Below, piece by piece: positions 1-64,000 of a stretch of DNA of 64,000 nucleotides; within the stretch, counting starts at the first letter, position 1; each line of letters begins with the position of its first letter. The stretch is taken from contig BK006940.2 of the NCBI GenBank assembly GCA_000146045.2, positions 160,001 through 224,000 of the forward strand, given 5' to 3'. Both the position numbers and the translations under genes were made by a program. Origin of the DNA: TPA_inf: Saccharomyces. Taxonomy: Eukaryota. The notes under the pieces were generated by a model that was given only the letters and a program-made list of their open reading frames with translations, had not been told where the DNA came from and did no database searches.

Positions 1-360
1 CCTGATATCTTTGTTCCAGGATTTAACCATGCACTAAAAGACCCAACTCCAGATCAGTACTGTATTTCCAAATTTACAAGGATAGTTATACTTGAAGGGT
101 TATACCTACTGTATGACCAAGAAAACTGGAAGAAAATTTACAAAACATTAGCTGATACGGGAGCACTTCTTGTTTATAAGATTGACATAGACTATGAGGC
201 CACCGAAGAAAGGGTGGCCAAAAGGCATTTGCAATCAGGGTTAGTCACGACTATTGCAGAAGGACGAGAGAAGTTTCGCAGCAATGATTTGTTGAATGGC
301 AGGGATATAGATAATCATTTAATTAAGGTAGATAATATCGTCCATATCCGCAACGACTAG
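1..360 (+). CDS. YFH7: 3' portion (C-terminal ~119 aa) of YFR007W/YFH7, putative P-loop kinase (uridine kinase/phosphoribulokinase-like); CDS starts upstream of the window
   Basis: Frame 1 is open from base 1 to TAG at 358-360. The translation is ...PDIFVPGFNHALKDPTPDQYCISKFTRIVILEGLYLL...IVHIRND*. Its position immediately upstream of FAR7 fits the remembered chromosome VI gene order. The domain family is from memory, not visible in this fragment. Confidence 0.55.
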   Translation, partial: PDIFVPGFNHALKDPTPDQYCISKFTRIVILEGLYLLYDQENWKKIYKTLADTGALLVYKIDIDYEATEERVAKRHLQSGLVTTIAEGREKFRSNDLLNGRDIDNHLIKVDNIVHIRND

Positions 361-534
361 AAGGTTAGGCGGAACCTTGTATATATTTTTGTAAAATCGA
401 ACTGAATACAGATAATTAAGGCGCGCAAGCAAAAACGGCATTCTTTATGAACTCTGCAGAGGTGCCCTTTATTACGACATATATGGGAAGTAATACATAT
501 TGATTCTACAAGAAGTTCAAGCCAAGGTTTAGAT

Positions 535-1200
535 ATGAGTGACCAAATCAACGTTTTGTCAATGCAACAACAACAACAGCAGCAGCAGCAGCAGCAGCAA
601 GTATATATGTCTCCTCAAGCAGAAAACTTGAATCATATGTACTTGTTAGTTAACAAGCTAGTGAAACAGTTGAGGGAAAATCAAGCAGAAAAGGCGAAAA
701 TACTAAGGAACATAGACATATTATCCGGAAGCTTAAACAAGTATGAGACATCTGAAGAACCTCACGATACCACGGAAAATATTGCATTATTTAATAGATT
801 TCTAGAACAAAGAGGGAAAGCTCCTATTACTGAGAAAGAGCAACTAAGCAACAATCTGGATGAAAATGCGAAAGATGACGTTATGCTAGGAGTGTTGAAG
901 CGCCAAAATTCAATGCTCCGGAAAAGTTTACAGGAATCCAAGCAGGTAACCCTTGAATCCATGGATTTATTGTCTTACTCCGAAGACTCTTTAAATTACA
1001 TTGTCGCCCAATTAAGAGGAAACATTCTAATGCATCATAAAGAGACTATCAAATTGATTAGGCAGAAATTCCAGACGGAGACAATTCCCCTCGAAGATGA
1101 AGAGTTCAAGATGTATTTGGAAAATGTTAATGGTCTGCAAAAATTGACAGATATATCTCACACTTATAGATTACTACTGAGGTTACATGCACAAGATTGA
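535..1200 (+). CDS. FAR7: Far7, pheromone-arrest recovery / Far3-Far11 complex component, 221 aa
   Basis: ATG at 535. The 221-aa ORF MSDQINVLSMQ(Q12)VYMSPQ... is recognised as YFR008W. It contains a (CAA/CAG)12 poly-Gln tract. Confidence 0.9.
   Translation: MSDQINVLSMQQQQQQQQQQQQVYMSPQAENLNHMYLLVNKLVKQLRENQAEKAKILRNIDILSGSLNKYETSEEPHDTTENIALFNRFLEQRGKAPITEKEQLSNNLDENAKDDVMLGVLKRQNSMLRKSLQESKQVTLESMDLLSYSEDSLNYIVAQLRGNILMHHKETIKLIRQKFQTETIPLEDEEFKMYLENVNGLQKLTDISHTYRLLLRLHAQD
565..600 (+). repeat. (CAR)12 trinucleotide microsatellite encoding Q12 inside FAR7
   Basis: Direct read: caa caa caa caa cag x7 caa. Confidence 0.95.
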
Positions 1201-1741
1201 AACTTTGCCCTTTTGCTTCCAATGAAAGCAAGATGACAAATATACATGCTTCTTATATTCGAGATTGCGCAAAAATTCGAAGCTCATTTATGAAGGCTTT
1301 TTCCATTCTGATATATGTTTATGAAATTGAAAAAGTAACGACGGTGGAACATTTTGCGGGAAAACAACTCACAGAATGTCTTGACGTTCTTTTCCTGCAG
1401 TTGCGTGCGTAAGATATCCTAAGCTACTGTATTATTTGCCAAAAATAATAAAATGTTGGAGGAAAGCCTCTATAAATACACAGGATATATATGTTTAATA
1501 AACATATATAATTTCCTCAATATTTGCAAAAGCATTTTGTTGTGATGAGAGTCGATTATCGTTTACCGATTAGTATCTATACTATTAATATATTTTCATA
1601 TAATTAGTATAATCTCATATACGCTGCCAGAAGATAACATGAAAATTAAGAAACAATCATCAGCTTCAATGGAAGTTGAAGTGCAAGGATAAATAATACT
1701 ATTTAGAAATATGGATTTTCCCTCGTTGACTAGAAGATCTG

Positions 1742-2135
1742 TGAAGATTGGGTGAATAGTTTAATAATTATTGGATCCCATTATTGATCAAGGCTATAAT
1801 ACTTGACTATTTGGCGAATTTTGAGATAATTGTTGGGATTCCATTGTTGATAAAGGCCATAATATTATGTATACAGGATATACTAGAAGTTCTCCTCGAT
1901 GATATAGGAATCCTCGAAATGGAATCTATATTTCTACATACTAATATTACGATTATTCCTCATTCCGTTTTATATGTTTCATTATCCTATTGCATTATCA
2001 ATCCTTGCACTTCAGCTTCCTCTAACTTCGATGACAGCTTCTCATAACTTATGTCATCATCTTTACACCGTATATGATAATATATTGATAATATAACTAT
2101 TAGTTGATAGACGATAGTGGATTTTTATTCCAACA
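1742..2135 (-). mobile_element. Solo Ty1/Ty2-type delta LTR (about 1804-2135, ~332 bp, minus orientation) plus an adjacent ~62-bp duplicated delta terminal fragment (1742-1803)
   Basis: The plus strand reads as the reverse complement of delta. It ends ...gatagtggatttttattccaaca (reverse complement TGTTGGAATAAAAATCCACTATC) and contains tatactagaagttctcctcgatgatataggaatcc and atccttgcacttcagcttcc. The region starts tgaaga... The motif ttgggattccattgttgataaaggccataata is partly repeated as ttggatcccattattgatcaaggctataata. It lies ~93 bp upstream of tRNA-Gly, a typical Ty1 target position. Confidence 0.75.
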
Positions 2136-2227
2136 CACTAATTATCATTCGTTACATCTCAAATTGGTTAGAGAAGTTACAAACATTATTATTGATTTAT
2201 CCAAGGATAGTTTTCACAAGAAAACAA

Positions 2228-2298
2228 GCGCAAGTGGTTTAGTGGTAAAATCCAACGTTGCCATCGTTGGGCCCCCGGTTCGATTCCGGGCTTGCGCA
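2228..2298 (+). tRNA. tG(GCC)F1: tRNA-Gly (anticodon GCC), 71 nt, no intron
   Basis: GCGCAAGTGGTTTAGTGGTAAAATCCAACGTTGCCATCGTTGGGCCCCCGGTTCGATTCCGGGCTTGCGCA matches the yeast tRNA-Gly(GCC) sequence. It is followed by a T-run terminator (ttctttttttt). Confidence 0.95.
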
Positions 2299-2487
2299 GT
2301 TTCTTTTTTTTCTGATTTTTATTTTTTTGTTCCTGAAAATTTTTCGTATTATTAGATCTAGTAGAAAATGAAAGACATTTGAAAAGAGAAATATATATTC
2401 TGCAGTAAGCTAGCTAAGACTAGTCGTTTTGAAGCGCTAAAACGTTAACTTCGATTCATAGCACAAAAGGTAAATAACTTTTTTGAA

Positions 2488-4746
2488 ATGGCAAGCATCG
2501 GTTCGCAAGTGAGAAAAGCTGCTTCTAGTATTGACCCTATCGTCACGGATTACGCAGTGGGCTACTTTAACCACTTGTCCGGAATAACTTTTGATGCTGT
2601 TCAAAGTAAGCAGGTAGATTTGTCCACTGAAGTGCAATTTGTGTCCGATTTATTGATTGATGCGGGTGCGTCAAAGGCTAAAGTTAAAGAACTATCGGAA
2701 AGTATTTTGAAGCAATTGACTACTCAACTAAAGGAGAACGAAGCCAAATTGGAATTGACCGGTGATACGTCCAAGAGATTACTTGATATTAATGTCTTAA
2801 AGAGTCATAACAGTAAATCCGATATCAACGTCTCATTAAGCATGCTGGGTGTGAACGGTGACATCGAACATACTGGTAGAAAGATGGAAACAAGAGTTGA
2901 TTTGAAAAAACTGGCCAAGGCTGAACAAAAGATCGCAAAGAAAGTCGCCAAGAGAAATAACAAATTTGTTAAATACGAGGCTTCTAAATTGATCAATGAC
3001 CAAAAGGAGGAGGATTACGATTCTTTCTTTTTGCAAATCAACCCTTTAGAATTCGGTTCATCCGCTGGTAAATCCAAGGATATCCATATTGACACTTTCG
3101 ACTTGTACGTTGGTGACGGTCAAAGAATTTTGTCCAACGCCCAATTGACTCTAAGTTTTGGTCACAGATATGGTCTTGTGGGCCAAAATGGTATTGGTAA
3201 ATCTACTTTGTTAAGGGCTCTATCTAGAAGAGAGCTGAACGTCCCCAAACATGTTTCGATTTTACACGTGGAACAAGAGTTAAGAGGTGATGATACAAAG
3301 GCTTTACAAAGTGTGCTGGATGCAGACGTTTGGAGAAAACAACTATTAAGTGAAGAAGCCAAGATCAATGAAAGATTAAAGGAAATGGATGTATTAAGAC
3401 AGGAATTCGAAGAAGACAGTTTAGAAGTTAAAAAATTGGACAATGAAAGAGAAGACTTGGATAACCATTTGATACAGATTTCTGACAAATTAGTCGATAT
3501 GGAATCTGACAAGGCTGAAGCTAGGGCAGCATCAATCTTATATGGTTTGGGGTTCAGTACGGAGGCACAGCAACAACCCACTAATTCCTTTTCCGGTGGT
3601 TGGAGAATGAGATTGTCCTTGGCAAGAGCCTTATTCTGTCAACCAGATCTTTTGTTGTTAGATGAACCTTCCAATATGTTGGATGTGCCATCCATCGCTT
3701 ATTTAGCAGAGTATTTGAAAACATATCCAAATACAGTTTTGACAGTTTCTCACGACCGTGCATTCTTGAATGAAGTGGCTACAGATATCATTTATCAACA
3801 CAACGAAAGACTAGACTATTACAGAGGCCAAGATTTCGATACCTTTTACACCACAAAGGAGGAACGTAGAAAGAATGCTCAACGTGAGTATGATAACCAA
3901 ATGGTTTACAGAAAGCACTTGCAAGAGTTTATTGACAAATACAGATACAATGCTGCCAAATCACAGGAAGCTCAATCAAGAATTAAGAAATTGGAAAAAT
4001 TGCCCGTTTTGGAGCCACCTGAACAAGACAAAACCATTGATTTCAAATTCCCTGAATGTGATAAATTGTCTCCACCAATTATCCAATTGCAAGACGTTTC
4101 CTTTGGTTATGATGAAAACAACCTATTATTGAAAGATGTTAACCTGGACGTTCAAATGGATTCCAGAATTGCCCTTGTAGGTGCCAATGGTTGTGGTAAG
4201 ACTACACTGTTGAAGATTATGATGGAGCAGTTAAGACCACTAAAAGGCTTTGTATCAAGAAACCCAAGATTACGTATAGGCTACTTCACTCAACATCATG
4301 TGGATTCTATGGATTTGACCACGTCTGCAGTGGACTGGATGTCCAAATCCTTCCCAGGTAAAACTGATGAAGAGTATAGACGTCATCTAGGTTCATTTGG
4401 TATCACTGGTACCCTGGGTCTACAAAAGATGCAATTATTATCCGGTGGTCAAAAATCTCGTGTAGCATTCGCTGCATTGTGTTTAAATAATCCACACATT
4501 TTGGTTCTGGATGAACCTTCTAACCATTTGGATACCACTGGTCTAGACGCTTTGGTAGAAGCCTTGAAAAATTTCAACGGTGGTGTCTTAATGGTTTCCC
4601 ATGATATCTCTGTTATTGACTCTGTTTGTAAAGAGATTTGGGTTTCAGAGCAAGGTACTGTCAAGAGGTTCGAAGGTACAATTTACGACTATAGAGATTA
4701 CATCTTGCAGTCTGCTGATGCTGCAGGTGTGGTTAAAAAGCATTGA
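2488..4746 (+). CDS. GCN20: Gcn20, ABC-family ATPase (two nucleotide-binding domains, no TMs), positive regulator of Gcn2 kinase, 752 aa
   Basis: Full [30 protein letters not shown]... Walker A motifs GQNGIGKST and GANGCGKTT and ABC signatures ([16 protein letters not shown]) are visible. Recognised as YFR009W. Confidence 0.95.
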
Positions 4747-5066
4747 TTATTTAGGAAGCACCTCAGAATATATTTTCCATAGAAGCCTAAATTAAGTATG
4801 CATTCATAGCCCCATGATACTTTTTTTTTTTGACTACTTGTATTGGAATCTAATTGACCTAACTGGGCATTCTGGGTCATTGGTATATGTATCACTTTTT
4901 ACGTAAAAAAGTAGTGGCTAATATAAAACATAAAATCTACAAGAAGGGTGAAGTGCTTTTCGAATTTTGCCACTGCAAGTAATTGGTGCAATTGAAATAC
5001 GAGATTTCGTTCTCTAAGAGGATATAAAAATAAGGAAATTAGCCCTACCTATCCTTGTGTTAAAAT

Positions 5067-6566
5067 ATGAGCGGAGAAACGTTTGAGTTCAATATTAGAC
5101 ATTCTGGTAAAGTTTACCCAATAACACTTTCCACTGATGCTACTTCAGCAGATTTGAAAAGCAAAGCAGAGGAATTGACCCAAGTCCCAAGTGCCCGCCA
5201 AAAATACATGGTTAAAGGTGGCTTGTCTGGCGAAGAGTCCATTAAAATATATCCCTTAATCAAGCCAGGATCGACAGTAATGCTATTGGGGACTCCAGAT
5301 GCTAACCTGATTTCTAAACCAGCCAAAAAGAATAATTTCATTGAAGACCTTGCGCCTGAGCAACAAGTCCAACAATTTGCTCAATTGCCTGTTGGTTTCA
5401 AGAATATGGGCAACACCTGTTATCTGAATGCTACCCTACAGGCTTTATACAGAGTGAACGATTTAAGGGATATGATTCTTAATTATAACCCTTCTCAAGG
5501 TGTGTCTAACAGTGGTGCACAAGATGAAGAGATTCACAAACAAATCGTTATTGAAATGAAGCGTTGTTTTGAAAATTTACAGAATAAAAGTTTCAAGAGT
5601 GTTTTGCCAATTGTGTTATTAAACACGCTAAGAAAGTGTTATCCACAATTTGCTGAACGTGATTCACAAGGTGGGTTCTATAAACAGCAAGACGCTGAGG
5701 AGTTGTTTACACAACTATTCCATAGTATGAGTATTGTTTTTGGTGACAAATTTTCCGAAGATTTCAGGATTCAATTTAAAACTACCATCAAAGACACAGC
5801 TAATGATAACGATATTACTGTTAAAGAAAATGAAAGCGATTCTAAATTACAATGTCATATTTCTGGTACTACAAATTTCATGAGAAATGGGCTCCTGGAA
5901 GGTTTGAATGAGAAAATTGAAAAAAGATCAGACTTGACTGGCGCCAATTCCATCTATAGCGTCGAAAAGAAAATATCAAGATTACCAAAGTTTTTAACTG
6001 TTCAGTACGTTAGATTTTTCTGGAAAAGGTCAACCAACAAAAAATCTAAAATATTGCGTAAGGTCGTTTTCCCATTTCAATTAGATGTTGCAGACATGCT
6101 TACCCCAGAATACGCAGCAGAGAAGGTAAAAGTTCGTGACGAACTGAGAAAAGTTGAAAAGGAGAAAAATGAAAAGGAAAGAGAGATCAAAAGGCGTAAA
6201 TTTGACCCATCATCCAGTGAAAATGTCATGACACCAAGAGAACAATATGAGACACAAGTGGCTCTTAACGAAAGTGAAAAAGATCAATGGCTCGAAGAGT
6301 ATAAGAAACATTTTCCTCCAAACTTGGAAAAAGGTGAAAACCCATCTTGTGTTTATAACTTGATCGGTGTCATTACACATCAAGGTGCCAATTCTGAGTC
6401 TGGACACTATCAAGCTTTCATAAGGGACGAACTGGACGAAAATAAATGGTACAAATTTAATGATGATAAAGTTAGCGTTGTTGAAAAGGAAAAAATTGAA
6501 TCTTTAGCCGGTGGGGGCGAAAGTGATAGTGCACTGATCTTAATGTATAAAGGATTTGGTCTGTAA
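5067..6566 (+). CDS. UBP6: Ubp6, proteasome-associated ubiquitin-specific protease with N-terminal ubiquitin-like domain, 499 aa
   Basis: [24 protein letters not shown]... (ubiquitin-like N-terminus). Cys box [13 protein letters not shown] and His box GHYQAF are present. Recognised as YFR010W. Confidence 0.95.
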
Positions 6567-6745
6567 GTCCATTTTTCATTTTTTCAAAATTAATAGTTTT
6601 TTCGGAATATACATATACATTTTTTTACATACACATAAAAATATTTCTCTCCCTTTTACGTTCATCCGCCAATCGATAAAAATGCATTTTATATACATGA
6701 AATGGCGAATTCTTTTTGGTCGAGTTTATGTATACTTTTTCTTAT

Positions 6746-7258
6746 TCAACCCATAACGAGCTTCTTGAATTCTTCCATCTCTTCGTAACAATTCAATGGC
6801 TTGCCCTTATTGGCCAAAAGACACTCAGTCAATTTTGCCTTTATAGAAATGCTGCCGTTGTCGGTTTTTTTATCAGATTTACCTTTGGCACCCCCATATT
6901 TCTCCAACTTTTGTAACTCTAATTGATCAAATAATGTTAGTTTCTTGTTCAACGACTCGATTTGATTATTCAATGAACTTGATGATATTCCATCAACGGC
7001 ATCCTTGTCGTCGTCTGATAATAGTGAATTGTTCAAAGTATCTTCAAACTTCTTTAACGTTTCAACTTCTAGGTTAGATAGCCTTTGTGAAACCTTCTTC
7101 TCAATGAACTTTTCTGCATTTTGCTTGGTGACATAGTCTGATTCCTTCGATGAATCCAATTGAGAAACCAAAGACTGTGAAAAATCGATCTGTGTTAGCG
7201 GAGTATAGACTTGTTGTTTTTCTGCACCAGCACCCACTTTGGAAGTGTTTGAACCCAT
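6746..7258 (-). CDS. MIC19: Mic19 (Aim13), MICOS complex subunit, N-myristoylation motif, 170 aa
   Basis: [20 protein letters not shown]... begins with the MGxxxS myristoylation consensus and has a C-terminal CX10C-like region. Recognised as YFR011C. It is convergent with UBP6, separated by a 179-bp intergenic region. Confidence 0.9.
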
Positions 7259-7436
7259 GATTGACTCTGTATTAGTCGATATACCACCTTGTTTTTGTTC
7301 TTGAATTTTTTTTTGATTAGCAATCTCTTTGAAATGTTCCTCCTCACTTGTTTTTTCCTCTGCGTCTCATTGGAAGAAGAAATATATATATATGCGACAT
7401 ACCACGAATATTCGTAGTTTTTTACAACAAAAACGA

Positions 7437-7525
7437 CTCTCGGTAGCCAAGTTGGTTTAAGGCGCAAGACTGTAATTTACCACTACGAAATCTTGAGATC
7501 GGGCGTTCGACTCGCCCCCGGGAGA
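7437..7525 (+). tRNA. tY(GUA)F1: tRNA-Tyr (anticodon GUA) with 14-nt intron, 89 nt precursor
   Basis: CTCTCGGTAGCCAAGTTGGTTTAAGGCGCAAGACTGTAA[tttaccactacgaa]ATCTTGAGATCGGGCGTTCGACTCGCCCCCGGGAGA. The anticodon GTA is at 7472-7474 and the intron at about 7476-7489. A T7 terminator follows. Confidence 0.95.
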
Positions 7526-7725
7526 TATTTTTTTAAATCTTGCAGCTTTCAATATTTAAATATAAGTAATAAACCATCAGTTAAACAACAGAACAAGTAT
7601 TTCTTAAATCTCATGAAAAATCTAATAATGTTATTTGCCGAATTTTATTATTGATTTGGTTGGTCTTCTTGATAATTCTGTGGGCGCTTTTTTTGTGACA
7701 TATTAAAATTGCGAAATTGCAAACG

Positions 7726-7736
7726 AAAATATAAAT
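7726..7736 (-). other. Perfect 11/11 match to the ARS consensus sequence (ATTTATATTTT on the minus strand); candidate core of ARS606
   Basis: Plus strand aaaatataaat at 7726-7736 in a ~360-bp AT-rich intergenic region between tRNA-Tyr and DCV1. I recall ARS606 mapping near chrVI 167-168 kb. Confidence 0.35.
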
Positions 7737-7887
7737 ATATATGAATGTTAATAAATAAATTATTTAATTGATGATTGAGGATGAAATACACTTTTATGAT
7801 CTGTCCTTACGCGTAATAATTACAAGAAGGTGAGAAAATTGCCTTTTTTTGCTAATTTTTTTTTTTTGGTACCATATTCAATAATTG

Positions 7888-8496
7888 ATGCTAAATTATA
7901 AATTGATTTTATTGTTTTCCTCTTTCCTACAATTAATCTCTTTTTCTGGCTTTATGATATGTTGTTTAACTTCACCAATAATTAGAAACTGGGGGCTGGC
8001 TCAAGCTGCTGGAGTTTCATATGGTACCTTTGGTTACTGTAAAACTTTGAATTCTTTTTCCTGCTCTCGAGTACGTTTAATATATAACACCTCGAAAGAA
8101 ATATTACCTGGCCCTTCTCTTGAACGTTGGTGGCTGAGTCCTAAGGCAAGACATACAATAGGAGGACTTTTGATTTCGATACCGGTTGCTACATGTTTGA
8201 CTTTCATTTCTTTTGCACTTCCCTTGGTTATTATTTTTCTTTTTCAGACTGGAGGAACTAATGTCTCACTTATTACTTCCAACGCTATATTACACATATT
8301 GACACTTTTATCAACTATTTTTGCATGCACCGTGATCCTGTTACTTTGCATGCACCGTGATCCTGTTACAATTTCATCCTTATACGACTTGGTGTGGCTG
8401 GCTAACTGTTCCCTGTTCCCTCTGCTCGTTATTGGCGTGCATTTTCTCAGTTTTAGGTTTGATACGTCTGCGCAGTCAGACAGAAAACATAGCTAA
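7888..8496 (+). CDS. DCV1: Dcv1, SUR7/PalI-like four-TM membrane protein, 202 aa as encoded here (a truncated/frameshifted form, see the pseudogene feature)
   Basis: ATG at 7888; the track ORF starts 3 nt earlier at a TTG. The protein MLNYKLILLFSSFLQLISFSGFMICCL... has four hydrophobic segments. Recognised as YFR012W. Confidence 0.8.
   Translation: MLNYKLILLFSSFLQLISFSGFMICCLTSPIIRNWGLAQAAGVSYGTFGYCKTLNSFSCSRVRLIYNTSKEILPGPSLERWWLSPKARHTIGGLLISIPVATCLTFISFALPLVIIFLFQTGGTNVSLITSNAILHILTLLSTIFACTVILLLCMHRDPVTISSLYDLVWLANCSLFPLLVIGVHFLSFRFDTSAQSDRKHS
8320..8369 (+). repeat. Perfect 2 x 25-bp direct tandem duplication (tttgcatgcaccgtgatcctgttac x2) inside the DCV1 coding region
   Basis: Direct read: copy 1 at 8320-8344 and copy 2 at 8345-8369 are identical. 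Length 25 is not a multiple of 3. Confidence 0.95.
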
Positions 8497-9921
8497 AGAA
8501 GCTAGTATAGAGAACGTAGACAGTATTCTCAAACTATATGGAACGAGTCAAACATCAAGTTCCCTTGGCGAAAATTATCCACAAACAACTAAGGGCACAG
8601 ACCAATCTGTGTATGACATCACAAGTCTTTTTAATGATCTACCAAGGACCTTAGATCCCAATCAAGATAAACTGGCGGTAACAAATCAAGATGAACCACC
8701 GCCTGAAATCAAATCTCCATTGAAGCAAGCAGGTTTGGTGAGTTTCTTCGCTCCAAAGTTGAATGGTAAACAAATATTTTCTAGAAGGCATGTTGAAAAT
8801 CAAAAATCCTTATCTTTGGATGAAATCAATATAACCGACTTACCTGCAAAGCAAGAAAATGTGGAAATGCCTACTGAAAAAAAAAAGGCAAATATTTTAT
8901 ATTATGAGGGAATCTCAAGCCATTCACAAGATAACTACGACCCTCCTTGGTTATTTGGCGTTGAGGCTACCCAATCAGCCGATTGCTTTAAAATATATTC
9001 AAAAAAAAATCATTGTCTCACAGAGCCCCGCCAATATCAACTACAACAACCAAATAATTACCAGGATCAAAGTGAGGTTCCTCATAACTCTTTCATTCCT
9101 TGGTATTCCCGAAGAAGACCAGTAGGATACAACCACAATTACAATCGCTACTACTCACAGACAACTCATGGTAACAGCGAACACTCCCGACAAACATTGC
9201 CACAGACCTACAACATACACAGCATGCTCCCCAGAAAGTACAAGCCCGCCTACAAAAAACAGGCACATCGTGTGAAGAGTAATCCACAACCAGCTTATAC
9301 TTTCCAATGACAAAATAACAAGAATAAAGTACTATCCAATCTGCTTTTTTTGTACGCGTTTTGTTGGCGCGCCGCAATTTGAAAAATAAGAATAAAGTAC
9401 TTCTTGCTACTATTTAATGATTCCATCCGTATTCCACATCGTTGACGTCTGAGTCTGATAGACTAGTATATAGAAAATAAAAATAAGATAGAGTAAATAG
9501 TATGCTACTTTTATCGAGCCCATCTTTTTGAGCTTAATTTCTGAAACAAAGAAAGGAAGTGCCCATTTTTCCTCTTAACGGTTTCTAAAATTACTGAAGA
9601 GAAAACAACTTTTAGATGTAATTTATTTACATTAACATTAGCAGTGACTACAGAGGACAGGTATGGCGGTATGGCGGTATTTGTTAACATTGACTTTCCT
9701 TATGCGTGGAAGTACTAGTAATATTCCCTCTCGGATCATAAAAGTGAAATATCGTGCTTCACGATTTGCTGAAACTTTAACAAATTCATTGAAATTACGT
9801 GAGTTTATACTAATGAATGGACTTAATTTCTTAAGATGGTGATATCTTCCACATTGGTTTCGGCCAACAAAACTATCACTTACCAAGTACTTCAAGCAAA
9901 GTTTGCAATCCCCTATTGTTT

Positions 9922-12285
9922 ATGGATTCTCCATCCAATTCTATCCAGAATTTGCAGCAAGAAGCCCAGGGCAGCTCTTCCGCACAGCTTGCTGACCATG
10001 ATCATGATCGCGTATCAATGGCTATGCCCTTACAAACCGATCAAAGTGTTAGTGTTTCACAATCTTCTGATAATTTAAGGAGATCAAGACGTGTTCCTAA
10101 GCCAAGAACGAGCATTTATGATGAATACGAGGAAGAGTTAAAGGAAAGGGCGAATAAACCCAAGAGGAAGAGACCTGCTCCTCCTAAGAAAAAGGCACCT
10201 TCCACACAGAACTCTAAATCAAATGATAAAGTAGAGAAAAAGAAGACTACCTCAATTGCTAAGGATGGCAAACCTACACTGAAGACTAATGACAAAAAAG
10301 TGGCGCCGAAACCTAAACCAGCCCATGAACAAGTAGAACCCGCTTTGATCCCTAGCAATTGGACTTCTGTAATACCCTTGCTTACTTCTGATTTCAAGAA
10401 CCAGTATAGTGTCATCTCTAGGTTAAAAAATCCGAACATGAAGCCTGTGCCATATGCTGGAGATATCATTAAGCTGATGGCGTTCATAAATAAGTTTAGT
10501 TCTTTTTTCCATTCTGACCTACAAAATTTATCATTCCAAGATTTTGAGGTCGGTTTAGATTTGTATCCCGGCGATCCTAATGGAAGCGCAGCTGGTATAG
10601 TGAAGGGTCCTGAAGACACCTCCTTATTGCTATATCCTGATTTTATGGCCATCAAGGATATCGTCTATTGCCAAGACAAAATGAATTTACTGTTCCTATC
10701 CTTGTTAGATTTAACATTTACTGAAAATTTTGATGGTAAAAGTGCCAAGAAGAAAGGTCCATTAACAACCTGGGAGAATCTAAAATCGTCCTCCAAGAAA
10801 GTATTTTCCAATCCTCTTTATCGGTTAAGACTTGTAGCTCGCGAATGGGGGTATCCACGAGAATGGCGTCAACAACTCCCCAGTGACCAAGATATCTCCA
10901 AACCTAAAACTGCTCTTTTTGAACAAGATGAACAAACACCAGTGGTGGATCCCAGTCATCCAGAAATTTTAACGCCAAATATATATACCTGGAATGCTAA
11001 TGAACCACTCCCATTGGAATCAAATCCTTTGTATAATCGAGAAATGGACAAGAATGGAATTTTGGCGCTCAAACCAATGGATCGCGTTGTTTTATTGAGG
11101 GCGTTAACTGACTGGTGCGCTTCCCATTCATCTGCTATTCATGACGAGATATACAAATTAACTCATGGTAAAAAAGATCCCGTTTTTGGCATCCAAACAC
11201 AACAAGTGCCTAGGTATACAATTGAAGGGGTAGATAATACCATAAATCAGTTTAAAAAACTCTGCTCACTAATTCAATCAAGATATGAAATCAGAAGTAA
11301 GAAAAAACATTTTGTTAAACAACTAAAAGAGGGTAAAAAACCAGATTTATCAAGGAAGCTAGAAATACTGAAGGAAATTAAAGCGGAATTGAAGAACGCT
11401 GTAAAATCCGAAAAGGATGAACTTTTGTTCTCACTGTACGACAAGTGGGTCCCATTGTTTGAAGGCGAATTACCTGATCAACCATTAGCCAATCCTTTTT
11501 CGGAAAGACTTTATAAATTGCGATTACAAGAGTTCTTCCTTGGTAGAGTTCCCCATATAGGTGATTTTTATATGCCAAGATTACACAGTTATGGGGACTC
11601 ACTCGAAATGAGCACCTTCACTGATTTGAGAAATCTACAAGCATTGCTATCGAAATTCAAAAATAATGAATACAACGCTTTTACACTGTTTGAAAATGAT
11701 GGACAATCGATGAGTGCCCAATTCAAATTGTTTTACCATGACACACCATCGTTGGCGCATGATGTTGCACGAGGCAGAAATACATCGGGGAAGGTTTATT
11801 GGTATGAATTATGCCACGATTCAGCAACACTGCTGGAGTTCTTGGAGTTCTTGGACTATAAAATTGTTAAACCTCAAGATGAGAAAAAGGAGGGAAATGA
11901 AAAAGAAAAAGAAGCACTGAATAATGAAGCGCACATATTGGAGCAGAAATCTACCACTGATAATAATCCCTCCATAAATACAAACCCGCTACCAAAAGAC
12001 GCAAAATATAACACTGCGAGAAAGAAGTTACAGATATTAAAGGAATTTTTATCTGATTACTATTTCATTCTTCGTCAGTTTGAACAAATGAAAGTGCAAT
12101 TTGCAGACATGAAGCCAGGCAAGAGACAGTTGAGAAGGATACAGCGACAGACTGTAAACTATAATACGGAATATGATAGCGAGGAATATGTCGATGATGA
12201 AGAAGACGACGAAGCTGATATTTATGATGACAACGACAATGATTCTTCTTTTGATGATGGTAGAGTTAAAAGGCAGCGCACTTAG
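9922..12285 (+). CDS. IOC3: Ioc3, subunit of the Isw1a chromatin-remodelling complex, 787 aa
   Basis: ATG at 9922; the track ORF begins at a TTG two codons upstream. Protein MDSPSNSIQNLQQEAQGSSS... recognised as YFR013W. Confidence 0.9.
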   Translation: MDSPSNSIQNLQQEAQGSSSAQLADHDHDRVSMAMPLQTDQSVSVSQSSDNLRRSRRVPKPRTSIYDEYEEELKERANKPKRKRPAPPKKKAPSTQNSKSNDKVEKKKTTSIAKDGKPTLKTNDKKVAPKPKPAHEQVEPALIPSNWTSVIPLLTSDFKNQYSVISRLKNPNMKPVPYAGDIIKLMAFINKFSSFFHSDLQNLSFQDFEVGLDLYPGDPNGSAAGIVKGPEDTSLLLYPDFMAIKDIVYCQDKMNLLFLSLLDLTFTENFDGKSAKKKGPLTTWENLKSSSKKVFSNPLYRLRLVAREWGYPREWRQQLPSDQDISKPKTALFEQDEQTPVVDPSHPEILTPNIYTWNANEPLPLESNPLYNREMDKNGILALKPMDRVVLLRALTDWCASHSSAIHDEIYKLTHGKKDPVFGIQTQQVPRYTIEGVDNTINQFKKLCSLIQSRYEIRSKKKHFVKQLKEGKKPDLSRKLEILKEIKAELKNAVKSEKDELLFSLYDKWVPLFEGELPDQPLANPFSERLYKLRLQEFFLGRVPHIGDFYMPRLHSYGDSLEMSTFTDLRNLQALLSKFKNNEYNAFTLFENDGQSMSAQFKLFYHDTPSLAHDVARGRNTSGKVYWYELCHDSATLLEFLEFLDYKIVKPQDEKKEGNEKEKEALNNEAHILEQKSTTDNNPSINTNPLPKDAKYNTARKKLQILKEFLSDYYFILRQFEQMKVQFADMKPGKRQLRRIQRQTVNYNTEYDSEEYVDDEEDDEADIYDDNDNDSSFDDGRVKRQRT

Positions 12286-12536
12286 ACAACTAGCTTTCAA
12301 CGAACGTGAAGATTGTGAAACTCCTTACAGGCTGCATTTCGATTAATTAAGTAATGTAAAATTAAGACTATTAGTACATAATTAGATACGCGTATCTTTT
12401 CAACTAAGGCATAAAAAAAAAAGGTAGAAAGTGAGGACGAAAAAGTGCAAAATATCAAAGTCAAATCTTGCGCATATTCGAGCTTACAAAGTCATTGAAG
12501 ATTTATTCGCCAGTGTGGTAAAACGGCATACTGTTA

Positions 12537-13877
12537 TCATTCTTCTGTTTTGGTATCCTTCCCCTCTGGTTTCTCCTTCGCCTCATCCAAAGACTTTATA
12601 TCACTCCCAGGAAGATCGCTATCAGAACTACAGACTCTGTTAATATTTAAAAATTTTTCCTTTTCGGCAAGCACTGTGTTAACTAATTGTGCAAAAGCTT
12701 TGCTGGTTAACTCGGACTTCAACTTAGACTGTTCTTCTTCTGATAGCTTCTTGGATAGTTGACTGGTATCCGTTGCTTTCAATGGAGGAACTGAACCGTT
12801 TGCTTGACTTCCTTCGTCAAAATCTGAATCACTCTCTGTCTGTTCAAGATACAGATCTCTTAATTTCTGGATCTTCATGTTTAATCTGACTCTCTCAACA
12901 GAATTACGGAACTTTTGACGAGCATCCAATCCTTCCTTTAACCCAGGCAATAAATTGTGCGTCTTCAATTCGGTACAAATAATCCATGGATCTTCCAAGA
13001 GTTCTGCGGCGGTCGGTCTCTTTGAAGGATCCAAATTAAGAGCCTTCAAGATGAATTGTTTTGCTTTATTGGAAACGGAATCCCAATAAGGCCTATGAAA
13101 CTTCACTGGATACTCACCAGTTGTGCATTCGTCAAGGAAATCTTGAACCCTTTCGGCTCTAAACGCCGAATAACCGCAAAGCAAAGTATACGTAATGACA
13201 CCTATCGACCAAATGTCGCAAGGTTTACCATGACCGTCCTGAGTAAGTACCTCTGGAGCCACGTAACCCAGTGAGCCTGCCGGCTTATAGAGGAGTTCCT
13301 CATCACTTTTCAATCTCTTTGCGATACCAAAATCAGCAACTACCAGTGGAGATTCGTCACTTTTATCTATATACAGTAAATTTTCCGGTTTCAAGTCCCT
13401 ATGAACAATATTCTGAGAATGCATATATTTGACTGCGCTCAATATTTCAACCAAAATTCTCACTGCATCTTCCTCAGTGAACTTACCCTTCTTCAAAATC
13501 CTATCGAACAATTCACCCCCTTTGGCTAATTGCGTGATAATGTAGAACTTGTCTTTTGATTCAAACCAATCCTTAAATGCCACTATATTTGGATGATGCA
13601 GTCTTTGTAAAATGTCTAACTCGTCGTATAAAGCCTCTAGCTGAACCTTGTTTCCCTTTAGTGCTTTCTTGATCAGGATTTTAACGGCCACGTCCTCCCC
13701 TGTTTCAGTGTTTTTGGCTTGTCTCACCACACCAAATGTACCAGCACCTAATGTCTTCCCAAAAACATATTTTTTTTTATTCACGTACGAAGCAGGCTGC
13801 ACATGTGCCATTTTACCTTCAGAATCCTCCTCTGTTTGTTTTGGGGAGCTCTCCTTTTCTGAAACTTTGTCGTCCAT
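12537..13877 (-). CDS. CMK1: Cmk1, Ca2+/calmodulin-dependent protein kinase, 446 aa
   Basis: True ATG at 13877 ([14 protein letters not shown]...); the track ORF starts at an upstream TTG. Kinase motifs [20 protein letters not shown] and DFG are visible. Recognised as YFR014C. Confidence 0.9.
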
Positions 13878-14264
13878 AGTAATTGACTCGTTATTTTTTC
13901 TGGTGTCTTCCAATATTATATAATTGTGAGTTCTCTACGAGAATTGAAACCATTTATACTCTGGCTTGTAGTCGATGTGGCTTTCGTTCTTTTTATCCCC
14001 TGCGTAGGTAGCTCGGCTGCACCATTCTAAACGCGGGGGGAGTTTCTTTTTTTTTTTTTTTCAGCCTTTTCTTCGTAAGCAAAGTATCCCACGTAAAAGG
14101 TTCCTTATACTAACACATATGTACTGTAAAGGTAAAATTACTTCTATTTTTTCTACTGCTATTATTTCTATGTACTTATACAAGAATAACAGAACGTGCA
14201 ATACTAAAATTAATTTGATGCTCAGCTAAAAGAGTAAGATATGTTAGCAGAAGTTAAGATGGTT

Positions 14265-16391
14265 TTAATTATCCTCGTAGTATGCAGACGTATCGTTGTC
14301 ATCATCGTCATTGTCGATGGCTCCATTCGTGCTCAAATTAAAATAGTCATCTGCATTATTAGCATCTTGAAGGGTACCTAAATCGCCCGGAGTCATGTAA
14401 ACAGTACTATTGGACCTTACTTTGGGGGATCCGGGTACACTCAAAGGCCTGGCAATCTTGAATTTCTTGCCACCGGCAAGAGTATTCATATTGGCGTCAC
14501 TAATTGTTTCACCCACCAGTTGCTTGAACTGCTCTGGATAGGCCCTACGAAGACCCAACTGTCTAGCCTTAACGTATTCCAACCCCATTCTCTTCCAATC
14601 TAACAAGTCTGATAGTCTTTCGGTTCTGTTTCTTTGGTTGATTCTTTGTCTTCTGGTCTTGTTTACAAACTCTTCCATGTAGTCTGCTAATTGCTCGACA
14701 GATTCATCAGGGCTCTTGAAACGACGGTCTACAATATAAATACCATAGTCTTTCGCTTGGTCTGTTTCAATCAAGTCTTCCATGTAGGCACCGAACCCAG
14801 AAACGTTTGTTGTGATAGATGGGACACCCATGACGGTACATTCTGCTGGCGTGTACCCCCATGGTTCGTAATAGGATGGAAAAACACCCAAGTGACAGCC
14901 GCGAACAAACTCGTCATAATCCAAACCAAGGATAGGGTTATTGGCGTTTAAGAATTCAGGATGGAAAATCACTTTTACACGATCACTCGAATCATTGAAT
15001 AATCTAACATGTCTAATTTGGTTTAAAATTGGATCGTTAGCATCATCGCACATGTTATGTGTGACTACCGGAGGCAATTCCCCGTAAGGTCTTCTCAGCG
15101 CCAATACCCTTTTCTTCAGCAAAACCTTTTCAGAACTCTTCAACAGCTCATCTAAATTAGTGGGCAACTCTGATTCTAGGCCATTATGAGGGTATCTCAT
15201 CGTATGCTCGAAAATTCTCTTCCCAATGGATGCGGTGACCTCATTAACAGTATTTTCCAAAGATTTTACAATGGCTTGGCTTTTCAGTGCCTCCACAGTG
15301 AAGGAATTGGTTTTGGCAGGCATGATCAAAAACGCTACCACCGTCTTCTTGGATCCAGAAACCTTCAATCTGTAATTGAGACGAGCCAATGATTCAATGA
15401 ACATGTCAGCACCTTTGTTTTTGTATTCATATCTACCAGCGATAAAGAAATAAACTGTGTTGTCTAGATCGAAATCAAAACAACCATGGAAATGGCCTCT
15501 GACGAAATCATTAATTTTGTCCTTTTTCAGGGCATGCAGATTTTGAAATTCATGTACTGCTTGAAACTTAACAACGTTCAAACCATTGGGCAAAATGCCA
15601 TCCGGTTTCCTCTTCAACAAATGCTCCGCTTCTAATGCAGTGATTTGCGACACAGTCGTAAAAACATCGGCAGTATGAGCCGCAGCGCGCTCAATGCAGT
15701 ACCTATGATATATGCCTCTCTTACCAGCTTCTTGGTCCACATCAAAATACTGTAGATTGTTATAAAAATCTACATCACCAGCGGCACACAAGTATCTACC
15801 CAATAAAGTTGCGTGCGTGGTGAAAATCGTTACAACATCAATTCTTTTCTTTCTACACAATGGCAGGGCTACACCAGCTAGCCATTCATGGAAATGGCCA
15901 ATGATGGCATGGCTACTGTCCAGTTTTGAAACTTCTCCCAAAAACCACACAACAACATAACCCAACAATATGGCATCGTTTGTTTCGTGATCATGCTCTG
16001 GTGATGGAATTCCGACGAGAGACCATAGGTCAGCCTTCCATTCGTTCAAAAAGTGTCTTACAGAATCCAGCTCAAATAAAATGACACGTGGTGCTCCCTC
16101 AATCAACCAGTTACCGTAGACAAAGTTCACACCCTTTTCCCGCATGGACATCAAAGTTTTTTGGATCGGTAACAGCTCTTCAGGAAAGATACTTTCATCT
16201 TCCCAGTCAAGTTTTTCAACCTCACTTTCATAAGTCGCCTTGTTCAAAGGTCCAAGCAGCGTATAGTTGTCTCCGTATTGTGCCACAGTGACTGGAGCCT
16301 TGGACTTCAAGACAGAGTAAATACCACCAACCCTGTTAGTTACTTCTGTTGCTACTTCGAACAGTAGATGATTTTGTAAGTCACGAGCCAT
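14265..16391 (-). CDS. GSY1: Gsy1, glycogen synthase (GT3 family), 708 aa
   Basis: True ATG at 16391 ([27 protein letters not shown]...); the track ORF starts at an upstream GTG. Recognised as YFR015C. Confidence 0.92.
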
Positions 16392-16718
16392 ACTTCGCTG
16401 TGATGCTGCGTCTGAGTTTATTTTCTTTTTCTTCACAGGTTTCCAGGCTGTGCTAACTAGTATATTTGGAGTTTAGATATATAGATATAAGTCAATGAAA
16501 AAAAAAGTGGAAGGTAATAAGAAGAACCGTTGCGGGAAGAAAAGAAGGAGTTTATGTTTATATACACCGGTGTAGGCTGTGCGTTGGTGTGAACACTTCC
16601 TGTTGCTGTTGCTGTTGAAGCCGTCTCCGCATGCAACTGTAGTCATACAGCCTCTTGTCTGCCCTTATTCAATTGACCAGCTAACAATAGCTTCGCTTTC
16701 TTTCTGAAAAATCCTCCA

Positions 16719-16723
16719 AGGGG
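16719..16723 (+). promoter_or_regulatory. Candidate STRE (AGGGG) stress-response element about 330 bp upstream of GSY1, next to a G6 run (16735-16740)
   Basis: Direct read: ...ccaaggggtattacttgtggggggttcc... in the GSY1 5' region. Msn2/4 STRE cores are CCCCT/AGGGG. Functional assignment is inference. Confidence 0.3.
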
Positions 16724-17041
16724 TATTACTTGTGGGGGGTTCCAGGAACCCATAGGCCGGGGCATGTTTCACGGGAAGTTCTGTGGCAGGAAATGGTCCC
16801 TGAGTAGCCGCGCAGGTGGCTTTTGCCTTTGCCGTACCGATCGGGAAATTGTGCCCCTGAAAGATTCCGTTTACGGCGCTTCTGTGCAACCTCTTTGGGC
16901 AAGCTTTGCTCCTGTCAATAGAGCAATTATTTGACAAGGTTTCTTTTACCTTGTTTTATGTGGGTTAAACGTGGGAGGAGAACTATAAATCACATGTGCT
17001 GTCAAGAGATTATGTTAGTTACGTAGCGCGCTTAAGCTTTC

Positions 17042-20000
17042 TTAAATAGTATCGTAAATGAGTTCCCGCAATTTGTAGTCTTCGTTAGCTTCTTCTATTT
17101 CTTCCCAGTTCCCGATTAAGTCATTGTGTCCTCTGACCACACCTGGAAGACTCCTACCCTTGCTGAAAGTCTTCCAAACTTTTCTCGCTTCATCATCTGT
17201 GCCAAGATCTCTGTAGGTGAACGGGATTCGGTTGGCCGTCAGGATTGTGCTTAAGCGATTTGTTCTGGGGATCATATGGAAACCGCCTCCGGCTAGTGAC
17301 GTGTATATATATACAGGTTCCTTTTCATTCAGCTTCCGGATCTCGCTAGTCGTTATTACGTCTTGTGGCTTGTCATTGTTTTTCTTGGATTGCTCAGTAG
17401 TTTGAGTTGTGGAGTCTTTCGCATCTAGTGATTGGAGTAGAGCGTTTAGTTCAGAATCATCAACAATTTTTAGTTGCTCTAAAAACTCATTCGTTTCGTC
17501 CAAAATATCTTTGAAGATGTCATCTGCACTTGCTTTCTTGGGATTTTCCCTTGTACTTTGATCTTCAAATCCATTTTCGTCATTGTTTGGGGCTTCTTTA
17601 CTGATTGACTCTGTTTCATTGAAGTCTAACTGGGATACCTCCTCTTCTTCTTGCTTAATTTCATTCTTTTCCTCCGTGATGTTTTCTTCCACTACAAGAT
17701 CAGGAAGAGAAGTTTCTTTCTCTGTTTCTTCTACTTCCAATTCCTTGTCTTCTCCTTTATTATCCTTTATATCTTGTTTTTCCAATTCTGGCAATTCGAC
17801 TGTCCTTTGAAATTCGTCTGAAATGTTGATATCGTCGATCTCTTGATCTCCGGTGACATCTTTGAGCGCCTCAGCAATCTTAGAATTTTCCATATTCTCG
17901 TCTTCTTTTGTCACGGCTTCCGCATCCTTTTTTGAAACTTCTGCCTCCGTACATGTTCCATCCTCTATTGGAGTCTCAGCAGGTTCCGAACATTTTGTTT
18001 CGATGTCTTCTTTTGAAGTTGCAGCAACTTCCACATCTTCATTTTCTTTATTCAGTTCAGCAGTGACTTCTGCCTCTTTTGGAGCGTCAAGATTTCCAAG
18101 CTCTGCCTTTACCTTGATAAATTCAGTTTTTTCGGAATTCTCCACTTCTGCATCTTCCTCGGTGTCAACTTCCACATCTTCATTTTCTTTATTCAGTTCA
18201 GCAGTGACTTCTGCCTCTTTTGGAGCGTCAAGATTTTCAAGCTCTGCCTTTACCTTGATAAATTCAGTTTTTTCGGAATTCTCCACTTCTGCATCTTCCT
18301 CGGTGTCCTTCTTGACAGATTCGCTGCTAGGTTCTATATATTTTTCGGCAGTTCCAACATCACTTGCTTTTGAATTTTCGCTCGCAGCCTCAGTAGCTTC
18401 ACCATGTTCATGATTTGTATCTTTGCCGGTGATTTTATCGCCTTCTTGTGTAATTTCAAAGCGTTTGGGTTTTTCTTCTTCTTTGAAACTAGTAGTAGAT
18501 CCTACATCTCCCATATCCTTTTGTGTAGTTTCAGCTTGTTCTGTTGAAATTTGAACGCGCTGGGATTTGGGATCTTCTTCTTCGGAATTCTCAATGGTTG
18601 TTGCAATTTCTGGCTTTACATCTTCATCGGGAACTCTAACATCTTCCTTTAGAACCTCAGGATCTCTTTCGTTGATTTGAAGATCTTCTGGTCTTCCGGA
18701 GGTACAACGCTTAACTACTTTTGGAGACTCAGGAGTCTTCGATTTCTCAACCTCTACACCTTCTGCACTTTCTCTTGCTGTTTCATCAACCTCTTTTTTT
18801 GCTTTCTCGTTGGAAAGCTCAGCAGTCCCCTCTTGCTTCTTTTTCATGTCTTCACTGATAGACTCAGCACCTCTCATTGCTATTTTATCATCTTTCATGG
18901 CCTTAACAGGTTCATCCAGCTTGACTTGTTCCCCTTCTTGATCTTCTTTGGCAACCTCGAGATCTTCAGGTATTATATTTTTTTCCACAGCCTCAACAAT
19001 CTCTACATCATCCCTAGGCGCGTCAGGTATATCGATTTCTCCGACAACTTCCGTAGGCTTGTTTTCCTGAGTAGGTGCTTCAGCTTCATCTTCAAGAACA
19101 AGGTTATCTTTAGAAATTTTTGCAGAGTTTGCGCTTCCCTCTATTTCAATAATGGAAGATTTTTCTCCCGCTTCTGACTGCTTTTCATCTCCCCCCATAA
19201 TTTCCTCTCCTTTTGATGTAGATTCTTCTTCGGTACCGGACACTTCATTATTTCTTACAGCTTCTTGCTCCCCGGTTACATTTTCTTTTTTAACTTTTGA
19301 AAAAGTCGAATTTTCTTCTTCTTCTTCTTCTTCTTCTTCTTCTTTTTCAACTTCTACAGATATATCGTTAGTACCGTGTTGTAGATTTTTTTCATTGTCA
19401 CTAATGCGCTTTGTTGGTCCCATCGTTTCGTCATCATAAGTCTCTCGCTCAGTTTCTGGAGGGATGATACTATCACTACCAGCTGCGTTAAAATTATGGC
19501 TCATGTTATTCTCATGATTAACAGATAATTCTTTCCTACATTTTTCGTCTTCTTTATCCTTCTGTTCAAAAACATGGTCTTCTTTCCCGATTTCTGTTTC
19601 TTTCTGATTTTTTGCAAGAACTGAAGGACTTATTCCGTCTCTATCACTTTCAGTCTGCTGCTTTTCCCCAGCTTTCAAATGTTTTGATTCGTTCTCTTTG
19701 AAATTAAACCCATTCTTAGTTAAACTTTCACTTTCAACATCCTTAGTAGACGCTTGCCCATTTTCATCACCTGCCTCCAAACCGTGCGGCTCTAGTTGGT
19801 GTTTAAAAGAAGCTGCATTTCCCTCATTAACATTTAAGATCTCATTCTCTTCTCGAGGTAAGGTATGTTCTGCCTTTTCCTCGTTGATATTGTTCTCGGA
19901 CTTTGAGGAAGTTTCGTCAACATTATCTTTGTTAGGCACATCTATGTCGAAGGTTTTGTCACTAGATTCATTTCTGGTTCTGATATCCATTTTTTCGACA

Positions 20001-20743
20001 TTAACAGGCTCATCTTGGACAATATTTACTTTGATATCCTCGTTCTTTGAACCATCTTCCTGTAGGTACTCTTCAATGCCTACTAGTATGGAATCTAAAG
20101 TTGACTGTTTTGACAAATCAGTAGTATCTGCAGGATTTGAAGAATTACGACCTCTTCTATTCGTGGTTTTTTTCTTTTTGTTTTTTTTTCTTCTCGTAAT
20201 TGGGCTATTGCCAACCTCAATTCCTGTGGATTCTTTGATTGGTGGTACATTTTCTGTGCCTTCCGCTACATTGTTAGTAGAAGTTTCTTTGATAACTACA
20301 TTGACGTCTATTGGGATCTGTGTGGGAGATTCTGTAGCGTCATTTATTGTATCTGTGGCTATCTCTATTACGTCGTCTTTTCTTTCCAAATCATGAGAGA
20401 TTGCATCCCGTGTGGAAGCTTCCTCGGTTTCACCAACAGAACTGGAAAGTTTTACAATAGTATCTCTGTCACGATTCGCCTTTATTTGTCCCTGGTTTTT
20501 CTTTTTATGACCTTTCAATTTAGAAGATTTCCTTTGAGATGATAATTCCTGTGCAAAATTCTCAGTGGCATTTATCGCTTCATCTAAGTCACTTTCTGTA
20601 AGTTGATCTCGACTTTCTATAATATCATTCGTACTTGGTAAGGGAAGATCTGTAGCAAGTGTCGAATACGAATCTCCAGCACTAGTTACCGATGGGGGTT
20701 GAACATTGTGTTCCTGATTTTCTACAGTCAAAGATTCTACCAT
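17042..20743 (-). CDS. AIP5: Aip5 (YFR016C), large acidic low-complexity protein with a C-terminal glutaredoxin/thioredoxin-like fold lacking a CxxC motif, 1233 aa
   Basis: ORF MVESLTVENQEHNVQPPSVTSAGDSY... The body is E/K/S/D-rich with an E10 run. The C-terminus reads ...VYIYTSLAGGGFHMIPRTNRLSTILTANRIPFTYRDLG... Recognised as YFR016C. Confidence 0.9.
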   Translation of the reverse strand: MVESLTVENQEHNVQPPSVTSAGDSYSTLATDLPLPSTNDIIESRDQLTESDLDEAINATENFAQELSSQRKSSKLKGHKKKNQGQIKANRDRDTIVKLSSSVGETEEASTRDAISHDLERKDDVIEIATDTINDATESPTQIPIDVNVVIKETSTNNVAEGTENVPPIKESTGIEVGNSPITRRKKNKKKKTTNRRGRNSSNPADTTDLSKQSTLDSILVGIEEYLQEDGSKNEDIKVNIVQDEPVNVEKMDIRTRNESSDKTFDIDVPNKDNVDETSSKSENNINEEKAEHTLPREENEILNVNEGNAASFKHQLEPHGLEAGDENGQASTKDVESESLTKNGFNFKENESKHLKAGEKQQTESDRDGISPSVLAKNQKETEIGKEDHVFEQKDKEDEKCRKELSVNHENNMSHNFNAAGSDSIIPPETERETYDDETMGPTKRISDNEKNLQHGTNDISVEVEKEEEEEEEEEENSTFSKVKKENVTGEQEAVRNNEVSGTEEESTSKGEEIMGGDEKQSEAGEKSSIIEIEGSANSAKISKDNLVLEDEAEAPTQENKPTEVVGEIDIPDAPRDDVEIVEAVEKNIIPEDLEVAKEDQEGEQVKLDEPVKAMKDDKIAMRGAESISEDMKKKQEGTAELSNEKAKKEVDETARESAEGVEVEKSKTPESPKVVKRCTSGRPEDLQINERDPEVLKEDVRVPDEDVKPEIATTIENSEEEDPKSQRVQISTEQAETTQKDMGDVGSTTSFKEEEKPKRFEITQEGDKITGKDTNHEHGEATEAASENSKASDVGTAEKYIEPSSESVKKDTEEDAEVENSEKTEFIKVKAELENLDAPKEAEVTAELNKENEDVEVDTEEDAEVENSEKTEFIKVKAELGNLDAPKEAEVTAELNKENEDVEVAATSKEDIETKCSEPAETPIEDGTCTEAEVSKKDAEAVTKEDENMENSKIAEALKDVTGDQEIDDINISDEFQRTVELPELEKQDIKDNKGEDKELEVEETEKETSLPDLVVEENITEEKNEIKQEEEEVSQLDFNETESISKEAPNNDENGFEDQSTRENPKKASADDIFKDILDETNEFLEQLKIVDDSELNALLQSLDAKDSTTQTTEQSKKNNDKPQDVITTSEIRKLNEKEPVYIYTSLAGGGFHMIPRTNRLSTILTANRIPFTYRDLGTDDEARKVWKTFSKGRSLPGVVRGHNDLIGNWEEIEEANEDYKLRELIYDTI
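18025..18306 (-). repeat. Near-perfect in-frame tandem duplication, 2 x 141 bp (47 aa each), within AIP5
   Basis: Copy 1 is about 18025-18165 and copy 2 about 18166-18306. They are identical except one visible substitution (gatttccaag vs gattttcaag; E vs G in the protein). Each encodes VDTEEDAEVENSEKTEFIKVKAEL(E/G)NLDAPKEAEVTAELNKENEDVE. Confidence 0.9.
19314..19343 (-). repeat. (CTT)10 on the plus strand, which is (GAA)10 encoding E10 in AIP5
   Basis: Direct read: cttcttcttcttcttcttcttcttctt. Confidence 0.9.
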
Positions 20744-20973
20744 GTCACTCTTTATTTAATCCAGAGTAATCAAGCACACCAGTACAATAATTGCTAACAG
20801 GTTTAAAAAGAGAAAGTGTTCTGGAATAAAACCACTTGCTTATATGCGAAGTGACTACGAAATATTAAGGGAAAATATACGACAATTTCGTGTTCAGAAA
20901 CTTAACAAATATTTTCATCTTGTCTGTTATATTCTCGGAAGCTTTAGGATAAATTTATCCTTAAAAAAAGGAC

Positions 20974-21044
20974 TGCGCAAGCCCGGAATCGAACCGGGGG
21001 CCCAACGATGGCAACGTTGGATTTTACCACTAAACCACTTGCGC
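20974..21044 (-). tRNA. tG(GCC)F2: tRNA-Gly (GCC), 71 nt, identical to the copy at 2228-2298 but in opposite orientation
   Basis: Reverse complement of 20974-21044 equals GCGCAAGTGGTTTAGTGGTAAAATCCAACGTTGCCATCGTTGGGCCCCCGGTTCGATTCCGGGCTTGCGCA. A T7 terminator lies on the minus strand (plus strand aaaaaaa at 20962-20968). Confidence 0.95.
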
Positions 21045-21369
21045 TTATTTCTTGGAAGTGTTCGTGTTCTAATAAGGTCACAACAGCTCCAACATTAACC
21101 AGAAATACCTGTAAATAGCCCCGCCACGAGGCAACAATTGTCTCTGTATTCTTATCTTTCTCAATAAGCACTTATTAGTTAGTTTACATCCGAGTTCTTG
21201 AGCACTCCCCACCTTTTTAGTAGGTCTGAAGTCTTGTTTACAACAGCGGGCACCTCAAGATTGAAAGGAGTTGAGAGTTAGAATATATAATTTTGAAATT
21301 AAATTTGAAAATGATGCGATTACCACCGGCAAGTATTCAAAACAAAATAAGACGAGGGAGCTTCATAAA

Positions 21370-21478
21370 AATTAGGTCGTATATGTTGAAATGAGAGGAT
21401 TTAGTACATTCTGTATTCATCATATTATAGCCTTTACCAACAATGAAACTCCAGTAATTATCAAATTATTCTCCCAAT
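21370..21478 (+). mobile_element. Degenerate partial delta LTR (3' portion, plus orientation) upstream of tG(GCC)F2
   Basis: atattatagcctttaccaacaatgaaactccagtaattatcaaattattctcccaattctca resembles the delta 3' end (…ATTATTGCCTTATTAAAAATGGAATCCCAACAATTACATCAAAATCC…TCTCA) and the intact delta in this window. The boundaries are approximate. Confidence 0.4.
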
Positions 21479-22273
21479 TCTCACCGAACATGCGGCAACG
21501 TTAGGTACGGATCGCGGAAAACACTTTATTTTGTGCAGAGGTACTGTCATGAATACTATGTCAATAAAAAAAGTATCGCATTATCACCACGCCTATATAA
21601 CATAATCTAAACTATTCGTGAGGGTACAGAAATCCATTGAAATGAATTGATAGTTCTACACGATATCGCTGTCATTTTATTGTACGTTTCAAGTTTTACT
21701 AAATAAAAATGACATCTGAAACAGATTAAGTTTTTTTGTAACTTGTGCCCGTTGAAATAGGAATTAACTGTTATAATTGACAATATTCATGTCAACACTA
21801 TATAGTAATATATAATAAAGAAGGTAACTTAAATGGCGATAGGCGGTCAACAAGTCTAGGGAATCAGAAATGCAAGAATGAATAACGTAATAGGATAGCG
21901 AAGGAACATATCAAAAACAAGGGAAAAAAAAATTGGTTCTATATCTAGATATATCTAGAATTTTTGGACTGGTTTTATCTCAATTTCCACCTATCTTTAT
22001 GTATTATCTTTCGACCGTCTTATCTTTTAATATGGTGGCAGGAATACCAGTCAGACAATGATTGGATCTTGTCTCGGGTTGTTTGTTATCACGTAAGCAC
22101 CACAGTCCGCTCCGTAGGAAAAGAAAAATAGCCGCCGAGCCACGGGAGCAAATGAGTGAAGAATATGCGCAACGTTTTGGTACATATACAAAAAAATGTA
22201 GAAAAGAAGCTAAAGAGATTGACGTTACGTACATATGTATGAGTGGGTAGGTGTGGACGACACTAGGGAGGCT

Positions 22274-22861
22274 TTACTTCTCTCCAAACATGTGAAGCTG
22301 GTTATAGATGTCCTTCTTAAAGTCCTCGTACTTAAAAGACGACTTTCTACGCGTGCCCAACTGTGGAGGAGAGCCGTGTGGGACTCTTGCGCTGTTACCA
22401 TTGCTGTTGTTGTCAAGGTACGAGTTTTTGAAAATGGGTCTGTTGCCAGCACGAGAACAGATCGGTGTATGGGAGATGGAGTCACCCATATCCACGCCAG
22501 CGTGGCTCAGGTCAGAGTCGTTAGTGGTCCTGTATTGCATATTGTGGATAGTATTCTGGAAATCCATGGGTCCGCTACTCCTACGTTCGGCTCCCGGGGC
22601 GTGCTCCCCGATACTGCTTTCGCGTTCCCGGGCTTGTTCCCTGGAATTTAGTGCGTCCATATAATTGGTAGACCGCCGTCTAATCATGGGGACTGGCTTG
22701 TCTACGCTTTGAGCGGGAGCGCTTGGACCCGGGAGGTTGAATGTAGAAACACTAGGTGTTTCCTGTGCACAGGGCGGTTCGTCGATGTTGAGGAAGTCCT
22801 GTGATCTTTCAAATGTGGGTGACGTGCTCACTTGGGGCGTGTTCAAGTGGGGATCTGTCAT
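22274..22861 (-). CDS. IGD1: Igd1, inhibitor of glycogen debranching enzyme, 195 aa
   Basis: True ATG at 22861 (MTDPHLNTPQVSTSPTFERSQDF...); the track ORF extends 34 codons upstream from a TTG. Recognised as YFR017C. The coding sequence is GC-rich. Confidence 0.85.
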   Translation of the reverse strand: MTDPHLNTPQVSTSPTFERSQDFLNIDEPPCAQETPSVSTFNLPGPSAPAQSVDKPVPMIRRRSTNYMDALNSREQARERESSIGEHAPGAERRSSGPMDFQNTIHNMQYRTTNDSDLSHAGVDMGDSISHTPICSRAGNRPIFKNSYLDNNSNGNSARVPHGSPPQLGTRRKSSFKYEDFKKDIYNQLHMFGEK

Positions 22862-23130
22862 GAGGGTGAGTGTATGCGTGTGTGTGTGTGTTGCGTAGAT
22901 GTGTGATTTACTATGTGTTATGTAGCTGCTCTCATCGCTGCTGATAGTAGATCTCTCGCGCAAAAATTACTCAGGCAAACCTTTACTATACCTACATATA
23001 TATATATATATATGTATATGTATGTGTGCAAGCTTTTCAGAGTGGTGCACTGACATTGACCGGGCCACTCATTCCACCCCACATCCCCCAGATCAGGGGG
23101 AGATGTTAACGAAAGGAAACAGGGGATTTA

Positions 23131-24222
23131 TCACTGGTTACGGGAGCGTAGTGACTGTACTACAAATTCGCACACAAGCAGCGCCCAGTGACGAGTCTCC
23201 GCGGCGTCTAAGTGCCGGAAGTCATCATCCACGGTGTGCCATGTACTTGGGAATGGTAGCGGGATTGCATGTAATACGGGTACTCCGGCGGCCAGGAATG
23301 GCGTGTGGTCGTCTCCGATGACCGAATGCCCGAGCCCTAAAAATCGATAGTCCGTGGGGTCCAGATGTTTGCGTTGACGCGCGACTTCGGCGGCTAATGC
23401 CGATTCGCCGTTGATTTCATCTCCACGTCGAAATAACAAGTCATCCTCTATTCGATTGAGCAGCTGATATTCTTGATGTGTCTCTGCATAGTAGCTGGGC
23501 ACTAGCGGCTCCTCTTCGCCACTTCCTAAAAGATCCAGAAGAAATAATAGGCGAATTCTTGTCATCGTGCCGTCAGCAAGCCATTGGGCGGCTAATCGGC
23601 GTGCTCCATAAATCGAGTCCTCGGGGCCCCACTCTTCAATGGCCTCCTCTCCATCAAAGAATACGATCTTTACACCCAAGGTAGAATTCGATACTACAGT
23701 GTTCGACTCTAAGTCATTGTACTCTTTCGTGCGCTCGTGGCACGCGATGTGCGTTAGGAACTGGGCCGTATATAGCAGCGCGGCACACGAGGCGGCACTG
23801 TCGATAGCGCCCACCATCCCCGTGGGCGCTATCTTGGTATCATAATGAGCAGCGAGCACTAAGTACTCGCTCGCATTGTTTTGTAATGTCATAACAAGGT
23901 TATTGAAGCGGTAACCGTTCTCCTCAAAGGCTTGCGTCTCAACGGCCCATTCTCCCGCCAGCGTATTGTTGAAGTGCTCGATGATGAAGCGCTGGATCTC
24001 GCGCGAGCCTTCCGATCCGGGTACGCGCGTTCTGTTAAAAGGCAACAGCAGGTTCTTGGTACTTTTGTTCCAACCGCTGTCTGGGTTGATAGCTTCGTTC
24101 AGATGCGCTGCATGGTACTGCTCATATGACAACTCCCACCCAGTTACCCTATGCACCTGAAATAGCACCAACAGGTACGCTAGACCAATTAGTCGCAAAG
24201 GCAATACGTACTTCATTCCCAT
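23131..24222 (-). CDS. Putative glutaminyl-peptide cyclotransferase (M28-like fold), secretory signal at the N-terminus, 363 aa
   Basis: ORF MGMKYVLPLRLIGLAYLLVLFQVHRVTGW... has a hydrophobic signal peptide. Recognised as YFR018C. The sequence is unusually GC-rich for yeast. Confidence 0.88.
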   Translation of the reverse strand: MGMKYVLPLRLIGLAYLLVLFQVHRVTGWELSYEQYHAAHLNEAINPDSGWNKSTKNLLLPFNRTRVPGSEGSREIQRFIIEHFNNTLAGEWAVETQAFEENGYRFNNLVMTLQNNASEYLVLAAHYDTKIAPTGMVGAIDSAASCAALLYTAQFLTHIACHERTKEYNDLESNTVVSNSTLGVKIVFFDGEEAIEEWGPEDSIYGARRLAAQWLADGTMTRIRLLFLLDLLGSGEEEPLVPSYYAETHQEYQLLNRIEDDLLFRRGDEINGESALAAEVARQRKHLDPTDYRFLGLGHSVIGDDHTPFLAAGVPVLHAIPLPFPSTWHTVDDDFRHLDAAETRHWALLVCEFVVQSLRSRNQ

Positions 24223-24501
24223 GCTTACGACCTTTTCAGTCTTTTTATTTCTTTTCTGTTGACTCTCTCTAACTCTCCCTCTCCCCCTCTTCTTCCCATG
24301 AAATGTATCACAAGCCGTCTTATTCCTTTGCTTCTTATATTCTTATGTTCCTTCCTTCGTCTCGCCTCGAAGGCAACGCAAACGCAATGTACTTCTTGAC
24401 GAACGCGAAAACCATATGGAAAGTAAATAAAGGGCCAAACAAAAAACTATTTCGAATAGCAAGGTAGCTTCCATCCTGTACATGCAAGACCGTCACACAG
24501 C

Positions 24502-26224
24502 ATGTCATCGGAAGAACCCCATGCATCTATATCCTTTCCAGATGGCTCACATGTCCGGTCGTCCTCCACTGGTACTTCATCTGTGAACACAATCGATGCT
24601 ACCTTATCCAGACCGAACTATATTAAGAAACCGTCCCTGCACATTATGTCGACATCTACGACGTCGACTACGACGGATCTAGTGACAAACCCAATTCTGA
24701 GCAATATCTCCGTGCCAAAAATAAGCCCCCCCACATCATCCTCGATAGCAACAGCGACATCAACAAGTCACGTGACCGGCACTGCGTCGCATTCGAACAT
24801 TAAAGCTAATGCTAACACTAGTACCAGCGTGAATAAGAAAAATTTGCCGCCAACAACTAGTGGGAGGATACCCTCTAGCACCATCAAGAGATATCCGAGT
24901 CGCTATAAGCCTTCTCACTCGCTGCAGCTGCCCATTAAGAACGACTCCAACTTTAAACGATCTAGCATATATGCCTCCAAATCCACTGTTACTGCTATCC
25001 CCATTAGGAACAATCGGCCAATTTCCATGCAGAATTCCTATGCGCGCACTCCTGACAGCGATCATGACGACGTTGGCGATGAAGTGTCTTCGATAAAGAG
25101 TGCCTCTTCTTCGTTGACCGCATCCCTGTCCAAGAGTTTCCTGTTCGCATTTTATAACAACCGCAAGAAGGACAAGACCAGTAACAATGGTGTCCTCTCA
25201 AAGGAATATTGGATGAAGGACGAGAGTTCTAAAGAATGTTTCAGTTGTGGTAAAACGTTTAACACTTTCAGAAGGAAACACCACTGCAGGATATGCGGCC
25301 AAATTTTTTGCAGCAGTTGCACTCTCTTGATAGATGGTGATCGATTCGGCTGTCATGCCAAGATGCGAGTATGTTACAATTGTTATGAGCATGCAGACAC
25401 ATACGAGGACTCCAGTGATGAAGAGAATGATTCTACAATGCAATTGAATGAGCCAAGGTCTCGCTCTCGCTCTCGTTCTTCCAATACCAATCCATATTCT
25501 CATTCACATTCGCATTTGCATCTCATTTCACAGGACAACCATAACGGTACCGATCTCCATGATCCAGTAGCAGCAACGGATAACCCTCAACAGCAGAATG
25601 AGGTCTACCTATTAAATGACGATGACGTACAAAGTATAATGACCTCAGGTGAAGATTCTAAATTGTTCATTTCTACACCCCCACCACCACCGAAGATGGC
25701 CATCCCAGCAACAAAGCAAGGCGGATCGCTGGAAATCTCATTCGATTCGGAAAACGATAGGGCTTTGCATTATCAAGATGACAACCCCGGTCGCCATCAT
25801 CACCTCGATTCCGTGCCCACAAGGTACACTATCAGAGATATGGACAATATATCACATTACGATACCAACTCTAATTCCACTTTGAGGCCACATTATAACA
25901 CCAATAACAGCACTATTACCATCAACAACCTCAACAACACTACTTCCAACAACAGCAACTATAACAATACCAATAGCAACAGCAACATCAATAATCCTGC
26001 GCATTCCTTAAGAAGGTCTATTTTCCATTATGTAAGCAGCAATAGTGTTAACAAGGACAGTAACAATAGCTCTGCAACACCCGCTTCGTCTGCACAGTCT
26101 TCTTCCATACTGGATCCTGCCAATCGTATTATCGGGAATTATGCTCATAGAAATTACAAGTTTAAATTCAACTACAATTCCAAAGGTCCTTCGCAACAAA
26201 ATGACACGGCAAATGGAAATAATG

Positions 26225-26272
<48 letters not shown>

Positions 26273-29200
26273 GTGCCAGCGGTATTGCTGACAACAATAA
26301 CATTCCCTCAAACGACAATGGCACGACGTTCACTCTAGATAAGAAGAAAAGAAACCCACTGACAAAATCTAAATCTACGTCCGCTTACCTAGAATATCCT
26401 CTAAACGAGGAAGACTCTTCTGAGGACGAAGGTTCCATGTCCATATATTCTGTATTGAATGATGACCATAAAACTGACAATCCAATTAGATCAATGAGGA
26501 ACTCCACAAAATCTTTTCAACGAGCGCAAGCTTCACTACAGCGGATGAGGTTTAGAAGGAAAAGTAAAAGCAAGCATTTTCCCAACAATTCGAAAAGTTC
26601 CATTTATAGAGACTTAAATTTCTTGACCAATAGTACTCCCAATTTACTTTCTGTAGTAAGCGACGATAATCTATACGACGATTCTTCTCCTTTGCAAGAC
26701 AAGGCCTCTTCATCCGCTGCAAGCAGACTCACTGACAGAAAATTCAGCAATAGCAGTGGCAGCAATAATAATAGCAATAGTAATAGCAATATCAACACCG
26801 ATCCTTGGAAGAGAATCGCTAGTATATCGGGATTCAAACTGAAAAAGGAAAAAAAGAGAGAATTAAATGAAGTCTCTCTTTTACATATGCATGCCCTATT
26901 AAAACAATTATTGAATGATCAAGAAATTTCCAATCTTCAAGAATGGATAACCCTTCTAGATGGCGCTTTGCGTAAAGTTTTAAGGACCATCCTGAACGCG
27001 AGGGATTTGAACACATTAGATTTTAGACAAACTTACGTTAAGATAAAAAGAATTAGTGGTGGATCTCCTCAAAATTCAGAATATATCGACGGGGTTGTCT
27101 TTTCGAAAGCATTGCCGTCGAAAACAATGCCACGGCATTTGAAAAACCCAAGGATACTATTAATCATGTTTCCACTGGAGTACCAAAAGAACAATAACCA
27201 CTTTCTAAGTATAGAGTCCGTCTTTAGGCAAGAGCGCGAATATTTGGATAAACTTGTTTCGAGATTAAAGTCATTACATCCTGATATTATATACGTCGGC
27301 GCCAATGTTAGTGGGTACGCGTTAGAACTATTAAATGACTCAGGCATTGTCGTACAGTTTAATATGAAACCACAAGTCATTGAAAGAATTGCCAAGCTAA
27401 CAGAAGCAGATATTGCCATTTCTGTGGATAAGTTGGCTACGAATATTAAGATGGGTGAATGTGAAACTTTTGAAGTTAAAAGCTACATTTATGGAAACAT
27501 CAGTAAAACATATACATTTCTTCGGGGCTGTAACCCAGAACTTGGTGGAACAATTTTGTTAAGAGGTGATAGTCTTGAAAACTTGAGAAAAATCAAACAA
27601 GTCTCTGAATTTATGGTCTACGCAATTTTTTCATTGAAGTTGGAAAGTTCATTTTTTAACGATAATTTCATACAACTTTCTACAGATGTTTATTTGAAGA
27701 GAGCTGAATCCAAAAAACTGCAAGTTTTCGAAGGTTATTTTGCAGATTTCTTGATCAAATTCAATAACAGGATTTTGACTGTATCACCAACGGTAGATTT
27801 CCCCATTCCCTTTTTATTGGAAAAAGCCAGAGGCTTGGAAAAGAAGCTCATAGAAAGGATCAATCAATATGAAAGCGAATCTGATTTAGATCGGCAAACG
27901 CAACTAAATATGCTTCAAGGCTTAGAATCGACTATCACTAAGAAACACTTAGGAAATTTAATAAAATTCCTGCATGAAATGGAAATTGAAAATTTAGAGC
28001 TTGAGTTTCAGAAGAGAAGTCGTCAATGGGAGGTTTCATATTCATCATCACAGAACTTACTTGGTACGGGCTCACACCAGTCTATAACAGTTCTCTACTC
28101 AATGGTTTCAACAAAGACTGCCACACCTTGCGTTGGCCCTCAAATTGTTACTATTGACTATTTTTGGGACAGTGATATTTCCATTGGTCAGTTTATCGAG
28201 AACGTCGTGGGAACTGCCAGGTATCCCTGCCAACAAGGCTGTAATGGTCTGTATTTGGATCATTATAGAAGCTATGTTCATGGGTCAGGAAAAGTAGACG
28301 TTTTAATCGAAAAATTCCAAACTAGATTACCAAAATTAAAAGATATTATCCTCACGTGGAGTTATTGTAAAAAATGTGGGACATCTACTCCGATTTTACA
28401 AATTAGCGAAAAAACCTGGAATCATTCTTTCGGTAAATATTTAGAAGTCATGTTTTGGAGTTACAAAGATAGCGTGACAGGAATTGGGAAATGTCCTCAT
28501 GATTTCACTAAAGATCATGTCAAATACTTTGGTTACAATGATTTAGTGGTTCGACTAGAATATTCTGATTTAGAAGTTCATGAATTGATAACCCCACCAC
28601 GCAAAATAAAATGGAAACCTCATATCGACATCAAACTGAAGGTGGAACTATACTATAAGATTCTGGAAAAGATCAATAATTTCTATGGGAGTGTCCTAAG
28701 TCGGTTGGAACGTATTAAATTGGATAGTATGACTAAAGATAAAGTTCTTAGTGGACAAGCTAAAATTATCGAATTGAAGAGCAATGCTACAGAGGAGCAA
28801 AAATTAATGTTGCAAGACCTGGATACTTTTTACGCAGATAGTCCTTGCGATCAACATTTACCATTGAACCTGGTTATCAAATCTCTATACGATAAGGCTG
28901 TAAATTGGAACTCTACATTTGCGATATTTGCAAAAAGCTATTTGCCTTCTGAAACTGATATTAGTCGTATCACGGCCAAGCAGCTGAAAAAACTGTTTTA
29001 CGATTCTTCAAGAAAAGACAGCGAAGACAAAAAATCACTTCATGATGAAAAGGCGAAGACGAGGAAACCAGAAAAGAACGAATTACCGTTAGAGGGATTG
29101 AAAGATGTCGAAAAGCCGAAAATTGATAGCAAGAATACGACAGAGAATCGTGACAGAACGAACGAACCACAGAATGCCGTGACGATAACCACTTTTAAAG

Positions 29201-31338
29201 ACGACACTCCAATTATTCCAACAAGTGGTACTAGTCACTTGACAGTTACACCTTCTGCATCGTCGGTTTCTTCTTCTTTGACCCCTCAAACCGAAGAACG
29301 TCCGCCAATAAGCAGAAGTGGAACAGGTATATCTATGACTCATGATAAAAGCACTAGACCTAACATAAGAAAAATGAGTAGTGATAGTAGTTTATGTGGA
29401 CTAGCATCACTTGCTAATGAATATAGTAAAAATAATAAGGTGAGTAAGCTAGCTACATTTTTCGATCAAATGCATTTTGATGCCCTGTCGAAAGAATTTG
29501 AACTGGAACGTGAAAGGGAAAGATTACAACTTAATAAGGATAAATACCAAGCCATACGATTACAAACATCCACACCAATTGTGGAAATTTATAAAAATGT
29601 CAAAGACGCAGTTGATGAACCGCTTCACTCTAGAAGTTCAGGCAATAATTTGTCATCTGCGAATGTTAAGACTTTGGAGGCACCTGTGGGAGAACATTCC
29701 CGGGCCAATAATTGTAATCCTCCTAATTTAGATCAAAACTTGGAAACTGAATTAGAAAATTCCATTAGCCAATGGGGAGAAAACATTTTGAACCCCTCTG
29801 GAAAGACCACCGCAAGTACTCATTTAAATTCTAAGCCAGTAGTAAAGGAAACTTCAGAAAATCCAAAGTCAATAGTTAGAGAATCAGATAATTCAAAGTC
29901 GGAGCCGCTTCCACCTGTAATAACAACAACAACTGTCAATAAGGTAGAATCCACTCCACAACCTGAAAAATCATTATTGATGAAAACCTTGAGCAACTTT
30001 TGGGCAGATCGATCTGCGTATTTGTGGAAACCCCTTGTTTATCCAACCTGTCCTTCGGAACACATTTTTACTGATAGTGACGTTATAATCCGCGAAGATG
30101 AACCAAGTTCCTTGATCGCATTTTGCTTAAGTACTTCTGACTATAGAAATAAAATGATGAACTTGAATGTCCAGCAACAACAGCAGCAGCAAACAGCAGA
30201 AGCTGCTCCTGCCAAAACAGGAGGAAACAGTGGAGGAACTACGCAAACCGGGGATCCTTCTGTTAACATTTCTCCCTCAGTTTCTACAACTTCTCATAAT
30301 AAGGGGAGGGACTCAGAAATTTCATCCTTAGTAACCACCAAAGAGGGCTTGTTGAACACCCCTCCCATTGAAGGCGCCCGAGATAGGACCCCACAAGAAT
30401 CACAAACGCATTCCCAAGCAAATTTAGATACTCTTCAAGAATTAGAGAAAATTATGACAAAAAAAACAGCCACACACTTGAGATATCAATTTGAGGAGGG
30501 TTTAACGGTAATGTCATGTAAAATTTTCTTCACAGAACATTTTGACGTGTTTAGAAAGATTTGTGATTGTCAAGAAAACTTCATTCAAAGTTTGTCAAGA
30601 TGTGTTAAATGGGATTCCAATGGGGGGAAAAGTGGGAGCGGGTTTTTAAAGACTTTGGATGATAGATTTATTATAAAGGAGCTGTCACACGCAGAACTGG
30701 AAGCCTTCATAAAATTTGCACCAAGTTATTTTGAATACATGGCACAAGCAATGTTCCATGATTTGCCCACGACTTTGGCTAAAGTATTTGGGTTTTATCA
30801 AATTCAAGTAAAAAGCTCTATTTCAAGTTCCAAAAGTTATAAAATGGACGTTATCATTATGGAGAACTTATTTTATGAGAAGAAAACAACAAGAATATTT
30901 GATTTGAAGGGTTCCATGAGAAATAGACATGTCGAACAAACAGGTAAAGCTAATGAAGTGTTGTTGGATGAAAATATGGTAGAGTATATTTACGAATCAC
31001 CTATTCATGTTCGCGAATATGACAAGAAACTTTTAAGAGCTTCTGTTTGGAACGACACATTATTTTTGGCCAAAATGAATGTGATGGATTATTCCTTAGT
31101 CATTGGTATTGACAATGAAGGGTATACTTTGACAGTAGGAATCATTGATTTCATTCGAACGTTTACATGGGACAAAAAACTAGAAAGTTGGGTCAAAGAG
31201 AAAGGCCTAGTAGGGGGGGCCAGTGTGATCAAGCAGCCTACCGTTGTTACACCAAGACAATATAAAAAACGTTTTAGGGAAGCAATGGAGAGGTATATTT
31301 TGATGGTTCCTGATCCGTGGTATAGGGAAGGAAATTAA
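24502..31338 (+). CDS. FAB1: Fab1, phosphatidylinositol-3-phosphate 5-kinase (PIKfyve), with FYVE finger, chaperonin-like domain and C-terminal PIPK domain, 2278 aa
   Basis: ORF MSSEEPHASISFPDGSHV... The FYVE signature ...CFSCGKTFNTFRRKHHCRICGQIFCSSC... is present, as is a C-terminal PIPK kinase region (…IMENLFYEK…MDYSLVIGID…). Recognised as YFR019W. It contains N-rich low-complexity segments. Confidence 0.95.
26227..26271 (+). repeat. (AAT)14-AAC trinucleotide microsatellite encoding a poly-Asn run inside FAB1
   Basis: Direct read aat gat (aat)14 aac. It is embedded in a longer N/S/T-rich region (about 25860-26340). Confidence 0.9.
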
Positions 31339-31512
31339 TACATAAACGTGTACAAGTTATATTCTGTAACTTTTTTTTATACACTATCACGCACATTAGT
31401 GTTCTTTAACTTTCAGTACCTTAGTAGTTATCAACTATGAAAAGGTGGTTCAATGAATGTTACGAAAGGTTTATTATAGAAGGATAAGAAGCAAAAATTT
31501 AAAAAAGAAATG

Positions 31513-31613
31513 CGTCACAGACAGGATTCGAACCTGCGCAGGTAAAACCCAATGCCTAATTGCTTTTCTGAGGAAATAGCAGGGCATCGCCTTAACCACT
31601 CGGCCACTGGGAC
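31513..31613 (-). tRNA. tS(GCU)F: tRNA-Ser (anticodon GCU) with 19-nt intron, ~101 nt precursor
   Basis: Reverse complement reads GTCCCAGTGGCCGAGTGGTTAAGGCGATGCCCTGCTA[tttcctcagaaaagcaatt]AGGCATTGGGTTTTACCTGCGCAGGTTCGAATCCTGTCTGTGACG. The intron is about plus 31558-31576. A T-run follows on the minus strand. Ends are +/-1. Confidence 0.85.
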
Positions 31614-31749
31614 AGAATCTCTTGGTTTGTTCAATGAAGTAAACTATTTTGTTGTAAACATAATGGGTATGTTTAACGGCGAGAGAAAACTATGCGAAAT
31701 TTGGTATAATTGTTGTGTTTCCATTGTTGTTAAAGGCATTAACACTAAG

Positions 31750-31990
31750 TTTACAGAACATACTAGAAGTTGTTTTCGGCAACATAGGAATCTACAAAAG
31801 GGGATGGATAATTCTACATAATAATATTATTATTTCCCCTTTCATTGTTGACATAATGTTATAAATTCGTACTCTATGTTGCTGGTGTGCTTATGAACGC
31901 TACAATCAATTTTTTCATGCATACTTGAGGTAATAAGATGTCGATACTTTTATGGTGTTTATGAACATGGCAATACCCGTTACCACTCGT
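31750..31990 (-). mobile_element. Degenerate delta-like LTR remnant upstream of tS(GCU)F
   Basis: catactagaagttgttttcggcaacataggaatctacaaaaggggatggataattctacataataatattattatttcccc aligns with mismatches to the reverse-complement delta (…atactagaagttctcctcgatgatataggaatcctcgaaatggaatctatatttctacatactaatattacgattattcc…). The boundaries are uncertain. Confidence 0.35.
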
Positions 31991-32736
31991 GTTGGGTGTA
32001 GGTACAGCAACACTAGATTCCGAATCACCCCCGTCATTGCCACCATACTACTGTAGCGATATGGCGAGTGTGTATCATTGTTGTTTTGTCGTTGGCCATC
32101 TTCAATATAATCAATATGAAAGCCAATCATGCATTTTGAAAAGATAGTCTCGCGGTCGGTGTTGAGGAACTTTTCATTGCCTACGTCGAAATCAAATTTT
32201 GAAAAGCTGTGGCTAGAGTTAAACCTAAAACAGTCATTACTATTCGAAAAATTTGACGCTTACGTTCAGGTTCTGAATCAATCCCTTTCCTCTACACTTA
32301 AGTTTGGTTGTGGTTTATGTTACTACTACATCGCTCGGTTGCAAACAGACGTGTATAGCTTTTAGGAATACTGTTGTTCAAGATAGAGCATTTGCATACC
32401 TTATCGAGGTTCACTATCGCTGCTACATTGGCATAAAATTGAATTGTTAAGGACGGCCAATACTATACTTGCTGCCACATTGGTTTAATTCGTTCACTAT
32501 GATTATGGTTGCAACAGGGCAGTTTCTATCGTGATCATTCGCCACATACTTAAAAAGATAAAAAAAGTTAAACGACTAGACTAGGAGTTATGCAGTATGA
32601 GCTGCAGCTCCGCAACTACAACTAGATTAAATACTGGGGGGGCAAAAAGATAAAGTGAGTATCTTGAGCAGGAGTTCCCTTGACATATTAATCTGTAAAT
32701 TTGTTTTTTTACTGAATTTACTACTTAATAGTAAAG

Positions 32737-33435
32737 ATGTGGTGCTATTCTCACTTTTTATTAATTTTTGTTTCCTTCGTGACTTCTTTTGCACATAAGC
32801 TCCCAGCTAATAACTCAACGACTAATGGAGGTACCGACGGAATAGCTGTACCAGTTATAGAAACTACTATTGATTCAGGGATGTATTCTGAGAACGGTAC
32901 TGATTTGATGACACCCGAAGATCTTCCTGATTTGCTATCAGATGGTATAGTATTATCTTTTGCTAATACTACAGAAACGGGCTCGGATTCGGACTCCACG
33001 TTAATTGACAGTGAAGATCTTCGGAGATGTATAGATATGCCGGACCGCTCATGCTCTGCTCAACGAGGCAATTTGTGTTCATACAGTTTTTGGGATATTC
33101 CTTTCAGTTTCTTGAATACAGTCCATGATATATTCGGCATGACTAATATGGGTAATTGCGCAGTTATGGCTGGTGATAAGGGTGCTTTTTATTATAAATA
33201 CTATCCTGTTGAACCTAACTGCAATTCAACTATACACCAAAAGACGATTGACGATGCTTTACAACAAGCAACTGAACAACTGAATGGTGACTTTAACAAC
33301 ATGTATTTTTTCCATGTCAACCGTGGTGGATTGTGGCAGGGTGATATGATGGTTGGAACTCGCGTCTTTACCTGGTTTGCTGGCGCCAAGTGGGCTGAAC
33401 ATAAAGGTTCCATAGAGGCAGGTTTCACCTCGTAG
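32737..33435 (+). CDS. CSS2: Css2 (YFR020W), secreted/cell-surface protein of unknown function, 232 aa
   Basis: [38 protein letters not shown]... has an N-terminal hydrophobic signal. Recognised as YFR020W. Confidence 0.8.
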
Positions 33436-44996: not shown

Positions 44997-45284
44997 GAAC
45001 GTTTGTTGAAATCTTCCAAACAGAAATGATACAGGTTTACTTTACAGCAAGACATTAGTAGTTTCATTAGCTTATCAACATGTATGAAACCGGCAAGATT
45101 GAAAGCTTGATTGCCCTTGACGAGCTACTCAAATGTGTAAATATCTGCACAATCAGTTTACACTCATGTTTCCGCGCTTTTACCCTCCATCTAGATTAAA
45201 ATCTTATATGGATTATTTGGGATAAATAGCATTTAGTAAATCAAATTGATAAAAAAAAGAATAGCATTTAGGTATGCAGAATAT

Positions 45285-45530
45285 ACTAGAAGCTGTCCTC
45301 ACTGATCCTGAATCCAAAAAAGAGAATTCTACGTAATAATATTATCACCTCTTCCTCCATTTTATATGCTGTCATTCATTATCCTATTCCATTACCAATC
45401 CTTGCATTTCAGCCTCCATTAAATCCGATGGTTGTTTCTCAACTTTTATGCCATCTTCTTATACCCATATAATGATATATTAGTAGGAAGAAACACTAAT
45501 CGATAGATGATAATTATCATTTACCTACGC
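45285..45530 (-). mobile_element. Old, diverged solo delta-like LTR remnant about 290 bp upstream of tA(AGC)F
   Basis: atatactagaagctgtcctcactgatcctgaatcc…cattttatatgctgtcattcattatcctattccattaccaatccttgcatttcagcctcc… parallels the intact delta in this window (…atactagaagttctcctcgatgatataggaatcc…cgttttatatgtttcattatcctattgcattatcaatccttgcacttcagcttcc…). The ends are degenerate. Confidence 0.45.
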
Positions 45531-45747
45531 ATTCGTATTATCGTATTCGCAGCTAGAGGCCAGTGCAACCATATAGATATTGCTATTAACTTCATTGTAG
45601 CTAAAGCACCCTGGGTGTTAAGGAGAAACATCAATAAGAGAATAGTTTGTAGTATTCTGTGAAATTTTCGGTGACCATGGTCTTCAAGGAGAATTCTTTA
45701 GTATATTCTATGTATCTATAACTAATTTCCAAAAAATGACATGTCAA

Positions 45748-46257
45748 TCACTTTCCAGAGCTATAAGATATATTCAGGTTTATCCCAAAAATATTTACAG
45801 AGAAATAACCCTTGCAAAACCTTTTGGTACACGAACAGGCCCCTTTAAAAGTTTCTTGGCAGTTTTTTTCGTCTTCCTTCTTTTCCGGCCATAGCATCGT
45901 TTGCGGATCGTTCAAACTCCTATTATCCGATGAGCTACCCAACTGCCCTCCCATTAGGTAGTGGTTATTAGGGCACTTATTGTCTCTTGTGGTGTTGTAG
46001 TAATGGTTAATATAATTTTCGAGCAAATAGAGTGCAACTTGCGGTTCGAGTTCAATAAGATTAATATCCCTCAATGACTCAGGAGGTCCATTCCAGGGAA
46101 TAGAAAGTAGTGCAGTTGCATACTGTTCATTAGTACCGTCTCCATTTTTGCCTCTGAGATTTGATGGCGGAAAAGCGACACATGAATTGTTGACCTGGAG
46201 TGCGCTCACTGTTACAATTAGTAAGGCCACGGTAATTGCTACTGCATAGGGCGTCAT
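45748..46257 (-). CDS. ULI1: Uli1, unfolded-protein-response-induced protein of unknown function, 169 aa
   Basis: True ATG at 46257 (MTPYAVAITVALLIVTVSALQ...); the track ORF starts at an upstream GTG. Recognised as YFR026C. The N-terminus is hydrophobic. Confidence 0.7.
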   Translation of the reverse strand: MTPYAVAITVALLIVTVSALQVNNSCVAFPPSNLRGKNGDGTNEQYATALLSIPWNGPPESLRDINLIELEPQVALYLLENYINHYYNTTRDNKCPNNHYLMGGQLGSSSDNRSLNDPQTMLWPEKKEDEKNCQETFKGACSCTKRFCKGYFSVNIFGINLNISYSSGK

Positions 46258-47451
46258 CACCTTTTCGAAATTTGACACTGCTAATTTGGCGCCAGTATAG
46301 AGTTTCTTTCTCTTGAATCCAATGAGATCATTATCCTAGTATAGAGCTTGTAAGTCCAAGCTGCACTTAAATATACAACGATCAGAAAAAACTCGTATAG
46401 TCTGTTGAAAATGCAACACGTATACCTCCGGAGAAGTATCTTTGGTTTTGATTTGCCGCGCAGCCTGTGTAAAATGGCGCACACAATCACGTTACTTGAA
46501 TCTCAGTTCAGAAGTTTCTTTCAACACAGCCAATTGCATTTAGTCTGCTATGCTTAATATTGTAGCTACTACGTGGCAAACATAGCTGCCCGAACTACTT
46601 TATGCGTACGTGTCCACAGCAATTTGTATAACGACTCAATCAAAATTCTCTCAAACACCTTCATGGGAATCTGTCGACAATGTAATCAGATCTCAGCCCA
46701 ATTGCCAGTATGTGTTCATATCTTATTCCGTGGCCGCCCCTCCAAAAAGCTTCAAAATACACTCACCAGGCTTACTTCTTGTTGGGAGAAGAACCGTTAT
46801 CGTTCACTTGATAATATTCCTACCAGTATGTTGTCCTATATGGAGTCATGAGCATACATGGTGCAAAATTATGGAATTAGCGCAATGAGTTTCAAACAGC
46901 AATTTGATCTTTTTATAAACACTGAAATGCCAGAATTGATAATGTAATAGGAAAAAAAAATGAAAAGATTCAAAACCGAAGATAAAATGAGATTATTTTT
47001 TTCTTTTATGTAGAAACATCGATTCGCTTCTGTGGGTTCCCATATCCTCGAGGAGAACTTCTAATATATTCTGTATAATTAATATTATAGCATTAACAAC
47101 GGTATAATCTCAGTCATTATCCCAAAATTCACCTATTTTCCCATCATACCGATCTTTGCGAATACTTGAGCATGTAAATCAGAGATTCTATGTAACAGCT
47201 GCCCAGAAACCAGAAAACGTCTCTTAACCACTTCCATTGTTGGCATGTTGAAACCTCCTGCCGCCTTGATCATCCTTCGACTTAGGGAAGAATCTTAACA
47301 AATGAAATTTAACGTCAACGCGTAATAGAAAAAAAGCCTTTCGCGTACTGTAATCAGTAATAATACATAAGGAGATGCCAGCTACAACGGACATCAACAT
47401 ATATCTATGTTTACATATTAGGGTTCAACAGAATATAAATCGTTGCACAAA

Positions 47452-48297
47452 ATGAAAGCTAGGAAATCGCAGAGAAAAGCGGGCAGTAAACCAAATCTTA
47501 TCCAGTCTAAATTGCAAGTTAATAATGGTTCGAAATCGAATAAAATAGTCAAGTGTGATAAATGTGAGATGTCATATTCCTCGACATCAATAGAAGATCG
47601 CGCCATCCACGAGAAATACCACACTTTACAGCTGCATGGACGTAAATGGTCGCCGAATTGGGGTTCTATAGTATACACAGAGCGAAACCATTCAAGGACG
47701 GTGCATCTATCAAGATCGACAGGGACAATAACGCCATTGAACTCCTCACCTTTGAAAAAAAGTAGTCCGTCTATTACCCATCAGGAGGAGAAGATTGTAT
47801 ATGTGAGACCAGATAAGTCGAATGGTGAAGTCCGAGCCATGACGGAGATAATGACACTAGTGAATAACGAGCTGAATGCGCCACACGATGAGAATGTCAT
47901 TTGGAACAGTACCACAGAAGAAAAAGGCAAAGCGTTTGTATACATAAGAAATGACAGGGCGGTCGGAATAATAATTATAGAGAACCTTTATGGGGGCAAT
48001 GGTAAAACATCTAGTCGTGGACGTTGGATGGTTTATGATTCTAGAAGATTGGTACAGAATGTGTACCCCGATTTTAAGATTGGCATATCGAGAATTTGGG
48101 TGTGCAGGACAGCAAGGAAGTTGGGTATCGCAACCAAATTGATTGACGTTGCAAGAGAAAATATTGTTTACGGTGAAGTTATTCCTAGGTACCAGGTAGC
48201 ATGGTCGCAACCCACAGACAGCGGTGGAAAACTGGCTAGCAAATACAACGGCATTATGCATAAATCAGGCAAGTTACTATTGCCGGTATACATATGA
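47452..48297 (+). CDS. ECO1: Eco1 (Ctf7), cohesin acetyltransferase with N-terminal C2H2 zinc finger, 281 aa
   Basis: True ATG at 47452 (MKARKSQRKAGSKPNLIQSK...). The zinc finger CDKCEMSYSSTSIEDRAIHEKYH is visible and the acetyltransferase core is C-terminal. Recognised as YFR027W. Confidence 0.9.
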   Translation: MKARKSQRKAGSKPNLIQSKLQVNNGSKSNKIVKCDKCEMSYSSTSIEDRAIHEKYHTLQLHGRKWSPNWGSIVYTERNHSRTVHLSRSTGTITPLNSSPLKKSSPSITHQEEKIVYVRPDKSNGEVRAMTEIMTLVNNELNAPHDENVIWNSTTEEKGKAFVYIRNDRAVGIIIIENLYGGNGKTSSRGRWMVYDSRRLVQNVYPDFKIGISRIWVCRTARKLGIATKLIDVARENIVYGEVIPRYQVAWSQPTDSGGKLASKYNGIMHKSGKLLLPVYI

Positions 48298-48412
48298 CTC
48301 TTTCGAAAAGACAGCGAGAAGGGACACTGGAAAAATGGCATAAAACTTTTCAAGGTTATTATTAGTAAGTTTTTTTATTATATGATATATATATATATAA
48401 AAATGAAATAAA

Positions 48413-50068
48413 TTATTTCTTGATGGAGCCACTTATTTTTCTTATACCACCGGCGGCGCTTGTAGTCCTTCTCCCTGACGTTACTCTCCTATTCTTGGGC
48501 AATAGTTGTCTTAGTATGGTATCATCTGCGGCATTATTGATGTTCGTTGCGCTGGGTTCGTTATCTTCCATTCGGGACGATGAAGCAGAGGAGATATCAT
48601 TTTTCTTGCGCGAAACTTTGGGATAATGATTACTTGTGCCGTTGGTATCCTGCATGGATTCGTCATCTGAGTTGTTGCTTTCTATTACTACCTTCCTATT
48701 CGCATGGGAAGTTGGATTACGATTATTGTTGATATCTTCTATAGTATTAGAACCGTTTTGGCCCTTTCTCGGCTGACCAGGCGAAGTCTGTGGGACGGCT
48801 GAGCTCTTGAATGAATTACTTCCATTATTCGCCGTAGAAGGTTGGCTCGAATTTCTGGCACTAAGCGCCCCATGACCGTTGGATGGCGGCGTCATGGTTA
48901 AATCTCTTAATTCACCTTCAATGTTATTTTGCGCAACCCTCTTGTCGTCTTTAAGTTTCTTTTTTTGTAAGCGGTATTCTTCTAAACTTATTAAGGGATA
49001 TAAGCCGCCAATGGCCTCACTAGGCTTCAAAGAAATTCTGGTTGTGTACTTCCATTCTCTAAAATCATTCTGGTGTAAATATAACCAATGCTGTTGAGGG
49101 CCAACGACCATTCCCGGCCTTATAAACCTTAAGAAGCCAATACACTCGTTAGCGGTAAATCCATACGTGTATATTAAGTGAGCACCAATTAAACAACCAG
49201 TTCTACCTAGCCCAGCCTTACAGTGCACAGCAATTTTACCTCCCCTTTTAATTATCGTTTCAGCAGCACCAACAAAGTTTTTTACAATGGAAAGATCAGG
49301 ACATGTACCATCTTCGAAAATTAGATCCAAATGTTGAATGCCAATGTCTTCAAAATGCTTTTTATTATATAAATGAGAATTCAACCTTACCACTAATTGG
49401 ACGTTATTGTTGGCGAAAAAATTCAGAACTGACTTAAACGGCTGGTTCAAATGTGAAGATTTGGTAGCGAGATAGCCCTTTGGATGGTCCTCTTGTGGTG
49501 ACGCAAATGCAATAAAATCTGGGGTGAGTACATTGAAGTCTCCAAACTCCACGTGTTCGTATTTCTCGTAACTCTCCAAATTGAAGGAATGCAAATCAAT
49601 AAGGCCTTTTTCCTTAGCCCTCCAAACGCCATAAACCACATCTTGAATTGTGATTTCGAAATCCGCATTAGAATAACCGGCATCTCTAAATGGCATGAAG
49701 GGAGGGTCTACTTGCGCCAACGGCTGAAGCACTTGATGCGGAGTCCATGCCTGAACGAGGATCATATAACAGCAAAGCATACATGCGGCGTTAGCACGTT
49801 GTCTGGTCGATGCAGATGAATAGAAAACAACGGCTTTATTGGCATTTTCTGGGTCATTCAAGATTTCATGGAAAATAACGGCAAAACGATATAGATGTCC
49901 AATGTTCATGGGACCGAAATCCAAATGGAAACTGTTGTAAAAGATTGCGTCCTCCACGGTAAAAAACACCAGCTCATCAGTATCTTCCGGCGTGTAATCA
50001 TATGCACCGAGATATACTCTGCCTCGCAGGAACTCGATCGTGTTGTCGAGGTATACACTCCTACGCAT
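48413..50068 (-). CDS. CDC14: Cdc14, dual-specificity protein phosphatase (mitotic exit), 551 aa
   Basis: ORF MRRSVYLDNTIEFLRGRVYLGAYDYTPEDTDELVFF... The catalytic CX5R motif HCKAGLGRTG is visible. Recognised as YFR028C. Confidence 0.95.
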   Translation of the reverse strand: MRRSVYLDNTIEFLRGRVYLGAYDYTPEDTDELVFFTVEDAIFYNSFHLDFGPMNIGHLYRFAVIFHEILNDPENANKAVVFYSSASTRQRANAACMLCCYMILVQAWTPHQVLQPLAQVDPPFMPFRDAGYSNADFEITIQDVVYGVWRAKEKGLIDLHSFNLESYEKYEHVEFGDFNVLTPDFIAFASPQEDHPKGYLATKSSHLNQPFKSVLNFFANNNVQLVVRLNSHLYNKKHFEDIGIQHLDLIFEDGTCPDLSIVKNFVGAAETIIKRGGKIAVHCKAGLGRTGCLIGAHLIYTYGFTANECIGFLRFIRPGMVVGPQQHWLYLHQNDFREWKYTTRISLKPSEAIGGLYPLISLEEYRLQKKKLKDDKRVAQNNIEGELRDLTMTPPSNGHGALSARNSSQPSTANNGSNSFKSSAVPQTSPGQPRKGQNGSNTIEDINNNRNPTSHANRKVVIESNNSDDESMQDTNGTSNHYPKVSRKKNDISSASSSRMEDNEPSATNINNAADDTILRQLLPKNRRVTSGRRTTSAAGGIRKISGSIKK

Positions 50069-50343
50069 TTTTTTTTTTTTTTTATAAGCGTACTTTGTAG
50101 TCCCAGCCTCTGTGCAATTGTTTCGTATTATACCTCGAACGAATCGGAAATATTTGGTACATTATTGTTTCAATTTCAATTTGTTTACCTTTGAACCAAG
50201 TGAAGAAAAACTTATGGTGCTAAAAGTACATTCCCCGTTGAAAGTGATACAGCTTTCTTGATTGACACAATAGCAATGGCCTTCAAATGCATATCTCTAC
50301 TATCGGCTAAAAAACGAATGACTCACGTTATCAGGCTCATAGC

Positions 50344-50344
<1 letters not shown>

Positions 50345-50406
<62 letters not shown>
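50345..50406. repeat. (TG)31 / (CA)31 dinucleotide microsatellite in the CDC14 upstream region
   Basis: Direct read: uninterrupted tgtgtg… from about 50345 to 50406. Confidence 0.95.
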
Positions 50407-50407
<1 letters not shown>

Positions 50408-50618
50408 TTGTTGTTCTAGTCGCTTGCTTTATAAAGTAACGACACTTTCTGGTGCCAATATGTGAAAACGCATTACAGAAAAAAACAGTTGTATTCTACT
50501 AAAAACACATCAGTAGTCACAGAAGTCACAGAAGTCACGTATATAAGCTAGTGGCAATCATAACTAACACAGGTGTATTAATGAAAAAATAAAGCCAAAA
50601 AAATTTCAGAAAAAAATA

Positions 50619-50707
50619 TCTCCCGGGGGCGAGTCGAACGCCCGATCTCAAGATTTCGTAGTGGTAAATTACAGTCTTGCGCCTTAAACCAACTTGGCTA
50701 CCGAGAG
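50619..50707 (-). tRNA. tY(GUA)F2: tRNA-Tyr (GUA) with 14-nt intron; identical to the copy at 7437-7525 but inverted
   Basis: Reverse complement equals CTCTCGGTAGCCAAGTTGGTTTAAGGCGCAAGACTGTAATTTACCACTACGAAATCTTGAGATCGGGCGTTCGACTCGCCCCCGGGAGA. A T7 terminator lies on the minus strand. Confidence 0.95.
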
Positions 50708-50936
50708 TCGTTTTTGTTGATTACTTTGCTATATAAAGATTCCTTTATCATTATTTCATGAGGCGCACTTTTGATTTTCACACCTTTTTCAAGCGGAGGA
50801 GTTATTCGTCTTATTAACATTACCATTACAGTAGTCATCAATGATTACCTTATCAGCACTGAAAAGATACCCGTAAAATTTAGCACACGCACACTCACAC
50901 ATACATAGGTACGAAATACACAACTGATAGGCGTTC

Positions 50937-52973
50937 ATGCACTCTCATAGACAAAAGTGGGGCCGCCAGACGGATATAGCGAGGGTGCTCGACGATATAG
51001 AACACGACCTCTATCTACCGCAACGGCTATCACTCGATGGTGCAACTGGTACTGACGAATCACATGTGCAATACGGTATAGTCAAAGACTGCTCTGTGCT
51101 TACGTGTGGCTGCTGTATATCTGAATCGCTATTCAATGATTTATGCAGGGAAACTTCGAACAAGCAAACTGCGTGTCCCATCTGTCAGCGAGAAAATGTT
51201 CGACTACTTTCAGCCATCAAGCCGCTGCGAGATTTGGCTCGTCAGATTGACTTCTTCAGAAGTACTACCGGACAGGGCGAAAGCGAAAGCGATGAGCTCC
51301 CCGCTATAGTAAAGACTTCACCATCATCATCATCACTATCGCTAACGCCATCGCGCTCTTCCTCCACTGCTGGGCTAGAAGCTGATAACAAGACACTATC
51401 AGACCCTACAGTTAAGGAGAAATCATCACTGCTCGAACTCTTCCATATTGTGGCTTCGAAGATGCATAATGCGAATACAGAGGTAGGGTCGGACCACCCA
51501 CTCACGACTGGCACCACCCGTGATCAAGAAGAACACACCACTAAGGAGAATTACTCAAGCAGCTTACTCGAGCCCAACTATGACGACCACGCGAACTGGA
51601 AAATCCTGGATAATGCCTCGAACACAAGAACTGTGCCGATAGATAACAACTTCTCTTTGATGTCTACGGACGTTACAATACCTTCCACAGCAAACTACCA
51701 AACAAATAGTGCACATGATCTGGACGAAGAAAAGGAGTACTTTTTTGCCAACTGTTTCCCCATGTACAGAAAAAAATTTCAGTTCAACACACACCCCAAA
51801 TTCCTAGGGACGAAATCCAAATTATTCATCAACCAAAGCATTTCTCCCGATTGCACCAAATTTGCTCTAATTACTGAACACAAGTGGGAAATTTATTCGA
51901 TTAATCCGAAGGACAACTCTCCTCAACTAGTATCATGTGGCAAGTCTAGTGGAGAATATGGTCCCAACTTCAACCAACTAACAGAGCAATCGTCATCTTC
52001 ACTCTCCACTACTTCTCAAGCGTCAAAAAAGAAAAAGAAAAACTGGAGCCAACGTTTTTGCAAACTTTCCAATGATTTCTTGATAATATCGGGTTCGCAA
52101 AACATTCTTAATGTACACGACATACACCAAAACGGCAAACTCATCTATACCTACGTGTCGAGATTCCCCATCCGATGCATAGACATAGATCCAAGGTCGC
52201 AGATAATAGCCTACGGAATCACCGGAAAGGATAGACATACAGGCGCGGAACAAGCATTAGTCGTGATCCAACAAATTACCAGAAATAAAGTGACTTTGGA
52301 GCCCGAGTTCCCCCCACCAATCACCATAACACTTCCATACAGAGATCCCATCAATACCATACAACTTTCGCACGACGCCAAGTATCTGACATGTTCGACC
52401 GCGCTAGAGTCGCGGTTCTTGATCATATCTTTGCAGAAAATAAACGAACCAAGACTGATAATGAAAAGTGTTCGGTCCATAGACACTTCCTTAGAATCTG
52501 AAGGTATCACTGACACAAAACTTTTCCCAGGAAATCCAAATCTGATGTGTATCACATCAACAGCATTCAATTCATCTCCACTGGTCATAAACACCAAAAT
52601 CACCCAAATTAACGGTGTACGGACCGTGGCACAACCATCCATGCTTATAAGGGTAGATGAGATTGGATGCAAGATTCACAAGTGCGAAATATCACCAAGA
52701 AACGACGCAATTGCCTTCCTCGACCGCAACGGATCAGTTTACATCATGTGTGCCCCCACCATGATGGACAACAACGAAAAAAGAAGGACAATCCTCGTTG
52801 AAACCGTGGCAAATGCCTACAGGGCTTATGAATCAGCTACTTTGCGGTTTAACCCAGAGGGCAACAAGCTTTATATTCTCGACAGAAAGGGGACTTTCTT
52901 TGTGGAAGACTTTGCATATGGCTTGCCCCAATCTCGCGAAATCACCAAATGTAAGCAAATATTCCACAAATAA
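50937..52973 (+). CDS. PTR3: Ptr3, component of the SPS (Ssy1-Ptr3-Ssy5) amino-acid sensor, 678 aa
   Basis: ORF MHSHRQKWGRQTDIARVLDDIEHDLYLPQRLSLDGATG... recognised as YFR029W. Confidence 0.92.
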   Translation: MHSHRQKWGRQTDIARVLDDIEHDLYLPQRLSLDGATGTDESHVQYGIVKDCSVLTCGCCISESLFNDLCRETSNKQTACPICQRENVRLLSAIKPLRDLARQIDFFRSTTGQGESESDELPAIVKTSPSSSSLSLTPSRSSSTAGLEADNKTLSDPTVKEKSSLLELFHIVASKMHNANTEVGSDHPLTTGTTRDQEEHTTKENYSSSLLEPNYDDHANWKILDNASNTRTVPIDNNFSLMSTDVTIPSTANYQTNSAHDLDEEKEYFFANCFPMYRKKFQFNTHPKFLGTKSKLFINQSISPDCTKFALITEHKWEIYSINPKDNSPQLVSCGKSSGEYGPNFNQLTEQSSSSLSTTSQASKKKKKNWSQRFCKLSNDFLIISGSQNILNVHDIHQNGKLIYTYVSRFPIRCIDIDPRSQIIAYGITGKDRHTGAEQALVVIQQITRNKVTLEPEFPPPITITLPYRDPINTIQLSHDAKYLTCSTALESRFLIISLQKINEPRLIMKSVRSIDTSLESEGITDTKLFPGNPNLMCITSTAFNSSPLVINTKITQINGVRTVAQPSMLIRVDEIGCKIHKCEISPRNDAIAFLDRNGSVYIMCAPTMMDNNEKRRTILVETVANAYRAYESATLRFNPEGNKLYILDRKGTFFVEDFAYGLPQSREITKCKQIFHK

Positions 52974-53062
52974 TGCATCTAAATATATACGTATGTTTAA
53001 GGTTCTGGTATACAGGTATTAAAAGAAAACACTATCAACATTCCCAATAAGATATACCACAC

Positions 53063-53086
53063 CACGTGAGCTTATAGAAGCACGTG
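53063..53086 (+). promoter_or_regulatory. Two CACGTG E-boxes (Cbf1/Met4-Met28 sites; the second is CACGTGA) about 230-250 bp upstream of MET10, followed by a CTGTGG Met31/32-like core on the minus strand at about 53105-53115
   Basis: Direct read ccaCACGTGagcttatagaagCACGTGAccacaattcaccccacaggtgtggc. The CACGTGA plus AAACTGTGG architecture of sulfur-assimilation promoters is established knowledge. The Met31/32-like site is only a partial match. Confidence 0.55.
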
Positions 53087-53311
53087 ACCACAATTCACCC
53101 CACAGGTGTGGCTTTTTTGGTGCCGTAGAAAAGACTCATTCATGAATCGTCGGAAACCCATAGTCATCTTCGAGCAAAAGGTATATATAAGCAACAGAGG
53201 GCAGTAGTTCTCGAGACCACCATCTTTTGATTGGAAATAGTTTCGTTTAGATGGGGTGCACATAGTTTTTTTCAACTGCTTTTCCTCGAGGTCACCCAAA
53301 TATACAACGAG

Positions 53312-56300
53312 ATGCCAGTTGAGTTTGCTACCAATCCTTTTGGCGAGGCCAAAAATGCAACTTCACTGCCAAAATATGGTACACCCGTAACTGCCATTTC
53401 ATCTGTGCTGTTCAATAACGTGGACTCCATTTTTGCTTACAAGTCCTTTTCTCAACCCGATTTGCTACACCAAGATCTAAAAAAATGGTCTGAAAAGCGT
53501 GGTAACGAATCACGTGGGAAGCCATTTTTCCAAGAGCTGGATATCAGATCTGGCGCTGGTTTGGCTCCTTTAGGGTTTTCTCATGGATTGAAGAACACTA
53601 CAGCAATTGTTGCTCCAGGGTTTTCGCTGCCATACTTCATTAACTCTTTGAAAACCGTCTCTCATGATGGTAAGTTTCTTTTGAATGTTGGTGCTTTAAA
53701 CTACGACAATGCTACCGGCTCTGTCACCAACGATTATGTAACCGCATTGGATGCTGCTTCCAAGCTGAAGTATGGTGTCGTGACTCCGATTTCCGCTAAC
53801 GAGGTACAAAGTGTCGCCTTACTGGCATTGGCGATTGCCACTTTCAGTAATAACTCCGGAGCTATCAATTTATTTGACGGATTAAACTACTCGAAAACCG
53901 TCTTGCCGTTGGTCGAATCTGTTCCTGAGGCATCTATTTTGGCAAAACTATCCAAAGTTATTGCACCAGATGCTGCCTTTGATGATGTCTTGGATAAGTT
54001 TAATGAATTGACTGGATTGAGACTACATAATTTCCAATACTTTGGTGCTCAGGATGCTGAAACTGTGTTTATCACTTATGGGTCTTTAGAATCCGAATTG
54101 TTCAACTCTGCGATTAGTGGTAATAATTCCAAAATCGGGTTAATCAACGTCAGAGTGCCATTACCTTTTAACGTTGCTAAGTTTGTCACTCACGTTCCAT
54201 CCACTACCAAACAAATTGTTGTTATAGGCCAAACTTTGGATGGTTCTTCGCCTTCTTTCTTGAGATCTCAAGTTTCAGCCGCCTTATTTTACCACGGCCG
54301 CACCTCAATTAGCGTTTCTGAGTACATCTATCAACCAGATTTCATTTGGTCCCCAAAAGCTGTCAAATCAATTGTATCGTCATTCATCCCTGAATTCACT
54401 TACAATGCCGATTCATCTTTCGGCGAAGGATTCATTTATTGGGCCTCTGATAAGAGTATCAATATTGATGTTGCCTCCAAACTTGTGAAAGCTCTGTCTT
54501 TGGAAGATGGGAAATTTGTGTCTTTGAGAACGAAATTTGATAACTTGGCTAATGCTGGTACCTTCCAAGCTCAATTTGTGACCTCGAAAGAACAGATACC
54601 TGTTTCAAACATCGATTCTACGAAATTATCAGTCGTTGAAGATGTCAGTTTATTGAAGCATTTAGACGTAGCTGCTACCGTCGCAGAACAAGGTTCAATT
54701 GCGTTGGTTTCCCAAAAGGCAGTTAAAGATTTGGATTTAAATTCTGTAGAAAGTTACGTCAAGAATTTGGGAATTCCTGAATCATTCCTAATATCTATTG
54801 CGAAGAAAAACATCAAATTGTTTATCATCGATGGTGAGACCACTAACGACGAGTCCAAATTGTCCTTGTTTATCCAAGCCGTTTTCTGGAAATTGGCCTT
54901 CGGTCTAGATGTCGCAGAATGTACCAACCGTATCTGGAAAAGCATTGATTCAGGTGCAGACATTTCAGCAGCCTCGATTTCTGAATTTCTCACTGGTGCA
55001 TTCAAAAACTTCCTCAGTGAGGTTCCGCTAGCGCTGTACACTAAATTTTCTGAAATAAACATTGAAAAGAAAGAGGATGAGGAAGAGCCTGCAGCTTTAC
55101 CAATTTTCGTTAATGAAACATCTTTCCTCCCAAATAACAGTACCATTGAAGAAATACCATTACCTGAGACCTCTGAGATCTCTGATATTGCCAAGAAGTT
55201 GTCCTTCAAAGAGGCATATGAAGTTGAGAATAAACTAAGACCCGATTTACCCGTCAAGAACTTCGTCGTGAAAGTTAAAGAAAATAGACGTGTTACGCCT
55301 GCTGATTATGATAGATATATTTTCCATATTGAATTCGATATTTCTGGTACTGGAATGACTTATGACATCGGTGAAGCCCTCGGTATTCATGCCAGAAACA
55401 ATGAATCTTTGGTCAAAGAATTCTTAACCTTCTATGGTCTAAATGAATCCGATGTTGTCTTAGTCCCCAACAAGGACAACCACCATTTGTTAGAAACAAG
55501 AACCGTCTTACAAGCATTTGTGGAAAATTTGGATATTTTCGGTAAACCACCAAAAAGATTTTACGAATCATTGATTCCATATGCCTCTAACGAAGAGGAG
55601 AAGAAAAAATTAGAGGATTTGGTTACTCCTGCCGGTGCAGTAGATTTGAAGAGATTTCAAGATGTGGAGTATTATACATATGCTGACATTTTTGAATTGT
55701 TCCCATCTGTTCGCCCATCTCTTGAGGAACTTGTTACTATCATTGAACCATTGAAGAGAAGAGAATACTCAATTGCCTCCTCTCAGAAAGTTCATCCAAA
55801 TGAAGTTCATTTATTGATCGTTGTTGTTGATTGGGTGGATAATAAAGGAAGAAAAAGGTACGGTCAAGCTTCTAAGTATATCTCAGACCTTGCTGTCGGT
55901 TCAGAATTGGTCGTTAGCGTTAAACCATCTGTTATGAAATTACCACCATCTCCAAAGCAACCAGTTATTATGAGTGGTTTAGGTACTGGTTTGGCACCAT
56001 TCAAGGCCATTGTTGAAGAGAAATTATGGCAAAAGCAGCAAGGTTATGAGATTGGTGAAGTCTTCCTATATCTAGGTTCAAGACACAAAAGAGAAGAATA
56101 TTTATATGGTGAGTTATGGGAGGCTTACAAAGATGCAGGTATTATCACACACATCGGCGCTGCTTTCTCAAGAGACCAACCTCAAAAAATTTACATTCAA
56201 GATCGTATCAAAGAGAATTTGGATGAATTAAAAACTGCAATGATTGATAATAAAGGTTCATTTTACTTGTGTGGCCCTACTTGGCCAGTTCCAGATATTA

Positions 56301-56419
56301 CTCAAGCTTTGCAAGACATTCTGGCTAAAGACGCCGAGGAAAGAGGCATCAAAGTCGACTTGGATGCCGCAATTGAAGAATTAAAGGAAGCATCAAGATA
56401 CATTTTAGAAGTCTACTAA
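53312..56419 (+). CDS. MET10: Met10, sulfite reductase alpha subunit (flavodoxin/FAD/NADPH-binding), 1035 aa
   Basis: True ATG at 53312 (MPVEFATNPFGEAKNATSLPKYGTPVTAISS...); the track ORF begins at an upstream TTG. The C-terminus has FNR-like FAD/NADPH motifs (…RREYSIASS…, …GLGTGLAPF…). Recognised as YFR030W. Confidence 0.93.
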   Translation: MPVEFATNPFGEAKNATSLPKYGTPVTAISSVLFNNVDSIFAYKSFSQPDLLHQDLKKWSEKRGNESRGKPFFQELDIRSGAGLAPLGFSHGLKNTTAIVAPGFSLPYFINSLKTVSHDGKFLLNVGALNYDNATGSVTNDYVTALDAASKLKYGVVTPISANEVQSVALLALAIATFSNNSGAINLFDGLNYSKTVLPLVESVPEASILAKLSKVIAPDAAFDDVLDKFNELTGLRLHNFQYFGAQDAETVFITYGSLESELFNSAISGNNSKIGLINVRVPLPFNVAKFVTHVPSTTKQIVVIGQTLDGSSPSFLRSQVSAALFYHGRTSISVSEYIYQPDFIWSPKAVKSIVSSFIPEFTYNADSSFGEGFIYWASDKSINIDVASKLVKALSLEDGKFVSLRTKFDNLANAGTFQAQFVTSKEQIPVSNIDSTKLSVVEDVSLLKHLDVAATVAEQGSIALVSQKAVKDLDLNSVESYVKNLGIPESFLISIAKKNIKLFIIDGETTNDESKLSLFIQAVFWKLAFGLDVAECTNRIWKSIDSGADISAASISEFLTGAFKNFLSEVPLALYTKFSEINIEKKEDEEEPAALPIFVNETSFLPNNSTIEEIPLPETSEISDIAKKLSFKEAYEVENKLRPDLPVKNFVVKVKENRRVTPADYDRYIFHIEFDISGTGMTYDIGEALGIHARNNESLVKEFLTFYGLNESDVVLVPNKDNHHLLETRTVLQAFVENLDIFGKPPKRFYESLIPYASNEEEKKKLEDLVTPAGAVDLKRFQDVEYYTYADIFELFPSVRPSLEELVTIIEPLKRREYSIASSQKVHPNEVHLLIVVVDWVDNKGRKRYGQASKYISDLAVGSELVVSVKPSVMKLPPSPKQPVIMSGLGTGLAPFKAIVEEKLWQKQQGYEIGEVFLYLGSRHKREEYLYGELWEAYKDAGIITHIGAAFSRDQPQKIYIQDRIKENLDELKTAMIDNKGSFYLCGPTWPVPDITQALQDILAKDAEERGIKVDLDAAIEELKEASRYILEVY

Positions 56420-56593
56420 ATTAATATAGTAATAAAAACTAAATATCTATTTATTGAACCTGTCTTGAACATTTCTATTTTTTTTTTACTTTTAGTTTTC
56501 TTCTATGCGCAAGCTTTTCTATTGGCTGCCAAATAGAAAATTATTGAAATATGATTACATTACAATATTTATTTGTCTTATGAAAACTAACCA

Positions 56594-59500
56594 TCACATT
56601 ATACTAACTACGGAGGTACCATCTTGAAATCTCGTCCTGAAGACCCTATTAGCATTGGCAAACATACCTTCTTTAAGCGAGACTACAATGAACTGAGATC
56701 CTTTAAACCTTGTTTTAATCAAATGACCTATATTTTGCGTATGACTTAAATCAAGAGCAGCATCAACTTCATCCAAAATATACATAGGCGCTGGTCGAAA
56801 TTGCAACAATGCCATAATCAATGACAAAGCAATCAACGACCTTTGCCCACCGGACAATTCAATCAAACTTTCCTTCCATATATTACCAAGCTTTACTTTA
56901 ACCTCTAAACCCTGCGTTACGTCCTTACCTTCGCATGGAACCAATTTTGCAAATGAATTTGGTAAAAGGTCTGCAAAAATATTACCAAAATCAAGTGTCA
57001 CTTTCTCCCATGTTTTGACTAAAGTTTCTCTTTTATATTCGTTCAACTTCGATATAGTCTCTTGGATTTTCATCTTATCTTTTTCAATCGTTTTAATCAT
57101 TGTTTTTAATGCTGCCTCCTTTTTCTCAACATTTTCTATCATATTCATAATATTTGGATTAACTTTTTTTCTGAGCTCTTGAAACTTCTCGTTCAATTGT
57201 TTACTCCTTTCTCTGTAAGTATCCAAATCGATACCCTCATTTTGTTTGACGATATTTCTCACCAGATCAAAATCCTCAAGAAATTCGTGTTTCTGTCGCA
57301 GATCTTCAATTATCTTTTCCATGTTGTTCGTATTAGACTTATATTTGTTCAAGTCATGGACCAATTTTTGTAGTTCTAATTCACTGCTTTTTTTCTCGTC
57401 CTGTTTTTTCTTTATCAATGTTTCTAATTCATTTAGTTCATCATCAATGTCCATCAACCTTTTCTTTTCTTCGTTCAGTTCTGTCTGGACTGTTACAAGG
57501 TCGTCTTCAACACCTCGTATCTTTCCCTCCAAATCAGAATTTTCCAATTTCAAACTTTCAATAGATTTCAAATGGTTATGCAATAGCGTCTTATTAGAAT
57601 CTAGTTCTGAGCTCAATTGCTCTGTTTCTAATTCCAAGTTTTGAAACAAGTCATATTTACGTTCTGACTCCGATTCCTGCTCCTCCAGCTCTTTCGCCAA
57701 TAGTTTCAATTCCTTCTTTAATTCATTTAACTTGGATCCTTTATCGCTATCGTACTCCTTCATGTCTTTTTCAATGGTCGAAACTTCTTCTTGACATTTC
57801 TTTAAGCTCATTTGCTTGGTTTTGATTTCATTCTCACACTCTCCAATGTCCCTCAAAATTTCTTCATTCCTAGCAATTATTTGGGAAGATGGATTCGCGT
57901 CGAGATTACGCTTAGCCAAATCCAATTTATGCAACGAGAGATTTAAATCACTTTGAATGGTCTTTGTTTTTTGCGATGTAGCATATTGCGTCTGTAGCTC
58001 TTCCGTTACATGGTTGAGATCAGCCTGAATGGTCTCAATTTGTTTTTGAATTTGATTGTATTTTTGAATATCAACTAATAACGATTCAGAGGTATTTCTA
58101 CTACCACCAGACAATGTACCCTCTGGGTCGTATACATCACCTTGAAGGGTGATACTTCTAGCGCGGATCTTTGGATGGAAGGTAATTTTCTTTGCTGTTT
58201 CCGGATCTTCACAGATTAAACTATTTCCAAAAATAAATTCCATCGCTTTAGTGATAGATTCATCAAACCTTATTAAATTTATTGCCAATTCAACTTTCCC
58301 AGGAGCAATTTTCTTGGCTAAATCAAGCACTTGAGAACTTATTGGCCTCGTATATATCTTATCAAGAGGTATGATGGTAACACGCTTGCGTAATCTTCCT
58401 CTTTCTAATAGCTGAGTGGCCGTCTGAGAATCTTGAACAACAACATTGAATAGCCTACCTCCGGCACAAGTTTGCAAAGCAGTAGCATAGCGAATATTAT
58501 CATTATCTATCTGGAAAAGTTGACCCACCACCCCATGGACAAAGCTGGCTTCAAAATTAGGATAAGGTTTCGTATAGTTAAATTCCAGATTTGTTACGCG
58601 TCTTTTTAAATATTCAGAGTTCTTACATGTTTGATAATAATGGCTCTTCAATTTATCCTCTCTTTGCTTCAGGTCTTTAATTCGTGATGGATCAAACCCA
58701 TATTCGACTAGTCGGGCTCGTAGTTTATCGCACGTTTCTTGGCATTGTTTAACATGCTTCACATTTAACTCGTTATCTTTCGTGGCCTCCTTTAATTTAG
58801 GTTCAATTGTCAATAGCTCTTTCTTCAACAACTCCATTTTCATGCTTGATTTTTTTATCGCCAAGGAGACTTCATTCAGCTCAGTCTTTGCCTTGGCCAA
58901 CTGTGCGTTATAACCACCGTCTGCGGCACCGGTCGAGGAAATACCTGTGGTTAAAGTGGAAACTAATTCTTCTTTTCGTTTATAAAGATCCCTTTGTTTA
59001 CTGAGTTGTTCCTGCACCATTTTATAATCCTTTTCAGTGTTAGCGTATGCCGATTTTTTTTCGATTAGCTTTGCAGAGGAACTTGCAATTTCTGACTCCA
59101 GAGCCTTTGATTTTTCAGTAGTATCATTCAAATTTTCTACTTTTATCGACAGTGAAGTTTTCAAACGAGAAATTTCATTTAAAAGACCGTTCTCCTTATT
59201 TTCCAACTTGGAGATTGTGCCTTCTTTGTGTAGTTCTTTTTCTTTCTGAAGTTTGATTTCCTCGACATCCTCATTCAAACTGTCTATTTCTTCGGAAGTT
59301 TTCTTAACAAATTCATTTAACATTTTCATACGAGTCTCACCGTTCTCCAGAGTTTCTCTTATTGATGTATGTTTATGTTTAATGTTATAGTATTCATAGG
59401 ATACAACAATTCGTTCAGTTTTTTCCAAATCAGTCTGAGTAGACTGAAATTCTAGGAACATTCTCTTTTCGTTTCGAAGTTTTTCCAGTTTAGGTTCGAT

Positions 59501-60106
59501 CTCTTCAGTTAACAGAGTCCTGTTCTCCTGTAATTTAGTTTCTTTCTTAGACATTGTTCTTTCTGCCTTTTCCCTACGATCCTCGAACATTTTTGTCCCT
59601 GCTGCCTCTTCAATCAGTGATAAGATCTCTGAGGGTTTCATATTCAAAACCTTGGTAATTTTACCTTGCATGATTAAAAAATTAGGATTATTGATATTTA
59701 ACTGCACGGATTGAAATAGTTGCAAAACCGACTGTTGAGGTGCCCTATGCCCATTTATCAGATATTTAGAAGTTCCACCAAGCACGACTTGCCTTGTAAC
59801 AGAGATTTGAGGAGAGTTAGTGAACCCAATGGGAGAATTTGATTTATCGGTATTATCAAAAACAATGGTTACGCTTGCCTTGGTAACACCTGCTTGACCA
59901 CGCTTATAGATCAAATCTTGCAGGCTAGATGCTCGCACAGTGCTCATTGATGCTATACCGAGCACGAAGCAAATGGCGTCCAAAATGTTCGACTTACCGG
60001 ACCCATTTAGACCTGTAATAGCATTGAATTGAGGGTCCCAATCAGTAATGACTGTTCTTGTAGCGTATGATTTGAAACCATCAATAATCAATTCCTCTAC
60101 CTTCAT
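56594..60106 (-). CDS. SMC2: Smc2, condensin SMC ATPase subunit, 1170 aa
   Basis: ORF MKVEELIIDGFKSYATRTVITDWDPQFNAITGLNGSGKSNILDAICFVLG... (Walker A). Long coiled coils, the signature LSGGQRSL and Walker B LDEVDAALD are visible. Recognised as YFR031C. Confidence 0.95.
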   Translation of the reverse strand: MKVEELIIDGFKSYATRTVITDWDPQFNAITGLNGSGKSNILDAICFVLGIASMSTVRASSLQDLIYKRGQAGVTKASVTIVFDNTDKSNSPIGFTNSPQISVTRQVVLGGTSKYLINGHRAPQQSVLQLFQSVQLNINNPNFLIMQGKITKVLNMKPSEILSLIEEAAGTKMFEDRREKAERTMSKKETKLQENRTLLTEEIEPKLEKLRNEKRMFLEFQSTQTDLEKTERIVVSYEYYNIKHKHTSIRETLENGETRMKMLNEFVKKTSEEIDSLNEDVEEIKLQKEKELHKEGTISKLENKENGLLNEISRLKTSLSIKVENLNDTTEKSKALESEIASSSAKLIEKKSAYANTEKDYKMVQEQLSKQRDLYKRKEELVSTLTTGISSTGAADGGYNAQLAKAKTELNEVSLAIKKSSMKMELLKKELLTIEPKLKEATKDNELNVKHVKQCQETCDKLRARLVEYGFDPSRIKDLKQREDKLKSHYYQTCKNSEYLKRRVTNLEFNYTKPYPNFEASFVHGVVGQLFQIDNDNIRYATALQTCAGGRLFNVVVQDSQTATQLLERGRLRKRVTIIPLDKIYTRPISSQVLDLAKKIAPGKVELAINLIRFDESITKAMEFIFGNSLICEDPETAKKITFHPKIRARSITLQGDVYDPEGTLSGGSRNTSESLLVDIQKYNQIQKQIETIQADLNHVTEELQTQYATSQKTKTIQSDLNLSLHKLDLAKRNLDANPSSQIIARNEEILRDIGECENEIKTKQMSLKKCQEEVSTIEKDMKEYDSDKGSKLNELKKELKLLAKELEEQESESERKYDLFQNLELETEQLSSELDSNKTLLHNHLKSIESLKLENSDLEGKIRGVEDDLVTVQTELNEEKKRLMDIDDELNELETLIKKKQDEKKSSELELQKLVHDLNKYKSNTNNMEKIIEDLRQKHEFLEDFDLVRNIVKQNEGIDLDTYRERSKQLNEKFQELRKKVNPNIMNMIENVEKKEAALKTMIKTIEKDKMKIQETISKLNEYKRETLVKTWEKVTLDFGNIFADLLPNSFAKLVPCEGKDVTQGLEVKVKLGNIWKESLIELSGGQRSLIALSLIMALLQFRPAPMYILDEVDAALDLSHTQNIGHLIKTRFKGSQFIVVSLKEGMFANANRVFRTRFQDGTSVVSIM

Positions 60107-60506
60107 GCGGTAACGATACTAAAATTGACTTGTATTTACGTGGTCTGCCTCGAGATTTCTTGACTGCACCGTGTGTTTACTGTTGTTGATCTTAAAATTA
60201 GAAATGCCCATCATCAGAGCCACGCAACACGGTAATCACTATAAACGCGTAAGGCAGAAAGCCATTTTATTCAAGAAGTCAACCCCCTCCATGAAGCAAT
60301 GCTTCACAGGGGAGAAGGGGGGAGCTTATGAGAGTATATTAAAGTTTACTTTGAAGAAATATTCTATTACTACAGAACAAAATCTAATTTAGAAATTTTT
60401 CTTTAAAAATAAGTGTTATGTTATATTGTATTGTTTGCTTTGAGGAATTTTTTGAGTTATCTTTTTTTTTTTAGATCTTGCTTAAAGAATGACTATTTTA
60501 CATAAT

Positions 60507-61418
60507 CTAATCTTGGGTCTTTTGAGAACCACGTAACAAACCAGTTCTTCTGGCGGCAATCAAACCGGCCTTTTGACCAGAAACAGCACCTCTAGAGATG
60601 GTAGAAGCCTTACCAATATGTTGATGGTTACCACCACCGTGAGGGTGATCAACTGGATTCATGGCAACACCACGGGTCTTTGGCCAAGAGTTTCTCTTCA
60701 ATCTGTACTTGTGGAAAGCACGACCAGCCTTCAACAATGGTTTGTCAACTCTACCACCACCGGCAATGACACCGATGACACCTCTGGCATCAGAAGAGAT
60801 AACCTTCTTGGCACCGGATGGTAATCTGACTCTAGTCTTGTTTTCGTCTGGGTTGTGACCGATGATAATAACGTAGTTACCGGAAGCTCTGGCTAGGGCA
60901 CCTCTGTCACCTGGCTTTTCTTCAACGTTGGAGACAATGGTACCTTCTGGGACAGAACCCAATGGCAAGACGTTACCGACGTTCAAAGAAGCCTTCTTAC
61001 CGGCGTAAATGAATTGACCAGTGTGGACACCTTCGTTAGCAATAAAGATTTCTTCACGCAATCTGTACTTGTATGGGTCACGGAAGACAACCTTGGCCAA
61101 TGGGGCACCTCTACCGGAGTCGTGGACAATTTGCTTAACGATACCACGAATGTAACCGTGACGTTCAGCATAATCCAAAGTTCTCAACTTGGCAGCACCT
61201 TGTCTCAATCTGGTGTGGGAGGTAAAGATAGAACCAGCACCCTTTCTTTGGTTACGAATAACTCTACCTGAATAAAAAATAATGAGAAAAAACACAGTTC
61301 TGTTAGTATACACGATACATTTTCAACAAAAGGAATAAAAAGACTGTAAAAGGGTGTGATGACATTGCGCCATTACGACAATCACATGGTTGTTAAATCA
61401 CGGTGCTGACATACCCAT
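60507..61418 (-). CDS. RPL2A: Rpl2A, ribosomal protein uL2, spliced with exon 1 at 61415-61418 (ATGG) and exon 2 at 60507-61267; 254 aa
   Basis: The 4-nt first exon ATGG is followed by GTATGT (plus strand acatacccat at 61409-61418). The branch point TACTAAC and acceptor ...ttattcAG precede GT AGA GTT ATT CGT AAC CAA ([18 protein letters not shown]...). The total is 765 nt, which is 254 aa plus stop. Recognised as YFR031C-A. Confidence 0.9.
61268..61414 (-). other. RPL2A: RPL2A intron (147 nt)
   Basis: GTATGT 5' splice site, tatactaacag branch region and cag acceptor, read directly. Confidence 0.85.
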
Positions 61419-62089
61419 TGCTTATTGATCTAATGGTTTCTTAGTTTGCTCAGAAATGGTTATTAGTCGCTAAAAAATGACCCAATAATAAAAAAAACGA
61501 GGTAATGATATTGAAGGAGGGGAGGGGCAGGGTTCAATCGATTATGCCTATGCGATAGTGCATTGCGTAGTAATCCATAGGTTCACATCCATGTGCACTG
61601 GTGCTGCGTTTGGCAATTCCCATACTATTCCAGATTGATCTGATCGTGCAGAGCAATGCCAAACCATCGACCGTAGGCCCAACGGTGAAACAATACGCGG
61701 AGAACGCTTAGCCGCTAGGCAGAACGCCTAGTTTACACAGTGGGAGAATGAGGATAGGCCTCTGCCTACGGTACCTTCGAATACAGGGAAAGTGGGAAGA
61801 GTGAGCTGCCGAAGTGAAAGAGGCTTACGCATTTTTTCTTTGGGAAGCGGACGCAGGACTAAGCTCATCATTTTCGAAAAAAAAAGAAAGTTGGAGCCGG
61901 AAAGGAATTGGGTGTTAAAAATGTACGGGTGAAAAAAGTCTTATTTTGTCTTAAAAGGGGTTCCCCCAGCCGCAAAAGAAAAGAAAAGAAAAATAATAGA
62001 TCAATTTTAGTTTACTTAGCAATAAACGAATATATGTATTTTATGTTAAGTTCTCACTGTTTATACCCCCTTTTCAATTTTATAAAGAT

Positions 62090-62959
62090 CTAAGTAGCAG
62101 CCACGGTTGGACGATCGGAAGACGAAGCAGGCGGAGGTGGGACATCATTGGTTTCCGCATTGTCTTGCCCTTCCTGCACTTGCTCCGCTGGCTCTACTGG
62201 CGCTGGCGCTGGCGCTGGCTCTGCCAATGCTGCTGGAGGTGGGTCGCGCGCATTGGTTAAGTTGTCCTTGACCAATTGTTTAATTTCTTGAATCTTAGAG
62301 ACGTAAGCGGGCTTCACTATTATCGATTTGCCCCTCAAAGTAGCTGTCTTGGCCACACTGTCACAAATGTCCCCAATTGGGGTTTCAGATTGCAAAGTGA
62401 CCAAAGCGGCAGTAATTTGGTGTGGAGCAAAAGGAATACACTTTCTCCTGTACACCTTGGACCTGTAAATCCAGATTTCTTGAGGCGAGTAGAGCTGGAA
62501 CAACTCACGGATCTCACTGTCGGTTATATCGTCTGGCAGGTCGTGACAGTAAACCGTATCCGCGGCAGTCTCTGGTGTCTTCTTAACCTTATTTTTTTCT
62601 TTGGGCTTCTTTACATCCGTGTCTGGAGTAGAGTCTGCCTCGTAAGGAACGTGTAACTTTAGAAATAGTTTCTGATTTTGGAAAACGGTTCCGTTCAAGT
62701 CTTGAATGGCCTTCAAAGCCAGAGTATTGTTTGCGAACTGGGCAAATGCTATGCCTAGTGGTTTGCGAGGGTTGCTATTGTGCCTTTTGCTGAATCTGCG
62801 GACGGTCTGCGTTGGAATCAACACTGAACTGGCGCCATAGTTGTTTAGGAAGGCATGTAGGTCTCGCTCACTCGCCGTGAATGGCAGGTTCGAAATGTAA
62901 ACTGTGGTAATGGTAGTGGTAGTGTCACTGGTAGTGTCATTGTTAACTTGTTCTGTCAT
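62090..62959 (-). CDS. RRT5: Rrt5, RRM-containing protein of unknown function, 289 aa
   Basis: ORF MTEQVNNDTTSDTTTTITTVYISNLPFTASERDLHAFLNNYG... (RNP-2-like VYISNLPF; RNP-1-like LGIAFAQF). Recognised as YFR032C. Confidence 0.85.
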   Translation of the reverse strand: MTEQVNNDTTSDTTTTITTVYISNLPFTASERDLHAFLNNYGASSVLIPTQTVRRFSKRHNSNPRKPLGIAFAQFANNTLALKAIQDLNGTVFQNQKLFLKLHVPYEADSTPDTDVKKPKEKNKVKKTPETAADTVYCHDLPDDITDSEIRELFQLYSPQEIWIYRSKVYRRKCIPFAPHQITAALVTLQSETPIGDICDSVAKTATLRGKSIIVKPAYVSKIQEIKQLVKDNLTNARDPPPAALAEPAPAPAPVEPAEQVQEGQDNAETNDVPPPPASSSDRPTVAAT

Positions 62960-63257
62960 TGCGGGCTTGTTTGTATGCTTATGTGAGGCCTTATACTTCT
63001 CTATGTGTTGCTACTCAGTAGAAGGTCAACACCATTGTTTTATACATCATTTATCTTTTGTTATTAATTTGTGACGCTTCCATTTTGTGGCACATAAGGA
63101 GGAAAAAGAAAATTAAAAGAAAAAAAAAAAGAAATAAAAAAAGAAAACGGTACTGGATATTGAGATAAATTTTCCTTCAATTAAGATAATAAAACATGTT
63201 ATATAAAATCAGACAAAATAATATGTAAATTTTTAACGTATTATAATCTTAAAAAGT

Positions 63258-63437
63258 TTATTTCTTGGCAGCAGCCAAAGCCTTAGCAGTGCCGTGTAGG
63301 GCATGCTTGTGGTTTCTTCTAAACTTTGGATCAACACCTTTCAAAGAAGGGTACTTGTAGGTCTTTGGCTTCTTGATACCGTTTCTGTGAGCCTTTCTGG
63401 TTTGGTTGTGAGCGGTATGGTTCTTAGACTTAGCCAT
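63258..63437 (-). CDS. RPL29: Rpl29, ribosomal protein eL29, 59 aa (below the ORF-track size cut-off)
   Basis: Reverse complement of 63258-63437 reads ATGGCTAAGTCTAAGAACCATACCGCTCACAACCAAACCAGAAAGGCTCACAGAAACGGTATCAAGAAGCCAAAGACCTACAAGTACCCTTCTTTGAAAGGTGTTGATCCAAAGTTTAGAAGAAACCACAAGCATGCCCTACACGGCACTGCTAAGGCTTTGGCTGCTGCCAAGAAATAA, which is [59 protein letters not shown]. Confidence 0.9.
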
Positions 63438-63709
63438 TTTCTGGAGAAGACGATGAATGTACGCAGAAATTGCGAATGGTCATTAAAGGTTAGTAAAAAT
63501 GATTCATAACGGTGGAGGGGAGTAGCGTGGCAGCTAACTGCCAATCTGAAGTGGTGCTAGCGGGGGCAACTTCGAACAAGGGTATGCTAAAGGTAATTGA
63601 ACGTTCGAGAAAGAGCGTTCGCTATAAGTTCAAACACTGGTAACTTTCCATTATTTTCCCTTCTCTCTTTTTTTCTTTATATCCTCCACTATATGCCACT
63701 CAGCGCACC

Positions 63710-63973
63710 TCAGATTTGGCTACCTGCATTTCCAATGGGCGAAATGGGGACTTCATGATAATATAACGTACTTTCTAACTGTATTGTTGTTCCGGGGTTC
63801 TTGAATATTGAATGAAAAATGTTATAAAATAATGGGTTGAATCTTGAAATATGCAGTATTGAAATATTCTGAAATTGTATGTATCCAGAGATTATGGCAA
63901 AGCCTAAAGGGAAAATGGTAGACTTCCTACATTGAGAATATCGCTGGTTTTCCCGAGCGCGGCTAGCGACCAT
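63710..63973 (-). CDS. ATG-initiated 87-aa small ORF upstream of RPL29; possibly the annotated small ORF YFR032C-B, questionable
   Basis: ATG at 63971-63973 on the minus strand ([14 protein letters not shown]...). I have only a vague memory of a small annotated ORF here. It has no recognisable domain. Confidence 0.25.
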
Positions 63974-64000
63974 TTTTCTTTGTCCTTACAGAACTAAAAA

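Follow-up and report, generated by a model that had tools for sequence, protein, structure and literature searches.

The window, a stretch of 64,000 nucleotides from chromosome VI of Saccharomyces cerevisiae, most probably carries the S288C-type truncation of an ancestral 465-aa DCV1 gene (YFR012W), a reading to which we assign a probability of about 95%. Two reference annotations can thereby be corrected, since DCV1 (YFR012W, 202 aa) and YFR012W-A (28 aa, described as "uncharacterized") are the two ends of this one ancestral gene. The lesion that separates them is derived: the gene is intact in the outgroups, and coding constraint acts on the part that was lost.

The duplication and the pieces of the gene

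The 25-mer TTTGCATGCACCGTGATCCTGTTAC is found twice head-to-tail on the forward strand, at 8320-8344 and 8345-8369 (TRF score 100). The two copies are 100% identical and lie where the sequence-only reading, made before any database search, had placed a perfect tandem repeat. Identity ends exactly at the edges of the 25-bp unit, with 0 extra matching bases on either flank, and no other perfect tandem duplication in the 64 kb of the window has a unit of more than 12 bp; the chance expectation for a perfect 25-bp tandem is ~64000 x 4^-25, or ~6e-11. All other species and the single-copy S. cerevisiae alleles have just one instance of the sequence of the first copy (8320..8344). The second copy (8345..8369), opposite which all other alleles and species show a gap of 25 alignment columns, is designated the derived insertion, the choice of copy 2 over copy 1 as the new one being arbitrary.

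As 25 nucleotides correspond to 8 codons plus 1 nt, the DCV1 frame shifts after codon 152. The S288C-type ORF (7888..8496, + strand, frame 1, ATG at 7888, 202 aa plus stop) runs into the early stop that had been pointed out, located at 8494-8496, and its product matches Dcv1p of S. cerevisiae S288C at 100% identity. Codons 1-152 of this ORF are ancestral and codons 153-202 are out of frame. When one copy is removed a reading frame of 1398 nt is obtained (465 codons plus stop, ending at 9310), in which codons 1-152 are joined in frame to the downstream ORF and the junction reads ...ACTVILLQFHPYTTWCGW..., exactly as had been reconstructed from the letters of the window.

The rest of the ancestral ORF, codons 153-465 plus stop, occupies 8370..9310 of the + strand and is fully open in window frame 2, the first base of ancestral codon 153 sitting inside the repeat. 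The ORF listed in this frame spans 8357-9310 (317 aa) and starts with GTG; the frame is already open from 8336, and its in-frame ATGs are located only at 8867 and 9224, which agrees with the earlier remark that no ATG stands near its start. The second of these ATGs begins YFR012W-A (9224..9310, + strand, 28 aa, MLPRKYKPAYKKQAHRVKSNPQPAYTFQ), an exact match to NP_076889.1 of S288C. The 28 codons of YFR012W-A are those that end the ancestral DCV1 ORF, and their segment shows a dN/dS of 0.03-0.22 across the genus.

The following history can be proposed for the allele. The ancestral gene would have encoded a 465-aa plasma-membrane protein of the SUR7/PalI family, with four TM helices (residues ~1-190) and a probably cytoplasmic tail of ~275 aa. 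In one S. cerevisiae haplotype the 25-bp segment, in the part of the gene that encodes the end of TM3, was then duplicated in tandem, presumably by a replication-slippage or repair error; slippage is only presumed because no microhomology flanking the 25-bp unit was found by sequence comparison at the repeat borders. Translation would leave the ancestral frame past codon 152, add 50 unrelated residues and terminate at 8494-8496, and the product would keep TM1-TM3 and lose the genuine TM4 together with the whole tail. The remnant at 8370-9310 is predicted to be untranslated, and it would still be open because the duplication is recent.

Copy number, haplotypes and coding constraint

The 25-mer is present in one copy at the DNA level in S. 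paradoxus, S. mikatae, S. kudriavzevii and S. eubayanus, whose syntenic ORFs encode 460-473 aa, and the S. uvarum orthologue, compared at the protein level only, has 477 aa. Many S. cerevisiae assemblies are likewise single-copy, some of them with fully intact 465-aa alleles (loci L001-L003 and L027-L034). The window is separated from these intact alleles by one 25-bp indel and 7-14 SNPs, and the flanking genes are the same; the intact allele P0045 (locus L027), which has Ile150 and Val166 as in S288C, is only 7 SNPs and the 25-bp indel apart. The single-copy state postulated by the sequence-only reading is thus found both in sister species and in many assemblies of S. cerevisiae itself.

The two-copy allele is present in S288C, in YJM1419, in further YJM assemblies and in assembly haplotypes of S. 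cerevisiae with ScRAP-style codes. Two-copy loci differ by 0-2 SNPs in the gene and by 1-8 mismatches per 6.6 kb, compared with 38-49 mismatches for single-copy loci; locus L008 (GCA_033956085.1) was left out of the SNP counts, as its ~98% identity and many scattered indels look like assembly noise. All two-copy alleles are therefore on one near-identical haplotype, and the duplication arose once and recently. Of the earlier description of the allele as a recent strain-specific truncation, the recent and truncating character stands, the allele being one young haplotype, but it is not strictly strain-specific, as it is shared by YJM and other assemblies. Because locus L006 combines the duplication with the ancestral T at 8886, the substitution T8886A is later than the duplication. 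The allele frequencies are those of unevenly sampled public assemblies and not of a population survey.

Across Saccharomyces, dN/dS amounts to 0.22-0.32 in codons 1-152 and to 0.12-0.31 in codons 153-465. Purifying selection acts on the downstream frame about as it does on the N-terminal part (dN/dS ~0.2), and the conservation that the sequence-only reading had expected of this frame is accordingly found throughout the genus. These observations bear directly on the possibility that the two-copy 202-aa form is ancestral and that the long ORFs elsewhere result from the deletion of one copy, which would have fused DCV1 to the sequence downstream. Such a history has in its favour only the reference annotation, in which the 202-aa protein stands as the gene, whereas the unit is single in every outgroup species, protein conservation extends over the downstream frame, family and paralogue homology runs through TM4 only in the single-copy form, and the two-copy alleles are nested as one young haplotype within S. 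cerevisiae diversity. Single-copy outgroups, downstream constraint and the young haplotype effectively refute an ancestral two-copy state, to which we give next to no weight. The same holds for the idea that the reference contains an error of sequencing or assembly. Assembly errors can yield short tandem duplications; nevertheless, the identical two-copy sequence recurs in independent GenBank YJM, ScRAP-style coded, Logan and ENA metagenome assemblies, the exact 202-aa product is found in 74 blocks of the collection, and 10/10 loci read have two copies. With the same sequence in so many independent records an artefact is rejected, its probability being just as negligible.

It could also be supposed that S288C makes a near-full-length protein (+8 residues) by a programmed +1 frameshift within 8336-8496, where the two frames overlap by 161 nt and from which the downstream frame is still completely open, although a recent event would leave that frame open anyway. 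In yeast, +1 frameshifting is used in a few genes (Ty1, Ty3, EST3, ABP140 and OAZ1), and the known heptamers CTTAGGC, GCGAGTT, CTTAGTT and GCGTGAC are absent from the whole gene. Moreover, all relatives have a single continuous frame; since neither the other species nor most strains need a frameshift, a site in this overlap would not be a conserved programmed one. In addition, of the private mutations that the two-copy haplotype carries beyond the frameshift, 4/4 are nonsynonymous in the old frame. With no known heptamer and no conserved two-frame arrangement in relatives, programmed frameshifting is rejected as highly improbable, if by a hair less so than the two preceding explanations. A recent truncation of the 465-aa gene remains the preferred reading.

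Family membership, paralogue and the truncated product

The reconstructed 465-aa protein matches the Pfam family SUR7 (PF06687) with 67.5 bits over profile positions 3-200 of 201 (cut-off 29.6). The 202-aa product scores 55 bits and its match covers only positions 3-165 of 201, so that its SUR7 domain is truncated. The tail gave no family match in the Pfam search. Hydropathy places the hydrophobic segments of the reconstructed protein at residues ~6-32, 89-129, 126-156 and 160-188, and the part encoded by 8370..9310 comprises TM4 (~residues 160-188) and the ~275-aa tail. With the full Pfam domain and four hydrophobic segments, the fourth TM helix and SUR7-family architecture anticipated on deletion of one copy are both borne out. 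For the intact protein AlphaFold2, given an alignment of 7 sequences, modelled helices at 4-28, 85-118, 125-153 and 156-210, a layout that gives weak support at a mean pLDDT of 38.6; because the confidence of the model is low, the four-helix bundle is based on the Pfam match and hydropathy only.

The SUR7/PalI family is defined by a Cys-containing, claudin-like motif in the first extracellular loop. In the alignment of seven orthologues F48, G49, Y50, C51, C59 and S60 are invariant, and the FGYCK...SCS of DCV1 aligns with the paralogue. The intact protein thus shares the full domain, four hydrophobic helices and the GYC...C first-loop motif with the family (PF06687; Sur7, Fmp45, Pun1, Ynl194c, Tos7/YOL019W), and a long C-terminal extension, as in intact DCV1, is typical of the nearest relatives. 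Unlike these tetraspans, the S288C product lacks a genuine fourth helix and tail. Word-indexed searches, started from a single sequence or from the profile of the orthologues, yielded nothing beyond DCV1 orthologues and alleles of Saccharomyces and missed the paralogue; the exhaustive HMMER profile search reached it and gave 266 proteins at E <= 0.001. Among the 150 matches listed of these 266, most proteins have 450-850 aa and the profile is matched to ~175-195.

TOS7/YOL019W, which we take to be the whole-genome-duplication paralogue of DCV1, was represented by the S. uvarum YOL019W-like protein P0210 (543 aa) in place of the S. cerevisiae protein. It has a four-TM domain and a long tail, an architecture like that of intact DCV1, and the profile search matches P0079/P0210 at E = 1.4e-24. 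In BLASTP the intact allele P0045 aligns with P0210 over residues 2-185 (30% identity, 103 bits, E = 4e-28), whereas the S288C product aligns over residues 2-153 only (64 bits), the alignment breaking at the junction; directly past the junction an FxPxxTWCxW motif is common to intact DCV1 and P0210. No significant similarity was found between the tails of DCV1 and P0210, where only a 12-residue match around YKPAYK / YQPAYK near both C-termini was obtained (E = 0.87). The similarity to YOL019W expected by the sequence-only reading therefore holds for the membrane domain, where the intact allele lengthens the alignment from residue 153 to residue 185, and fails for the tails, which are not alignable. 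This has no bearing on the truncation, because the claim of truncation rests on the orthologues.

In the S288C-type allele TM4 and the tail are replaced, as judged by hydropathy and the paralogue alignment, by the 50 out-of-frame codons at 8344..8493 on the + strand (LCMHRDPVTISSLYDLVWLANCSLFPLLVIGVHFLSFRFDTSAQSDRKHS). The Kyte-Doolittle 19-residue maximum of this segment is 1.87, against 2.32 for the ancestral TM4, and the stretch, more weakly hydrophobic than TM4, is predicted to mimic a fourth TM helix. Being moderately hydrophobic, it would explain why the 202-aa protein is still predicted to be four-pass.

Dcv1 has been studied as a four-pass claudin-like protein in S288C derivatives, and in BY4741 it was located at the plasma membrane, deletion and overexpression each giving phenotypes (bioRxiv 10.1101/2022.04.18.488708). 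Such studies examine a form in which the authentic fourth helix and conserved tail are missing. Since localisation and phenotypes are reported in the BY4741 background, the 202-aa form is probably one of partial function, hypomorphic or altered, rather than null. The same preprint noted a similarity of Dcv1 residues 112-172 to Osh3 (bioRxiv 10.1101/2022.04.18.488708); residues 153-172 within this span are out-of-frame sequence. The function of Sur7 itself depends on its C-terminal region (10.1101/2022.11.21.517310).

Other truncating alleles and comparison with known split genes

Allele comparison revealed a second variable site within the old ORF, a homopolymer that in the window is A10 (8877..8886, + strand). 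Ancestrally the run is A9 with a T after it (Met325), and S288C has the substitution T8886A (Lys). An A10+T allele, which encodes 331 aa, is found in EC1118, Vin13, AWRI1631 and P301, two listed sequences being present on 80 and 34 contigs. The A11+T allele encodes 404 aa and is also found in unrelated assembly projects; two 382-aa models that were looked up are present on 25 and 10 contigs.

These alleles raise the question whether DCV1 or its tail is under relaxed constraint, or is being lost, across S. cerevisiae, with the S288C duplication as one of several such changes, an extension for which we see even odds. The independent frame-disrupting alleles at the A-run point in this direction, as does the apparent minority of intact alleles among the matches listed. 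Polymorphism within S. cerevisiae, with nonsynonymous to synonymous ratios of 8:7 in codons 1-152 and 10:8 in the rest, suggests weaker constraint than the between-species ratio, in a very small sample. On the other side, the sampling is non-random and alleles were counted only from the matches listed, long-read errors in the homopolymer may account for some of the rare variants, intact alleles are still present, and the tail is under purifying selection in the sister species. Moreover, the recurrence of alleles alone is no proof of relaxed selection because A9-A11 homopolymers mutate fast.

We tentatively put forward, at somewhat less than even odds, the joint proposal that the tail has been repeatedly lost within S. 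cerevisiae by at least three common independent alleles (the 25-bp duplication and the slippages A9 -> A10 and A9 -> A11 at 8877-8886) and that studies of S288C Dcv1 describe an altered protein. If this is true, the loss of the tail would mean that constraint on a tetraspan membrane protein has been relaxed in this lineage, or possibly that its truncation was selected, and all functional work on S288C-derived 'Dcv1' would concern an altered protein with an out-of-frame pseudo-TM4.

In the literature on DCV1, YFR012W, YFR012W-A, YOL019W and Tos7 neither the duplication nor the link to YFR012W-A was found described; YFR012W is mentioned by Wood et al. 2001 (PMC2447204). The accessible text of PMC12157680 describes 'potential null alleles' or split ORFs of S288C, namely YDL037C/YDL039C (IMI1), AAD6/AAD16 (YFL056C/YFL057C) and SDC25, and in that text, supplementary tables aside, DCV1, YFR012W and YFR012W-A were not found. 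With a single lesion and an intact allele at the same locus elsewhere, the DCV1 allele is a strain-polymorphic frameshift. No broader principle is changed, because DCV1 is one more example of the well-known class of reference-strain frameshift alleles. As in the cases described in the accessible text of PMC12157680, one S288C lesion splits an ancestral ORF into separately annotated pieces, and the locus carries intact alleles elsewhere, both in sister species and in other strains. Unlike those cases, the lesion in DCV1 is a 25-bp tandem duplication and not a 1-bp indel or a stop codon, and published work takes the upstream fragment for a functional gene.

The 25-bp duplication and the ancestral frame of DCV1

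The gene DCV1 (YFR012W), encoding a SUR7/PalI-family membrane protein, is interrupted by a duplication of the unit TTTGCATGCACCGTGATCCTGTTAC, which occurs at 8320-8369 as two adjacent and perfect copies, with no base of extension on either flank. This is the sole perfect tandem duplication with a unit above 12 bp in the 64-kb window, and the chance expectation for such a 25-bp tandem is about 6e-11 (our own arithmetic, 64000 x 4^-25). The DCV1 ORF runs from the ATG at 7888 to a stop at 8494-8496 and gives a product of 202 aa with the same sequence as Dcv1p in the S. cerevisiae strains S288C and YJM1419. A second frame, listed from a GTG at 8357 to 9310, in fact opens at 8336 and contains just two in-frame ATGs (8867 and 9224). 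Removing one copy yields an ORF of 1398 nt (465 codons), joined after codon 152. The sequence-only reading had described the tandem, the early stop, the downstream frame lacking an ATG near its start and the in-frame join of codons 1-152, and all of these were confirmed, with its coordinates and junction sequence correct. Just one further perfect tandem duplication, with a 12-bp unit (ATCATCATCGTC x2), was found, at 42488-42511; by length it is in frame, and it is probably an Asp/Ser-type codon repeat. The window also holds three tRNA genes (2228-2298, 20974-21044 and 44924-44996), two of them tRNA-Gly(GCC) and one tRNA-Ala(AGC).

The single-copy 465-aa form is the ancestral one. The syntenic orthologues are single ORFs of 473 aa in S. 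paradoxus, 460 in S. mikatae, 468 in S. kudriavzevii, 469 in S. eubayanus and 477 in S. uvarum, and the order of the flanking genes (a UCH-domain, a DUF1690 and a WHIM1-domain gene) is unchanged in every related locus compared. Alignment of the junction DNA, which covered the first four of these species, gives a clean 25-column gap in all alleles and species except the window, so that each other species aligned has one copy. Between species dN/dS (Nei-Gojobori) is 0.22-0.32 for codons 1-152, 0.12-0.31 for codons 153-465 and 0.03-0.22 for the last 28 codons; the low values beyond the junction show that what was lost in S288C is real coding sequence.

Family homology is also regained once one copy is removed, the Pfam SUR7 match extending from profile positions 3-165 of 201 (55 bits) in the 202-aa product to 3-200 (67.5 bits). 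When 1.84 billion proteins were searched exhaustively with a profile, 266 gave E <= 0.001; of these, the 150 listed have lengths of mostly 450-850 aa and match up to profile position ~175-195, beyond the junction. Among the named matches are 'Tos7p' (Naumovozyma dairenensis) and, from S. uvarum, a 'YOL019W-like protein'. An intact allele aligns by BLASTP with the latter over residues 2-185 (103 bits, E = 4e-28), including the motif F-x-P-x-x-T-W-C-x-W directly past the junction, whereas the alignment of the S288C product ends at residue 153 (64 bits).

The other accounts of the split fare poorly. A two-copy ancestral state is excluded because the outgroup species are without the second copy, and an assembly artefact is likewise excluded, two copies being present in many independent assemblies. 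Programmed +1 frameshifting, by which S288C would still make the long product, is unlikely, since the known yeast heptamers are all absent and the two-frame arrangement is seen in no relative.

Alleles within S. cerevisiae

Allele classes were taken from the DNA of 30 S. cerevisiae loci, with the intact examples L027-L034 added separately. Besides the copy number of the 25-mer they differ in a poly-A run at 8877-8886 inside the ancestral ORF, whose length varies among strains. Intact alleles (loci L001-L003 and L027-L034) have one copy and A9 + T, which keeps the DCV1 frame intact, and a first ORF of 465 aa, so that single-copy intact alleles do exist within the species. The S288C type (window, L004, L005, L007 and L009-L013) has two copies, A10 + G and a first ORF of 202 aa. 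Two copies and 202 aa are also found in L006, which has the older A9 + T run, and in L008, which has A9 + G. Locus L008 (GCA_033956085.1) is only ~98% identical to the window, with many scattered indels and A9 for A10; as this suggests uncorrected assembly noise, the locus was left out of the SNP counts.

The remaining two-copy loci are nearly identical to the window, with 0-2 SNPs within the gene and 1-8 mismatches in a 6.6-kb span in which single-copy loci show 38-49 mismatches; this indicates that the duplication originated once, on a young haplotype. Among intact alleles, P0045/L027 shares Ile150 and Val166 with the S288C reconstruction and is separated from the window by no more than 7 SNPs and the 25-bp indel, which places it near the progenitor haplotype. 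S. paradoxus also has Ile150 (A at unit position 16), so this state is ancestral. In L006 the duplication is found together with an ancestral T at 8886, and the change T8886A (Met325Lys), which makes the A10 run, is therefore later than the duplication. The private changes of the two-copy haplotype 3' of the frameshift are 4/4 nonsynonymous in the ancestral frame, which fits drift after truncation, the number being too small for proof. The two-copy allele occurs in YJM1419, in more YJM assemblies and in the gene models CBM_HP2, BTE_HP and ASB_HP2 (ScRAP-style strain codes). Of the "recent strain-specific truncation" first proposed, recency stands and strict strain specificity does not.

Poly-A truncations arose independently of the 25-bp duplication. 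Single-copy A10 + T (331 aa; L022) is found in the wine strains EC1118, Vin13, AWRI1631 and P301, and single-copy A11 + T (404 aa; L014-L021) in many assemblies, unrelated projects included. A longer poly-A version that stays in frame appears in one 445-aa model. A second A9 run lies in the ancestral ORF at 9001-9009, where the 359-aa model P0054 shifts frame and one 445-aa model, P0041, has an extra in-frame Lys; with one assembly each, these two are possible long-read homopolymer errors. The short S. cerevisiae models P0022, P0024, P0025 and P0050 (137, 124, 145 and 278 aa) suggest that more alleles are disrupted, by frameshift or nonsense mutation, within the tail or before it, these rarer lengths, like the 359 aa, being known from protein models only. 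CAI-accession gene models with ScRAP-style codes (L014-L021, L032-L034) begin at Met23 and not Met1, and are therefore listed as 443, 382 and 309 aa instead of 465, 404 and 331, an annotation inconsistency and no biological difference. Intact alleles seem a minority among the records listed, the sampling of which is uneven. Polymorphism within the species (8 nonsynonymous to 7 synonymous in codons 1-152, 10 to 8 beyond) amounts to too few changes to establish relaxed constraint.

Consequences for Dcv1 and YFR012W-A

Hydropathy gives the ancestral protein four hydrophobic helices (~6-32, 89-129, 126-156 and 160-188), after which comes a tail of ~275 residues with a high content of S, Q, N, P, K and Y. 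Conserved tail blocks include ENVDSILKLYG, NILYYEGISSHSQ-NYDPPWLFG and KYKPAYK...NPQPAY. The S288C product has 50 unrelated residues in place of everything past residue 152. A stretch of moderate hydrophobicity among them, with a Kyte-Doolittle maximum of 1.87 where the real TM4 reaches 2.32, accounts for the protein still being called four-pass.

According to a preprint on BY4741 derivatives (10.1101/2022.04.18.488708), Dcv1 with an internal tag at residue 120 is found at the plasma membrane, and deletion and overexpression each give phenotypes; truncated Dcv1 is therefore probably expressed and active, and we infer that the S288C allele is a truncation or hypomorph and not a null. The same preprint leaves the truncation unmentioned and reports residues 112-172 as similar to the oxysterol-binding domain of Osh3. 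Over residues 153-172 (8344-8403) this similarity cannot be ancestral, since they are read out of frame and are peculiar to the duplication allele. Sur7 needs its C-terminal region for function (10.1101/2022.11.21.517310).

Annotated assemblies carry a 28-aa gene that shares its end base with the ancestral ORF. The peptide encoded at 9224-9310 matches exactly NP_076889.1, 'hypothetical protein YFR012W-A' of S288C, and corresponds to the final 28 codons of the ancestral frame, the best-conserved part of the tail. YFR012W-A is therefore no independent gene: it is the conserved C-terminus of the ancestral DCV1 product.

In the literature searched no description was found of the 25-bp duplication or of the relationship between DCV1 and YFR012W-A, although supplements or database notes may list either. 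The finding amounts to an annotation correction and a caution for Dcv1 studies. In principle the split is unsurprising, as it belongs to a familiar class of S288C alleles, the split ORFs, in which one lesion divides an ancestral ORF as it does here in DCV1.

Follow-up and report, generated by a model that had tools for sequence, protein, structure and literature searches.

A copy-number polymorphic 141-bp coding tandem repeat in AIP5 (YFR016C) of Saccharomyces cerevisiae, with a probably old founding duplication and later array turnover

The array within AIP5 (YFR016C) is a polymorphic, minisatellite-type coding tandem repeat whose unit is long (141 bp, corresponding to 47 codons), and the length polymorphism of this gene is real and ordinary. 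Very probably, the array goes back to an older founding duplication in the S. cerevisiae lineage that was followed by later turnover of the units, with the repeat being close to neutral. In the window, i.e. the whole 64-kb stretch of DNA that was analysed, TRF and direct comparison placed the array at 18025-18306 as two 141-bp units arranged head-to-tail without spacer (Table 1). The corresponding TRF row spans 18025-18307 with a period of 141, 2.0 copies, 99% matches, 0 indels and a score of 559, and direct comparison of the two units gave 140/141 identity. This agrees with the original observation of adjacent 141-bp units that differ by one nucleotide. The sole mismatch, C at 18096 versus T at 18237, reads on the coding strand as GGA (Gly) in unit 2 and GAA (Glu) in unit 1. 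A second TRF row (18084-18366, 79% matches) was rejected as a separate repeat, as it is the array itself, read in a shifted register and extended into flank that is unrelated.

Table 1. Features of the AIP5 locus in the window; coordinates of the Spa2- and Bud6-binding regions were converted from published residue numbers.
Feature	Position	Strand	Basis
AIP5 / YFR016C coding sequence, host gene of the repeat	17042..20743	-	ORF, 1233 aa + stop
Spa2-binding region, codons 1-300	19844..20743	-	experimentally mapped, Glomb et al. 2019, PMC6737964
Repeat unit 1 (aa 813-859, the N-terminal one)	18166..18306	-	alpha type (U02 at protein level), with Glu as residue 24 of the unit
Repeat unit 2 (aa 860-906, the C-terminal one)	18025..18165	-	alpha type (U01 at protein level), with Gly as residue 24 of the unit
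Single-base microhomology at the duplication boundary	18307	-	period-141 identity 1 base past 282 bp; TRF end 18307
Bud6-binding region, codons 1000-1131	17351..17746	-	experimentally mapped, Glomb et al. 2019, PMC6737964
Aip5-C, thioredoxin/glutaredoxin-like actin-binding domain, codons 1132-1233 + stop	17042..17350	-	match to PDB 6ABR/6ABS

No other tandem repeat in the 64-kb window has a period above 25, and a 33-nt piece of the unit occurred exactly twice in the window and in none of 100 dinucleotide-preserving shuffles. Older copies of the unit were not found elsewhere in Aip5, where similarity reached only about 30% and reflected shared acidic composition. Outside the array, period-141 identity drops straight to background, extending by 0 bases to the left and 1 base to the right. 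In gene sense, a G immediately precedes unit 1 and each unit also ends in G; this 1-base microhomology points to a founding event that would have relied on almost no homology. The array comprises nt 2438-2719 of the AIP5 ORF and encodes two 47-aa units, the unit containing 14 Glu and 4 Asp with a net charge of -13. Because 141 = 47 x 3, the reading frame is kept, and the ORF is uninterrupted in alleles with 1, 2 and 3 units. Thus, as had been proposed, the duplication preserves the frame and its product is an acidic 47-aa segment, the peptide given previously being the unit rotated by one residue.

The assignment of the host gene to AIP5 was confirmed by 100% identity over 100% of the 1233 aa to the entry 'Aip5p [Saccharomyces cerevisiae S288C]' (P0003) and by the match of residues 1110-1233 to PDB 6ABR_A ('Actin binding protein', E=4.5e-81). 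The C-terminus also matches C. albicans Aip5 (6M4C, 1.8e-35), and a Pfam Glutaredoxin match at this end is weak (16.5 bits, below the curated cut-off of 22.9). AIP5 is adjoined downstream by the glycogen synthase ORF GSY1 (14265-16436, Pfam PF05693, 1155 bits), and a tRNA-Gly(GCC) is located upstream (20974-21044). The order AIP5-GSY1 was found at all examined loci that reach past AIP5 (L001-L009, L011, L012), locus L010 being a 4.5-kb contig with AIP5 alone. Binding of Spa2-C has been assigned to Aip5-N271 (Xie et al. 2019, PMC6838200), and the N-terminal part of the protein is disordered according to circular dichroism (PMC6838200). The array sits outside both mapped binding regions, with the one for Spa2 on its N-terminal side and the one for Bud6 on its C-terminal side. 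A poly-Glu run in Aip5 varies among natural alleles as well.

Copy number of the unit was determined by an ungapped sliding scan of Aip5 proteins. Among 90 distinct S. cerevisiae sequences, 54 carry one unit, 33 carry two and three carry three; these counts were taken over distinct protein sequences rather than strains and therefore do not represent population frequencies. Concordantly, Aip5 proteins fall into three length classes of about 1181-1188, 1228-1233 and 1275 aa, and copy-number variation was confirmed at the DNA level in 11 alleles. The suggestion that strains may differ in repeat number was therefore borne out, with one, two or apparently three units. Of the distinct sequences under long-read (ScRAP-style) names, 23 are single-unit, 26 are two-unit and none is three-unit; the ScRAP assemblies were built on Nanopore long reads (PMC10412453). 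Apparent three-unit arrays consisting of alpha units throughout (unit types are described below) come solely from the YJM1388 and YJM1307 assemblies, and when a genome is assembled from short reads, identical units may be collapsed or counted wrongly. Single-alpha alleles P0034, P0036 and P0037 derive from short contigs, and a single alpha unit is present under ScRAP-style names as well (P0038, P0087). In 83 of the 90 alleles the array is flanked by KYIEPSSESVKK and AATSKEDIETKC, the other seven deviating by a single substitution in either flank or in both. Unit spacing is exactly 47 aa or 141 bp in all arrays, with identical boundaries throughout.

All four orthologs from other Saccharomyces species (L004, P0092, S. 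kudriavzevii and P0094) have one unit each. L004 represents a sister at the level of S. paradoxus, with a GSY1 that is 91.9% identical in nucleotide sequence. Since four of four outgroup orthologs are single-unit, the duplication postdates the split from the sister species. The suggested comparison with orthologs thereby speaks against an ancient duplication with exactly two diverged units in all strains and species: S. cerevisiae alleles have one to three units and the outgroups have one.

Comparison of the units among alleles distinguished two types, alpha and beta, which are 7-8/141 nt apart, while alpha units are identical to each other or differ by 1 nt; U01 is the most frequent alpha unit in the sampled alleles. 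Over the flanks, the window differs from RM11 at 15/2579 positions (~0.6%) and from the most diverged allele at 54/2579, and a Poisson comparison of alpha-beta divergence with flank divergence gave P=2.4e-5 for RM11 and 0.011 for the most diverged allele. Polarisation with the outgroups assigned the derived state to alpha at unit nt 83, 103, 112 and 114 and to beta at nt 123. The derived changes of alpha include T35, L38 and N39, and beta is nearer to the outgroup state; polarisation was not possible for unit site 46 (F/C/V). Most two-unit arrays are alpha-beta, and mixed arrays have alpha followed by beta in 24 of 24 distinct cases and beta-alpha in none. Two-unit arrays with the same boundaries are found on many diverged haplotypes that differ by up to 23 aa in their flanks, and are spread widely across a flank tree which, owing to recombination, is unreliable as a genealogy. 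Given these shared boundaries on diverged haplotypes and units 7-8/141 nt apart compared to 0.6% in the flanks, the founding duplication is best regarded as an old segregating polymorphism. Hence, the original description of the duplication as recent is not supported for the founding event, and the alpha-alpha array of the window is better regarded as a probable product of recent turnover.

Signs of turnover were found at several levels. A three-unit intermediate of the form alpha-alpha-beta is present (P0088/L006), and in the hybrid unit U18 a beta tail follows an alpha head in which the synonymous T83 is present. Moreover, 11 site pairs inside the 141-bp unit violate the four-gamete test. 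Exchange between units is the likeliest explanation of such hybrid and mosaic units, as judged from their sequence patterns. U15 shows C103 alone in an otherwise beta unit; as a simple crossover product it would be expected to carry the alpha-specific synonymous T83, which it lacks and U18 has, and it is therefore not claimed as one. Haplotypes no more than 5 aa from the allele of the window (over 953 columns) carry alpha, alpha-alpha or alpha-alpha-alpha. The residue that distinguishes the two units of the window, E24 or G24, is a polymorphism common to many alpha and beta units and therefore need not postdate the duplication. Recent unequal exchange or conversion probably explains the near identity of these two units better.

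In the history that we favour, a beta-like unit would have been duplicated once in the S. cerevisiae lineage by an illegitimate event with 1 bp of microhomology, and unit 1 would subsequently have become alpha. From then on, misaligned pairing could draw on the 141 bp shared by the two copies, and turnover may proceed by unequal crossover between sister chromatids or homologs, by replication slippage or by gene conversion. Expected products are contractions to one unit, either pure or hybrid, expansions to three units (alpha-alpha-beta, alpha-alpha-alpha) and homogenised arrays. The S288C-type alpha(E24)-alpha(G24) array of the window would accordingly be a recent product of such turnover and not a fresh duplication. 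We infer this order of events from the distribution of unit types, and an alternative order would have alpha arise first as a single-copy allele and give rise to alpha-alpha, the second unit being converted later by beta alleles.

A simple recent duplication, in which a single alpha unit was copied de novo in S288C-type ancestry and the 1-nt difference arose by later mutation, would account for units that are 1/141 nt apart in the window and for the presence of single-alpha alleles on almost identical haplotypes (P0034, P0036, P0037). However, a single unit lacks repeat homology, and therefore a second duplication, independent of the one on diverged haplotypes, would have had to reuse the exact breakpoints of the alpha-beta arrays. 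The occurrence of both E24 and G24 across many alpha and beta units, the existence of the alpha-alpha-beta intermediate and the wide spread of two-unit arrays across the flank tree likewise argue against it. Furthermore, the two-unit state is not restricted to S288C-like haplotypes, as would be expected of a duplication private to the reference, and we consider this explanation unlikely. That the array of the reference is an artefact of assembly or sequencing is hardly conceivable: although assemblers generally miscount identical tandem copies, nothing specific favours it here, and the U02-U01 array is present in P0003 (5 contigs) and recurs under ScRAP-style names in the separately assembled P0004 (CBM_collapsed) and P0005 (CBM_HP2), with U01-U01 arrays in several other genomes. 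Recovery of the two-unit array from independently assembled genomes therefore excludes an assembly artefact. Older founding followed by turnover remains our preferred explanation of the array.

For dN/dS, the unit gave a value of 1.03, compared to 0.49 for residues 1-1131 and 0.01 for Aip5-C, and the array lies in the acidic, disordered and least constrained part of Aip5. Judged by these substitution rates, copy-number variation is most likely close to neutral. With each unit, the linker that joins the N-terminus, which binds Spa2, to the C-terminus, which binds Bud6 and actin, becomes 47 residues longer and its net charge changes by -13. This raises the question of adaptive tuning, i.e. of selection on copy number or on the alpha unit through oligomer or condensate properties or through the spacing of the Spa2- and Bud6-binding ends. 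Aip5-N oligomer size depends on N-terminal length, and shortening of the N-terminal part reduced Aip5 at the tip (Xie et al. 2019, PMC6838200). In addition, the derived alpha changes at nt 103, 112 and 114 are confined to 12 nt and are nonsynonymous without exception, and the distinct sequences include many alleles with one unit as well as many with two. However, the dN/dS values (about 1 for the unit, about 0.5 for the disordered part) fit weak constraint, the array lies outside both mapped binding regions, and the published truncations removed hundreds of residues rather than 47. Searches of the literature gave no experiment or association linking a phenotype to AIP5 repeat number, and asymmetric evolution after duplication, with five derived changes in alpha versus one in beta, was dropped as it was not significant. 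Adaptive tuning is thus very unlikely, and near-neutrality is the reading retained.

Four amino-acid differences between alpha and beta are confined to a 21-nt interval (unit nt 103-123) located 18-38 nt upstream of the junction between unit 1 and unit 2, and over this interval alpha-beta divergence about equals that of the sister species. No ectopic donor for the alpha-specific cluster was found within the 64-kb window. It is conceivable, and in our estimation very unlikely, that alpha is more than a copy that has drifted: error-prone repair synthesis in the course of the founding duplication may have left the cluster behind as a scar, or alpha/beta content and copy number may measurably alter the oligomers or condensates of Aip5 and be subject to selection in natural populations.

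The repeat polymorphism of AIP5 is already known. Doniger et al. 2008 (PLoS Genet 4:e1000183, PMC2515631) compared S288C, M22 and YPS163 and listed YFR016C among 12 genes with in-frame tandem-repeat InDels >100 bp. This InDel is almost certainly the polymorphism of the 141-bp array, because the latter is the only repeat in the gene with a unit >100 bp. Neither the text nor the examined supplements give InDel coordinates for YFR016C, its sole line being an upstream SNP (PMC2515631). Unit types, the range of 1-3 copies and the outgroup state, all described here, are absent from that record, and beyond it our literature searches found no further report of a YFR016C repeat polymorphism. The same list includes SPA2 (PMC2515631), which encodes the largely disordered polarisome scaffold that binds Aip5 (PMC6838200). 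SPA2 is a different gene with a different repeat, and nothing here connects the two polymorphisms.

Beyond housekeeping, the finding has little importance: the repeat belongs to the S288C reference and the YFR016C indel was published in 2008. In practice, short-read variant calling and assembly will misjudge the array interval, and beyond residue 812 the numbering of Aip5 differs by 47 or 94 residues from one strain background to another, a point that is relevant for constructs. The natural one- and two-unit (and perhaps three-unit) alleles, together with the variable poly-Glu run, provide a ready allelic series in which length and charge of the disordered region could be examined for an influence on the reported length-dependent oligomerisation of Aip5. 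Should such an influence be real, it would constitute a small, clean case of a disordered, condensate-forming region that varies naturally.

In 2005, Verstrepen and co-workers reportedly described intragenic tandem repeats of S. cerevisiae such as those of FLO1, with units of about 135 bp. Like FLO1-type repeats, the AIP5 array is a long-unit, in-frame, head-to-tail repeat with protein length variants segregating among strains, whose copy number appears to shift by recombination between units. The FLO1 repeat reaches up to about 18 copies, in contrast to 1-3 in AIP5. Unlike FLO1, which encodes a cell-wall protein, AIP5 encodes a cytoplasmic polarisome and actin-nucleation factor and has no reported phenotype that scales with copy number. 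The megasatellites of Candida glabrata, which Thierry and co-workers are said to have described in 2008 as in-frame intragenic repeats with motifs of at least 135 bp, resemble the AIP5 repeat in being in frame, inside a gene and of very long motif. They differ in having many copies and in residing mostly in adhesin-like cell-wall genes, whereas the AIP5 array has two copies within an intracellular protein.

The gene call and the repeat call of the original prediction, an in-frame 141-bp duplication of an acidic 47-aa segment within AIP5 (YFR016C), were both borne out. The host ORF translates to a protein with 100% identity to S. cerevisiae S288C Aip5p (YFR016C) along the entire sequence, its last 124 residues matched the Aip5 C-terminal actin-binding domain (PDB 6ABR, E=4.5e-81), and its downstream neighbour is the glycogen synthase gene GSY1. 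Tandem Repeats Finder (TRF) reported period 141 with 2.0 copies, 99% matches, 0 indels and a score of 559, and base-by-base comparison showed 140/141 identical positions, the sole mismatch being 18096 (C) versus 18237 (T); at the protein level the units differ only by Glu/Gly at unit position 24. The periodicity ends sharply (0 bases of extension to the left, 1 base to the right), and an exact search with a 33-nt piece of the unit gave two hits in the window and none in shuffled controls. Each unit contains 18 acidic residues (net charge -13), and no other tandem repeat of the 64-kb window has a unit >25 bp.

Coordinates of AIP5, its repeat array and nearby features in the window
Feature	Position	Strand	Details
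AIP5 ORF	17042-20743	minus	1233 codons
AIP5 141-bp array	18025-18306	minus	gene nt 2438-2719; in frame (ORF listing)
Unit 1 (N-terminal copy)	18166-18306	minus	aa 813-859; 47 residues
Unit 2 (C-terminal copy)	18025-18165	minus	aa 860-906; 47 residues
Poly-Glu repeat (TTC)12	19313-19348	minus	AIP5 codons ~478-487; TRF
2 x 25 bp perfect tandem duplication (TTTGCATGCACCGTGATCCTGTTAC)	8320-8369		TRF score 100
Microsatellite (AAT)17.7	26218-26270		
Microsatellite (TG)31	50345-50406		perfect
tRNA-Gly(GCC)	2228-2298	plus	
tRNA-Gly(GCC)	20974-21044	minus	
tRNA-Ala(AGC)	44924-44996	minus	
GSY1-AIP5 intergenic region	16437-17041		

A homology search with Aip5 returned 99 proteins, 90 of which were S. 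cerevisiae Aip5 variants whose lengths vary in steps of 47 residues. As predicted, repeat number differs among strains: counted directly over distinct protein sequences rather than strains, 54/90 carry one unit, 33/90 two and 3/90 three, with the same flanking peptides and exact 47-residue unit spacing in all 90. The proposed comparison with other Saccharomyces species revealed a single unit at this position in all four orthologs, namely P0091, whose adjacent GSY1 is 91.9% identical in nucleotides to that of the window, the level expected of S. paradoxus, P0092, P0093 (S. kudriavzevii) and the fragment P0094. The ancestral state is therefore one unit, and the sequence comparison places the origin of the duplication in the S. 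cerevisiae lineage.

Unit sequences sort into two types, alpha ending in EVTAELNKENEDVEV and beta ending in (E/G)(V/I)IAEQDKEDEDVEV, and both units of the window's array are alpha. In DNA of 11 alleles, alpha units are mutually identical or 1 nt apart, while alpha and beta differ at 7-8/141 positions. This exceeds the background of the 2.6-kb array flanks, in which the window's allele differs by 0.58% from RM11-1a (single beta unit) and by 2.1% from the S. cerevisiae allele with the greatest divergence (Poisson P=2.4e-5 and 0.011, respectively). Outgroup comparison identified unit nt 83 (synonymous), 103, 112 and 114 as derived in alpha and nt 123 as derived in beta, which is near the ancestral state; Gly24 is ancestral. 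In the flank tree, which recombination makes only a rough guide, the S. cerevisiae alleles that branch off most basally have one beta-type unit each. Judged from the units compared, the Glu24/Gly24 difference in the window is a polymorphism common to many units and not necessarily a new mutation.

In mixed-type arrays alpha preceded beta in 24/24 distinct sequences. An array of the form alpha-alpha-beta is present in P0088 (locus L006). In the single-unit allele U18 the front part is alpha, with the synonymous base specific to that type, and the tail is beta, the product expected if units 1 and 2 had crossed over while misaligned. Within the 141 bp, 11 site pairs show all four allele combinations, indicating frequent exchange between units. 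On haplotypes with flanks nearly identical to those of the window's allele (<=5 differences over 953 aligned flank residues), alpha, alpha-alpha and alpha-alpha-alpha arrays all occur. P0030 (locus L011, ANM_HP haplotype) has a beta-beta array: unit 1 reads FE|EVIQDD, and the sequence of unit 2 is that of the common single beta unit found in RM11; homogenisation or exchange thus ran in the beta direction too. Hybrid unit U15 was not counted as a crossover product, since only nt 103 bears the alpha base on a beta background and the crossover prediction failed.

Short-read assemblers readily collapse or miscount identical tandem units. Alpha-alpha, alpha-beta, beta-beta, single-alpha and single-beta arrays were confirmed in proteins with ScRAP-convention names (collapsed, HP1, HP2), which denote Nanopore-based assemblies (PMC10412453). 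The YJM1388 and YJM1307 assemblies are the sole source of all-alpha three-unit arrays, and the alpha-alpha-beta array is from one metagenome scaffold.

The two unit types, the U18 hybrid and the alpha-beta order point to turnover, and a recent duplication, as originally proposed, does not account for the whole history. Most probably, one illegitimate duplication, with only 1 base of microhomology at the junction, founded a two-unit array in an ancestor shared by many of today's S. cerevisiae lineages, and unit 1 then gained the alpha changes. The two units would have supplied homology for misaligned pairing, and unequal crossover, slippage and gene conversion probably gave rise to arrays of one or three units as well as to hybrid and homogenised ones; the window's S288C-type alpha(E24)-alpha(G24) array would be a recent outcome. 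Alternatively, alpha may have arisen first as a single-copy allele and been duplicated, the second unit later being converted by beta alleles, but this order would be expected to yield beta-alpha arrays too, and none was seen among the 24 distinct mixed arrays. We consider it improbable that the tightly clustered derived alpha changes beside the junction stem from mutagenic repair during the founding duplication or from selection acting on the unit, or that copy number affects Aip5 condensation.

Published mapping assigns Spa2 binding to Aip5 residues 1-300, Bud6 binding to 1000-1131 and the folded domain to ~1132-1233, with the entire N-terminal part intrinsically disordered by circular dichroism (PMC6737964, PMC6838200). 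Lying between the two binding sites at residues 813-906, the repeat is therefore in a disordered linker. Relative to the sister-species ortholog, dS is ~0.45-0.5, similar along AIP5 and in GSY1, while dN/dS is 0.01 for the C-terminal domain, 0.02 for GSY1, 0.49 for residues 1-1131 and 1.03 for the repeat unit (45 codons, imprecise). Aip5 thus shows an extreme within-protein rate contrast between its disordered N-terminal 1131 residues and its C-terminal domain, and, within a fast-evolving disordered region, the repeat lies where constraint is lowest. Nucleotide identity to the S. paradoxus-level ortholog (locus L004, 285-3929) is 72-78% for AIP5 versus 91.9% for adjoining GSY1. Gain or loss of a unit is probably nearly neutral. 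Xie et al. (PMC6838200) report a dependence on N-terminal length for the size of Aip5-N oligomers and for tip concentration, in truncations that took out hundreds of residues; a putative "tuning" of Aip5 through a 47-residue step is conceivable.

YFR016C was among 12 genes with a >100-bp InDel involving an in-frame tandem repeat in a comparison of S288C, M22 and YPS163 (Doniger et al. 2008, PMC2515631). We take this InDel to be the 141-bp array because it is the sole repeat of that unit size in the gene; the locus has been catalogued as polymorphic since 2008. By its sequence, the array belongs to the well-known yeast class of polymorphic in-frame intragenic tandem repeats, having every sequence-level property of the class that was tested. 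It differs in its unusually long unit, its very low copy number and its host, an intracellular polarisome protein in contrast to cell-wall proteins. The searchable literature yielded no mention of the alpha/beta unit types, of copy numbers ranging from 1 to 3, of single-unit outgroups or of the turnover evidence; these refine an ordinary case rather than define a new kind of thing.

The (TTC)12 tract, encoding a Glu run, is a second polymorphic repeat of AIP5. The run following VEVEK has 10 Glu in the window and 5-11 among the retrieved S. cerevisiae proteins, which explains the length pairs 1228 versus 1233 aa and 1181 versus 1186 aa. RM11-1a DNA (locus L001, 1501-5082, CH408057.1) contains an uninterrupted 1193-codon ORF with 17 Glu, and the deposited RM11-1a protein (P0047; 1186 aa, 10 Glu) differs from this translation, 21 nt of the GAA run evidently having been dropped by the annotation. 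The 25-bp duplication overlaps plus-strand mechanical ORFs 7885-8496 and 8357-9310; its unit length is not divisible by three and would shift the frame if coding. The GSY1-YFR016C intergenic region was listed as a candidate non-coding RNA by folding Z-scores, with transcript ends not found and "insufficient support" (Kavanaugh and Dietrich 2009, PMC2603021). The second tRNA-Gly gene lies ~230 bp upstream of the AIP5 start codon.
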